From positions 51,212,001 through 51,276,000 of the forward strand of contig NC_135885.1 in NCBI RefSeq assembly GCF_964194155.1: 64,000 bases of DNA, in the 5' to 3' direction. The notes below the pieces were generated by a model. That model saw nothing but the letters and a program-made list of their open reading frames with translations, did not search any database and had not been told where the DNA came from. Shown here piece after piece: positions 1-64,000 of this stretch; the stretch's first letter is position 1; every line of letters starts with the position of its first letter. Both the position numbers and the translations under genes were made by a program. This DNA comes from Cetorhinus maximus (Eukaryota).

Positions 1-419
1 TAGTAGTCAAGGTGGAATCACCTATAGGGTCCACACAAACTAACACTGTATTATATTATTATTGACCTTAATATTAATGACCCATGCTCTAGCTATATTG
101 GACAATATTTGTAACCAGATGCCAACAGTGGGAGTTATCATTTTACTAGGACCTTTCTGTGATTGTTGGTGAATTGATTGGTGAACATTGAAAGGAGAAA
201 AAATATCATGCATGATTGAGGGGGTGGGTTCAGGGGGTGGTGGGGTCAGTGGGGGAATAAGGGCCCAGAGACAGGAGAAACACCAGGGTCTATGATTTCT
301 CTCCCTGGTCCTGCATTTGTGAGTGGCTTGCATGTACTTAGCTAGGGGCAGGGCTGAAAACATCAAAGGTGATGCTTTGATCACACCCAATCCTCCACTC
401 ACATCCCATTTCCCCCTCA

Positions 420-1520
420 TCCCACAATCATTTCTGGTTTACAGGCTGCAGATGGCAGAAGCATGCACTTCTCGCTTTCCCCCACTTCCTCATCACAACC
501 ATAGCCTTGTGGCATTCTCCTTTCAGATACCCAAGAATTGTAACTTGCCAGGCAGTGGTAGAACAGGAAGAGATGGAAGACCAGGAATAGATGAAGAGCA
601 AACACTATCACTTGCTTTCACACCAGCCACCAGAAAGAGAAAAAAGAAAGACTTGCATCAATATAATGCCTTCCATGACCATCAGATGTCCCAAAGCGCT
701 TTACAGCCAAATATATACTTTTCAAGTGTAGTCACTGTTGTAATGTATGAAACAGCTCAGATACTGACACTGCACTTACTCTAGAGGGAGCTTAGAGACG
801 GATCTGCATCTGTTGTGACACTGGGCATGAGTGGCCTGCAGCCAGGGTAGAGGACAAAGGGTAGCACAGGTGCCAGCTCACTATAGGGCAAAGTCACACA
901 CAAGCTCTGATACAGAAGACTCAGATGAGGATTAAGAGAAGGCTGAAATGCTGGTTGCATTGGCAGGCCTGCCAGAAAGCTTGCAGTCACTGTCAAAGAG
1001 CATGGAAGCATCCAGCACCAACTTGGCATAAATTTTTGCACAGAGCTTGGAACCCATTCTTTCTAGCACGGAATGGATGGCCAACTCCATGCCTTGGAGA
1101 CCTAACCATGATGCAGCATACGATAGACAAAGCCCAAGCTTCCATTGCAGCACAGGCAGAAACCACCCAACATCTTGGTGTCGCAGTGGATACTCAGATT
1201 GAGGTCAGTTCGTTGTCATGGTAGCTCAGACTTCGCCCATGCAGTGCTGCCACAGAGATTGGAACTGCTGCCATTAAAGTTGCGGAAAGCAGTGTTCAAA
1301 GGGCTTGCAGGGTGTTACAGCAGTTCAACAAACTGTCCTTCAACACATTGCTAGAACTGCTGAGGCACCACCCCAGGGGGAGTGGCAATGCTTCTGTGGA
1401 GACCCAGAGCCACTTGAGGTCTTCCTGCAAGGTCATCTGCAGTTTCCTCCACTGTAAGTTGTAGCCTTTGCAGCTTTGCCTAGAAACACTAGGACAGGAA
1501 AAAACACACAGAAGATGAGC
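420..1520 (+). mobile_element. Probable decayed Harbinger-type accessory-gene region, interrupted by a SINE tail
   Basis: GC-rich degenerate coding-like sequence that reads through (ccaccag...ctcagatactgacact) across the SINE insert at about 633-755. Family assigned by resemblance only. Confidence 0.3.
633..755 (-). mobile_element. Deu-domain (SacSINE1-like) SINE, 3' tail fragment
   Basis: Reverse complement matches the tail of the longer copy at 48433-48880 (gtgactac...gctttggga...atgcaagtc). Confidence 0.7.
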
Positions 1521-1624
1521 ACTAAGAGAATGCAAATGGGAGACTAGTTACCATTTGTATAGGAAATGACATGGTTTTATTTTGCATCCATTTGAGAGGG
1601 CTGATGGGAGCTGAGATTAACATT

Positions 1625-1770
1625 AGAAAGACAGCACCTCCAACATTCCGTCACTCACTCTGTATTGCAGTGAAGTGTCAGCTTAGGTAATGTGCTCAAG
1701 TCTCTGGGTTAGGGCTTAAAATTACCTTCCTCTGACTCAGAAGTCAGAGTGCTCCCAGTGAACCAAGACA
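1625..1770 (-). mobile_element. Deu-domain SINE, 5' tRNA-derived head fragment
   Basis: Reverse complement matches the 5' part of 48433-48880 (ctgagtcaga...gacttgagcaca...ctgacact...ggtgctgtctttc). Confidence 0.65.
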
Positions 1771-2962
1771 GGCATCTGAAATGGAGATGCCTTGGGGAGA
1801 GCTGATAAGCCAATCTTACCCTGAACATTCAATCAATTGCCAGAGAATCTCAGATTTAAAAAAGTTTAGGCTCAGCAGGGATTCAATTATCAACCCATGC
1901 CATTTACAGCAATTGCTATTAAGGGACCTTAAATAACTAACTCCAGCTGCTCTATATGGGACTGGAAGGTGACAATAACTATAAATTTCCTGGTTACGGA
2001 ATTGTTCATTCACGGAGGTGACACTGTTCTGGAAGGCTGTGGAAGCTATGTAACTTTTCTAGGAATTTCTGAATGACAGTTGGCAGGCAACAAAAGGTTT
2101 ATGCTTTGCTGGCTCTTGGTGTGGTTCACTGTATGTACATGGAGATACGGATGATCAGTCCAATGGTATTCACCAAATATGCTGTTTCTATCCCTCTGCG
2201 TACAGGTAATTTGTAATACTCCTCTCTGGAATGAATGACAAATCCCTGAGGTCAATAAATGGTCATCCTCAAAAAAGTTGTATTGTTACTTATTTGAACG
2301 GTTGATTAACTGCAAAGCTGGCATTTGAGAGGATCAGAAATGTTGCCATATTGTACAACTAGTTTTTACTTAAACAAGACTGTCTGGTCTGAGTCGAAGG
2401 ACAGCAGACTTTGCAATGTGAGGCGAATAAGTGAACTGCGGTAAATTTGCTGTGGTGTTCTGTATGATGCACATCTGGAGGAGTCTTCATCTGGATATCA
2501 TGGAGGAATGCATGCTTTTTGTGATAAATAGAGAATATTAGCACATTGCAGGCAAGATTATCCTTTCCGGTGGGATTATTTTTATGCGGAATGGGCTAGG
2601 ATTGCTGCCCACCTGACACAGCATTGACCGCAGCAATTCTTCCAGATTCAGTTTCATTTAAATAATGCAGATGGGCTCCGTGCTCTATTCTTGCTTCTGA
2701 TGGGGAAATCAGAACTGGAAGCAAAATAAATGGCATGATGATATACGATTTAAATGCTTGCGTTAGCTTAAGGAGGTAGGCAATCAGCCTTTTACATTGA
2801 TAAACAGGATTAAAAACCTAAGGGACATGCTGGAAAGCATATAGCCCTCAATTTTTTGAGGCATCAGTGGAAGGAGATTGCTATATGGACTAAAGTTCCT
2901 CCTCAAGGATGCCACATATATGTCAGTGCCGAAAGATATTTAATGACATTAACAGGTCAGCT

Positions 2963-3936
2963 ATATTAATGACTTGGAAGAGGGGGCAAGTGTAATGTAT
3001 CCAAATTTGCTGATGATACAAAAATAGGTGGGAGGGCATGTTGTGATGAGGACATAAGGAATCTGCAAGGGGATACAGATAGGTTGGAACAGTGGGCAAA
3101 ACTTGGCAGATGGAGTTTAATGTAGGAAAGTGTGAGGTCATGCACTTTGGTAGGAAGAATCAAAAGGCAGACTATTATTTAAATGGAGAGTGACTCCAAA
3201 AAAGTGCAGCACAGAGGGATCTGGGTGTTCTTGTGCATGAAACACAAAAAGTTAGCATGCAGGTGCAGCAAGTAATGAAGAAGTCAAATGGAATTTTGGC
3301 CTGTATTGCTGGGGGGTTGGAGTTTAAAAATAGGGAAGTCTTGATACAATTGTACAGGGTGTTGGTGAGGCTGCACCTGGAGTACTGTGTACAGTTTTGG
3401 TCCCCATATTTAAGAAAGGATATGCTGGCATTGGAGGAAGTTCAAAAGAGATTCACTAGGCTGATTCCTGGGATGAAGGTGTTGACTTATCAAGAACGGC
3501 TAAACAGGTTAGGCCTTTATTCATTAGAGTTTAGAAGAATGAGGGGTGATCTTATTGAAACCTACAAGATTCTGAGGGGGCTTGACAGGGTCGATGTTGA
3601 GAAGATGTTTCCACTAGTGGGGGAATCTCGAACTAGGGGACATAGTTACAGAATAAGGGGACACTCATTTAAAACGGAGATGCGAACGAATTTCTTCTTT
3701 CAGAGGGTAGTGAATGTCTGGAATTCTCTACCCCAGAGAGTTGTGGAGGCTAGATCACTGAAAGTATTTAAAGAGGAGGTAGATAGATTTTTGAAATATC
3801 AGGGAGTTGAGGGCTATGAAGAGCTGGCACAAAAGAGGAGTTGAAGCCTGAGGCAGATCAGCCATGATCTTATTGAATGGCAGGACAGGCTTGAGGGGCT
3901 GAATGGCCTACTCCTGCTCCTATTTCTTATGTTCTA
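2963..3936 (+). mobile_element. CR1 LINE, 5'-truncated (RT C-terminus plus 3' UTR)
   Basis: ORF 3233-3844 has LYRVLVRLHLEYCVQFWSP, RGDLIETYKIL and WNSLP; upstream KFADD motif; typical tail gaatggcctactcctgctcctatttcttatgttct. Confidence 0.93.
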
Positions 3937-4344
3937 AAAGGAATCAGCCACAGGCTCCAAGAATATATTTTATTAAGTATGTCAGCTATTTGTCGACTCC
4001 TCATTTTATGCTAAATTGAGTGAATTATCTGACATCAATGCCTTGGAAGAAGAATGGTTCCCTTTAGACCCTCAGGGCGGAATTGTCCCAGATTTGTACA
4101 AAGTGCAGTAGCAGACAGGAAAACTGGTTGCAATGGTGGGCTTTCGCGCCGTATCGTCCCATTCCCAGCGCGTTCCGCCTCATGAATAATGCACTCCTGG
4201 AAAACACGCCGGATCGCTGGTGGGGGGCCTCTGATTCGCCCGCCCCACCGACACCTCAGGCCTCCAGTAATCCGGGTGCCATATTTAATGGCAGCCCTGC
4301 ACAGACCTAGCATGGTCCAAGGGATTGAAAACTGCTGCAAAGTC

Positions 4345-4737
4345 ATGGCTGCCAAAAGGACGAAACATGCTGCCCCCAGATTTAGCAACGCCACCTTTGG
4401 GCACCTACTGGACACAGTGGAGGCCCATCGTGAAGTCCTCTAAGCCCAGCTCTGGGCCAAGGCCAGCAAGCAAGGTCACCAATCCAGCATAGAAGGCAGT
4501 GGCAGTGGTGGTCAGCACCAACGCCCCAACGCTCCATAGGCCGAGGAGGATGCCACTGCCATACAGCAGGACCCCGGAAGCGGGCTGGGGTCCTCCAGGT
4601 CTCGGCCCTCCTGAAGACGCCCGCTAAGGTCATCATAGACAGGGCGTCGCAGTCAGCAGGCTGCCTTCACCTCCACTGTGGATGTCGGGGGAGCACCAAG
4701 ACGTAGCGGCAGGGTTAGGAAGGTTAAGAAGAATTAG
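4345..4737 (+). pseudogene. Harbinger Myb/SANT-like DNA-binding protein remnant (internally deleted, with stops)
   Basis: MAAKRTKHAAPRFSNATFGHLLDTVEAHREVL, then a ...PA*KAVAVVVS motif (Trp mutated to stop) and a basic C-terminus PRRSGRVRKVKKN*; AATAAA near 4792. Confidence 0.7.
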
Positions 4738-5289
4738 TTGCACAGCGTGGGCACGTGTGTTAATCACTTGTACACAATGTTCACTATTGTAAATAAACTC
4801 CCAAGAATGTCTCCTTGTCTATGGCTCCTTGTTCTGATGAGCAGTGTTCGTGTCACTCAGATGTGGAACCTTGGTTCCTACACAAAATAAAGGCTGGAGT
4901 CTCAGTCCAGGACCTCTACCTTGTGCTTTGTGCAGCCTTCTGACCAAAGTGATGGTCCAACCTCACACTCACTGGACACATCACTGATGCCTGCACCTCG
5001 ATGGTGCTGGTCATTGCTGCCAGAATGTTGTGGGCAGGCGTCACAGAGTTCCATCATTCTCTCTGTGTGCTCTCAGCACCTTTAAGGTGGAACTGGCCCC
5101 CATCTCTTCAGCATCTGTGACCAGTGATGCTGTGCTCCTGAAGGGGTCAGGTGCTGAAGGCTGACAAAGGATCAGGTGCATTTAAGGTTTCACGGCTGCA
5201 TCTCCATGATCTGACCCTGATCACAGAGCGCAAGTGGTGCCCTCAGCCAGACAGGAGTCTGTGGCAATGTGAAGATCTATAGACTGTCC

Positions 5290-6475
5290 TCACTGCATGT
5301 CGTCATCATCCCCCACGATTCTTACGGCTTTGAGGGCCTCCCGACCGCGCCTGCCTCATCTGGCCAGCAGTACGATGGCCTCACCGCCGGCATCCTCGCC
5401 TTCAAGGATATCATCGTCATCCCCTTCGATGTCGTCCTCATCAGAGGAAAAGTGCAGCTCCTCCATCTCCTCTTCAGCCAGGTTCTCCTCCTGTTGCAGC
5501 GCCAGGTTGTGGAGCGTGCAGCAAGTGACGATAATGCGTGACATCCTCTGGGGACTATATTGCAGTGCTCCACCAGACCTGTCGAGGCACCAGAACCTCA
5601 TTTTCAAAATGCCAATCATTTGCTCCACCAAAGCCCAGGTCGCGGCATGAGCCTTGTTATACCATCTCTCTGCTGCAGTCTGAGGCTGTCACACAGGCAT
5701 CATCAGTCATGTCCTCTGTGGGTAGCCCTTGTCCCCAAGGAGCCAACCCTGCAACCTCCGTGGATCCTGGAAAATGTCAGGGATCTGAGACCTGCTGAGG
5801 ATGTAGGAGTTGTGGATGCTCCCTGGGAATCATGCACAGACCTGTAGGATGTGTCTGTGGTGGTTGCACAGCAGCTGAACATTGCGGTTAATGTAGTAGA
5901 CTGCTTGTTGCCACAGAGATCTAAATGCTATGTGAGTGCAGTCGACGGCACCCTGCACCTGTGGAAAACCAGAGATCTGCACAAATCCCAGCGCTCTTGC
6001 TTCCTAGCCTTCCTGATCTCAGGCGAAATGCACAAAATTCTGTGCCTTCGCAAAGATGGTCCATGACCTCCTGGATACATTTGTGCGTAGAGACTTGCGA
6101 GATCCTGCATAGGTCACCTGTGGAGCCCTGGAAGTTGCCACTGGTGTAAAAATTGAGTGCCATGGTCACTTTCATGGTCACTGGCAGTGGATGCCCTCCA
6201 TGTCCCCGTGGTGCCAAATCCTGCAGCAGGTGGGATGACACTGGTTCTCATCATCTGCAGAAATGACAGGCACCGTCAATGGTCCCTGAGTCCAGCAAGG
6301 TGCATACAAGCGACGGCTCTCTGTGGATCTTCAGCTGAGTGTGCAGCAGGCCCTGCCGCCTCTTCATCTTGAAGGGGATGCTCCTCCCATTGCTGAGCCA
6401 TGTGCCTCCATCACTCTCTTCTTCTTCTCTGGTCTCTGTAAGCCATAAGGCATATGCTAAATCACCAGGCTCCAT
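5290..6475 (-). pseudogene. Harbinger (HARBI1-like) DDE transposase, frameshifted
   Basis: Fragments LPVTMKVTMALNFYTSGNFQGSTGDLCRISQ and VEQMIGILKMRFWCLDRSGGALQYSPQRMSRIIVTCCTLHN, with an acidic tail ending at TGA 5290. Confidence 0.9.
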
Positions 6476-8100
6476 GATCCTGATGTTGTCCTCCTGAAGG
6501 ATCAAAGAGAGAGACACATGGGTTAGCATACGTGTCCTAAGAACCTCCCTTGGTTATGTCTGAAGGCCCCTTCATGCATGCAGGAGAGTGCTGGTCACCA
6601 CTTGGATGGCCAGTGTGTAGTGCGCTCATTGGCTGTCCGAAGCCCCGCCCACCTCTGACCCACTCCACTTGACCGATTGGCGGCAGCTTTGGCCACTGGA
6701 CTGCATACGTACTCTCAGCTCAGGTGTGGGCATTCTCCTAACCTGCACTGCAAGGCTGTGCTGTTAGCTTGAAACATAATGGATTCTGGTTCAAACTTTA
6801 ATAAAGGCATTGCAAGGGGCTGTGAGCACCTCCACCAGTGATTGCTCCATAGCCAGCTTTCACAAAGGGATTCTACAACTTGCCCAATCGGCCAATTGCT
6901 TTGCTCCCCCGAAAACACACATTAATTTGCAGTCAGCGCCCGAGGGGTGAAAAGTTCTGGAGCATTTGGTGGCACCTTCATGCTTTTGCATTGCTTGAGT
7001 GGGCAGAAAAGCTTCAGAGGCCCAACTCCCAGCATGTCAATGGAGCTGCAGCTGAACGGTCTCAGCTACGGAACAATGCTCACTTTTGATAAGCTTTAAC
7101 AAGTGTGTGGCCACTTCCCCCACCCACACCTCCCCCCACACCCATGGCATGTGCTTCAGTATTTCCTTCGGTCTGTGCTGCCTTGCTCTCCACCCTCTGC
7201 CCCAGGCCTCACCTACACTGGAGCCGTTGCCCCGGCACCGAACTGAAAGCCAGCTGGGAAAAAATGAGTTGCCTATGCCCCTGCCCCCCTCCCTCCCCAC
7301 CGCACCCACCCCCGCAACCCTCCCCCCACTCCCCCACACCCCGGCTTTGAATGCGGGGCATCCCTTCCTTGATATCCTATGGGCAATGCTCATGAACCCT
7401 ACACAAGGTTGTGTGCACTCACCTCAAAGTTCATGTCGCCAGGTGCATGCCTTTTAAAGGGAGTCATGAAGCATGCCGTTCTGAAGTCACGCCGACATGG
7501 AGGGATGATTCTGGTGAGCAGGGCTTATGATGAGATGCAAATGTATTAAAATGATGTTCCTGATGAGCGGCAGGAAATGTGGCAGGCTGGTGATGGGTGG
7601 AGCAGCTGATGGCAAACTGGTTTCACAACAACGTAAAACTGATTTTTGGCCTTCTCACCATATTGTCCCCCCACTACCCACCATGATGCCCGCACCAACA
7701 GGGTCAGAAAATTCCAGCCTCAGCCTTCTTTTCCAAGTGCTCTTTTACCCGTAGCCTTACATACAATCACCACAGTAAAGATCTCATATGGACTCTGATT
7801 GAATGATGGATCATTCCTGTGAGGGGTTACTGGCTGATACCTCAGTTTTTGCAAAGAATCATACTACCCAAAGGTCATTCTAAATTTTTCCACTCTTTGA
7901 CAAGGAGAAGACTGTCAGGATTAACAGGGTGAGAAAGACAAAGATGGGAAGAGCAAAACATTATGAATGCTGGAAATCTGAAATAAGACAGCTAATACTG
8001 GAAATACACAGAATCTGTGGAGAGAAATAGAGTTAATGTTTCAGGTTGATGACCTTTCAACAGCACTGCTATTTTTTTAGAATGAAAAGCAGGGAGGATT

Positions 8101-9246
8101 TGGGCCTGAACTTGCTACGAGTGGCGGAACGCCACTCCACTCTTCGTTTTTTACATTCATTTTTGTCCATCCCGTCTTGCCCGACCTGCCGACTCAGGCC
8201 AGGCGAGATCCGGGCAGTGCAACTCGTCCCTGGGGCCCAGCATCGAGCGCAGCTCTGTTGAAGTGAAGGAGGCCACACCCCCTTTTTTATGGCACTAGCT
8301 GTCGTAAACCAGGTAAGTTAAAGGTCCAGTGAAGTTTAAAGGTCTTTGGCAGGCCAGGGAGAAGGTAAGTGTATAAGTTAAGTGGGTAGAATTTGGAGAG
8401 TGGGTGGAGGACTTAGGGAGTCATCGGGGAGGTTGTGGTTTGGGCTTGTCGGGGGCGGGGCTGTGGTGTCGGACCAGGTCAGGTCGAGTCAGGCCTGGGG
8501 ATGTGGGGTTGAGAGTTGGGTCAGATCGGGCTTGATGGGAGGGGGGGGGGGGGGGGGGAGTGGCGGGTTTGGGTGGGGGTGAGAGTTGGGTCAGGCCTGG
8601 GGGTGCGGGGTTGGGGGTGAGAGTTGAGGGGGATTGTTGGAGGGGGGTCGGGTGGATGGAGAATGGGCCTCAGGTCAATCAGGCCTTGTGGGGGGGGTGC
8701 AGTGTCGGGCCTTCGGAGAGGGGTGGGTGTTAGGCCTCATGAGGAAGTGGGTGCCAGCGGGCCTTGACGGGGGGGCAGGTGGGTGGTGTAGTGTCAAGTT
8801 GGGTCAGGTTGGGCCTGGGGAGGGGTTAGGGTTGAGAGTCAGGCCTGGCGGGGAGGGCAAGGGGAAGAGTCCTAAGGGGTGAGGAATCCCGTGGGTTGGG
8901 GAATTCCTGTCAGCTGGTGTAGTCCCTCGGGGGTTGGGGGAGTCCCATGCGGGAGGTTGGGTGGGGTGGGGGGGAGACCCCTAGGGGGTTGGGGCAGGGG
9001 TAAGAGGTTTTAATTCTTTTAACTTTTTCTGGGTAACTATTAATGTAATCCAGTCGGAACCATCCAAAGTTAGTGATTTAAATCATGTTTTCGAATGGTT
9101 CCCCATGCAGGGCAATTGCCCATCGGAAGTTTGCGCTTTGGGCATTGGCGTGCAAACCTTACCTGGGAACTTCCGAGAGGGGTTCCCCAGTGCATCTTTG
9201 GGGCACTCCCACAATCTAACTCTGGGGAGCTCAGAAGTTACAGCCC
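8101..9246. mobile_element. Non-autonomous Harbinger-like element with a very G-rich interior
   Basis: Ends gggcctgaactt... and ...aagttacagccc form imperfect TIRs; att on both flanks; it interrupts Penelope sequence; G-run tract at about 8390-9000. Confidence 0.6.
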
Positions 9247-9514
9247 ATTGACAAAAAGAGATGATGGCACAAGGTGAAGAAGGATGTGGTAATGAAACAA
9301 GTAAAGAAACAAAAGATGGGTCTAGAGGAGGGGTAAATTGAAAAGCAGAATCATCACCAACAACAGCCACCCAAAAACAAAAAAAAACAAAAAGAAAAAA
9401 ATGACAAAGGGACAGTGGTTATGTGTGAAATTGCTGAACTCAGTGTTGAGTCCAGAAAGCTGTAATGTGCCTAATTGGAAGATGAAGTGCTGTTCCTCAA
9501 GTTTATATTGCGGT

Positions 9515-10319
9515 TGTCATGAAAAGATATTAATATCTACAATGTTATTAGAAATTATTTTTAAATTGGAATTGTAGTAAGGTGTGTGTCTGTGTGTGTC
9601 TTAATTGGATTAAAGCCAGCTTGTCTGGGTGTGTTGATGTATAGTAGTTTGAGCTGTTAATTGGGTATACAGTAGGAATAGAAGGTAAAGATTACATTTG
9701 TATTTGTTGAATAAACCATTCAAAAGAATGGGTGAAATCTTGCATCGAGCTAGAAGACGCCAAGCAATTTTTTTTTCAGCTTACTAATAAAATTGGTGGA
9801 ATGAAAGGGTTTATTGTAGGAGAGGTAAAATTTAAAAACCTAGTATTACAATGGAAAATTTACATTCAAAGGGGAAGCTAGGTATGAACAGAAAGGAATT
9901 TGTGTGTGAATCAGAGGCATTTAAGATCTACCCAGCCTGTAAGCCTACACTGTGTCCGCAAAGGAAGTTCATTTTGAACTCGTAAGGTCAAATGTGCTTT
10001 GCCTGGTGTCTGTTTAAAGTCTATGGGTTATTGTTGCCTTGGTGAAGATTTAGCTGGGGGTGATTAATTTGGGGATTTGTTTAAAAGTTATTATGGTAGT
10101 AATTTGTAGACGTGTGTATGTGTTTAAATTTGTTGTTAAATTAATAAATGCTTCATTTAGTTTTATATAAAAAAAAACCTCTTGAGGCTTGGTGGTTTTA
10201 TTTCTGAATTCAGAGCTGCATCTCAAACATACCAATTGAAAATATAGGTAATGACAGTTGTTCAAGTTTCCCTCTGGGATTTAAACAACTCAGCCTTTAC
10301 CAACTGCTGTGTCATAACA
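9515..10319 (+). mobile_element. Solo LTR (Gypsy-like, 805 bp)
   Basis: TGTCATGA...TCATAACA termini, perfect 4-bp TSD CGGT (9511-9514, 10320-10323), AATAAA at 10143-10148. Confidence 0.88.
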
Positions 10320-10504
10320 CGGTTTATTTGAATATTGTAGGAGGTTGAGGAAGAAAGGTCAGAGTGGGATTGGAGCAGAGAATTAAAATAACTGGTGACC
10401 AGAAGCGTGGGGTCACATTTGTGGACTGAACAGAGCTGCTACACAAAACAATCACCCAATCCATGTTTGGTCTTCCCAATGTAGCAGCTAACACAGCAAG
10501 AACA

Positions 10505-10800
10505 GCATATGATGCAATCTATGACTCCTATGCCCTCAAGGAAACTTGCCACTCTGTGAAATTGCGACGTCAGGGCATGCTGCTGCCATGGGAATCTAAT
10601 AAATTGGCTGATTCTAGGAAATATTGCATCTGGAACTTGCTTTATGCATTTATGCACAGTTGATTGGCCAAACCACTCATCTCTCCACTGGCAGCCAGCA
10701 ATGTCGCTACAGCACATAAATTCACAGGCACTAACAATGCAATCCTAACCATGGAGATATACAGTAGATTGTATTGCAGCATATGGTATAACTTATTGAT
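10505..10800 (-). pseudogene. Second, more decayed Harbinger transposase fragment
   Basis: QSTVHKCIKQVPDAIFPRISQFIRFP...FLEGIGVIDC parallels the transposase segment at about 5940-6130. Confidence 0.7.
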
Positions 10801-11329
10801 AGCCTTTCCTATGAAACACATCATCCACAAGTAATGCTGCTGGGTCAGCAGGAGGTAGTAATGTTACAGACTTTATATTCTGGACTGGGAGCATTGCCAG
10901 ATGTGTGCTAAATGCCTACTGAGGCGCCTGTCCAGTTTGGTTTCTCTGTTGTTATTCTTAATCTACTTCCAAAAACAAAAATACTAGGGTACCTCTAATG
11001 AGAAACCCATTGGGATCCTATGACCTGAGAAAAAGGGCAACAAATGGGAGTCCCACAGTGGAAAGCATAAAGGTAGATGGCAAAGCAGTAGTCAGTGATG
11101 AGAAAAAATAAAAATTCTGGCACTCAGGCCAGAAATCAAAATTTTGCAAAACCTCTTAAAGTGTCTGAAATTTTCTCCTATCTTTCTGATAGCACTGAAT
11201 ACCTATTGCAGCTGCAAATGTGCTATTGGATTTCTTATAATTGTCAAAGGCTCAATTTATGTCTTGATTCAGTGTTAATCTGTGTCTGTGTACAATGTGA
11301 AATGATCAGACAGCTCAGCTTAATGCAAT

Positions 11330-11650
11330 ATAGCGCAGCGCACTTTATCTCGGTATCAGGCGCTGGACAGAGTTGCACATGCGCACTTGGTTCGCACTGT
11401 ATCCGCCAGCACATGCGTAGTTTTCCCAGCTGTTGATGTTGCTGTGCGCCTGTTCAGCCAATACCGGTACTGCTTGCGATCGCAAGGTGATGTTCCTCTC
11501 TCTGCGGCGCCGGTCACTCCCGCTTCCGCCTCTCGCTCGCTGCAACTCAAGGAGCGTCCCTGACCCTCTGCCTCCTCCTGCCCTGCACAGTGCTCGGGTC
11601 TCCAGCCTTTACCAGTCACAGTCCATCCAGGGTCTGTCTCACTAGGTTAA
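11330..11650 (+). promoter_or_regulatory. CpG-rich promoter-like segment
   Basis: High CpG density in otherwise CpG-poor DNA; NRF1-like gcacatgcgca and gcacatgcgta, CCAAT near 11458, ETS-like cttccg at 11523-11528, 14-bp palindrome at 11473-11486. Direction is inferred. Confidence 0.55.
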
Positions 11651-11995
11651 CATCCGGCTTTGAATTGAAACACCCATTTCATGCAGCTGGCCTGAAGACT
11701 ACTATAGTCAGCAGTTGTAATACAAAGATATTATTGTGGAGCTGCGCAACTTAGTTTGGTGAAGTTAAATTTGCAGTCACTGAAAACTGATGCAGCACTG
11801 TTTGCAGTTTCCAGTTCAATGTTTATTTTTTTCCCTGCTGTGACATTGCAAAATGGACCATTTAATACAAAGATCAGTGTTTCTGCTCAAACCCACTGCA
11901 CTCCCCACTCCCCCACCTTCAAGATTCAGCATACCGTTCTCTAACTCGGCAGACCTGCTCCTTCCCTCGTTAGACCTGCTTCATCTCTGATGCAA

Positions 11996-12628
11996 CAAAA
12001 AAAGATAAAAGCAAAATACTGCGGATGCTTGAAATCTGAAAGAAAAACAAAATGCTGGGAAAACTCAACAGATCTGACAGCATCTGTGGAGAGAAAAACT
12101 GTTGACGTTTCGAGTCCGTATGACCCTTCTTCAGAGCTACAGAGAAGTGGAAATGTGGTTAAAGCTATGCTGCTTACCGGTGGAGCAGGTGAAGCTGGAT
12201 AGATGGTCACCTCTCCACCTATCACTGGCCCTCTATCCAGCTCTACCTGTCCCACCCCCCCCCCCCCTTAAACCAGCTTATATTTCACCTCTTTTCTATT
12301 TCTCCTTAGTTCTGTTGAAGAGTCATACAGACTCGAAACGTTAACTGTGTTCCTCTCCGCAGATGCTGCCAGACCTGCTGAGTTTTTCCAGGTATTTTTA
12401 TTTTTGTTTTGAGAGATTGACAAAGATGTCATGAACAAAAGGACAAAGGGCGTGTTAATGGTAGTAGTAAGGTACCTTTTTTAGCCCTTAACACTACCAT
12501 TAACAGTCCCTTTGTCCTTTCTCTGTAGCTTTGAAGAAGGGTCATACGGACTCGAAACGTCAACTCTGTTTTTCTCTCCACAGATGCTGTCAGGCCTGCT
12601 GAGTTTTTCCAGCATTTTCTGATTTTCT
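11996..12628. mobile_element. Penelope-like terminal-repeat insertion of four alternately oriented segments
   Basis: Segments oriented -,+,-,+ of the family ...gactcgaaacgttaactctg...cagatgctg...gagtttttccag; flanked by a 16-bp TSD with 2 mismatches (11980-11995, 12629-12644). Confidence 0.8.
12100..12138 (-). ncRNA. Minimal type-I hammerhead ribozyme motif (intact core)
   Basis: AGCU-CUGAAGA-A-GGGUC-AUACG-GACUC-GAAA-C-GUC-AACA: conserved core, 5-bp stem II, palindromic ACGU stem III, GUC triplet; stem I is weak. Confidence 0.65.
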
Positions 12629-14279
12629 TTCATCTTTGAAGCAAGTGATTTCAAAGCATTGCAACTACACGTGTAGGAAGTGTGCCCTTTGCAGTTGCCG
12701 TATCACCAAACTCAGCCTTGAAGTTATGGCATTCTCACAAGCATTAAGCTTTCTGCTTTTTAGCTTTCAATCTGGTAATAAACTCTGAAAGATGTAAGCA
12801 CTAAGATAAACCTGCTGAGTTTTTCCAGGTATTTTTGTTTTTGTTCTGAAAGATGTATGTCTAAATTAGGGTTAAGTCCTTTTAATGTTAGCAAACTGTA
12901 AATCTGCTGTAACGTGCAATCATATTCTTGCTTAGCACATGGAGCATTTCATTTCTCTCTGATGCACAGAATTCATGTACAGTGCATGGGTAATTGCCTA
13001 TAGCATTTACATTTGGTTGATTGAAGTTCCATGGGGTAGAGTACAGTTAATGATGTATATCATCTTGTTTGAGCACAATGCTTAGTGAAGTGAATTGTGA
13101 TTATTGGCTTAAGCTGTTATATTTGTTCCTTGCCTGTTTCTAATTAAGCTTTAAGTTTTCTGAGGCCAATTATTTTCTTACCTAAAAGATGTGTGTTTAT
13201 TAGCACCTGATTTCATCAGATTCTTTGACTTCTTGAGTTCAGGAAAAGTAAAAGAGGAAAATCAGGAAGCCTACATGGCAGCTAGGAACTCACACTCACA
13301 ATGCTGTCCAAAATATCTTAATGTCCTGAAAATCTGTCTGATGCTTTATTTCAGTACTTTGCTGCTTCCAAAGAAAGATAGCATAACTTCCTTTATGCTC
13401 CTTCACATTTTGCCCTGAATGAGATATACATCATCTATGAAAACAATTCCAAGTTCCACCAGGCTGACGTCGATAAAAAGCATGTCACAGCTTACAGTTT
13501 CTGTGAAAGCTGTACACAATTTGTGACTAATCCAGGGTCCATATTAGAATTTTAGGCTTGTTTGACATACCTGTGGGAAAATATAACCGAACATATAGGT
13601 ATATTTTCCTAATTGTAAGAAAACAGACAAACATAGGTCATCTCAGGAACAATTATTTTAATATTTTCATAAAGTCCAAATCAAAACTGATTTTGATTTT
13701 CTTGTAGATGAGTGAAATATACATGTTTCAGGTGAAACCATAATAAAAAGCGGATGGGTTAGCAGGTAACTGCTCTCGGTTGTTTCATTTTTCTTTAGGG
13801 CGTATAAAGTGTCTCTTTGATACACTTTGCAAGAAGAGGATACAGAAATAATATTGGTATGTATACATTTTAATGCTATAATCATTGAATACAATCACTG
13901 CGTTCACAACAAGGTTACAGCTTAATTTACTGCAGGCCATAGCTCTGCTCCAACTGTGCAGATCCTGGAGCTACTCCACGAATTGAAATCAATGTGCAGC
14001 CAGGCAGACAATGCCCATTTGGCAGTGGGTTAGGAGCAAGTACCATATGCCATCATCCAGAGTAAACTGTAGGCTCTGGACCATGAACTGACTTCAAGAC
14101 TCAAATGGCTTATTTCTCCCAGGTAGATGATTATTTCTCATGCTGGTTCTGAAGGCAGATATAGGTTTGTGCAGAAAGCAAACATTAACACTATAGGATG
14201 CAAGCAACTGAAATCACTACAGCTCAGATATTCAGGGATATCAATTATATTTTGGTAACTTCCAGGCTAGAAAATAAAA

Positions 14280-14752
14280 AGCAATACTCAAGAAGCTTGA
14301 CACTGTCCAGGACAAAGCAGCCCACTTGATTGGCACCACATCCACAAACATTCACTCCCTCCACCACCGATGCACAGTGGTAGCAGTGTGTACCATCTAC
14401 AAGATGCACTGCAGGAATTTATCAAGGCTCCTTCGACAGCACCTTCCAAACCCATGACCACTGCCATCTAGAAGGACAAGGGCAGCAGATAGATGGGAAC
14501 ACCACCACCTGGAAGTTTCCCTCCAAGTCACTCACCATCCTTACTTGGAAATATATAGCTGTTCCTTCACTGTCGCTGGGTCAAAATCCTGGAACTCCCT
14601 TCCTAACAGCACTATGGATGTACCTACACCACATGGACTGCAGCAGTTCAAGAAGACAGCTCACTGCCATCTTCTCTAGGGCAATTAGGGATGGGCAAAA
14701 AATGCTGGCCCAGCCAGTGGAGCCCACATCCCGTGAATGAATTAAAAAAAAA
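14280..14752 (+). mobile_element. Non-LTR retrotransposon 3' end (same family as 49437-51421)
   Basis: Closely matches about 50990-51420, including gggtcaaaatcctggaactc and gggcaattaggg...aaatgctggcc, followed by an A tail. Confidence 0.85.
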
Positions 14753-14819
14753 TAATCGTTATAAAAACACTGGTTCATGAGTATTGTGCCCGATTCTAGG
14801 CCCAGTAAATTAGGAAGGC

Positions 14820-15290
14820 TGTGAAGACATTGGAGAGGATGCAAAAAAGGTTTATGAGAATGGTTCCAAGACTGAGGGACTTCAGCTAGTTGGATAGATT
14901 AGAGAAGCTAGGGCTGTTCTCCTGAGAGAAGAGAAGGTTGAGGGGAAATTTGATTGGAGATGTTCAGAATCATGAGAGATCTGGATAGAGTAGATAGGGA
15001 GAAACTGATCCCATTGGTGGAAGGGTCAAGAACCAGAGGACATTGAGGACCAGAATGACAAAAGAACCAAAGGTGGCATGAGGAAAAACATTAACACAGT
15101 GTATGGTTATTATCTGCAATGTACAACCTGAGTGTGTGGTGGAAGCAGATTCAATCATGGCTTTCAAAGGGGAATTGGATAACTATCTGGGGAAAACAAA
15201 TTGCAGGATTATGGGAAAAGGGGAGTGGGACTAGCTGAGCTTCTCTTTCAAAGAGATGGCAATGACATAAAGGGCCTCTGTTCTGTGATA
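14820..15290 (+). mobile_element. CR1 LINE 3' fragment
   Basis: Degenerate LERMQKRF..., RRLRGxLI and TRGH coding remnants. Confidence 0.75.
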
Positions 15291-15672
15291 CCTGCCCATA
15301 ACAATTAGTCTTCCTAGTTCATCAATTTTATTCCTATTACCCTACAAATGTCAGGCCCAGTCCAGGTGCTCTCTTGGGTTTAGCCTTAGTGATAACTCCT
15401 GTAAGATGACCCGTGTTCTATGATCAGGAATTCACCTCTACTGCCCAACATCTAGTTATATGATAGTTTGACCAGGGGTTGTAAGAATGAACGTTTTGCT
15501 ATATTAATTGATTATTGAAAGTGTACCTCTCCTCAGGTAAAAACGTCTCCGATTGTTGAAATGTGACTGGTTAACACTTTAACAATATAAAGCCAGGTAT
15601 AAATTAAAATGCTTTCTTTTACAGTAAATGAAGAACAGAACAGTTTATAGCAAACTTTACTTTAACCTGGTA

Positions 15673-15745
15673 CCTTCCTTATAATAAGGAACATATTAAA
15701 CTATGCCACCCTCCTTATAATAAGTAACATATTAAACTATGCCAC
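15673..15745. repeat. Tandem duplication of about 36 bp x2
   Basis: tccttataataag(g/t)aacatattaaactatgccac repeated directly. Confidence 0.85.
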
Positions 15746-17623
15746 AATGTCCCAATTAGTGGATTAATTAACTCTTACTTTTATGGTCAACCCATCACTG
15801 ACTCAGCCCAAAACTTGTTCTGGGCCTGGTTGGCTCTCTTAATGTAGACTGGCACAGGCCCTTACTTGTTCCCTCAGCAGAACAAACTGACTTCAAACAT
15901 ATTTCCCCTGTTCTTTTGTTTGTTTCTGGGCAGGAAATTAAGAACTTGACCTCTAACTCCTTGCCTACCCAGGATTTGGCCATAATAGAAGCCAATTGAA
16001 CCGACAATTGACTTCCTGAGGGGAGGCCTCTGGCAACCAGCTCCTGCTGTTTTTGGAATGAACAGACAACTTTTGAAACTATTATTCGGTATGCTCCCAT
16101 CCTCTTGTCAATACAGTGGCTACAATACATACATTGTAAAGTGAGTTGTGCTGCTCACAACACTACTCAGAATAATTAGGCCATATAGTGAGGACTCAAA
16201 GCTGCACTTACCAGTCAGCTAGTGACTATGTTTTTTGCAGGGAAAAATGAGGGACTCTGAGATTGAGTGGCTCCAGGGTGTTACACTCAATGATGGCAAA
16301 TTCAGTCATCCAGTACCTGAAGGAGGTTGGTGGCACCATGGTGACTGATCAGCCAGCTGGAGAGCTGGGATTCTTTTTAAGTAGCTCCAGATAGCCCTAC
16401 AACCAATGCCCTGAGGGATAGGGTTCTAGCTTAACAATTGGCAGGAGGCTCATCAGTGTTCTTCTTTGCTAACTGTGTAACTTCAACTGGTTAAATACCA
16501 TATATGGATTTCTAACTTACTTGGCTTGGAGACTACTCATTACAGTAAAGGGCTTCCACGCTGATCAAAAACAAATGGCCTCAGCATCCCTGTTTAAGGG
16601 GGAGAAATCAACTGGAGTTCCTGGATCTGACTGTTATTCGTGTGACCCCAGCTAGAAATTGTGTGTGTGTACAAGCAGTGGGGGGAAGCAGGTGAGTATA
16701 CGTTCAGATTTTGCTGTGTTGCCCCACTTTATTTAAACACTGATTGATGCTTATAAGTACACACATGGAGAATGCAGATCTTAATATGATATTGGAGGGC
16801 AGTTGAGACTATGTTCCCACATGAGTAGCACTTTGAAGAAAAAAAGAGGTAGAAAATTTATGGGGAAAAGTGATTTTTGTTATCTGCATATATCGATGAG
16901 CGTATAATCCTCATGAATGTTAAAAAGTTTGGTGGCTCACGTAATATAACTAAATGCATGTCCCTTTTTTGCTAAGTTTCTGTGGATTCCATTAATAAGT
17001 ATGGAAATTAAAATGAAAGCTTAAATTATGATTATACTAATATATATATTCTTTATTGCAAAGGAAAAGTTCCCTACATTTGCAGTGACAAAATATAGGC
17101 AATCAGTAATTTGAAACTACAAGATGGCAACTGAATGTAATGAAATGATTTTCATTATTTACAGAGCAGGAAATGCCAAAGTGCTTAACATAAATCTCAA
17201 ATAGATTGAGTTTTGGTTAGGTAAGACTTTATACAACTATCAAAAAGTGACTCTCTGCAATTCGAAGGTTGGAAGCAAGTTGGCTCTCAAAACTGAACTT
17301 CAATCTCTGGCCTGGCAGGCCAAGGCTGCAAATGAATTGATGAAAAATGTAGTGTCTGCCCTTTAAATGGTTCAAAGATTGTTGTGCCTTCAGTGGTTGT
17401 GCCAGCTAATTGCCACCTTATAAATAACAAATGGCTGCATTGACAGTCTGTCTGTAATTTTATTCACTGTACATGTTTTTATGTCAACTGGGATGGGGAC
17501 AATTCTGCATTGTGTATAGTAAGAAGTATATCTGTTACCAAAAAGGCAGAAAGGAGCCTTGTGTTAATTCTTTCCTGACCCTGAGGATCAGACTTTAGAT
17601 AATCTGCATTATATGAGATTTAC

Positions 17624-20600
17624 AGAACACATAGAAAATAGGAGCAGGAGTAGGCCATTCGGCCCATCGAGCCCACTCCGCCATTCAATATGATCATGGC
17701 TGATCCTCTATCTCAATGCCATATTCTTGCTTTCTCTTCATACCCCTTGATGCCCCTAATATCCAAAAGTTTATCAATTTCTTTCTTGAATATACTCAGC
17801 GAACCGGCCTCCACAGCCTTCTGTGGTAGAGAATTCCACAGGTTGACCACCCTCTGAGTGAAGAAAAGTTTCCTCATCTCAGTCCTAAATGGCCTACCCT
17901 GTATCCTGAGACTGTGGCCCCTGGTTCTAGACTCACCAACCAGGGGAAACATCCTCCCTGCATCTAGTCTGTCTAGCCCTGTTAGAATTTTATACATTTC
18001 AATCAAATCCCCTCTCATTCTTCTAAACTCTAGTGAGTACAGGCCCAGTAAAACCTATCTCTCCTCATACGACAGTCCTGCCATCCCCAGTATCAGCCTA
18101 ATGAATCTTCACTGCACTCCCTCTATGGCAAGTATATTGTTTCTTAGGTAGGGAGACCAAAATTGCATGCAATACTCCAGGTGTGGTCTCACTAAGGCCC
18201 TGTATAACTGCAGTAAGACATCCCTAATTCTGAACTCAAATCCTCTTGCAACGAAGGCCAACATAAAATTTGCCTTCCTAATTGCTTGCTGCACCTGCCT
18301 GTTACTTTCATTGACAAAGACACCCAGATCCCCTTGTACATCCACATTTCCCAATATATCACCACTTAAATAATACTCTGCCTTTCTGTTTTTCACACCG
18401 AAGCATATAACTTCACATTTATCCGCGTTATACTGCATCTGCCATGTGTTTGCTCACACACACAACTTGTCTAAATCGCCCTGAAGCCTCCTTGCATCCT
18501 CCTCACAACCCCACCCAGTTTTGTGTCATCAGCAAACTTGGAAATATTGCATTTGGCTCCCTCATCCAAGTCATTTATATATATCGCGAATAGCTGATCC
18601 CTGCGGTACACCACTATTCACAGCCTGCCACCCGGAAAAAGACCCATTTATTCTCACACTGTTTCCGGTCGGTCAACCAATTCTCAATCCGTGCCAGTAT
18701 ATTACCCCCAATCCCATGTGCTTTATTTTTGCCCACTAGCTTCATGTGGAACCTTATCAAAAGCCTTCTTTAACTCCAAATACACCACATCCACTGGTTC
18801 TCCCTTATCTATTCTACTAGTTACATCCTCAAAAAACACCAGTAGTTAAGCATGATTTCCCTTTCTAATCCCGTTAATGCTTTCCAAGTATTCTGTTACC
18901 ACATCTTTTATAATACTCTAGCATTTTCCTCACTACTGATGTTAGGCTAACTGGTCCATTTTTTCTCTCCCTCATTTTATAAATAGTGGGTTTACATTTG
19001 CCACCCTCCAATCTGTAGGAACTGCTCCAGAGTCCATAGAATTTTGGAAGATGACCGCCAATATTTTCACGGCCACTCCCTTTAGTACTCTGGGATGTAG
19101 ATTATCAGGCCCTGGGGATTTTTCAGCCTTTAACCTCCATTAATTTGTCTAGCACCATTTTTTTTTAAACTAATGCTGATTTTCTTCAACTCCTCCCTCT
19201 CACTAGACATTTCTGGGAAATTATTTGTGCCCTCTTTTGTGAAGACAGAACCAAAATATGTGTTCAATTCTTCTGCCATTTCTTTGTTCCCCATTATAAT
19301 TTCCCCTGTTTCTGACTGAAAGGGGCCTACATCTGTCTTCGCTAATCTTTTTCTCTTCACATATTTATAGAAAATTTTAGTCAGTTTTTATGTTTGTTGC
19401 AAGTTTACTCTCATACTCCATTTTCCCCTTCTTGATCAATCTTTTTGCTGAATTCTAAACTGCTCCCAATCCTCAGGCTTGCTGCTTTTTCTGGCAATTT
19501 TATATGTCTCCTCTTTGGATCTAATACTATCCCTAATTTCTTTTGTAATCCATGGTTGAGTCACCTTTCCTGTTTTATTTTTGCGCCAGACAGGAATGAA
19601 TAATTGTTGTAATTCATGCATACATTCCTTAAATATTAGCTATTGCCTATCCACTGTCAACCGTTTTAGCAAGGTTCCCCAATCCATCATTGCCAACTCG
19701 CGCCTCGTACCCTCGTAGTTCCCTTCGTTTAGATTCAGGACCCTAGTTTCAGACTCAGCCTCTTCACTCTCCATCCTAATGAACAATTCCATCATTTTAT
19801 GATTGCTTTTCCCAAGGGACCCTGCACAACAAGATTTAAGTCACCCATGATTACAGTTGTACCCTTATTGCATGCATCTCTAATTTCCTGCTTAATGCCT
19901 TCCCTTACTGTTTGGGGGCCTATAAATAACCCCCACCAATGTTTTCTGCCCATTGGTGTTTCTTATCTGCACCCAAACAGGTACACATCATGATTTTCCG
20001 AGCCAATATCCTTCCTCAATATTGCATTGATTTCCTCCTTTACTAACAATGCTACCCCACCTCCTTTACCTATTTGTCTAAATGTTGAATACCCCTGGAT
20101 GTTCAGTTCCCATTCTTGGTCACCCTGCAGCCACGTCTCTGTAATTGCAACTATATCATAACCGTTTATATCTATTTGCACTGTTAATTCATCTACCTTA
20201 TTGTGAATGCTCCGCGCATTAAGATACAATGCCTTTAGACTTGTCTTTTTAACCTTGTTAGTCATCTTAGCTTTATTTTGCACTCTGACCCCATTTATTT
20301 TACGCCCTTGTTTTTTCTGCCTTCCACTTCTGCTTCTTACTTTTCTGTCTTTCATTTCTATCGTTGTTTCCCCCCTCCTTTGTCTCCCTGCTCAGGTTCC
20401 TATCCCCCTGCCATTCTAGTTTAAATCCTCTCTAACCGCACTAGCAGGTATCACCCCATCCCCCACCTCGAGGACATTGGTCCTGGTCCTGCCCAGATGC
20501 AACCCGTCCTGTTTGTGCTGTCCCAGCTTCCCCAGAACAGATCCCAATGTCCCAGGAATCGGAATTCCTCGCCCGTACACCATTTCTTCAGCCACATATT

Positions 20601-22220
20601 CATCTGATATATCCTGTTATTTCTACTCTTGCTGGCATGTGGCACTGGTAGTAATGCTGAGATTACTACCTTTGAGGTCCTACTTTTTAAATTTACATCC
20701 TAACTCCCTATATTCAGCTTGTAGGAGCTCATCCCTTTTTTAACCTATGTCGTTGGTACCACGACCACTCGCTGTTCAACCTCCCCCTTCAAAATGCCCT
20801 GCAGCCTCTCAAAGACATCCTCGACCCTGGCACCAGGGAGGTAACATACCATCCTGGAGTCTCTTTTGCGGCCACAGAAACACCAGTCTGTTGCCCTTAC
20901 TATTGAATCCCCTATCACTATAGCCCTTCCACTCTTCTTCCTCCTGTCTTGTGCAGCAAAGCCACCCGTGGTGCCATGGACATGGCTCCTGCTGCTTTCC
21001 CCTGAGAAGTCAGTTCCCCGCAACAGTATCCAAAATTGTACATCTGTTAGAGAGGGAACGGCCACAGGGGACTCCTGTACTACCTGCATTCCTTTACTCT
21101 GCCTGGTGGTCACCCATCCCCTTTCTGCCTGATCAGTCTTTACTTGCGGTGTGACCACCTCACTGAACGTGCTTTCCACAATAATCTCAGCATCACGGAT
21201 GCTTCACAGTGAATCCACCTGCGGCTCCAGCTTGGAAATGCAGTTAGCCAGTAGTTGCGGCTGGACACACTTGCTGCACACACACGGTCACCAGGGACAC
21301 TGGAAGTGTCCATGACTTTCCATATAGTGCAGGAGGAGCACAGGTGCGAGCTCTGCTGCCATGACTTCCCTTTAGATTAAGCTCATTAGTAACTCCCTTT
21401 AAAGAATACTAATTATATTAGGGGCCTGATTCCACTCCAAACACTCGCACTATAGTCCAAAGTACTCACCTTATTTTGTTAAAGCTAATGCACTGCAGCA
21501 GTTTAATTAGTAGGAAAAGTAGAAGTACTCACCTGACCCTACTTACCAATCAACTGCCTCTCCTGCAACGTGTCACTTTGAATCGTGATGTCATTTTGAA
21601 CTCCACCGCCTGAAGGTCCTGAGGATACATCTCTCCTCTTCAGTCTCGGCCACCGTTTATCGTGCCCTTTTATACAACTCTCACTGGCCTCTCCTCTCCA
21701 GTCAGCTGAGTCTCCCCAGGACTCTCACTGTCCTCACACTGCTTACAGCCCCGAGTCTCCCCGGAACTTTCACTTTGTCCTCGCGCCGCTTTCAACCCAG
21801 AGTCCAGCTCCCACTCTTATTAAATCTCCACTATCAGTTCCCGTTCTTTTTAGGTCTCAGTTTCCGCACACATGGTCGCAAGGGACACGAAGTGTCCATG
21901 ACTTCCCACACAGCGCCGGAGGACCATATCACGGGTGCAAGCTCTGTTGCCATGACTTCCCTTTAGGTTAAGCTCGTTAGTTACTCCTTTTAAAGAATAC
22001 TAATTACGCTAGGGGCCTTATTCCACTCCAAACACTCCCACTACAGTCCAAAGTCCTCATCTTATTTTGTTTAAGCTAATGGACTTCAGCAATTTAATTA
22101 GTAGAAAAAATGGTAGAAGTACATACCTGACCCTACTTACCAATCAGCTGCCTCCCCTGCATTGCGTCACTTTTTGAATCATGACATCACTTCAAACTCC
22201 ACTGCCTGAATATCCTGATG
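17624..22220 (-). mobile_element. Near full-length decayed CR1 LINE (5' UTR, ORF1 Zn-finger/SGNH esterase, ORF2 endonuclease and RT)
   Basis: ORF1 start MAAELAP at 21362 and VIGDSIVR...VCYLPGARV; ORF2 LYLNARSI...AITETWL, RPHLEYC, RGDLIE, WNSLP; 3' tail at about 17624-17710. Confidence 0.93.
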
Positions 22221-23149
22221 ACAATCTTTCATATAAATAATAGTAATATTGCCTGTACTACAATTCTTTATTTATTCCATGTGCATGTTTAAGTGGTCAG
22301 AGGTTAGGAAGAGTAGGAAGAAAGAGAAATTGATTAATTCTTATATGCCCTTTATGGTACAGTACTGCCACCAACAGCAGCATAATTCAAATGAATTGGC
22401 ACCAATGCTTCCAAGTAGTGGCACTCCAAAGTCCTTTGCATTAATACTGATACAGTTCCAGTTAAGTAAACTTTAGCATTGCACTTGGTTATAAGGAAAT
22501 ACACATGGAAGTTGTTATGCACAACACCTTTGACTGAATTAAAGCCAGACATCCATCACTTGGCTTTAGATGAAAACTACTGGATGGTGTCAATTTATTC
22601 ACAAATTTTATGACGTGATCTCAGCAAAGCATTAAGATCGCTTACACTGAGAATCGTGAGAGAGAGAGCTAGGACCAGAGGGAATTAATCTGCTCTTTCT
22701 TTCACTGCACTTGCCTCAAGGTATTATTGCTCCTTTTTTTCTCCTGTTTGTCTTGTCTCTTTCTTCAGTTCAAATAGGAATATACCAGACATGGCCACCT
22801 GAAATCTCAGAGGAAAGGAGAACATCTAGAATGTGAGGTGTGCATCAAATACATCTTCAAGGTAACATTGGGGAGAAATTGTAGAAATTTACTGAATGGC
22901 TCTGGATGGGCAGGGTGTGTTTGTATTGTGTCGCATTGAGCATCACAACTGTATAGGACAGGCTAATTGAACCAGTGTGGGTCTTTTCCTATTTTTTTTC
23001 TGTTTGTGTGTTCTCTGGATGTATGGCATGTCCTCGCAGGTAGATGGTGTGCATACCTTACTAGCAACAAGTTTTCAGTAGTTTGGCTTGGAGACTTTTA
23101 AGCATGGTGATGGACTCTATATGCAACAGACACCGGCTGACAAAAGTAA

Positions 23150-23295
23150 GAAAAAAAGCAAAATACTGCAACTACCAGAAATCCGAAATAAGATGTTCTG
23201 ATGAAAGGTCATCAACCAGAAATGTTAACTCTCTTTCTCTGCCCACTGATGCTGCCTGACTTGCGGAGTATTTCCAACATTTTCTGTTTTAATTA
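23150..23295 (+). mobile_element. Short Penelope terminal fragment with inverted 5' piece and degenerate hammerhead
   Basis: aaaagcaaaatactgc...(inverted), then tgtt-ctgatga-a-aggtc-atc-aacca-gaaa-t-gtt-aact...gatgctgcctgac. Confidence 0.7.
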
Positions 23296-23749
23296 CAAAA
23301 ATAAATGTTGGGTTTTCCCCTTGCTCCTGTGATATAACTAACAGACTTGCACAGCTGCAACAGGCTGAAGCATGTTTTGCCCATGGGCTGGAATGGTTCT
23401 TAGCAATTTTCACTTTGATGCACTGAAGAGGCTTACTAATCAAGGGGAAGATTCACAGCCAGAAAATAGGTCACAATTTTGACTTTGAACATGAAACATG
23501 TGATAGCTTGACCTTGAACTAGATCAATCATCTTTTTTCAATGCAATTAATTAGGATTTTTAAAAACTTAATTGTAGAGAATGAACACATTGCTGAGTAA
23601 TGAAATTATTCATGCCCATTAATATAATGATCCCAAACTTTCATGCAGTGAGTTGCACTCCATTGCCACTAATGCAGAATAAGTTGTGCCTGCAGAGGAT
23701 CTTCAGGACTATTTAAGAATGTAGAACATAAGAAAGAAAAGAATGTAGG

Positions 23750-25590
23750 TCATCAGGTCCTGGGATGTGTCAGCTTTTAGTCCTTCACGTTTCTAGAATA
23801 CATTTTTTTTTGCTGATATTAATTACTTAAAGTTTCTCACTCTTGTAGCCCCTTGGTTACCTTCTATTTCTGGTTATGTAATTTGTGTCTTCTACTAAGA
23901 AGATAGTCAAAATATTTTTCAATCTCTCTCCAATTTCCTCATTCCCCCTGTCTCAGCCACTAAGAGCCCAAGTTTACTTTACCTAGTCTTCTTATACATG
24001 TATAAAACCTGTTGCAATTGTTTTTATATCCCTGGTTAGTTTACTCTTGTATTTTATGTTTTTCATGCTTCATCAACTTTTTGATTATCCTTTGCTGGTT
24101 CCTAAAATGCTCCCAGTCCTCAGATTTACTGTTTTTTGCAACATTGTAAGCCTTTACAGTACTATTAATCTAATGCTATACATGACTTCCCTAGTAAGCC
24201 ATGGGTGGATTTTTCTCACTAATTTTTTGTTTTCTAATGGAATATATTTTTGTCGAACCGTTTCTTTACATTTCCCACTGTTTATTTACCACCATACCTT
24301 TTAGTCTATTTACTCAATCAATCTTAGCTAGATCTCCCTTCATATCTATATAATTGGCTTTGTTCATGTTTAAGATTCTTGTTTTGGGCTCAAATATGTC
24401 ACTTTCAAACTTAATAATGAATTTAATTGTATTATGATCACTTTTTCTTAGCTGATCTTTTACTATGATATTACTATTTAACCCTGTCTCATTACACAAT
24501 GCTCGAACTAAAGTAGTTCTGTGCTTCAGACCATGGACTGTCTCCTCCATCCTCACTCCTTTTTTATCCCCTTTTTTCAATATTCATTTTTATTTTTTTC
24601 CCACTTGGTTTTATTTATTTAATTATTTTTAAAACTTATTTTCATTTTTATTCATTGTTTTATCCCCACCTTTTAGCCTATTTTCGATCTTTTTTCCCAC
24701 CACCATCCCCTCCCCCCTGCCCACCCCCACTAGAGCCCTCTGTCACTTGCTCATGTTATTCTTTCCAGAGTGCTTACCCTTGTCCAGCTATTATCACTTT
24801 CTGCTTTAATGTCACCATTAGCACCTCCTTTAGCCAGTACCACCACCATCAACACCCCTTTGACCTTTTCTTCATGACATCTTTGGCAATCTCTCCTTTG
24901 CCTCGACCTATCGCTGGCCTTCTATCCAGCTTCACCTGCTCCACCCCACTTAAACAGTATAGATTTCACCACACTTTTACTTCTCTTAGCTCTGAAGTAC
25001 AGTCATACAGACTCGAAACGTTAACTCTGTCTTTCTCTCCACAGATGCGGTCAGACCTGCTGAGTTTTTCCAGCATTTTTTGTTTTTGTTTCAGATTTCC
25101 AGCATCTGCAGTATTTTGCCTTTATCTTAGTTCTGTGCCTAGTTGGTGCCACAATGTCCAGTGTTAGGAAGCGGTCATGAAAGCATTCTACAAACTTACC
25201 TTCCAGACTACTTTGCAAATTTGATTTGCCCAGTTTATACGAGATTAAAATCCCCTACGATTATTATATAGCCTTCGCTACAAGCTCCAATTATTTCCTG
25301 CTAAATACTCTGTCCAATAGTAATAACTACTCTTTTGGTTGGGGGGGGGGTGCGGGTATAAACTGTATCCACCAGTTCTTTCTGACTTTTGTCTATTCCT
25401 AATCTCCACCCATACTGATTCTACTTCTTCAACTTCTGAGCCAAGACCCTTTATTTCTCTTGGCCATAAGTCATGCTTTATTATCAGGGCTGCTACTCCT
25501 TTTCCAATCTGCCTTTTCAAAATTGTGTACACCCTGGAATATTTATTTCTCAACTTTGGTCACCTTGTAACCATGTCTCTGTGATGCTGA
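23750..25590 (-). mobile_element. Decayed CR1 ORF2 fragment (endonuclease and linker)
   Basis: GKGVAALII...VESVWVEIRN and SDHNTIKF...LNMNKANY in the ORF track. Confidence 0.75.
24527..25127 (+). mobile_element. Penelope terminal-repeat fragment nested in CR1
   Basis: Family terminus ending ...cagtattttgcctttatct; 13-bp TSD tagttctgtgc(t/c)t at 24514-24526 and 25128-25140. Confidence 0.8.
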
Positions 25591-27578
25591 TATCAAACCC
25601 ACTTGCATCAGAATTTCATGGGTCAGCTCTTTTCCATATACATTGCAGGAGTAATTGGCACTAGTCCCTTGTAAAATGGTAGCAATGTGCTGGTGTATTT
25701 GATAATTAGAGCGTAACTATTAAAAAGCCAGCTCGGGCTGAAAATTGCGGAGTGGCTAGGGGAGCTCCAGGTAAGTAACAAAGTACTTGGTTCAATTAAT
25801 TAACTGAAAATAAGCTTGACTGGGTAGCCTAGAAAGTTCAGGGTCCCTGATGCAACAGACCATGGCAGTTTGTTTTTGTAAAAATTCACAAATACAAAGG
25901 AACACAGTAAGCCATTCACCAACTCAAGCCAGTCCTGCTATTCCATTAAATCCCAGTTGATCTGTCCATGAATTCATTTTTACTTCATTCCTTTTACTCC
26001 ACATCCCTTGATATCTCTGTACATTATTTCCTTTCCTCATGGCAGTGACTCAGAGGATATGGTATTGCTACATTGGGCACTGCCCTCTAACAACCTCAAC
26101 CAAGTGATTCTAGACATGGCCAACAGGATATTCAGCAGTGGGAGCATCATAACCAGGCACAATCTAATTATTATTTGAATTTTACAAGAGGATTTTTAAG
26201 CAGGAGCTGATAAATAACAATCAGGACCAGAAATCATAATTCACTTTTCCTTCCCAGTCCAAAAGCACTTCAGCCAATTCTTGTTATCCTTGCTACCAAG
26301 CCTGAGATCAATTGACCCCATTCTGATCAATGATTGAACCAGAGATCGTTTTGATTTAGGTAACTCAGTACCATGTTGAACAATATATTTACCCTTTAAA
26401 GTAATCAAAATTATTGATCTGCTTTTAAATAATTAATTAGGAGTTGTAATGTTCTAATTGTGCTATTACTTTCTATCTAAAAAAGCTGTTTAGTTGTTTG
26501 CAATGAGAATAGGTTCATTCAAACAACTGTCAAAGTCGATATTCATTTTAAAGGATCTAAGCTGAAAGTTAAATTCTACCGCTAGAGTTTTAAGTAAAGG
26601 GGATTTTGGCGGGGAGAAAAGAAGGCAACAAAAATAGGAAATTAAGTCCCAGTTGCACTGAGAAAACACTATGCTGACATATACAAAAGTATTTACTAAG
26701 AAGCAATCACTAAGCAATGAAAAACTACATTGAAATATGCAATCCACTATTCAAAAATCACACAAAAGATTTATAATGAGGGTCATTCATGGACTAAGTC
26801 TCATGTGGTGTCAATAATAAGTGGGAGCCAGAAGCAATACGTTATATCAGAGGTCATGACTTATCACAGCAAGTAATAGTGAGAGGGAGCATAAGATGTT
26901 TACTCAAATGAAAATGAATTCCAGAGTGCAACAATATTCTTTTCCATGATCTTTGTATTACACTTAAGCTCCATCAAATTTACTACATTTGGTTTCTTGT
27001 CTAGTTCCACTCAATACAACACAGATAAGATGGGAACTAAGTGGCGTGGGGACAGCAGTCTGCATCCCTCCACTTTGGTTCTATGCGCTAGTGTTCCAAT
27101 GCTCAACATCTCTGAACATAATGAATTTTTAAAATTCTATTAGGATTTTAATGAATTGCTGTTTCATAGTTCAATTTGTGGAAAAACACATCAATGCAAA
27201 ATGTTTCATTCATCATACAAGCAATATCAGCAACATGAGAAATATCGGAATGTCCAGGTAACATTTAAGTCCAAATGACAACTTTACACTTGTGAAAAGG
27301 GTAAATTTGACAAGGAATTTCATGCTGTTTCTACATTACAACTTCATACAATTTGGATGCAATGACAGGACATGGATTTATATAATATGCAATGGAATAG
27401 AAATTCAGCATCAAAAGGAATTTGAAAATACTTTTAACATTCAGTTTAGATAAAACTGGTATCATCTGACTTGTTTATACAAGTTAGGATTGCCAAAAAA
27501 TATGAAACAGAAGAGAGTGTGGATACGTACACTTTTATGGGTGAAAAGAGGCTGTAAATCAAGGACAAGAACCCCTCA

Positions 27579-28563
27579 TGATCGGACATGAAAACAGAGT
27601 TCTGTGTCTAAAATGGCAGCTTTGATTAGAGAAGTATGCCATAGCCAGAGCAATGATCATCAAAGTCCCTATAATATCCAGATATGCAGTTAGATTGCCA
27701 GTATCTGACAGGTCCACAGGGCAGAAAGGAGAGGAACAAAAAGGCTCGTGGTGGTGGGTGCCTTAAGGTCAAAACTTACGGAGCTAGTACTGATACACTT
27801 ATATATGGAAAATGCCCAAGATTCACATTGTTGCTTTGATCGGAGCTGCTACATTCTACTGCACGAGGATGATGCCCTCAAGGTCAAATAAGGAATTAAA
27901 AGACTAAGAATTATGCATAACGGTTTTGTTTTTAATTTGTTTGTATATTTCTTCCAACCTCAGCAAATCGTTCTCTCAAGTGACAGAAACTTTTATCTTT
28001 GTCATTGAGGAGACAGACTTACAGGATAATGGCCAAAAGGGTTATGGCACCTAATTTATTACAACTTTCATTCAAAATGTATAAAAAGTTTCCATTTAAT
28101 ATTAATATATTAATAACATTTAATGTTAAATAACATTAATATTTAATGTTAATAAAATATTAACATTTTTAATAATGTTAAAAATAGAATGATGTAATAT
28201 GTGTATTTTTTAAAGTGTGAATTAACAAGTTAAATAACATTTATTGAAATATTCAAATTGTGACTGATAATCAGAAACTCTTGATAAGAGCTACAAGACA
28301 TTATGTTCTTATGCAATTAAACCCTCCCGATAAAGACACTCAGTGGGGTCACTACTAGCCCCCTAAGCTTTGACCTTAAGGTATCCACCACCACAAGCCT
28401 CTTTGTTCCTCTCTTTTCTGCCCTTTGGACCTGTCAGATACTGGCAATCTAACTGCTTATCTGGATATTATAGGGACTTTGATGATCATTGCTCTGACTA
28501 CGGCATACTCCTCTAATCAAAGCTGCCACTTTAGACACAGAACTCTGTTTTCATGACCGATCA
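27579..28563. repeat. Long inverted repeat: 215-bp arms (27579-27793, 28349-28563) with 555-bp spacer
   Basis: Hand alignment of the left arm against the reverse complement of the right arm: ungapped, 199/215 identical. Confidence 0.95.
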
Positions 28564-29394
28564 GGAGACCATAGGCTTCTGACCTTTTCAGAGAAATGGG
28601 AAAGTTCTCCCAGGTGAAGGTAGTCTAAATAACTTATTAAATGACTATTTGAAATCAGAAACAATCTAACAGTCTCAGTTTGCATTTGTGTCTGAAATTG
28701 CTGTGTATAGCAGTTCTTTCATGAAGTTCATATGTGGAACCTAAACTGTCTCTTAAGATTTTGACACAAAATTCAGCAACATATGTATATACAATAAGCA
28801 GAGTAAATGGATATTTTGTAAATGGTTTCCATTTTATCTGACACACTGATATATATTTGGAGCTATCTTTTCACAGGATTCTTTTGAATAGTAAAGGGTA
28901 AGTGCATCTTTATTTTACATTCCAAAATCTAAGTGCCCTAGAGCATGAATACAGGTCCACAGTTCATCAATTGTTTTATTTCAGATTGCAATGCAGATAA
29001 TTACCTCTCACATTGCAATAGCAAACCATATTTCAGTTAGCTTGATTATTAGAAATGTACTTCCATAATCTTGTCTATTGCAAACCTATTTCGGCGCCAA
29101 AAACTGAGTAACATATTGGAGTTAAGGTAGTTCAAACTGCCCCACATTCATAATACACATTTACAGGGAACTAATGCCTAATCGTCAGAAATAGTTAGCA
29201 TGGATGACTTACTAGTACTAAGCATTAGAGCACAAATGCTCAATCCTAAGGATTAGGAAAATACAGATTCAATTACTCATTCTGTACTATTCCAAATACG
29301 AGTCAGACTGAATGAATTACTTAAGAGGACAAAGTTAATGAATTCATAAGAATTGTATTACTAGCCTTATCCATAGGTTTAACTAGTATAAATA

Positions 29395-29690
29395 CTGTTA
29401 ATCAAATTTCTTTTTAGATGACGTAACAGAGAATTCATGAGGATAGTATGCTTGATGTGTAATATGAACTTGCAAAGGCTTTTGACAAAGTACCATATAA
29501 TGGCCTTGTTACCAAAATTAAAACACATGGGATTAATGGGACAGTGGCAGCCTGGAGACAAAATTGGTTAAGGAACAGGAAGCTGATTTGTGGTGAACAG
29601 CTAGTTTTCAGACTGGAGGTCTTCGCAGGTGTTGCCATGAGGACTGCCACTCTTTTCTATGTAAGTCACTGGCCTGGATTTAGGTGTATA
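29395..29690 (+). mobile_element. CR1 RT fragment
   Basis: Remnants of KAFDKVP and KIKTHGINGTVAAWRQNWLRNRK. Confidence 0.7.
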
Positions 29691-29699
29691 GGACAAAGA

Positions 29700-29800
29700 T
29701 AGACTTGCATTTATTTTCACTTTTCATGACCACTGGATGTCTCAAAATGCTTTATAGCCAATGAAGTACTTTTTGAAGTGTAGTCACTGTTGTAATGTAA
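29700..29800 (-). mobile_element. Deu-domain SINE 3' tail fragment
   Basis: agacttgcattt...ccaatgaagtactttttgaagtgtagtcactgttgtaatg, the same tail as 633-755. Confidence 0.7.
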
Positions 29801-30419
29801 CTCCTACCACTGATGAACAGGAAACGGAAATCAGAAAGTCAGCTCCCACTCTGGCCTTCGGCACATGCGCGGTTTCTCCAAGTACTTATGTCATCATTAT
29901 GTGTCCTAAATTCTGCCAGCTCCCTCCTGCCTGCTGCCAGCTCCCTCACGCTTCCTTTGTGTCCCCTCACTGCTCCATTACTAATGGCTCGTTTCGCCAG
30001 TTCCCTCCCACTACCCTCCTGCTCCCCTTACCGTTCCCTTCACCTCTCTCTTTTACTCTCTGTCATGCATGTTAGGGGCTACGGAAGGGAACCAGGGGTG
30101 CAGAAGTGGCAAAGGGAGTGCAGGAGGGTGGTAGGTAGTATGAGGAGGGGCGAGGTGCTGCGGTTGAAGCGAAGAAGCAGCAAGGAACAGTGAGGGGGTG
30201 CAAACTGGAGCAACAAGAGGCCCCGGGCGGGGTGGGGGCTGCTGGGAGGCAGAACATCGTTGTGGTTTCTTTGGTCTTTGTTTGCTTTAATGCAGGCAGC
30301 TGCCTGGGACTTCACTTTCAGTAATGTCACAAGCTGTGACACTATATCTGCAAATGTGCAGGGAAGTGCTCCCCCTGGTGTTATGGCACAAATAAACACA
30401 GCCAGAGAGAGGGTATTTA

Positions 30420-31130
30420 ATGCAAAGAAGCGGGAAATGATACATTTTAATAGGAAAAATGAGGGGTAACATGAATAAAGGGGGCGCAGGAGTAGAGACA
30501 TCTCAGGGTGTATGTCCACAAATCTTTAAAGATAGGACAAGTTGAGAAGGCTGTTATATGGGATTCTGACTTTGTTAATAGAGGAAGAGAGGAAAAAGAA
30601 GCAAGGAAGCTATTGTAAACCTTCATGAAACACCTAGTTAGGACTCATCTGGAGTATTGTCTGCAATTCTGGGCACCACACTTTAGGAAGGATGTCAAGG
30701 CCTTAGAGAGGGAGCAGAAAAGATTGGTATTGGGGTGATGTAGAGACTGGAGATGCTCAGGTTGCTCACCTTCAAACGATGAAAATTAAAAAAGATATTT
30801 GATAGAGGTGCACAAAATCATGAGTGGCTTTGATAGAATAAATGAGGAGAAACTGTTTCCAATGACAGAAAGGTTGGTAACCAGAGGACACGGATTTAAA
30901 GAGATTAGCAAATAACCAGAGTCAATATAGAGAAACATTTGTTTACACAGCAAATTGTTGCGATCTAGAACACACTGCCTGAAAGGGAGTGGGAAGCAGA
31001 TTCAATAGCATCATTCATAAGAGAATTGAAGGAAAAAGGATCTGGAATTAATTGGATAACTCTATCAAAGAGCCGGTGCAGACACGATGTGATGAATGGT
31101 CTCCTTCCGTGCTCTATCACTCTATGACTC
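30420..31130 (+). mobile_element. CR1 3' fragment
   Basis: [21 protein letters not shown] remnant and CR1-type 3' tail. Confidence 0.8.
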
Positions 31131-32054
31131 CATTAAAATGTTTCTGTTGGATATTGAGTGATTATTAATAAAACTGAATGATTAAGAGATAGCAATAAGT
31201 AGACAAACCTAATACATGCAAATGAAAACTTCAACTTAACCGATGGAGCTCGTGTACAAAGAAGGAAATCAAAACCAGTTATATTTTCAAATTAAAAGTA
31301 CATATTGAAAACATTTTCTTCCCGCTAGCATTTAGACTTTTTAAGGAACGAAAGTAACTCCAGAAACCAACAAATATGATTAAAATCAAATAGGTTAAAT
31401 ACAGGTGCAATTAAAAACAACTGAAGATTTGTCTCCAGTTAGCAATTTTTTAAAAAGTATTTGATTTGTCTTTGTGCAAGACATGATTTTTGCATGAGTG
31501 TTGAATCATGGTCTAATCAAAGTTTATAAACTTAATCTACGTAAAGATGATCTTGTCACAGAATTTGAAAAGAACACCTTTATACAAGTACCAAAATTAA
31601 GAAACTTCTATTGTGCTCCTTTATAGCCTCTTTGTAAAATTGATCTGAGAATAATCAGGCTATGCAAGTGCATGTTGGAGTAGTTATTAATTAGCACACT
31701 CGCACAAGCAACGGAGAGATATGGAAGAAAGGAGCAGGAGGGAAGAAGCAAGATTTCAAAATGCATAATAACATCCTCACATCACAGTTATATGGTTGTA
31801 ATATCCCTGCAATAAAATAAAATGAAGGAATCTGGCATCTTGCTAAATAAAATCTTATAATCACTGTCCCCTCTTTTTCACTGCCTCATCCAGCAAGAAA
31901 GAAAAATATTGCAACTCGCTTACATACAAAAAAGAAACAGATCATTCAGCCTAACTGATCAATACAGGTGTTTATACTCTGCACAAGTCTCCTCCTGTCC
32001 TACTTCATCCTGTCCTATCAGTATATCTTTCTATTTCTTTCTCCCGCATGCTCT

Positions 32055-32650
32055 TAACTATTCATCTACTGCTGAAATCCTCATTCATGCCTTTGTAACC
32101 TCGAGACTTGACTATTTCAACACATCGCAGTCAGCCTCCTACTTTTCTGCTCTCCATAAACTCAAGGTCAAACGAAACTCTGGTCCCCATTTCCTAACTC
32201 GCACTGAGACCTGTACACTCATCACTCCTGTGTTCACTGACCTACATTGGCTCCCAGATAAGCAACACCTCGATTTTAAAATTCCCACCCTTGTTTCCAA
32301 ATCCCTCCATGGCCTCATCCCTATCTTTGTAATTTCTTCCAGCCCCACAACCTTCCAAGATATCCACCCTCCTTCAAATTATGGCCTCTAGAATTTCCTT
32401 GATTTTAATCACTCCATCACTGGCTGTGCCTTCAGCTGCAAATGTCCTAAGCTCTGGAATTCCCTCCCGAAACTGCTCTCCTCTCTTTCCTCTTCAGATG
32501 CATCTTAAAATCTACCACTTAGACGAAGCTATCTGCTGTCCTAATATCTCCTATGTAGCCTGGTGTCAAATGTTGTTTGACAATGCTCCTATGAAGCATT
32601 TTGGGATGGTTTACAATGTTAAAGGGCACTATATAAATTCAAGTTGGTCA
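32055..32650 (+). mobile_element. L2 LINE 3' fragment
   Basis: AEILIHAFVTSRLDY and LHWLP motifs; L2-type tail ...gggcactatataaattcaagtt. Confidence 0.85.
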
Positions 32651-33737
32651 TGATTTTGTTGGTGCCCTTAAATGCATGTATGCTATTTGCCTCAACTACT
32701 CCATGTGGTAGCATTCTGACTGTAGTCTGGGGTGTCTTCTGAATTCCTTACTGGACTTATTAATGACAAATATTTATGTTCTCTAGTTTTGGATTCCTCC
32801 ACTAGGGGAATCATCATCTTTATGTCTATCCTATTAAATCCCTTCACAATTTTAATGACTTCTATTAAGTCATCTCCAGCCTCTTCAACTGTATTTTTTT
32901 TTTTAATGGTGTTGAATTGCAACAGGCTTCAATGTTTCAAAGAATTTGTTATCATTAATGTCAAACAGGCAGGGAAATTATTGGAGGACAAATGGATATA
33001 TTTGCGTACAGACCAAGTGGCAGCATTTCATTGTATTCTAAAAGGCTGCATATTCAAATATAAACAACCAACACTATCATCCAGCCTTCACCCCAAGAAA
33101 GGCATTTGTTCCATTGGCCTACATATCTCTGATGGTATTAAAATGATAAAATGATCAACATGAATATAATGTCAACTGCTATTTGTAAGGGTACTTTTCA
33201 ACCTCAAAACTGAAACTCATTTTGGAAAGCCACGAAGACAGCTTTGGTCAAAGTTAATGCTTCTCCCCTACCACCACCCTCCATTCATCTGTAACACAAT
33301 TTAAGGAAACGAACCCAAAAGAAATTGTATTAAAAGCATTTATGCAACTTCATGCTCCAACAAAATACAATATAAGAAGCCATATTAATGCTGCACTCAA
33401 GTTCCTAATGAAACAGCCTATCAAAGAAACAATTAAGAAAGATATTTCCAATGTTGCAACATTTACAAAGTGTATCACTAAGAAATTAATCTGTTAATGT
33501 TATGGCTCTAAATACACTCAATGAGTTTATCAACTACAAGTCTCTTGAAAAATGAATGTAACTGAAATATAGCACATATGTTACAACTAATGGAATCTGA
33601 TAGGAATTTCAGTAACATTCGCCATTTCCACCCGAAGCTAGCTGAACTGAACAGGATTCACAAAATTTCAAACATTAGTCCTTAGAATTCCAGACCTTAA
33701 TAGGATGATACTGTATTTCGAGGATATTTACAAAGAT

Positions 33738-33760
33738 TTTATTCAAACATTTGATTTATT
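33738..33760 (-). terminator. Tandem AATAAA polyadenylation signals, candidate FDX1 3' end
   Basis: tttatt on the + strand at 33738-33743 and 33755-33760, about 270-290 nt after the stop in AT-rich UTR-like sequence. Usage is unproven. Confidence 0.5.
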
Positions 33761-34026
33761 TTCTTTTAGATTATACATCTTGTATACAATAGTTGCTGTT
33801 AAGCAGGTTATCAATGTACTCCTCTGAGTTAGTGATGTTGGTGGCTTTTCTCCACTAAGAAATTAAAATAATGAGAACCTTTTGATACATTCAATATTAA
33901 GTAATCCAGTTATACTGAAAATTTTGTGTAAAACAATTCTGTAAAACATAAATCATACTTTAATTATTAAAGAGAACTGAACTGTTTTCTTTAGCCATGT
34001 GGATTTTGTAATTTAGATTAATTCCT

Positions 34027-34141
34027 TCAAGAACCTGAGCCAAAGTCCTTGGTTTGTCTAGCATCAGCAACATCATTCGGTACTTCCACAATCATCCCAT
34101 CCATCCACTTCTTAAGGCAGATCTGGCAGCCCAAACGAGAC
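34027..34141 (-). CDS. FDX1: Adrenodoxin terminal coding exon 4 (115 bp to the stop); absent from the ORF track
   Basis: Hand translation after acceptor gattttcag|: (R)[40 protein letters not shown]. Contains SRLGCQ with the fourth Fe-S cysteine; phase matches exon 3. Confidence 0.96.
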
Positions 34142-36009
34142 CTGAAAATCAAATTCAATTATATTTTAAAGCAACACTGAAGAATCTTTAGGTAAGCACC
34201 CACGTCAGCACTTGATGTAATAAAATATCTTTCTGGCTTATTGCAAAGTGTTATTTTGGGAAATATTCCAAGCAGCTGATTTTTCAAGTGGTGTACTGTC
34301 ATACTAACACTAATGAAATATGCAATGCCTGCCCTTATTGAAAAAAATTCATAATTCCAGCAAACATAAAAATTCACACTCAATCTCTAAACTATTACCA
34401 TTTAAATGTCTTAAATTAAGACATTTAAGCATGTCTTAAAATATGTTAAATGTGTGTTTGGACAAATAACTTTGATGTTCAAAACATTCACCAAATTTTC
34501 CTTTAAAGTAATTAGATTTTCCAAAAACATTTCCGTCCCAACCAGCAATAATAAATGCTGCCACAACACAGGCTGACTGGACACGAGAAACAAAATCATC
34601 AATGAATTATGTTCAAGTTGAAAGGTTTTATGTCATGTTTCAGTTATGACTGGGATTTCTCCATGTAGGTTAAGAAAACAGAACTTGCCACAACCTACCT
34701 TGATGGATAAGAATGGTCATTCATGAAGCAATCATAATTCATTTAAATTAAACATTTAATTTCACAGACACTTGTCATATGTAATTGTTGGCCTAAACGA
34801 ATCCTCAGTATTTTTCATCTAGGAATAAGCCTTCAATCTTTTAGTGAAAAAGTATTTGAAACTATATAGAAAAAAATCTATGAAAACTGATGGAAGGATG
34901 TAAGTAGGATGAAAATAATTAAAGACATATAAAGCAAAAATGGCAACTGATTAATTAGTTTAGTTCAATATTCAAATATCTTACATAATTATAAAATATA
35001 CCTCAAAATAAAATTTAGTTTCACTTTTGACATTTTCGACTGAAATGAGCTCCTGACATATTTTATTCAGTTGCTTCAGATTACATATTACATCCCACAC
35101 TTCAGCTTTCCTCCCAGGGGCTTAATTTTCTGCACTCCCTGCCTTCTAGAGACATGCACCTATCTTCATTAAACTGCTGCTCTGAAATGTCAGCTAAACA
35201 GCCACGAGCAACCTTCTCTCTCGTCTTTTCTCCTCCAACCTCTGGGAAGGCATTAACATCTCCCTGCAACAAAGCAGCTGAGATTGGGAAATCAATCTTT
35301 GCCTGAACAAAGCTGCGTTCCATTACACAGCATCCCAGTGCTCCAAACTGATGGCCAAAATGAAACACCCTACAATTATTTTTTTATCAACTGGAGGCAG
35401 TAATCTATGTTTTAGATAGCCTTTGTAAAACCAGCTCCATTACGCTTCATTTGTGCAATGTTAGTTTTTTTGGTTCTGATTTTAGTTTCTTTGGTTCTAA
35501 TTTGTGGAATAAGGAAGGTGGCATGATAAAATCTCATAATTCGCATAATCCCTGGGTCTAATGCTTAATCAGTTTGATTTTTTTGTTAAAATTTTAAAAT
35601 GGAATGTAAAAATAAAGGACACTGCAACGATCCAGCAATGGGCACCCTTAGAATGAAGTATGAAAATTGTGAAGCTATTACACATCGCAACAGACACGCT
35701 AAACATCAAAGCAGCTAATAAAGCCAAGAGTTAAGTGGTCCCACAATCAAAACACCAGTGCCAAGTTCTCTAGCCTCATAAGATTCAGTTACGAATGGTG
35801 CTGGATGACCAGCTAACTGCAGGAGACTGCCCCTTGAATGTCCCATTCTCAACCGTGGTGACGCCCAATGTGTGAGTGGGAGACAAGGTTGAAGTGTCTT
35901 CAAACAAAAGTGCCAAGAAAAGTATCCCAGTTGGTTTCCTCAATCTTCCCCCTCGTAGATGTTATTTTCAGCTAATTTGATTCATTTCATGTGACATTAA
36001 GCAGATGAT

Positions 36010-37070
36010 TTCACTGGGCACAGAGAAGGCTATGGGTATTGACAACATCCTAGTGAAGAAGAACTGAGCACCAGGTTGGCCAGTCATCCAACTAAGTTGT
36101 TCCAGTATAGCAGTATAGCATTTACCTGACAATGTGGAAGATTGCCTAGATACGTCCTATCTCTAAAAGAATACATCTAACCCAGCCAATCAGTGCCCTG
36201 TCAGCCCCCTCTCACTCATCAATAAAATGGGTGAAAAGAGGGATCAATACTGCCATCAAGGAACACCTACTCAGCTTAAGTTCCACCAGAACTACTGAGC
36301 TCCAGACCTTATCACAGTCTGGCTCTAGACACAAATGCTAGAGCACATTGCCAGAGGAGAGCATTCAGCTGACTACGGCATTAAGGTGCCCCAGGAAAAC
36401 TGAGGTCATTAAGCATTAAAATAAAGAAAAATTTCCAATGGCTAGAGTTATATCCAAGTCAAAGGAAGATGGTTGTCAAGGTCAGTCATCACAATCCCAG
36501 TTGTAGGAATTCCTCAAGGAAGTGTCCTTAGCCGAAACATCTTCAGTTGCTTCATTAATGACCTTTCCTCTTCCATATATTTACGAGTGTTCAGTTCCAA
36601 TCATAATTCCTCTGATAATGAAGCAGTTATTCAACAGGGTCTAGATAACATCTAGGGCTGACATGTGGTAGGTAACATTCATGCCACACAAGTGCTAGGT
36701 AATGACCGTTTTGAACAGGAGAAATCCCATCCACTTCCCAATGACCTTCGATGGCTCTACCATCACAAAAATCCTCATCAACAACATTTTCGGAGCCAGT
36801 AGCTACCAGAGTCTAAACTGGATCAACCCCATCAAAACTACAAGAGCAAGGTTTGGTACTGGCTCATCTCCAAAGCCCTCAAAGCTCCTCTGCTATTTAC
36901 AAGGCTAAGGTCCAGAGGGTAATAAAATGCTCACTCAGCTGGATGGATGCAGACACAACATTCAAAGTAGCTCAACAGTAGGGCAGAACAGTACACTTAA
37001 TTCATGGGATTGGAATCAATATCCATCCCGCTCACCGCTGGCGCAATGTGGCTGCGATATGTACATTCTA
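36010..37070 (+). mobile_element. Old non-LTR retrotransposon RT fragment (related to 49437-51421)
   Basis: GIPQGSVL...IFSCFINDL motif; colinear with the 49900-51090 region. Confidence 0.7.
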
Positions 37071-38339
37071 CAGTAAGCCCTTGCCTTAAATTTCCCCACT
37101 TAATGCTATTTCATTTTTAAAGTAGTTTATTCTTCAGGGCCTTTTTCCCTCAATTTTCTTCACCGTTTTTGTTTTTATGTCGTTTGCGTGCGTCGTTGGC
37201 AGAGTTGCATTGTCATCACCATCAGCAGAGCAATGAAACAGTGTTGTCAGAAGGTTTTCTGCAACCTCAGCGGTTGGCTTGGCAGATTGATTCCCAGATC
37301 AGCCCTGCTCCCGCCCTTCTCCAAAGGACCAAAAGTACTACCGATTCATTATTCCCACATCCAGGTAAAAGAGAATGGGGCAGAAATCTGCTGGGGAGAT
37401 CAGTGGGGTAAGAGACCTGCCAGGGGATCAGGATGGGGAAAGACCCACCATGGGATCGGGGGTGGGGAGAGACCCATTGGGGGAATTGGAGGTGGGGAGG
37501 GTGGGAGACCCGCTAGGAGATTGGGTGGTGAGACCTGCTGGGGATCAAGGAAAAAACTCACTGTGTAACTTAATTCTTATGGGAAAATCTGATTTGTTTA
37601 ACATTATTTCGCTTAAAAGTTGCACTTTTAAGGAACACAACTAGGAAGTTAAGTGAGGAATTACTGTATAGGATGCAATGCAGCTCACCAAATTCCCTAC
37701 CTAACCCCATTGTGGGAGTACCATCAGCACAAGGACTGCAGCAGTTAATGAAGAAGGACCACCCCATCTTCTCAGGGAAACTGGGAATGGACAATAAATA
37801 TGTCCCTGTCCCTATGTCCCGCAACCCAAGAAAAGATTTTCAAAAATCAAACGTTAACAAAATGGTTCCATACCTTTTCCACACAAGAAAAGAATGAAAC
37901 TGTCTGAAGGTGTAGTTAACAGGAATCCCTGGGTAGCAGAATGAATCCCACTGCAAGTATATTGTACAACCAACCCTTTCTCAGCATTGGGTGCTCTAAT
38001 ACTTCTGAAGGTCATTCCTAATGAACCAGCAGAATGCAAAAATCTGTACAAGCAATTTTTTACACACACAACTTGTGTTCTGTAAAAGACCCAGAAATAA
38101 CTCAGATATTCAAAAGCTAAGTTCATTTTGATATTTATAAACCTAACATAAAACTTTGCAGCAGCAAGTTCAGTCTAAGTCTTCATATTACTCCAGATGT
38201 TGAACCGAGTCTTCTCTTTAATTCATTGTTGACTAATTCTAGTTCAGGTAGCAAAACAGGTGTCCTATTCAACCCTAAGCTGTGCTTTAAACCCTATTTC
38301 CTATCACAGAGACTGCTTACTTCCATTTCTGAAACAGTG

Positions 38340-38880
38340 TCTATCTTTGCCATTGAAGCCCTTATACATGCTTTTGTTAACTCCAATCTCAATTATGCCA
38401 TTTCCCTCTATTCTGATCTCCCATCTTTCACTGTCCATAAACTCCACTGTAACCAAAACTCTGCTGCATGTATCTTCTGGCACGACATTACAGTCACCCA
38501 TCCCCCATTTGTCTCACCTACGTAGGCTACATTGCACAAAGAATTAAATTTAAACTCTTTGTCCCTGTCCATAAATGCCTCCATGTATCAAACCAATCTT
38601 CTCCAGACCTATAACCCCTCTTTGAGGTTGAAATCTTCTGACTTTTCTTTTCTGTGCATATCCTCCAAACTGTCTCAGTACTACTTTCTGCAACTTCCTC
38701 TTCAAGCCTCTCTACCTCTCCCTCTCATTACTTTTAAAGTACTGTTTCAAGACTGATCCCTTTCAACATTTCCCAGTCACATTTCCAACTTCCCCGCCTC
38801 CTGGCTCAAAATCTATTTTCTTTACGCCAATTTGAAAAACACCTTGGAACTTATCTTGGAGGCAATACATAATTGAAAAT
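38340..38880 (+). mobile_element. Old L2 3' fragment
   Basis: IEALIHAFVNSNLNY...QNSAA remnant. Confidence 0.65.
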
Positions 38881-38959
38881 TGCTGTTTTTGTAATTTGAT
38901 TTAAATATATTAATAATATTGGGACTTGTCATAAATGTAAAATAAACAGAATATCTTAC

Positions 38960-39089
38960 CTCTCAGTGAGACCATAGGCCAGGTCCAACATATCCATTTC
39001 TTCATCAGTGATGGAATCCAATTTCTTGAAAATGGATTCTTCAAAGATTAGATGACATGTGGAACATGCCAAGGTTCCTTCACATGCAC
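38960..39089 (-). CDS. FDX1: Adrenodoxin coding exon 3 (130 bp)
   Basis: Encodes [43 protein letters not shown], with the C-x5-C-x2-C 2Fe-2S ligands and the acidic partner-binding helix. Acceptor ctaatag|, donor GAG|gtaaga. Confidence 0.97.
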
Positions 39090-40039
39090 CTATTAGTGAG
39101 GCAAATACACTGTCAGCTGTATTTGCTAGCAGTTGCAATTACACTACTGCAGCTACTTTTGGAAAATACTACATGTTGCTAAACTACAGACAGAAACTGA
39201 TTTTCTTAAGGACAGGTTTAAAAATTGTACCAAAACACATTCATTTCAGAAGGATAAGAAAACTTACCAGTACCATAATAGTCCATTACTGAAGGGCAAC
39301 TAGTGATACTACACTCATATCGACAAGCATTACAGTTCTACATCATGACTTGTATTTCCTGAAGCTGTACTCCATTGCAGATGTGCAGCAATATGTGCAC
39401 TGTCACACTTGCGTATTGGCCCTGCTACTGAACCCAACAGATTTTCCTCACCACTGAACCTAGAAAATTTCCCAGATCAGTTCATTTACATAACAGTGAC
39501 TGGCTCCCATTGGAGACCAGCAGGAATTGGACAAGCACCTAATGGGATGGAAACTCTGGTGCTACCACTAAGTTTATGATAGCTTATAGGGAAGTAGTAG
39601 CAGGAGCACAGAAGAAATTCACGAACTGATGATAGCCAGAAGACTATCTGGAAAGAGATTTACTGATACAGAGATGGGGGTAACTCGGGCAGTACTTTTA
39701 GGCACATACGAAAAACCTATTCTGGGCCAGTGAATGTGCAGTGTAAGGAGCTAAATAAAGGAGATAGTGCATCCTCAATATTAGAAACTTGATGCTGGAA
39801 AAAATGTAATATTTGAAGGAAGAAAAACAGGAGCAACAGGGGGCTGGCATGGAAAATCAGGTTGTAACATAAGCAGACTATACCCACCTACTGCCATTCT
39901 TCCAAAACCATTTACAGCCCGAGATACAACTAAGCACTAATGATACAAAACAAAAATTCCCTGGCTTCTTTACTGTGAACTGTCATTATAAACCCTTTCA
40001 ACATCACCCTCATCTAAAGCAAGTGCAAACAACTCATGA

Positions 40040-43000
40040 AACTGTCACCAAGATCGAGGCAATCTGATCAGCTGGCTTGGCCATGGCCCTCCCCTTCATT
40101 AGCCCACCTTGCCAAACTTCTTTCAATGCTCCCCCGTGTCCTAGCCCTGAACTCTCACCTTTTTCTAGTTTCTCATGCCCTCTCTGAACTTTTCTTGTCC
40201 ATGAGACCCACTTCCTTCTCCCTCAGTCTTATTCCCATTAAACTGCTCACTATCCAGCTTTCCCATTCATCCCATGTTAGCCGATATTGCTAACAGTTCT
40301 TTCTCTTTAGGGGTTGTCCCTCTCTCCTTAAAATCTGTTGTCATCACTCCTCCTCAAAAAACCAAGTCTTGACACCATCATCCTTGCAAAGTAGTGTCCC
40401 ATTTCCAACCTCCCTTTCCTCTCCAAAGTCCTCGAATGTATTGCCACCTCCCAAATCCGAGTCCATTTTTTTCAGAACCTTATGTTTGAATCCCTCCAAA
40501 CATGTTTCCAACCCTGCCACAGTACTGAAACAGCTCTTACACAAGACACGAATGACATCCTGTGACTGTGCCAAAGGCAAACTTTTTCTCTTTTAAAAAA
40601 AATCCTTTTTTCCCCCAAGGCCCTCGCTCCACAGAAACAAGTGACAGATGACCCTATGTTGTGCTTTCACAGAGCGATGATCCTAGTTCAGCTATTAACA
40701 CATTCTGCTATCTTACCTAATGCCACTATCAGCACCTGCTTTACTCTTTTAACGCTACCATTAACACTCCCTTTGTCCATGACATCTTTGTCAATCTCTC
40801 CTTAGCTCCCACCTATCCCTGACCTATTTTGTTCCGCCTGCTCCACCCCCTCTTAAGCAATATAATATCCATCATATTTCTACTTCTCTTTAGCTCTGAA
40901 GAGTCATATCGACTTGAAACGTTAACTCTGTTTCTCTCTCCACAGATGCTGCCAGACCTGAGTTTTTCTATCATGTTCTGTTTTTATTTTAAACTTTCCC
41001 TCTTCTCAACTTGTCTATAGCCTCCGACATGGTTGACCACACCATCCTCCTCCAACACCTCTCCACTGTCGTTCAGCTGGGTGAGATTACTCTCACACCG
41101 TTCCATCCTGATCTTTCTAATCATAGCCAGAGATTCACTTGTCATGGTTTCTCTTCCGGCTCCTGTACTGTTACATCTGATTCACCCAAGGATCTATCCT
41201 GGGCTGCCTGCTATTGTGCATCTACATGCTACCCTTCAGTGACATCATCCGAAAGCACAACGTAAGCTTTCATATGTTCGCTGAGGACACCCAGCTCTCT
41301 CTCCCCCCACCACCTCTCTCAACTCCTCTACTATTGCTAAATTATCAGATTGCTTAGCTGGCATCCAGTACGGCTGAGCAGAAATTTCTTCCAATTAATC
41401 ACTTGGCAAGACTGAAAACATTGTTTTCTGTCACTGTGGCAAGCTCCATTCCCTAAAAAATGATTCTATCCCTCTCCCTGGCAACAGTCTAAGATTAAGC
41501 CAGTCTGTTCACAACCTAGGTGTCACATTTAACCCACAGATGAACTTCTAACCTCATATTCGCACCATTGTCAAGACTGCCTATTTTCACTTCCGTAACA
41601 TGGCCCAATTTTGCCCGTCTCAGCTCATCTGCTGAAATCCTCATTCATACCTTTGTTACCTCTTGGTTTGATCAATTCAATACACTATGGTCTCCCACAT
41701 TCTATCCTCTATAGACTCAAGGTCATCCAAAACTCTGTTGCTTGTGTCTTAACTTGCCATAAGTCCCATTCCCCTATCGCCCCTGTGCTCGCTGACCTAC
41801 ACTGGCTCCCTGTCAAGCAACGACTTGATTTCAAAATTCTCATCCTTGTTTGCAAATTCCTCCATGGTCTCACCCCTCCGTAGATCCGTAACGTCCCTCT
41901 ACACCACCGCAAGATATCTGTACTCTAATTCTGGCCTATTGAGCATCCTCGATTTTAATCGCTCCACCACAGGCGGCTGCGCCTTCAGCAGGCTACGTTG
42001 TAAGCTCTAGAATACCCTTATAGACTCATAGATGTCTACAGCACAGGAGGAGGCCATTTGGCCCATCATGTCCACGCCGGTCAACAAAAATCTGACTACA
42101 CTAATCCCATTTTCCAGTGCTTGGCTCATAGCCCTGGAGGCTATGGCAACGCAAGTGAATATCTAAACACTTGTTAAATGTTATGAGTGTTTCTGACTTA
42201 ACCACCCTTTCAGGCAGTGAATTCCAGACTCCCACCACCTTCTAGGTGAAAAAAATTTCTCCTCAACTCCCCTCTTAGCCTTCTACCTCTTACCTTAAAT
42301 CTATGCCCCCTGGGTATTGACCCCTCTACTAATGGAAAAGGTGCCTTCCTATCCACCCTATCTATGCCCCTCATAATCTTATACACCTCTATCAGGTCGC
42401 CTCTCAACCTTCAAGGAAAACAACCACAGCCTATCCAATCTTTCCTCATAACTCAGACCCTCCAGCCCAGGCAGCATCCTGGTAAATCTCCTCTGCATCC
42501 ACCTCTCCAGTGCAATCACATCCTTCCTATAATGTGGTGGCTAGAACTGCACCCAGTACTCCAGCGTTTCATACAGTTCCAGCATAACCTCCCTGCTCTT
42601 GTATTCTATGCCTCAGCTAATAAACGCAAGTATCCCATATGCCCTCTTAACCACCTTATCTACCTGCCCTGCTACCTTCAGGGATCTATGGATATGCACG
42701 CCAAGGTCCCTCTGATCTTCAGTACTTTCCAGGATCCTACCATTCATAGTGTAATCCCTTGCCTTGTTAGCCCTCCCCAAGTGCATTACCTCACACTTTC
42801 CCGGGTTGAATTCCATTTGCCACTGCTCTGCCCACCTGACCAGTCCATTGATATCCTCCTGCAGTTTATGGCTATCCTCCCTCCCTATTTACCACCCTAC
42901 CGATTTTCATGTCATCCGCAAACTTCTTGAACATACCCCCTACATTTAAGTCCAAATCATTTATGTACATCACAAACAGCAAGGGCCCCAGCACCGAGCC

Positions 43001-43325
43001 CTGCAGAACCCCACTGGAAACAGATTTCCATCACAGAAATATCCCTCTACTTCCTGCCTCTCAGCCAATTTTGGGTCCAACATGCCACTTTGCCTTGGAT
43101 CCCATGGGCTCTTACTTTCTTGATCAGTCTGCCACCTTCTGACACCTCATCATCTCTCTCAACCTCACTTTCCTCCTTTCAGACACTCCTTATAACCTTT
43201 GGCCAAGCTATTGGTCATCTGACCTAATATTTCCTTACGATGTGATAATTTGTATTATAATACTCCTGTGAAGTGTCTTGGGACACTTTATTATGTTAAA
43301 GGTGCAATATAAATATAAGTTACTG
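40040..43325 (+). mobile_element. L2 LINE (RT and 3' end) interrupted by Penelope (about 40590-40990) and CR1 (about 42020-43138)
   Basis: Remnants of [26 protein letters not shown] and LADLHWLPVKQRLDFKIL; the tail resumes at 43140-43325. Confidence 0.85.
42020..43138 (-). mobile_element. CR1 LINE, 5'-truncated
   Basis: MEFNPGKCEVMHLGR, RDLGVHIHRSLK and MRGDLIEVYKIMRGIDRVD. Confidence 0.9.
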
Positions 43326-44929
43326 CTCAATATCAATAAAGACAATAGATTCATCTATTCTAACTTCATTCTGCCACTGAAATTATTACCGATGTTTTGA
43401 GATACATGCTCAATTTGACTTTGAAGAAATCCAAACTATAAGCCTTTAAATTAGTGATTTGAACCCCATTCAATTGCAGTGTGCATATTTCCACAAACTT
43501 GGTTTCTTGCAAAAAGCATGCGATTAACTTTAATGGGAAAATAGTTAGCTCTATAACAACTGGCAGCATGAGGACAGAATTGCACGAAACGTACATAAAG
43601 GTAACTAATTAAAGTTATTACCTGAGATTTAATGATTTTTATTCCATCAACCACCTGAGTTCTAGATATGTGCAACAGCCAACCAGCATGCAATGCTGTG
43701 GCAACTTGCATCTTCAAAACCTGTCAATATTCCTCTCTTTACCCAAATATTTATTTAATGTTATATAAATGATCATTCTTAGCCATTCACTTTATTTTAA
43801 ATGCCCACACACTCCATTTCACCTTTTTTGTTTTGGAATTTGATCAGAAGATTCTACAGCCTAAATAGGGTGATTTGTGTTCATGGGATTAGATATGAGC
43901 TGTTGAAATGCATATCTGATCAAGGTAGGTTACTCTGGCCAATTGCCAGCATTTAAGGTTATAGTTTGCTTCCTGCTTGTGTCCAACAGGTTGCTGCAAT
44001 ACAGCTAGTGTGGGTAAAGAGAATTAGCATGCTTCCCATTTTTTGTGTGCTAGTTTGCTTCTAATTTTCAGATACGGCTGGCTAGCAGCAATGAGGAAGC
44101 GAGAGCTAAATACGTAAATCTCTTCCTGTCAGTACACAGTTTCCATCAGCAAGTCCTCTGCTGTACCTCCTTGTGATGACTCACGGATTGGATTTCTGCA
44201 ATGGATGAAAAAGCCACCTTGACCTGTGTTAATATTTCAAATTTGCTCAACTTTAAAGGGAGGAGAGGAGCTCATACCATTAAGCACACACCATTTTGGT
44301 GCAGTGCTACAGCTTTCACTATTGAAATGCAACATTGCATTTGGAAAGCTTATAAACGTCACCACTATATTAGTTCAGTAGTCATGAGTTATTGAAGTAC
44401 CACTGTCTACATGTCAGAAATTTATGTATAAGAATACGTTGCATTATATTTTTCAATGGTGAATTAATCATTTAAAAATAGAATCAACAAAACAGACTTA
44501 TTTATATATGTTGCAATCATATACTTCTCAGTAAAGCTGCTTATTTTGAGGCTGGCCCACATAATTTGCTCAGATATTTAAGCAAGCAAACAATACGAGT
44601 CAGTACATATTCAAAACAAATAATCTCACAAAATTACACACATATTGCAACTGTATGTATAACCTTCCTGTATGTTTCATTCTGCTTTACCCTTAGTTAA
44701 GAACTTACACCAAGTTTCTATTGAACCTAGCCCTTAATAGGAAGTTACAAGCAATTCCAAACACTTGTGTGCAATATGAATAAAATTCAGAAGTAAAATT
44801 GAAACTGTTAGAGTACTATTTTAGTTGATGACTTACTTTAGAGCACATAATAGCAAAAACTTTTGCACCAAAACCTTGAAAGAAATCAGTAGGCAAGAGA
44901 AATGTCAGAGAGTTAACACAATACTAAAG

Positions 44930-46650
44930 TCATGGAATCATTATGGCACAGAAGGCCATTCGCCCCATCGAGTCCATGCCAGCTCTCTGTGGAGCAATCC
45001 AACCAGCCATTTCTCTGCTCTATCCCTGTGGCCCTGCACATTTATTTCCTTCAATCTCCTTTTGAAATCATTGATAGTCTCTGCTGCCCCCACACTCGTA
45101 GGCTGCAAGTTCCAGGTCAATGCCACTCCCTGCATAAAATAGTTCTTCCTCACATCCCCCCACTGCATCTCTTGCCCAAAACCTTAACCTGTGCCCCCAA
45201 TCCTTCAGCTAATGGGAACAGCTTTACTTGGTCCACCTCATCTAAACCTGTCATAATCTTGTACACCTCTATCAACTCTCTCCTCAATCTCCTTTGCTAC
45301 AAGTAGAATAACCCCAGCTTCTCCAACCTAATCTTGTAGCTAAAATCTCTCATCGCTGAAACCATTCAGACTAATCCCCTCTGCACCCTCTCAAGGACCC
45401 TAACATCCTTCCCAAAGTGCAGTGACCAGGACTGGACATAGACCAGAGTTTTATAAAGGTTCAGCATAACTTCCCTGCTTTTGCACTCAATTTATGAAGT
45501 TCAAGATTCCATATGCTTTGCTAATTACTCTCTCCATACATCCTTCAAATGAGCCTCTAGTTTCTTCTGTTCCTGCGTACTCTTTAAAACTGTGCCATTA
45601 AGTCTATATTTCCTCTCCCTATTCTGCCAAAATGCATCACCTCATACCTCTGAATTAAATTCCATGTGTCACTTGTCTGCCCAATATGCTAGACTGCATT
45701 TTCTTGCAGTCAATTAGTATCATCCTTGCTGTTTGCCATACCTCCAAATTTGGTATCATTGGCAAATATTGGGGAACACCACTATCATCCTCCAGTCTAC
45801 AAAGCAGCCATCTATCTACCATGATTCACCGTTTTCGGCCCTTAAGCCAGCTTTTTAATCCCAGCTGACACTGGCCCTCCTAGGCCATAAGCCTCGACTT
45901 TGTTAACTAGCCTTTTATGTGGTACTTTGTCAAACACATTTTTAAAATCCATATAGGCAACATCCATTGGATTTCCTGCATGAACTTTCTCTGTTACTTC
46001 ATGAAAAAAATCAATTTGATTAGTCAAGCATGACATGCCTTTTATAAATCTGTGCTGGATCTTCTCAAGTAACTCAGACCTCTCCCAAATGCCTGTTGAC
46101 TTTTTTCTGCTTATTGTTTCTAAATCTGTCTGGCCTCTAGTTGGAATGATCTTCCATCTTTTCTTGAATAAAGGTGTCAAATATGCCAATTTCCAAACCT
46201 CTGACACCTCCGCTGTGTCTAGGGAAAATTGGAAGACTATGGCAAGCTATCTCCACCCCCCACTTCCTTTGACAATCTGGGATGCAAGTCATACTGACCA
46301 GGCAATTTATCCACTCTAAGCATAGCCATCATGTCCAGTACCCCCTGCCTATCAACTTGTATCCCAACTATTACCACCTCTATCATCTCCATTTCTATTA
46401 ACCAGTTGTCAGCATCCTCTTCTTTACTAAACACCGATACAAAGTACATATTAAGTACTCTAGCCTTACTCGACACCTCTAAACTTATATTATCCTCTTT
46501 GTGCCTAATAGGACCCATTCTGCTTCTTAATACCTGCTTACTATTTACATGCTGGTAGAAGATTTCTGGGTTCCCTTTTATGTTAACTGTCATACTATTC
46601 TCATATTCTCTCTTTGCCAGTCTGATTTTCATCTTCACTAACCCTCTCAA
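44930..46650 (-). mobile_element. CR1 ORF2 fragment
   Basis: QHRFIKGMSCLTN...YMDFKNVFDKVPHKRL and IKGNPEIFYQHV. Confidence 0.88.
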
Positions 46651-47234
46651 CTTATTAGCCAGATCTCCTCGCCAATGGTGAAGCTGTGGCTTATGCCACT
46701 GACTACTTCTTAAATTGTGTTCTTACCCTTTTCGGCAGCAGCAGTGGGAACTTCCTCTCCCAGCTGCAGTGTGGATCGAATGTTGAGGAGAAATGCAAGG
46801 CATAGTGGCGAGGTGTAGCTGAAGCAAAACCATGCCCCCTTTGTCTTCATGCCCGTTGAAGTCTGCCTTCAGTTCACTGTTTCTAAGTGTTATATAACTG
46901 ATTTTTAAAACATTTTTTTCATTCTAGCTCCCCCGCCAACTCCCAGTGCCTCTCACCACCCCCCTGCCCCCCATCATCATGCATCCCTCCAACAACACTA
47001 CCCTGGTCTGACATCCGCAGTACTAAGAAGCTGGTGAGGCTGGGAGCCTGGGTTGGGGTTGGAAAGGTTAGCAACACCTGAGATGATGAGAGTGTGAAGA
47101 CACTCCTCCTGATGTAAAGGGCTGGAACAGCTCTAAATAAATGAGGGTGCAACAAACTAGGTAAGTCCCAAGCAAACAGCCCAAGTTTACAGACAGTACC
47201 ATCAGCAGAAGCTCCCATATTGAACTGGAAGTTT

Positions 47235-47548
47235 TACGCTTGCTCAAGGTGACATACATCCATACACAGGCACCTGTTCTTTGCAAACAAAAAGGATATG
47301 TTTAAGCCTTGCATCTTTTTTAAATTACCCAGACGAATAGGTAGCCTATCATTCCCAGTTGCCTTTTCCATGGTAACACCTCAGCCAGAGTCGACTCTCC
47401 AGCCAATTAGCATCCCTTTCCTCTTGTAATATAAATTGTCGTCCTCGTTTAAAATTTGGCATTCTTGCATTTGTCCTGATGAGCGCATGAAAAGCTTTGG
47501 CAACAGGTCTCTCTTTTCAGCAATATTCAAGTTCTGAACTACCAAGTA
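47235..47548 (+). mobile_element. Second Penelope-like family: GIY-YIG C-terminus plus terminal repeat with hammerhead-like motif
   Basis: Translates as LLKVTYIHTQAPVLCKQKGYV*, resembling PLE endonuclease C-termini; hammerhead-like motif at 47471-47503. Confidence 0.6.
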
Positions 47549-48432
47549 AATATTTCAAACATTCCTTCCTTTCCTTTCCCATTATCCCAATCGATATTTG
47601 CATGATTAAAGTCCCCTAATATCACCACTCTATAATTCTTGCACATCTGTGATTTCCCTGCAGATTTGCTCTATCTCTCCCAATGCTTGGAGGCCTATAC
47701 AAAACCCCCAGTAGCGTGATTCTCTCTCTTTCAGTTTCAGAGTGGCACAAACCCAAAGACTCATGCTCTTCCTGTCCTTTCCTATCCTTCTGGATGCCAC
47801 CCATATACTATCCTCATCTCTTACTGCCTGTAGGGTGACCACCTCCTAGAGCGTACAATCCAAGAAATTCTAATCCTCCCTGATACTTTTCAGTGACTCC
47901 AGCTTTTGCTCAAGCTTCTAAATCCTGAACTCGGGCTCAAGCAGCTGGAGACACTTCCTACACATGAAGTGTCCTGAAGTTCCCACATGGCTCAGTAATT
48001 ACAAACAACAAGCCTTAGGTGCCCATCCATGATCTAAAAAAAATCCCAATTCCTTCTCCTAGAACTAGTTAGCATCTTGTTTAAACTATTAATTTTAATC
48101 AACGCTTCTAGATGTGCATTGCGCTAATACTCATTTTTCTTTCATAGGATTAGTGTTGCTGGCAAAGCCAACACTTATTGTCCATCTCTAATTTCCTTTG
48201 AGAAGATGGTGGTGTGTCACCTTCTTAAACTGCTGCAGTCCATCTAATGTAGGTTAATTCAGTACTGTTAGGGAGTTCCAGGATTTTAACCTCAGCCATG
48301 TCCTCTGCCTCCAAAAAGTGAGTGCCAACAGTTCTCCAAGTTTTCAGTTCTCCCTTGTATTTTTTGCATTCAACTTGCTATTTATCATGAGCTTCTTTAT
48401 CCGGTTTCATTTGAATCTTGATATCTTTAATC

Positions 48433-48880
48433 GATAGCACTTTTGCCTCTGATGTCAGAAGATTGTGGGTTCAAGTCCCACTCCAGGACTTGAGCACAAC
48501 AATCTAAACTGACACTCAGCGCAATACTAAGGAAGTGCTGCACTGTCAAAGGTGCCATCTTCCAGATGGGACATTTAATCAAGATCCCTTTTGTTCCCTC
48601 AGGACAATGTTTAAGATGCCATAGCACTATTCTGAAGAGGAGCTTGGGAGTTATCCCCAGTGTCCTGGCCAATATCTATCCCTCAATCAACATGAAAACA
48701 AATTATCTGGTCATTATCTCACAGCTGTTAGTGGGGGATTGCCTTGTGGAAATTAGCTACTGTGTTTCTTATATAACAAAAAAGTGACTACAGTTCATAT
48801 GTACTTCATTAGCTGCAAAATGCTTTGGGATGTCCAATGGTCATGGAAGGCACAATACAAATGCAAGTCCTTTTTCTTTC
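48433..48880 (+). mobile_element. Near full-length tRNA-derived Deu-domain SINE (SacSINE1-like)
   Basis: B box gggttcaagtccc, central conserved domain, L2-like tail ending aatgcaagtcctttttctttc. Confidence 0.8.
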
Positions 48881-49436
48881 TAATTGGCCCCACCCTACTC
48901 TTCCTTATATTTTTATAAAAGACTTTTAGGTTTCTTTTACGTTACCCGCTAAACTATTTTCATACATTCCTTTTGCCCCTCCTATTTCCTTTTTCAGTCC
49001 TCCCCTATACTTGTTGCATTCAATTTGCTATTTATCATGAGCTTCCTTTTTCAGTTTAATTTTTTTTATCTTTTAGTCATCTAGGGAGCTCCCGTTTTGG
49101 ATGTCCTTTGCTTCCTCCTCGTGGGAATATGTCTAGATTCTACCTGGACTATCTCCTCTTTTCTCATTTAGTGTTGTACTTGCCAATACACCTAGGCCAG
49201 ATCTCTTTTTAACTCTCTTTTATTTGAATGGTTCCACATTTGATGTTGCATTGTCCTTTTCCATAATGACATTTTTCTGATCCATGTTTCCCAAATGCTC
49301 TATCAGTGAAACATGCCCCACTTTATTCCCCAGGACTAGGTTCAGCTTCTTTCCTTGGTGGGCTGGAAACAAAGTTCAGGGAAGTTCTCTTGTGTACATT
49401 TCAGGAATTTCACCCCTATTTTTCCCTTTACACCAA

Positions 49437-51421
49437 ATACCACCATGCCAAATGGGATAGATTTCAAACAGATCTAGCAACTCAAGATTGGGCATCCATG
49501 AAACGCTGGGCCATCAGCAGCAGCAAAATTGTACTCAACCACAATCTGTAACCTCATGGTGCAGCATATCCCCCACTCTACCATTACCCACCAGGCCAGG
49601 GGTCAACCCTGGTTCAATGAAGGGTGCAGGAGGGCATGCCAGGAGCAGCACCAGACATACCTAAAAATGAGATGTCAACCTGGTGAAGCTATAACACAGG
49701 ACTACATGCATGCCAAACAGCATAAGCAGCATACAACAGACAGAGCTAAGCAACCCCACAACCAACGAATCAGACCTAAGCTCTACAATCTTAGCCAGAA
49801 GTGCTGAGTGGATCCATCTTGTCCTCCTCCGGAAGTCCCCAGCATCACAGATGCCAGTCTTCAGCCAATTTGATTCAATCCACGTGACATCAAGAAACGA
49901 CTGAAGGCACTGGATACTGCAAAGGTTATGGGCCCTGACAATATCCCAGTAATAGTACTGAAGACTTGTGCTCCAGAACTTGCCACATCCCTAGCCAAGC
50001 TGTTCCAATACAGCTACAACACCGGCATCTACCCGGCAATGTGGAAAATTGCCGAGATACGTCCTGTACACAAAAAGGACAGATCCAACCCGGGCAACAA
50101 TTGCCCCATCAGTCTACTCTTGATCATCAGTAAAGCGATGGTAGGGGTCATCAACAGCGCCATTAAGCGGCAGTTGCTTAGCAATAACTTGCTCACTGAC
50201 CTCAGTTTGGGTTCTGCCAGGGCCACTCAGCTCCTGACCTCATCACAGCCCTAGTTCAAACATGGACAAAAGAGCTGAACTCCAGAGATAAGGTGAGACA
50301 TCAAAGCAGAATTTGACTGAGTGTGACATCAAGGGGCTCTAGCAAAAAAAATGGAGCCAATGGGAATCAGTGGGAAAACTCTCCGCAGGTTGCAGTCATA
50401 CCTAGCACAAAGGATGATGGTTGTGGTTGTCGGAGATCAATCATCTCAGTTCCAGGACATCACTGCAGGAGTTCCTCAGGGTAGTGTCCTAGGCCCAACC
50501 ATCTCCAGCTGCTTCATCAAAGATCTTCCTTTCATCATGTCAGAAGTGGTGACATTTGCACAATGTTCAGCACCATTCGCGACTCCTCATATACTGAGGC
50601 AGGTCATGTCCAAATACAGCAAGAGCTGGATAACATCCAGACTTGGGCTGACAAGTGGCAAGTATCATTCGCACCACATAAGTGCCTGGCAAGACCATCT
50701 CCAACAAGAGGGTATATAACCATTGACCCTTGACATTCAATTGCATTATCATTGCTGAATCCCCCCACTAGCAAAATCCTGGTGGTTATTATTGACCAGA
50801 AACTGAACTGGACTAGTCATATGAATACTGTGGCTACAAGAGCAGGTCAGAGGCTAAGAATCCTACAGCAAGTAACTCACCTCCTAATGCCCTAAAGCCT
50901 GTCCACCATCTACAAGGCACAAGTCAGTAGTGTGATGGAATAACCTCCACTCGTCTAGATGAGTGCAGCTCCAACAAAACTCAAGTAGCTTGACAACATC
51001 TAGGACAAAGCAACTCGCTGGATTGGCACCCCATCCACAAACATTCACTCCCTCTACCTCCAACGCACAGTGGCAGCAGTGTGTACCATCTACAGGAAGC
51101 ACAGCCGGAACTCAGCAAGGCTCCTTAGGCAATACCTTCCAAACCCATGACCATCTAGAAGGACAAGGGTGGCAGACACATGGGAACACCATCACCTGGA
51201 AGTTCCCCACCAACCTGATTTGGAAATGTTCCTTTACTGTTGCTGGGTCAAAATCCTGGAACTCGTTCCCTAACAGTACTGTGGGTGTATCTACACCACA
51301 TGGACTGCAGCAGTTCAAGAAGGCAGCTCACCACCATCTTCTCAAGGGCAATTAGGGGTGGGCAATAAATGCTGGCCTAGTCAGCAATGACCACGTCCCA
51401 TAAATGATGAATGAAAAACAA
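49437..51421 (+). mobile_element. Non-LTR retrotransposon (CR1-clade/Zenon-like; family uncertain), 5'-truncated, inserted into a minus-strand CR1
   Basis: GPDNIPVIVLKTCAPELA...PVHKKDRSNPGNNCPISLL, GVPQGSVLGP and SWNSFP; CR1 remnants on both flanks. Confidence 0.88.
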
Positions 51422-52590
51422 AATTCTCAGTCCACATCAGGATAATTGAAGTCCATTATCTCTAATCTAAAGTTGTTGCATCTTTCTGCAATTTACTCCT
51501 CTATCTTCTTCCTTTGGTGGCCAAAAGGTGGGAAAGAATTTTAAACATGTGGATGACTTGCTGTAAGTAAGTTAATTTGATTAGAAATGCTGGACTACTC
51601 AGGTTGAAAGGAGAATGAGAGGGCATCTGAAAATTACAGAACACTTAATTTATAGGAAAAGTGAACTACAGATTTCAGGAAGCACTTCTTTAAATAAAGT
51701 TTGCCTGAAGCAAACACGAGTACACACATCTTCAATAATTAGTTATATGGAGTAATATCAAAGCCTTACACCATTATATGTCACAAAAAGCAGGGAAATC
51801 CCATTCAAACAAACATGCGCACTATAAATGGTGGGGACTGTCAGGGATTAAAGCAGTGCATCACTTGCTGCAACCTGGTGGGAAGATTTCTGAAAAAGGT
51901 TTCCCCAGTAGGAACTTGTATTATTTCAATACATATGTAGCAATATATAGATGTTATAACCTGGGAAAAGCCATTCAGCCCAGTCTATGTCAGTGGTAAT
52001 CCTAATTACCTTTACCTGCCCTATTCCCATATCTTTCATCCCTTTTTCCTTCATCCATTTCTCCAACCTAATTATGAATGTTGATAGTTTGTCTCAACCA
52101 CTGACCTTGGAAGTGAATGCTACAGGCTCAAATTCTCCATGAAAAGTTCTCCTGCTCTCTGTTCTATGTCTTTTACATTTAATCTTGTATTTAAGTCTCC
52201 CCATTCTAGATACTGGAAACAGTTGCTTCTATCCATGCAATCCCATCCTTATATAATTTTAAACACTTCTATCATATTGTCCCTTAATCTGTGTTGTCCA
52301 ATTTTTCAATTCTTTCTTTGTACTTTCTCATATCCAGCACAATCCTAGGGAATATGTATTTGCATTAAAATGACAGAAACATTGTTTAAGGTTTCATGCT
52401 ATTTATATTCAGAGCTGGAGGGTAAGCTTATGACAGTTATAGAAATTTTAAACAATGCTTCTATCACTAAATTCTTGGAGAACAGATGAGGTTTTGAAGC
52501 TCCAATTCTTTCATAACATTAACCAAAACCAACAGCAAATAAAGCTTAGTCAGCTGGACAGCAACTAATTTGTAGCAGTGTGTGTTATTA

Positions 52591-52608
52591 TAGCAGCACC
52601 TAGTGGCA
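52591..52608 (-). promoter_or_regulatory. Candidate CTCF site in FDX1 intron 2
   Basis: Reverse complement TGCCACTAGGTGCTGCTA closely resembles the CTCF core consensus and lies in apparently unique sequence. Confidence 0.45.
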
Positions 52609-54184
52609 AACAGTAAAATAAAACCAAAAAGCTAAAAATTTATAGCTGAACAGGACTGCTCACCCCAACCTCAGAAGTCCTTTGTTATCATCAGATCTTC
52701 CAGCAGTGCAAGCTAAAGGTCACATTTCCCTGGAATCCAAGAAAAAACTCAGCAGTTTCAATTTCTTTTGCCTCAGTTGATATTCAAACAATTTAGGTTT
52801 AATTCTACCTTGTGCTTATAATAACTTCCCTATATCTTAGATTTAAAATTGGGGATGAAGAGATTTGGTATTCATGTATTTACATCTCAGTCACTATCTT
52901 AAATTATGGTGTTGACTGAATAGGGTGAGATTTTTAAAAATCTGATGATCTAGTTGAGAACAGTTAAGTCTCCACAAAAGATCCTAAGTTGTCAGTCATG
53001 CAACACGGTACTTTTATCATCTTTCCACTTTCTCCTTCTAAAGGCACAGTCTTGTCCTAGGAACAGTTTCACGGTGCAAGCTGCCTCGTTCTACCTCATC
53101 CAAACGGTATCTCACCTAAGTGGTTACTGTTCATGAGTAAGCCTAGACGGCATGGGTTGACAGGCTGTTCAACAGTGGAAAAGCATCAGAATCTATGTTC
53201 TCTCAATGTCTACAGACATGCAAGATGTCTAAATTAAGCAGGAATATATTACAGACACCTATGCTTCCAAAAAAGGTTTTCATTTAAAAAAATATATTTT
53301 ACACATTACATGATTACATTAACAGGGTATAACTGGACACAACAACAAAGGACAAAAATCTCTCACATTTGCCCCCAATACTTCTTGCTTGCAGCACAAG
53401 ATGGCTTAGAAAAGGTTAACTAAATGCTAAAAAGTCAAATTTCTCACAGCTAAATGCATGCTCCAACAGCCTTGGTTCAACTCTGTTGCGGAACATCTGC
53501 ACAATAAACAGTATCCTATTATCTGGGAAAGTTTGAAGCTAAAGAAGCAAGTCATAAAGCTTCACCACTGATGACACTGTATCAACATAAAATAATGTAA
53601 TGCAGATGCAGCAGCTATGACTTGAGCACAAACAGCACAACATGCTGTTGCAGTCAATGTTGTACAGCCAGGCTTTGGAATGGAGCAGTTCATTCTTGTC
53701 TCGTTGCCTACATAACTTCAAATGTACGAAGTCCAGGTTGTCTCTGAACCCTGCCAAAAAGAACTATTATAATCTACATCTTATCAGATACAGGTTTTGA
53801 CAGTGGAAAATATTCTTGGGATCCATGACAGAAGGAAGCAATTTCCTGAGGTAGGGATTATTCCAAAACAAACTTAAGCATGAGGCATTATGATTGTTTT
53901 AGCTTGAAATCAGGTGAAGTAAGGAACACTATGACATGTAGTTTTTTGGCTTTAATAGCAGGTATGGGTCAATGTTCCAGAACAAAATGTTCTCAGGCAC
54001 CCTGTGCTAAGATTGCCTATACAGTAAAAAAGTGCTACTAGGTCAATGGCTCACACACCTCATGGACTTAAAACATTGATTTCCCATCGTTTCCTGATGC
54101 CAGGGACAGCAGTGGCCTAAAGTATGCAAACTTAAAGTAAATTTAAGGCCTGAGTCTTCACACAAGATGGAGGAGGTGCTTTAG

Positions 54185-54482
54185 GACCTCCTTTAGCCAG
54201 TACTACCACCATCAACACCCCTTCGACCTTTTGTTTATGACATATTTTGCAATCTCTCCTTTGCCTCCACCTATCACTGGCCTTCTATCCAGCTTAACCC
54301 CCTTAAACAGTATATATTTCACCACATTTCTTCAGAACTAAAGAGAAGTAGAAGAGTCATACGGACTCGAAACGTTAACTCTGTCTTTCTCTCCACAGAT
54401 GCTGTCAGACCAGCTGAGTTTTTCCAGCAATTTTTGTTTTTGTTTCAGATTTCCAGCATCCGCAGTATTTTGCTTTTATCTT
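54185..54482 (+). mobile_element. Penelope terminal-repeat fragment
   Basis: Close match to about 24820-25127. Confidence 0.85.
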
Positions 54483-55103
54483 AGTTCTCCTTGGTGTTTC
54501 TCCTAATTTTCAGTTATCAAAGAGGACCAAATAAAGACTAGACACTGTGCCACAGGATGGGCGAGTCAACCCGGAACACACTCAGTCTGCTGCTTACATC
54601 ACTTTTTTACTGAGTTTAGGGTACATGTGCCTTTTTGCAGTAGTGCATAAAATCGAAGTGGGGATGGGGGGGTAAGGGTAGAGATCTGAGAGAGAAATGG
54701 GATAAAAATTAAACTATTCATTACATAAAATGTTTTTACATCAAACTGTGCAAATGTTTTACCATAACTAAAATGTCATAAGTGCTGTTGATCAGAGTTA
54801 CTTTGTTTAACTCCTGGAAAAAGTGAGTAAATGGAAGCATTCATAATACAGAAAATGTTAATCTGCAGAAAACTTGTGACAGGTTGACAGCTGCTTTGCA
54901 AACCCCAATACTCCTTAGTTTGTGGTCTGCCAAACAAATTATAATCACCTACTCACTTATCACGAAGGCACTTACATTTTCTGTTTTTGGCAAATTCAAG
55001 CCTTTTTTTTTATATATAAATGGTTTAAGGGGTAAACTAGACCTTTGAATAACTAAATAATACATGTAATGCAGTTTTTACATTTGAAAAATTCAGAGTT
55101 CTA

Positions 55104-55618
55104 TAGGTACAGTGTCTTAAAACCGACAAACTCGGGACCAAGTCAGTGCCTGATTTCAGATCTTGTCAGTTTCCAGAGAATAAAATTGGAATCTTAATTC
55201 AATTAACAGGAGACACATGAAATCAAGTAAATTAGTTTATTTTTATTAAAGTTTGCATGCAAGAATACATAATATTGAAAATAAATGTTTGAAAAAATTA
55301 AGTAATATGGTAAGTAAGACTGACTCGAAGGCTGTGCTGGATTCAAATATGGGTGTGCTAGTGAAGCTGCCAGAGAACTACAGGACGGGTAAGGTCAAGA
55401 ATCGCTTAGACTACTCGGAGCGCGGGAAAAGACTGGCACGCAAAGCTGATAACTAGTCCAGCACACCACCACACCAATGCCGCACCTAGCCAAACTGTCC
55501 CACTAAGTTATTTTACTCATTTAATAACAATTAAAATTGATGCATGGCAACTTATAAAAATGTCCCGTTATCAGTCAATTCCAGTTTCTGGATAGCTGGA
55601 TTTAACATATTGTACTTG
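55104..55618. mobile_element. Tc1/mariner-superfamily (Tigger-like) non-autonomous element
   Basis: TA on both flanks; degenerate 24-bp TIRs (taggtacagtgtcttaaaaccgac vs caagtacaatatgttaaatccagc, 16/24). Confidence 0.5.
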
Positions 55619-57643
55619 TACTATAATTTTTCATCATACTGTCGATGGAAATGTAAATACACTAACTGATCAATTTTTAAAAATTTAACAACAATGACTA
55701 CAATTCAAAAGCACTTCATTAGTTGTAAAACACTTTGGAACATCCTGAGATTGCACAAGGTGCTATCCTAGAAATTCGAACCAGGCTATATTACAGAATA
55801 TCACAAAACCAATCCAGACATCCGAGAAGCATTCTCAGAATTCCAACTGTTTTCTCAGATGTCTCTGACAGAAGAATTAACCTATATAATAATGCTCAGC
55901 TGGTACTCTGAGAAGGCACACAGATGTCATCAGCATTAGCTGTTAAGGGCAGTCTTGATCTTCCAGCACTCAGGTACTTTTTTTTTTATTTGAAAGAGTG
56001 TGAGAACAATGGAATCACTTAAGATTAAAATTTAATTCGAAGCTGGTTACAAACAAGCTGGACATTAGGCAAGTTGATGAAATTAAGAGAGACAGCACAT
56101 ATAACAACAAGAATACAATCTGTCACCTTGGACTTTGGGAATCCTACTACTCAGTAAAAATGTAGGGTTCTATGGTTAGCCATGGATAAAATTATAAATT
56201 GGCTTCCTCAAACAAAGCAGTGCATAGCTGGGTGATTAATTTTACTGATGTTCCCAAAGATAGCTTAATGACTTCCTAGAAAAAAAATTCAGGGTTGTGG
56301 CAACCTTCAAAGGCACTGGCAGCAGAAAGTAGTGCTCGTTGGGCTGCAGTACTCAAGGAACACTTTCCACGCAGCAGAATATAATGCTGGTAACAAATCG
56401 TCTATCAAATGCCAACTTAACCAATGTATAAAGATGCACAATTTATTTAAGATAATGGAGAACATGGAAAATGTATTCAATGACTTTGGTTAATACTCAT
56501 ACAAAACATTATTCCCTGTTATGCATCATATTTATATCATACATTCAGGTACCAATACTAGTGTTCCTCAGATAGAAACAGAGATTTCTGGAATTACTCA
56601 GCAAGTCATGTATCATCTATGGAGAGATAATCAAGAGTTAATGTTTCAGCTTGGTGACCTTTTTCTAGAACTGGAAAATGTTAGAGATGTGCAAGAGATA
56701 TGCAAGTACAGCGCAAAGAGAGGGGAGAACAAAATTGAAGGGCTGTGATAGGATTTAAGACAGGATAAATTAAACAAAAGGAATGATGCTGTGAGGCAAA
56801 AGGAGATGGTAATGGGACAAATAGGAACAAAAGATGGGGTTAGAGGAAGTGCACATGGGAATAGAAGAATCATCGCTAATAGCTGGCATATAGAAAAATT
56901 GAGGCAGAGGTTACAGTTTGAAATTGTTGAACTCAATGTTGAATCTGGAAGCCTGTAAAGCACAAGTACTATTGCTGAAATTGTATTAATCTATTTGTGT
57001 GAACACCATTTGGTAGCACATGTATATACCAAGTTATAGTGCTTATACACTGGGAAAAATAAAAAAATTGTGCAAGAAAAATAAGCAAGCAGAAAGCTAA
57101 CATTCGTATGTCACACAGCAGAGGACAAAAATCACTTTGCAACAGGCAGCAATATTTGTTTTCGTTCCAACAGTTAAAATTATAGTCAAGTTTTTTTTCC
57201 TACTGAAGAAGCTGGTTGTAGTTACAAAAATAGTTGTAACACAAATAGCATTCTTTCATTCATGTAGTGATCAGTGCCTGAAGTCGAATAAATCAGAACA
57301 AATAAAATTAGGATATTGTGTTTGATTATAAAAATAATTAAAATATTTAAAGAGAAAATGAATCACCTTGAATTAATTTCAAGCTAGATACAAACTATTG
57401 TATAGTGGTTATAAATTCACCTTTGGCGGGAATGTTTTGTCAAGAGAATATACTGTTTAAAATATGCTTTCCAACAAAAGGCACATTTAGTTCTCAACAC
57501 CAATGTTGCAATCTTTTTACAGGAAGATATTTCTTCAATGTGAATGGAATATTGTGATTAAACACAAGTCAGAGAGTATGAATTATAACTATGTTTTTCA
57601 AACCATAATTGAATAATATGGTTGAATAAAAAACAGAACTTAC

Positions 57644-57768
57644 CAAAGCCATCGATATCCAGGTTATTATCAATGACAACATCTAAAAGAGAATCGCCTA
57701 AATTTCCCAATGCTCTAAGTTTCTCTCCATCACGATTAATAAAATCGACTGTTACTTTATCTGTTGAA
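57644..57768 (-). CDS. FDX1: Adrenodoxin (ferredoxin 1), coding exon 2 (125 bp)
   Basis: Encodes [42 protein letters not shown], the start of mature adrenodoxin. Acceptor ttattttgcag|, donor TTTG|gtaagt. Starts in phase 2 and ends in phase 1, which joins exon 3 in frame. Confidence 0.96.
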
Positions 57769-58694
57769 CTGCAAAATAAGAACAAGTACAAGATAGGAAG
57801 TTTGTTTTGCCGGCTGAAGTTGAATGATAACTTACTTTTCACTAGCACCAAGTGAAAAGATGTTGACATATATCAACTGAAAGATATGTGTGTAATATAG
57901 AAGAGGTTTTAATGATTAAAGAGCATTAAGCCAATATGATTTCGAAGATAAAATTCCTCAAGGTAGTTTTTGCAGAATTTCAACTTATTACCTTGGAGTT
58001 TTAGCAAAAACAGTAGCGTTACTGAATAGATGAATAAAACTAATGAAGGAGTTTCACATTACTGAATGCTACCCATAACAGGAAAGAGAGAAAAGGGGCT
58101 GGTCACTCTTGATGATCCAGCAATCCATGTGGGAAGAACATGTACAGGTGTTAAATGGGGAAAGAAAGGATCGGGCTTTGCTGAGATACCCTGCGTAAAA
58201 TTAGTATTCTGATACTCATTGTCAATGCACACACAAATAATAACCACTTGATCAAACACTGGATCTATACATTTAAAAAATTGACCCAAAGCTTTCAGGA
58301 AAGCAGTAGAGGGGAGAAAAGTTGACAAATCTTTCCAGGATTATGACCAGGTTGTGTTCTCCCAAGGAATAAAGATCACAACAACATTAACTCCATTCAC
58401 TCAATGTGATCAGGGTGGCAGTGGCTTGAAAATTGAAGGGGTGTACTTACCAGCCTGTTCCCACTGCTGCTATTTTGTTTGGGATTTCTGAATGGCTCAT
58501 ACAGGCACTTGTTTCATGCTGGAGGATAATTCTAATATCCTAGCTAGTGTTCTATAACATGCTGTCATGCCCATAAGACATGAGATCATAAACTATTTAA
58601 ATCAGACCTAACTTTCTGCTTATTTAAATAAATGGACCTATTACAATCAACAGAACAAAGGAGCAGCAGAAGGTCTGTCTCCCCAGCCTGAACC

Positions 58695-59447
58695 TGTAAC
58701 AAAATGGCAGCCAATGAAACTTGTTATACTTGCAGAGACACTAATAGACACCATCTATCTCCAGATAATACAATGGATTTTGACCAGAGACATAGAAACT
58801 GATTAACATGTCAGTTTCAGGTAAACAATGGGCAACATCACACAATCTAAGCTCCTCTGGCCTTTGGAAAGTTTTAATATTACATTCCTGGACTCTCAGG
58901 GCAGTCTGCTGTTAAACATTCAGCCTGTCAACACCAAAGCCACACTCCAGGCTTACGGCAAAGTCTGCCTCAAGTATAAACCTCCTCAAAGCCTGGTCTG
59001 CTAGAAGATTCCTGCCATCGCCTGTAGAATGGACCAAGTCTCTGGGTACCAATCTCATCTTGCTGTGTCATTACCAACTTTAAAAGAAATTTTGCAGCTC
59101 CTGCTTTCAGCTAACTGAACCCACCTAAACTTTAACTCTTACATGATGAACCCTCACTGGACTCTGACATTCACATGAACTAATATCCATACCTTTTGGC
59201 TTATTTTCTTTTTAAGTTATTGCTAGTTGTAAAACTCTTTTCTTTCCTATTTCCTTCTTCTGTGCTTGTGCGCTTGTATGTAGTTGTGACGACCATGCCC
59301 TGGATTTGAATGTATGAATCAATACCTCTGATTGAACCCTAAAGAGAGTTTGCTGCAAGTCACTTTAAAACTGACTTCACAAAGTTGAAGCGGGTTTGGG
59401 GAAACATTCCACAGCTTATTTCAAAAATTAAAATACCTTTGCTTACA
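58695..59447 (+). mobile_element. Probable solo LTR in FDX1 intron 1
   Basis: TGTAA...TTACA termini, imperfect TSD aacc/atcc, TATA-like tataaa near 58975. Confidence 0.55.
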
Positions 59448-60929
59448 ATCCATAAAGGGACAGCTGCAGGCTGCTTCTGAAGTTATTTTTATTAAATTTG
59501 TGCAACCAGGAGGAGCATTTTTGCTGGCCTGTCCATGATCTCTCAGGTAAAATTTCCAGCTGAGCTCTGTGTCAGAGCTAACAGAAATCCCACCCCCAAA
59601 CTGTCCGCCTGCTAATTGGAAAATGGAAATGAGGCTTGGGTCTCTCAGAATACAGCACCTGCGCAATGTCCACCTAGTATATAAAAATTAACATAGATGC
59701 ATCCTATTTCAACAATGGTGGTTGCTTTATTGGCAAATTGTAAATGTGGAGAGGAGCTGAAAGGATCAAATGACCGGTGCCAATTGCTGTGCATTAAGCA
59801 TATGAGTGGCGACAAGAACTGGACACATTCTTAATAACATATCCAAGTGAAAAGTATGGAGATACAAAAACAGCAAATCGAGTTAGGTTGAGGTCTGTGG
59901 ACTGCAGAAATCCTCATGATTTGGTGCCCCTAGACTTCCAAAATATTGATGAAGGGACTACTTCCTGATCTCAGAATGGTGGTAATTCAGGGTATACTTT
60001 GGGAGTGGATAAAAAGTTGGCTGAAGAGTAAGTGGCATCAAGCTGAGGAGAATTGCTTAGTTGAACGCAACATCTACTGTTGACACCACTGCTGTCATTA
60101 ATTTACACTAAGTGGAATTCTGTAACTTTAAGGGATATGGTGATAGAGTTAAATAAAGTAAGATAGGAAGAAGCTTGAAAAGCATAAACACTGACAGACC
60201 AGTTGGGCTGAAAGTCCTGTTTCTGTGCTATAAATTCTATTTAATTCTATGATCCTCTAATGGCTGTAAGTGTACATAAAAATATTCTTTATGATTTTGT
60301 TATAAATAGTAAACATTAAAATTTTCACCTTTAGGGTTTGATGTTGAACAGCAGATATCAGGGAAAGAATTATAAAAATAACTTTTCTAGGAAAGTGTTG
60401 AGATTGAATTGTATCAAATAGGTAAGATGAAACAAACAAGAGCACCCTATAGGTTGCAGTGCAATTTACCTAATAATTACCATTTGCTATACATCAGTAG
60501 GAATTACTACCAGTGGATGTTTTGAATTTAAAAACACAAACATGGACTACATCTTTAAAGAATACAGAAATACAATCTCTATCTGTAGAATTCTGTCCTC
60601 AGATTATTTGAAAATGACTAGCCCTTTTCAAATTAAATCCCATAGACATGTAACCCTATGCAAGAGCAACCATGTACATAATTAGCAAAGGGATCAGATT
60701 TTAAAATTTTGCATCTTCATAGCAAGTTCATTTTGAGATGACAAAAACAAAGACACAGAGTCAGGAATTTGAAATGTATTTTCATTGTTCACTAGATCTG
60801 TATATGTTGGACATTATATTTTCTTCCTTTTTATTATGTTATATTTTCTCATTTTCTTCCAACAATAAGAAGCACTATGATTACTTTGCCAAAGTCCAGA
60901 ATGAGAGATCATACATGAATGTGCATTAC

Positions 60930-61740
60930 ATAAGAACATAAGAAAAAGGAACAGGAGGCCATTCGGCCCCTCGAGCCTGTTCTGCCACTCAATAAGATCA
61001 TGGCTGATGATTTTGTATTTTGATTTCCACATTCCCATCTACATCCCTGATTCCCTTGCCTAACAAGCATTTATCTACCTTTGCCTTAAAAATATTCAAT
61101 GACCCCACCTCCACCAGCTTCTGAGGCAGAGAAGTCTCACAACCCTCAGAAAAAATTTCTCCTCATCTCTGTCCTAAAAGGGTGACCCCTAATTTTAAAA
61201 CAATGTCCCCTAGTTCTGGACTCATCTACAAGAAGAAACATCATTTCAACATCCACCTTGTCAAGGCCATTCAGGATCTTGTATACTTCAATCAAATCGC
61301 CCCTCACTCTTCTAAACTCCAGTGGAAACAAGCCCAGTCTGTCCAACCTTTCCTCATAAGACAACCCACTTATTCCAGATATCAATCTAGTAAACCTCCT
61401 CTGAACCACCTCCAATGCATTTACATCCTTCCTTAAATAAGGAGGCCAAAACTATACATAGTATTTGAGGATAAAAGCAAAATACTGTGGATGCTGGAAA
61501 TCTGAAACAAAAAACAGAAAATGCTGGAAAAACTCTGAAGAGTCATACGGGCTCGAAAGGTTAACTCTGTTTTTCTCTCCACAGATGCTGTTAGACCTGA
61601 GTTTTTTCAGCATTTTCTGTTTTTGTTACAATATTCGAGGCGGAGTCTCACCAATGCCCTGTATAACTGAAGCATAACATCCTTACTTTTATGTTAAATC
61701 CCTCTCGTAATAAAGGATAGCATTCCACTAGTCTTAATTA
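60930..61740 (-). mobile_element. CR1 3' fragment with nested fold-back Penelope piece (about 61470-61628)
   Basis: ORF 61146-61415 has VQRRFTRLI...RGDLIEVYKIL; the insert has inverted arms aacagaaaatgctggaaaaactc / gagttttttcagcattttctgtt. Confidence 0.88.
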
Positions 61741-62579
61741 ATTGCCGTACCCGTCCTTGTAAAGCTGTGATAGCATTTAATAAAGCTGACTAAGCTTTCC
61801 TCTCCTCTATCGAAAAAAGTAGCCTCATTCCAACCTGCACAAAGCACACCACAGGCAGAAGCTTTTTCTACTGCACCATCAATTATGATGTTCCCTAATG
61901 ACCTATCTTTGGACTCCTTCTCCTCATGCATCTATATACTTACCCTGGGGCAACAGAGGCTAGGAGCATGGGGTTAGGTTCCACAAGCATGCTGATGGCA
62001 CCCAACTCCACCAATCCTCACTTACCTCAAACTTAAAATCACCTCTGAAGTATCAGATTGCCTGTCTAGCATTAAATCATAGATGAATTAAAATTAGTTC
62101 CAAATAAACAAATCAGGAAGATCAAAATTAGCTTTTGGCCCACATCATAAGTACGGCTCCCTGTTACTAACCTTATTGTGTCAAAATCCTGGAACTCCTT
62201 TCCTAATAGCATTGTGGGTGTACCTACACCACACGGACTGCAGCAGTTCAAGAAGGTGGCTCACTATTACCTTTTCAAGGGCAATTAGGGATGGGTAATG
62301 AATGCTGGCCTTGCCAGAGATGCTCACATCCTGCGAACGAATAGAAAAAAACTCTATCCCCCCTCCCCAGTCACTTGCTCAGGCTAAATTAGACCATTAA
62401 AAAAAATGGCATCCTGTTCAACCCAGAAATAAGCTACAAACCACATGCCTTACTGGTCACCAAGGACATCTATCCCTGCAACACTGCTCATCTCCAACTC
62501 CACCTCAACTTCACTGTCACTTATCCATATTTGTCATCTGTAGATTCTAATGTCTTCATTGCTGACCCATCATTTCCAT

Positions 62580-63115
62580 ATCATAGAATTATCAATGATA
62601 CAGTACAGAAGGAGGCCATTCAATCCATTGTGCCTGCTCTTTACCCCTATCCATGTAACTTATTTCCCTTCATGTATTAATTCAATGTATTTTGAAAGTT
62701 ACTGTTGAACCTGCTTCCATCACCCTTTCAAGCAGTGCATTCCAGATCATCATAACTGCATGAAAAAATGTTTGAAGGCGTCACTTCTGGTTCTTTTGTC
62801 AATCACCTTAAACATGTATCCTCTGATTACTGACTCTTCTGCCACTGGAAATCATTTCTCCTTATTTATTCTACCAAAACCATTCATGATTTTGAACACT
62901 TCTATCAAATTTCCTTTTAACCTTCTCTGTTGTAAGAAGAAAATCCACAGCTTCTCCAGTCTCTCCACATAACTGAAATGCCTCATCTCTGTAGCATTCT
63001 AATACATCTCTTCTGCACCCTCTCTAAAACCTTGGCATCCTGCCTAAAGTGCAGTGCCCAAAATTGAGCACAATACTCCAGCTGAGGCCTAACCAGTCAT
63101 TTATAAAGGTTTAGA
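62580..63115 (-). mobile_element. CR1 3' fragment
   Basis: Reverse complement of LEYCAQFWALHFRQDAKVLERVQKR remnant and CR1 tail. Confidence 0.75.
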
Positions 63116-63309
63116 CCCAGAATCCTGCTTAATAGGGTATTCTGGTTGGTAGAGCGTTGGATAACAGAAATTTTTATTGCAAATGACCAGATAACCTGCT
63201 GTTTGGAGGATAATGATGGCCAGCATACAAGGAGAACAGCCCCACTCTTCTTCAATCAGAACTATTATATCTTTAACTGCCATCCATCTGATAGGTTTTT
63301 CTTTCCTTT

Positions 63310-63630
63310 ATTACTTTATCGGATGTGGGCATCACTGGCAAAACCAGCATTTGTTGCCTATTCCTAATTGCTCTTGAACCGAGTGGCTTGCTAGACCATT
63401 TCAGAGGACCATTAAGAGTCAACCGCATTGCTGTAAGGATGGTAGATTTCCTTCCCTAAAGGACATTATCGATGATAATTTCATGGTCACCATTACTGAG
63501 ACTAGCTTTATATTCCAGATTTATTAATTGAATTTAAATTCCACCAGCTGCCAGGTTGGGACTTGAACCCATGTCCCAGAGCATTAGCCTGGACTTTTGG
63601 ATTATTAGTCCCATGACATTGATACCAAGC
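63310..63630 (-). mobile_element. tRNA-derived SINE with a 3' tail shared with the 49437-51421 LINE family
   Basis: Reverse complement has B box gggttcaagtccc and tail caagagcaattaggaataggcaacaaatgctgg...cccacatcc. Confidence 0.7.
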
Positions 63631-64000
63631 TGTCTAATAGGTATAGCATTTCATTGCAAAAACATTACATCCAACAATGCAGCACCCCTTCAGTACTCCA
63701 CAGAAGTGCCAGCCAATATTACCCACTCAAATCTCTGGATTGAAACAATGATTTTCTGATTTAAGAGGCAATAGTGCAACCATTAAACCAAGCCTAATTC
63801 TTTTCAATTCCTTTACAATGGTAAGGGATTAATATCGAATCAACAAAAATACAGGAGCAGAAATAGCAATGGTGGATGTACTAGACATACAACAGACTTA
63901 AGAGTTGAAAGCTGTGACTACACACGCATGTAGGGTAGACAAAAACAAGTTAAGGGATAAAGCATTGCCCTGCAATGAAATATGCCAGCACCACAAAGAA

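Follow-up and report, generated by a model that had tools for sequence, protein, structure and literature searches.

Three hammerhead motifs in a probably nested Penelope-like insertion of Cetorhinus maximus: probable inert passengers in a retroelement family dominated by a non-canonical position 6

The 64,000-nt stretch of Cetorhinus maximus DNA analyzed here (called the window) contains, at 11996-12628, three hammerhead ribozyme motifs which probably are inert passengers in a stack of Penelope-like element (PLE) end pieces, belonging to a family that likely spreads from uncut RNA without a need for fast self-cleavage. According to this explanation, an older head-to-head insertion with a 16-bp target site duplication (TSD) would later have been entered in its inverted arm by a younger subfamily, and the three motifs would not constitute a working ribozyme cluster. 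For the family as a whole, RNA polymerase II is assumed to begin transcription with the base that opens hammerhead stem I, with a TATA box at -29/-31. A protein with reverse transcriptase (RT) and GIY-YIG domains would then nick DNA and initiate cDNA synthesis 100-140 nt farther downstream, at either of two internal sites, as suggested by analogy to an Anolis element. Priming at two sites would yield short copies with or without a tail, often as an inverted and a direct arm between TSDs, and the RNA copied in this process is likely uncut.

All three motifs proposed in the first-pass annotation were found with the strands, cores and sites described there. Motif 1 (12100-12138, minus strand) reads AGCU, core CUGAAGA, an extra A, stem II GGGUC/GACUC around the loop AUACG, then GAAA, CGUC and AACA; its core is canonical, the cut at the GUC site is predicted between 12104 and 12103, and stem I pairs at 2/4 positions. 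Motif 2 (12308-12346, plus strand) is composed of AGUU, CUGUUGA, A, GAGUC/GACUC around AUACA, GAAA, CGUU and AACU, with a perfect 4-bp stem I (AGUU:AACU) and a GUU site after 12342; its A6U core is the state common to its subfamily. Motif 3 (12527-12565, plus strand) consists of AGCU, UUGAAGA, A, GGGUC/GACUC around AUACG, GAAA, CGUC and AACU, has a GUC site after 12561 and pairs at 3/4 positions of stem I, and its C3U change is rare in the family. The extra nucleotide after A9, the G10.1-C11.1 pair, a 5-bp stem II and a palindromic, loopless ACGU stem III are present in all three. Compared with the minimal hammerhead (min-HHR) core CUGANGA, GAAA and NUH, motif 1 fits, motif 2 carries U6 and motif 3 carries U3 together with G8. 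An Rfam scan of the window yielded no hammerhead family match at E<=5.

Seven further copies had been named in the window (near 8030, 23194, 24988, 40892, 54350, 56640 and 61535), all of which were recovered by BLAST. The accompanying suggestion of a very abundant ribozyme family is borne out, and chance does not account for the motif: a 35-mer of the family that spans the U6 core and differs from motif 2 by one letter has 4,315 exact matches in the genome versus 0 for the reversed control. The copies near 8030 and 23194, together with loci L036 and L197, represent another hammerhead family, in which stem II reads AGGUC/GACCU and the loop has 3 nt, and the one near 8030 has U6, too. Identical losses of 3 nt in the core were observed in the copies at 40892-40930 and 61470-61630, the latter being a short fold-back whose direct arm begins at C3.

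The TSD flanking the three motifs was confirmed at 11980-11995 and 12629-12644 (plus strand) with an identity of 14/16, a value attained by 10 out of 20,000 pairs of positions drawn at random from the window, and so was the fold-back, as inverted arms are present at the locus. The description as one insertion is probably wrong, since the sequence around motif 2 belongs to another and younger subfamily (B) and breaks the left arm of the older subfamily (A). This left, inverted arm (11996-12211, minus strand) corresponds to the 3′ end of an A terminal repeat (pLTR) with the optional tail of about 35-40 nt and ends at +138 from C3; from 12005 to 12209 it is 85-86% identical to the A-type copies L037 and L052, its best genomic matches lying at 84-88%. 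The B pLTR piece (12212-12411, plus strand, no tail) replaces 19 nt of the A arm, which resumes at 12412-12472 (minus strand) with 93.5-94.9% identity to L037/L052. The direct A arm starts with 12474-12520 (plus strand), which forms a 35-bp hairpin with 12438-12472, and after a 112-nt gap deleting the TATA region it is completed by a 3′ end (12519-12628, plus strand) that reaches +97 from C3 and is 90-94% identical to L037/L052. The tail is found on the left arm only. Mapped on L037, the left arm runs from 1711 to 1501 (12006-12209) and resumes from 1481 to 1420 (12411-12472), with the B piece in the place of reference positions 1500-1482, while the right arm runs from 1408 to 1454, skips 112 nt and restarts at 1567; the skipped nucleotides may have been lost at integration or later. 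Arms 1 and 3 are identical in 98/112 columns, each of them matches the B piece in 87-88/112, and the motif 2 piece is 78% identical to the others. The 200-nt B piece is 93-97% identical to dispersed genomic copies and 93-95% to the pLTRs of the full-length element L242 (95.5% over 154 nt), versus 77-80% to A copies.

This arrangement is probably an older head-to-head pLTR insertion of a Penelope-like element, carrying motifs 1 and 3, into which a B copy with motif 2 was later inserted at a favoured site. The order of nesting is suggested by the identities, B being closer to its relatives than the A arms are to theirs, though the age gap appears modest given the 90-94% of the right A arm, and no separate TSD flanks B at this locus. 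Contigs of a related organism (organism C) span both outer junctions, and a further match covers 74 nt of the left arm with a single difference, so the outer insertion predates that split. Among the matches listed, no organism C piece crosses a B junction, and the contigs of related organisms contained neither an empty site nor a B-less ortholog. At the independent locus L003, the inverted arm of an A copy is likewise broken at reference position 1481, there by a 1.46-kb B piece which includes the endonuclease region, and this is the only other such A/B junction among the loci examined. In the direct arm, part of the homologous region is missing both from L003:1-1949 and from the locus described here.

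The surroundings of the element show two additional features. Another insertion belonging to this family, 48 nt long and composed of a short piece resembling the inverted tail end and a B-type 3′ piece, is located between perfect 13-nt direct repeats at 12784-12857, 170 nt right of the element. On the other side, 400-600 nt left of the element, a CpG-rich stretch of single-copy depth (11401-11600; 15 CpG per 200 nt, 61% GC), which is also found in organism C, is possibly a host promoter. In a search for a host gene, 9 of the window's 25 longest frames were compared with Pfam, and none had a match.

That the motifs are minimal type-I hammerheads of Penelope-like pLTRs, as had been proposed, is borne out by full-length elements with RT and endonuclease (EN) which carry the same motif in both pLTRs, and a frame for RT and GIY-YIG is found upstream of many copies. 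Locus L242 contains an 847-aa frame and direct hammerheads 3,288 nt apart, both with CUGUUGA, and in L151 the direct hammerheads are 3,254 nt apart and read UUGUUGA and CUGUUGA; these are the two loci with full-length spacing of hammerheads flanking the frame among 18 long-frame loci plus L151. Pfam RVT_1 was matched in the L242 frame with E 2.1e-4 and GIY-YIG in the related copy L003 with E 5e-4 (one of two proteins scanned), both below the curated cut-off. The L242 frame also has a CX4CxxC linker (CNRRRCNTC) and the sequence VYCIRCSQCGFLYIG, in agreement with the type definition given in PMC8557442, and the linker points to the Neptune/Nematis type. Together, the protein features suggest an EN+ Penelope-like element of the Neptune/Nematis type. 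The inverted 5′-truncated pLTR, the optional tail and the TSD are all found at the present locus. In a set of 60 pattern-picked copies, 26 had an inverted hammerhead partner within 1.5 kb and 3 a same-strand partner, and TSD-like repeats of 10-18 nt surrounded 33, a raw count with no chance control. At the fold-back junctions of L293, L294, L301, L303 and L339, the inverted arm stops near stem I and the direct arm restarts at the 3′ strand of stem I, so that stem I complementarity apparently acts as microhomology at these junctions.

The putative promoter noted upstream of motif 2 was likewise recovered, namely a TATA-like box at -29 and directly at the motif an initiator-like TTAGTT (12279-12312, plus strand), in which the A opens stem I and is the inferred RNA start. 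Of the 206 copies that have upstream sequence, 125 show TATAWW at -29 and 33 show it at -31, counted from this first A. The 5′ ends of 93 arms, given relative to C3, included 15 at -6 to +2 (11 of them at -4 to -2), 19 scattered over +5 to +47, and 3/93 at the cleavage site (+30 to +33); the sample was drawn with a 35-mer that lies downstream of the ribozyme and has 20,505 matches in the genome, the arms come from the first 100 places listed and their neighbourhoods, and some of them share one insertion. Of the 89 matches to a search for copies carrying a purine just before the cut site, 51 are point changes or other small ones, 5 are deletions inside the copy and 33 are junctions, with about two loci (L347 and L293) mis-called in opposite directions by the regex used for sorting. 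Cut-site junctions accordingly amount to about 0.4-0.55% of the subfamily, doubled for unseen pyrimidines and with the subfamily size of 12,000-15,400 being an estimate, versus a background of 0.48% per nucleotide that rests on 19 ends among the 93 arms; the rate of 5′ ends at stem I is 3.9% per nucleotide. In this mostly U6 subfamily (CUGUUGA in 40/55 parsed members), no excess of copy 5′ ends above background was therefore seen at the cleavage site. Since copies pile up at stem I and show no such excess, the RNAs that served as templates probably started at stem I and had not been cut. Still, a missing footprint is not proof of absent cutting, because cut 3′ pieces may never be copied. Splicing as the source of the 5′-end peak was rejected, as short copies share no upstream exon, and a sigma-70 promoter scan, a model irrelevant to a vertebrate, remained at chance level. 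For an Anolis PLE studied in vitro, PMC11167929 reports that hammerhead mutants inserted normally and that the ribozyme cut only when protein was added.

The core substitutions had made cleavage doubtful in the first-pass annotation; reading them as decay can be upheld for C3U of motif 3 (TTGAAGA in 3/271 parsed motifs) and not for CUGUUGA of motif 2. Among 39,181 exact matches to the motif frame in the 4.0-Gb genome (one frame covered, three loop letters free, reversed controls 0, biased to young copies), 22,287 (57%) have U6, 8,503 (22%) A6 and 8,391 (21%) C or G6. When the loop was fixed as AUACG, 4,270 A6 and 4,637 U6 motifs were obtained among 9,292. CUGUUGA is not a product of decay, as U6 is the genome-wide majority and two full-length elements, L242 and L151, carry U6 at both ends. 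Large C6 subfamilies with CUGCUGA or CUGCCGA were also encountered (L098, L111, L253, L259), some of them with a stem II change from U-A to C-G. The doubt that the copies at this locus still cleave nevertheless appears justified by the C3U of motif 3 and the U6 of motif 2. Changes in the CUGA turn reduce activity (PMC3088659, PMC9901934 and PMC7151607): a natural A6C hammerhead is described as cutting at under 0.1 per min (PMC3088659), and in a full mutational scan of another hammerhead all mutants of the turn were low in activity except the C3G/G8C swap (PMC9901934). On the other hand, an A6C hammerhead favours Mn2+, cuts well with it and still cuts at 10 mM Mg2+ (PMC7151607). No cleavage measurement for A6U in a min-HHR architecture was found in the literature searched.

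Apart from position 6, the motif is well kept. In 271 motifs parsed from non-random loci, conservation reaches 96% or more at each of C3, U4, G5, G8, A9, A13 and A14, and the extra A is present in 269 of these motifs. C11.1 and G12 vary in 32 and 29 of these copies, the stem III CpG in 42 and 32 and the loop CpG in 64 and 34, so that C11.1/G12 variation, close to that of the stem III CpG and somewhat under that of the loop CpG, is as expected of neutral CpG decay. A covariation check on 11 hand-picked rows across subfamilies, which are related to each other and for which the shuffle control is not a probability, found stem II 100% paired with three double changes, whereas stem I showed zero double changes; double compensatory changes inside the main subfamilies are rare, and subfamily A has a C-A mismatch in stem I. 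The constant core letters and the kept pairing of stem II argue for a fold under selection, which may still cut slowly or with the help of a protein. A further property of the A6 core is that CUGAUGA contains an AUG 7 nt past the inferred RNA start (e.g., L242:2162-2300), which starts a frame of 9 codons whose end coincides with the cut site in the GUU variants. Each of A6U, A6C, A6G and U7A abolishes this AUG, while another upstream AUG stays; that its removal is the reason for the spread of non-AUG cores is speculative.

The two plus-strand motifs had also been read as having the layout of a double hammerhead. This reading is not supported, as they derive from different subfamilies and same-strand pairs were as rare as stated above, both of which indicate that the tandem pair is likely accidental; to judge from the full-length elements, the natural hammerhead pair is formed by the two pLTRs about 3.3 kb apart. 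In a modeled read-through plus-strand RNA, arm 1 folds onto arm 3 and locks motif 3 in a duplex, the predicted cost of a double hammerhead being +81.4 kcal/mol. An RNA starting at 12308 would avoid arm 1 at a predicted +21.9 kcal/mol, compared to +23.9 to +110.3 kcal/mol for 11 other natural same-strand pairs. As the ViennaRNA model omits core contacts and over-penalises hammerhead junctions, these costs are used for comparison alone, and absolute fold probabilities were discarded as meaningless for such junctions. The better of the two possible cores would combine the U6 enzyme strand with the GUC of motif 3. On the minus strand, motif 1 is without a partner and predicted to be double-stranded.

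A short transcript carrying motifs 2 and 3 and lacking arm 1 is thus possible, and it could be imagined that the TATA/initiator of the B piece drives an RNA from 12308 in which the enzyme strand of motif 2 slowly cuts the GUC strand of motif 3 after 12561. The promoter-like motifs are in place, the two motifs would pair through the perfect stem I AGUU:AACU and a 4-bp ACGU stem III, the 35-bp hairpin at 12438-12520 would bring them together, and the modeled cost is the lowest of the 12 natural same-strand pairs; the cutting retained by A6C hammerheads at 10 mM Mg2+ or with Mn2+ (PMC7151607) points in the same direction. Nevertheless, we consider such cutting improbable, because the first core has U6 and the second C3U plus a stem I mismatch, because the fold lies far above the predicted minimum even if the model over-penalises junctions, and its cost rises to +81.4 in read-through RNA, and because even canonical minimal hammerheads are described as poor cutters when acting as dimers (PMC4209133). 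Slightly less probable still is an origin of the whole 633-nt unit from a single integration, either by a template switch between the RNAs of two subfamilies or as a mobile composite. Everything lies within one TSD, B begins at a position homologous to the A break, as annealing during synthesis would yield, and L003 has a similar layout. However, the L003 inversion and deletion breakpoints differ and its B piece is much longer, the divergence of B from its relatives is clearly smaller than that between the A arms, and no second full copy was present among 40 scored candidates, the best others being partial with 79-82% identity.

At the level of the family, and compatible with an inert locus, the U6 hammerhead might be a working variant that is rescued by the element protein or another cation and cuts so late that cut RNA is never copied. 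The preservation of G8, G12, the C3-G8 pair and the ACGU palindrome across subfamilies would fit with this, as would the dependence of the Anolis hammerhead on added protein (PMC11167929) and the good cutting of A6C with Mn2+ (PMC7151607). In view of the absent excess of copies beginning at the cut site and the low activity of CUGA-turn mutants, bar C3G/G8C, in another hammerhead (PMC9901934), we regard this as rather unlikely, though clearly less so than the two locus-level alternatives. Somewhat better placed, yet still tentative, is the idea that the dominant Penelope-like lineages swapped the "invariant" A6 for U or C under selection on the rest of the fold, with the hammerhead serving mainly as a folded 5′-end signal of the template RNA or as a protein-gated slow cutter. 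The preferred explanation, a stack of inert end pieces from a family spreading via uncut RNA, is in line with two considerations. Lineages with U, C or G6 have been no less successful in multiplying than the A6 lineages, which makes it likely that fast self-cleavage is not required for spread. Furthermore, most intact copies lack the letter normally required for fast self-cutting and hence likely spread with little or no cutting.

Much of what is seen here resembles known systems. Minimal hammerheads, inverted pLTRs and TSDs are already published for PLEs. The PLE min-HHRs of Cervera and De la Pena (2014; PMC4209133) share the U-rich 5′ flank, the short stem I and the pLTR location, the extra nucleotide between 9 and 10.1, G10.1-C11.1, the palindromic loopless stem III, and the thousands of mostly solitary truncated copies. 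In contrast, their consensus is CUGANGAH and every row examined of the supplementary alignment has A6, whereas U6 plus C/G6 make up 78% of the motif-frame matches here; cartilaginous fish were absent from the searched supplement text of that paper. With the Neptune/Nematis PLEs (PMC8557442, PMC3846280) the family has in common the order of RT, CX2-5CxxC linker and GIY-YIG containing two internal cysteines, direct pLTRs (here at a distance of about 3.3 kb), a head-to-head inverted arm, the TSD, an optional tail of 30-40 nt on one arm only, TATA and initiator-like pLTR motifs, and secondary insertion into an earlier copy. Unlike full elements of this type, the present locus has no ORF. The A6C hammerhead of phage Bcep176 (PMC3088659, PMC7151607) also is a natural change of position 6, but it is a single intergenic phage ribozyme, while the A6U and A6C seen here belong to mass-amplified subfamilies of a retroelement whose hammerhead architecture is dimer-only. 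Animal non-LTR retrozymes (bioRxiv 10.64898/2026.07.22.740005) are likewise non-coding, PLE-derived and equipped with type-I hammerheads, and the locus resembles them in having two same-strand motifs, 219 nt apart. Retrozymes, however, are described as a single unit repeated in tandem, each copy having its own complete hammerhead, and retrozyme identity was rejected for this locus, since its plus motifs belong to different subfamilies (87/112 identical) and are separated by an inverted piece and not arranged head-to-tail.

On its own, the locus is an ordinary pile of retroelement ends and of little weight. What is worth keeping is that a non-canonical position 6 dominates family-wide and that no cut-site footprint was seen in the subfamily tested. 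Tens of thousands of copies, full-length elements included, carry a core change by which cleavage is expected to be slowed. About three quarters of these motifs would escape descriptor searches in which CUGA is fixed. This bears on the open question of why PLEs keep hammerheads that are poor in vitro and dispensable for insertion in one reconstituted system. If the reading proposed here is true, the coexisting A6, U6 and C6 subfamilies would provide a natural series on which the purpose of the PLE hammerhead may be tested.

What the first reader, a model, noticed from the sequence alone, without database searches (positions are those of the whole stretch)
27579..28563. Ungapped 215-bp inverted repeat downstream of FDX1: candidate long hairpin RNA locus
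Seen: arms are 199/215 identical with no indels, 555-bp spacer, no evident TSD, no similarity to repeats recognised in this window and no convincing ORF. Of 11 transition mismatches, 8 become G-U wobbles in a minus-strand (FDX1-sense) transcript versus 3 on the plus strand, giving a 98-bp uninterrupted duplex; on the plus strand most become A-C mismatches. The skew is suggestive only, given small numbers. Inference: an hpRNA/endo-siRNA precursor or ADAR substrate in an extended FDX1 3' UTR/read-through or in the convergent lncRNA; alternatively a fold-back DNA element with long TIRs.
Basis: partly seen in the sequence, partly recalled or inferred. Interest (0 to 1): 0.7.

Follow-up and report, generated by a model that had tools for sequence, protein, structure and literature searches.

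The report
ADAR-edited hairpin behind shark ferredoxin gene
A single-copy 215-letter stretch is duplicated backwards about 5 kb behind a ferredoxin gene in what is likely a shark genome, and in a related species' probable RNA its two arms carry dense one-direction letter changes, so it likely folds into a long double-stranded hairpin that the enzyme ADAR edits, a well-known kind of RNA feature whose usefulness here is untested.

Summary
The inverted repeat is real as described: 199 of 215 identical, ungapped, 555-nt spacer. It is single-copy (search control), without TSD or hammerhead core, and present in two related species. New: in a probable RNA run of organism B, 32 of 76 differences are T>C, against 8 of 56 in B's DNA (p=0.0006). 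Spacer and flank contigs show no excess, and one 30-nt arm stretch has 9 of 10 T read as C. This is the signature of A-to-I hyper-editing of a minus-strand (FDX1-sense) duplex; organism C gives weaker support. Caveats: contigs only, and RNA and DNA come from different individuals. Whether the RNA is a long FDX1 3' UTR or read-through is untested. Selection is not shown: the arms diverge like the flanks, the G-U skew is not significant, and similar low-copy inverted duplications occur about once per 300-600 kb here. There is no trans target, so hpRNA is unlikely. Cartilaginous-fish hyper-editing is published (PMC5625713), and this scan noted a like case on other DNA (e1-9064968). New member of a known kind.

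The parts
27579..27793 (-). Distal (3') arm of the inverted repeat in the minus-strand RNA; 49 editable A
   Evidence: RNA? contig X15 record 1 (26937-27748) has 39 differences against 20 shared with DNA rows, the excess inferred to lie here
28349..28563 (-). Proximal (5') arm in the minus-strand RNA; 69 editable A
   Evidence: T>C-rich loose ends and short variant contigs in X15 and X17
27794..28348 (.). 555-nt single-copy spacer (loop), with an AT-rich weak palindrome at 28098-28167 and minus-strand AATAAA hexamers at 28055 and 28240
   Evidence: X15 spacer contig has 11 differences, all 11 also in DNA run X5, so no editing excess
28415..28444 (-). Hyper-edited stretch seen in organism B: 10 of 11 T read as C (1 of them genomic in B), 0 of 19 other letters changed
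   Evidence: table 7 compared by eye with the window letters printed; all 14 differences of the B DNA contig over 27687-28455 are listed rows
28518..28542 (-). T>C cluster seen in organism C: 4 of 4 T read as C, plus one G>A
   Evidence: table 7; no C DNA cover here, so genomic changes are not excluded
26954..26959 (-). Candidate distal polyadenylation hexamer (variant AATACA, preceded by UGUA, followed by a GU/U-rich tract); inferred, untested
   Evidence: Sequence; motif meanings recalled
33738..33760 (-). Two canonical AATAAA hexamers about 270-290 nt after the FDX1 stop: likely main (short) poly(A) site, which would leave the hairpin out
   Evidence: use inferred
34027..34141 (-). Coding part of the last FDX1 exon (stop at 34027-34029; 5' edge approximate)
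38962..39078 (-). FDX1 exon segment with the 2Fe-2S cysteine motif
   Evidence: adrenodoxin matches E 1e-17

Best explanation
A single-copy 215-nt segment was duplicated backwards 555 nt away, likely by a DNA copying or repair slip before three related species split, and minus-strand RNA that likely runs on from FDX1 is predicted to fold the arms into a ~200-bp duplex that ADAR likely hyper-edits. Shown: the repeat; its single copy; its presence in organisms B and C; a T>C excess in B's probable RNA, with none in spacer and flank contigs. Inferred: (1) origin by local template switch; (2) T>C on the plus strand is A-to-I on a minus-strand RNA; (3) FDX1 is the source (long 3' UTR isoform or read-through past the proximal poly(A) site); (4) the window's own species behaves like B; (5) editing converts A-U pairs to I-U, loosens the duplex and keeps it from being read as viral dsRNA, so the hairpin is a tolerated by-product, not a device. 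Odds: edited minus-strand duplex 0.85; FDX1-derived RNA 0.8; mature 3' UTR 0.5; local-duplication origin 0.7; no selected function 0.75.
For: Editing: T>C places are 32 of 76 in X15 (RNA?, B) against 8 of 56 in X5 (DNA?, B); all other classes sum to 44 and 48; Fisher p=5.7e-4. Location: spacer contig 11 differences, all 11 in DNA; right-flank contig 21 against 24 in DNA; the contig holding 170 nt of the left arm has 39 against 20 shared; five short arm contigs carry 4-8 differences per 61-77 nt. Loose end at 28415-28444: 9 of 10 non-genomic T changed, 0 of 19 other letters (p=1e-6). Organism C: 4 of 4 T in one arm loose end, 1 of 5 in another. Single copy: 2 matches for the arm, 3 for 2.2 kb at E<=1, all self, 24-mer with <=3 mismatches 3 hits against 3 for the control; the same search finds 678 candidates and 106 matches for a real repeat. 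Old and not an assembly artefact: one DNA contig each in B and C runs inner arm-spacer-inner arm; 9 of the window's 10 inner-half mismatches (arm positions 109-215) are shared with B. Common origin class: 2 low-copy local inverted duplications (279 nt at 93%, 107 nt at 86%) in 58 stretches of 10 kb. Literature: hyper-editing tracks long near-perfect duplexes within 2 kb, elephant shark included (PMC5625713, passages).
Against: Only assembled contigs were laid; they cannot give strand, ends or level directly, and RNA status is the tool's guess. RNA and DNA runs are from different individuals (S8 against S2; S9 against S3). By class count organism C shows no clear excess (6 of 27 against 8 of 59). 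The places of about 24 extra T>C were not printed (60 rows hidden) and are assigned to the arms by subtraction. 2 of the 9 edited A sit 3' of G, the context ADAR disfavours (preference recalled). No silent genomic stretch was laid as a control; only spacer and flanks serve as one. No record joins the hairpin to an FDX1 exon. Long duplexes are depleted from mature mRNAs, more so non-repeat ones (PMC7006430, parts 1-2 of 5 read), which argues either against mature-UTR residence or against pure neutrality.
Confidence: 0.65

Rival explanations
1. The hairpin is kept by selection as a regulatory part of a long FDX1 3' UTR isoform: poly(A) site choice decides whether the mRNA carries the duplex, and editing would set its nuclear retention, decay or translation.
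For: Kept ungapped in three species; none of 9 indels between species falls in an arm. Pooled transitions favour G-U on the edited strand, 11 of 15. The main RNA? contig itself carries the changes. Candidate proximal and distal poly(A) signals bracket it. Non-repeat duplexes are normally purged from mRNA (PMC7006430).
Against: Arms differ from B at 7 of 322 covered places, non-arm DNA at 49 of 1971 (p=0.85). No indel is expected by chance with p=0.14-0.18. Pooled skew p=0.12, and two of the added pairs rest on an unseen partner base. No compensatory change was demonstrated. Transcription-linked A>G asymmetry could give the skew without selection (recalled).
Confidence: 0.15
2. It is the last relic of an extinct fold-back transposon (long terminal inverted repeats) or a Penelope-like stub; editing is incidental.
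For: Arm-spacer-arm layout; Penelope fold-back stubs are reported in this genome by unchecked earlier notes; old families can fall below search sensitivity.
Against: No other copy although the arms are still 92% alike, while the search finds families at about 80%. No TSD and no CTGANGA core on either strand. No Rfam match near a gathering score.
Confidence: 0.1
3. It is an hpRNA / endo-siRNA precursor diced into 21-23-nt RNAs that silence a target in trans.
For: A 98-bp uninterrupted duplex on the strand that appears to be transcribed.
Against: No second locus with arm similarity in the genome, so no cognate target. Dense editing would be expected to oppose dicing (recalled).
Confidence: 0.05
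4. The T>C excess is polymorphism or an assembly or library artefact, and the repeat is a silent DNA scar.
For: Runs are not on record as RNA, individuals differ, and contigs are graph paths.
Against: Only one of 12 substitution classes rises, only where arms are covered, and reaches 9 of 10 T in 30 nt with no other change; a similar cluster appears in a second species and study.
Confidence: 0.05

Closest known systems
ADAR hyper-edited long intramolecular dsRNA from nearby inverted sequences (Porath et al. 2017, PMC5625713; passages and the species table row seen)
   Same: Two reverse-complementary arms within 2 kb; clustered one-direction A>G; non-coding. Elephant shark is in that survey (200,171 unique sites, 81% in repeats).
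   Different: Most published clusters lie in mobile-element repeats; these arms are single-copy.
Inverted Alu pairs in 3' UTRs, the cytoplasmic ADAR1p150 substrates (PMC13508285, abstract seen)
   Same: Edited duplex downstream of a coding sequence, plausibly in a 3' UTR.
   Different: Not SINE-derived; residence in mature mRNA not shown.
Inverted duplicated sequences purged from mRNAs, survivors heavily edited (Barak et al. 2020, PMC7006430; abstract and parts 1-2 of 5 read)
   Same: A surviving duplex with dense editing.
   Different: At 215 nt and 92.6% it is below that paper's extreme class (>300 nt, >96%).
Short-range template-switch mutations (Walker et al. 2021, PMC7954356; abstract seen)
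   Same: A local reverse-complement copy without TSD or family.
   Different: Longer than the mutation-cluster scale of that abstract; no pre-duplication allele was seen, so the mechanism is inferred.
Drosophila hpRNA endo-siRNA loci (PMC10317233; search listing and start of abstract only)
   Same: Long inverted repeat that can fold back.
   Different: No cognate target locus found; no small-RNA evidence.

Membership tests
ADAR hyper-edited intramolecular dsRNA | Long, highly complementary arms close together | tested here: met
   215 nt, 207 of 215 paired on the minus strand, 555-nt spacer
ADAR hyper-edited intramolecular dsRNA | Clustered A>G of one direction in RNA, absent from DNA | tested here: met
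   T>C 32 of 76 against 8 of 56, p=5.7e-4; 9 of 10 T in 30 nt. Organism B only, contigs only, different individuals
ADAR hyper-edited intramolecular dsRNA | Changes confined to the paired region | tested here: met
   No excess in spacer (11 of 11 shared with DNA) or right-flank contigs; excess in arm-containing contigs; partly by subtraction
ADAR hyper-edited intramolecular dsRNA | ADAR neighbour preference (G depleted 5' of the edited A) | tested here: inconclusive
   2 of 9 edited sites have a 5' G; the one unedited site has a 5' C; read by eye; too few
ADAR hyper-edited intramolecular dsRNA | Dependence on ADAR | not testable with these tools
   Needs knock-down or inosine-specific chemistry
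Inverted-repeat 3' UTR (IRAlu-like) | Arms derived from a dispersed repeat family | tested here: not met
   Single copy (control)
Inverted-repeat 3' UTR (IRAlu-like) | Lies in the mature mRNA of the upstream gene | not tested
   No record linking 29.3 kb to the FDX1 last exon was examined
hpRNA / endo-siRNA precursor | 21-23-nt siRNAs from both arms | not testable with these tools
   No small-RNA run among the 24 listed
hpRNA / endo-siRNA precursor | Cognate target locus elsewhere in the genome | tested here: not met
   Only the two arms match; 24-mer hits at control level
Class II / fold-back / MITE element | Dispersed copies | tested here: not met
Class II / fold-back / MITE element | Target-site duplication | tested here: not met
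   No direct repeat of 4 nt or more at either choice of ends; an old short TSD could have decayed
Penelope-like fold-back stub | Hammerhead core in each arm, TSD, multiple copies | tested here: not met
   No CTGANGA (motif recalled) on either strand of 27401-28750, no TSD; no Rfam hammerhead
Template-switch inverted duplication | Source and copy both local and single-copy, no TSD | tested here: met
Template-switch inverted duplication | An ancestral allele with one arm explains the junctions | not testable with these tools
   Both related species already hold both arms; no outgroup was available

The most novel reading that the evidence does not exclude
A non-transposon hairpin, born by a copying accident, was kept across a shark lineage as an editing-controlled switch on a long FDX1 3' UTR isoform. 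Poly(A) choice (proximal, in the loop, or distal) decides whether the mRNA of mitochondrial ferredoxin carries a ~200-bp duplex, purifying selection allows only G-U wobble changes in the outer stem, and ADAR activity sets how much of that isoform is exported, translated or sensed.
Probability: 0.13. Interest if true: 0.65.

Novelty: new member of a known kind. Interest (0 to 1): 0.38.

Why it matters
A prediction made from sequence alone (edited duplex, minus strand) is borne out in public data from a related species. It adds a concrete, single-copy, uniquely mappable hyper-editing substrate in a little-studied vertebrate group, which suits measuring editing per molecule better than repeats do. 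It also points to local inverted duplication, besides transposons, as a frequent source of long dsRNA in this genome (roughly thousands of loci, wide interval). If the duplex sits in mature FDX1 mRNA it is an exception to the purge of non-repeat duplexes from mRNA and a test case for why some survive. As it stands no function is shown, and the class is well known.

Tried and rejected
No RNA holder listed: none of the 20 holders is on record as RNA; this blank is not used as evidence. X17 has no cover left of 27.8 kb or at 28.1-28.5 kb, and X7 none at 28.44-28.55 kb: holes prove nothing. X15's contig stops at 26937 without a loose end, 17 nt after the AATACA hexamer, where B DNA goes on: one study only, below even a weak hint. 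Contig-end symmetry suggests that B's arms share positions 9-38 and 109-138 exactly (with depth 28 against about 21 favouring left-only changes at 27619 and 27638) and that C's arms match at 126-155: graph inference, unverified, used only for the pooled skew. A 2-nt offset in X17's loose end may be a deletion in C's right arm; not checked. Rfam: 0 matches at gathering score in the window; 2 chance-level matches at E 1-2 outside the arms. Hammerhead and TSD scans were empty. No look-alike stretch in other scanned genomes. Tests for selection (skew, indels, arm against flank divergence) were all non-significant; that all six outer-stem transitions give G-U on minus is a post hoc reading and partly inferred. 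Paper searches: FDX1+UTR+A-to-I+Alu listed 6 papers, none on an FDX1 hairpin by title or abstract start; shark or elasmobranch editing searches led to PMC5625713 and PMC8659423 (passages: recoding sites only); one search found 0. Only open-licence papers were searched, and supplementary site lists of PMC5625713 were not read, so an edited FDX1 3' region may be on record there.

Full report
Observation. Eight of 11 transitions give G-U on the minus strand and 3 on the plus strand; the longest paired run is 98 bp on minus and 39 bp on plus; folding gives -500 against -474 kcal/mol (no shuffles at this length). The skew alone is not significant (p=0.23). The upstream gene is an adrenodoxin-type ferredoxin on the minus strand whose stop lies at 34027-34029, 5.46 kb from the nearer arm, with two AATAAA hexamers about 270-290 nt after it. 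That the host is a shark rests on my recall of the window's repeats and on unchecked earlier notes for this genome.

Copy number. The arm matches only itself and its partner in the 3.99-Gb genome (2 matches); 2.2 kb around it gives 3 matches at E<=1, all self; a 24-mer with up to 3 mismatches gives 3 hits (2 are the arms) against 3 for the control pattern. The tool warns that no match does not prove rarity, so I ran a positive control: a neighbouring repeat gave 678 candidates and 106 matches at about 80% identity. There is no TSD, no hammerhead core and no Rfam family. A transposon terminal-repeat pair, a Penelope stub and a trans-acting hpRNA with a cognate target are therefore not supported.

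Relatives. One search listed 24 runs, 20 of them holding part of the stretch; I laid 4 on 26900-29300. DNA? runs of organisms B and C each have one contig running inner left arm, spacer, inner right arm, so the structure is no assembly artefact and predates the splits. B differs from the window at 56 listed places of 2401. All 14 differences of B's contig over 27687-28455 are listed, which shows that 9 of the window's 10 inner-half arm mismatches are shared with B: the arms had already drifted apart before the split and were not homogenised there. Arms are not more conserved than other DNA (7 of 322 against 49 of 1971, p=0.85; the left-arm count partly rests on a contig that may merge both arms). 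None of 9 indels falls in an arm, but that is expected by chance with p=0.14-0.18, and the right arm is incompletely covered.

Editing. In X15 (organism B, guessed RNA) 32 of 76 listed places are T>C; in X5 (B, DNA?) 8 of 56; the other eleven classes sum to 44 and 48 (Fisher p=5.7e-4). The spacer contig has 11 differences, all also in DNA; the right-flank contig has 21 against 24 in DNA; the contig that includes 170 nt of the left arm has 39 against 20 shared with DNA rows, so about 19 extra, where that arm part holds 37 T. Five short arm contigs carry 4-8 differences per 61-77 nt. A loose end covering 28415-28444 reads C at 10 of 11 T, one of which is genomic in B, and changes none of 19 other letters (p=1e-6). 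In X17 (organism C, another study) one arm loose end reads C at 4 of 4 T plus one G>A and another at 1 of 5 T; C's class count shows no clear excess (6 of 27 against 8 of 59) and C DNA does not cover the first stretch. T>C on the plus strand is A>G on a minus-strand RNA, the signature of A-to-I editing (PMC5625713, passages). Limits: contigs, not reads; RNA status guessed by the tool; different individuals for RNA and DNA; 60 rows hidden, so most sites are placed by subtraction; 2 of 9 placed sites have the disfavoured 5' G; nothing is shown for the window's own species.

Which RNA. The direction of the changes points to the FDX1-sense strand, and FDX1 is the only minus-strand gene that I found upstream in the window (no full annotation was made). 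X15 contigs cover 26937-29300 in pieces. Whether they continue to the FDX1 last exon was not determined, so a long 3' UTR isoform, read-through past the proximal site and a separate transcript all remain open. A variant hexamer at 26954-26959 and canonical ones inside the spacer (28055, 28240) and right flank are candidates only; the region is AT-rich. The nearest long plus-strand frame lies about 46 kb to the left (identity not tested).

Background. In 58 stretches of 10 kb (579,600 bases, chosen by me at round coordinates on large contigs, not randomised) there were 19 inverted pairs of 100 nt or more within 2 kb; 3 of 19 reach 150 nt and 85%, 2 of 19 reach 90%, and none of those 3 has two gaps or fewer. 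Of the 9 pairs at 83% or more, 6 have repeat-derived arms and 3 had no other hit in 844 kb. Genome-wide, two of those three are low-copy (279 nt, 93%, spacer 639; 107 nt, 86%) and one has arms 99% alike in a family otherwise at most 85% alike. One such locus per 580 kb gives about 7,000 per genome (95% interval 170-38,000). The DNA feature is thus a member of a common class, most simply local template-switch copies (PMC7954356, abstract); an ungapped one is less common.

Mechanism and verdict. Most likely an old local inverted duplication lies in RNA that runs on from FDX1, folds into a ~200-bp duplex and is densely edited by ADAR, which loosens it; this fits the view that surviving long duplexes are weakly expressed or heavily edited (PMC7006430, abstract and parts 1-2 of 5). 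Selection for the structure is possible but not shown: pooling B's changes gives 11 of 15 transitions toward G-U on the edited strand (p=0.12), and transcription-linked mutation bias (recalled) could do the same. I found no paper on an FDX1 hairpin (listings only). Verdict: real, probably transcribed and edited, new member of a known kind; interest 0.38.

Noticed in passing
L024:6152-6678 (G000:C7:51292152-51292678): An ungapped 199-nt inverted copy (88%, spacer 129) sits inside one member of a high-copy repeat; other members lack the insert, and the arms are closer to each other than to them. Looks like a templated inverted insertion.
   Followed up: partly
L078:8172-9373; L056:5213-5905; L067:1-1092: Further low-copy or locally templated inverted duplications with 480-870-nt spacers; L067's arms are 99% alike and run off the fetched stretch. 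Suggests a frequent mutational class in this genome.
   Followed up: partly
window 26948-26951: Organism C DNA has loose ends on both sides here, as from a lineage-specific insertion just past the candidate distal poly(A) hexamer.
   Followed up: no
window 28055-28245: Several minus-strand AATAAA/ATTAAA hexamers lie in the loop; cleavage there would give an RNA with one arm only. May be chance in AT-rich DNA.
   Followed up: no
L008:2-1534 (+): A 511-aa open frame about 19 kb left of the window, likely the large last exon of the convergent neighbour (ARHGAP20 by recalled synteny; not tested).
   Followed up: no
window 12002-12643: Nested inverted copies of an abundant short repeat (125 nt at 89%, 133 nt at 77%).
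   Followed up: no
window 5359-6553 (-): Broken frames that resemble a Harbinger-type transposase (resemblance recalled, not scanned).
   Followed up: no
L007:4935-8275: A GC-rich tandem array of about 3 kb with long open frames on both strands.
   Followed up: no
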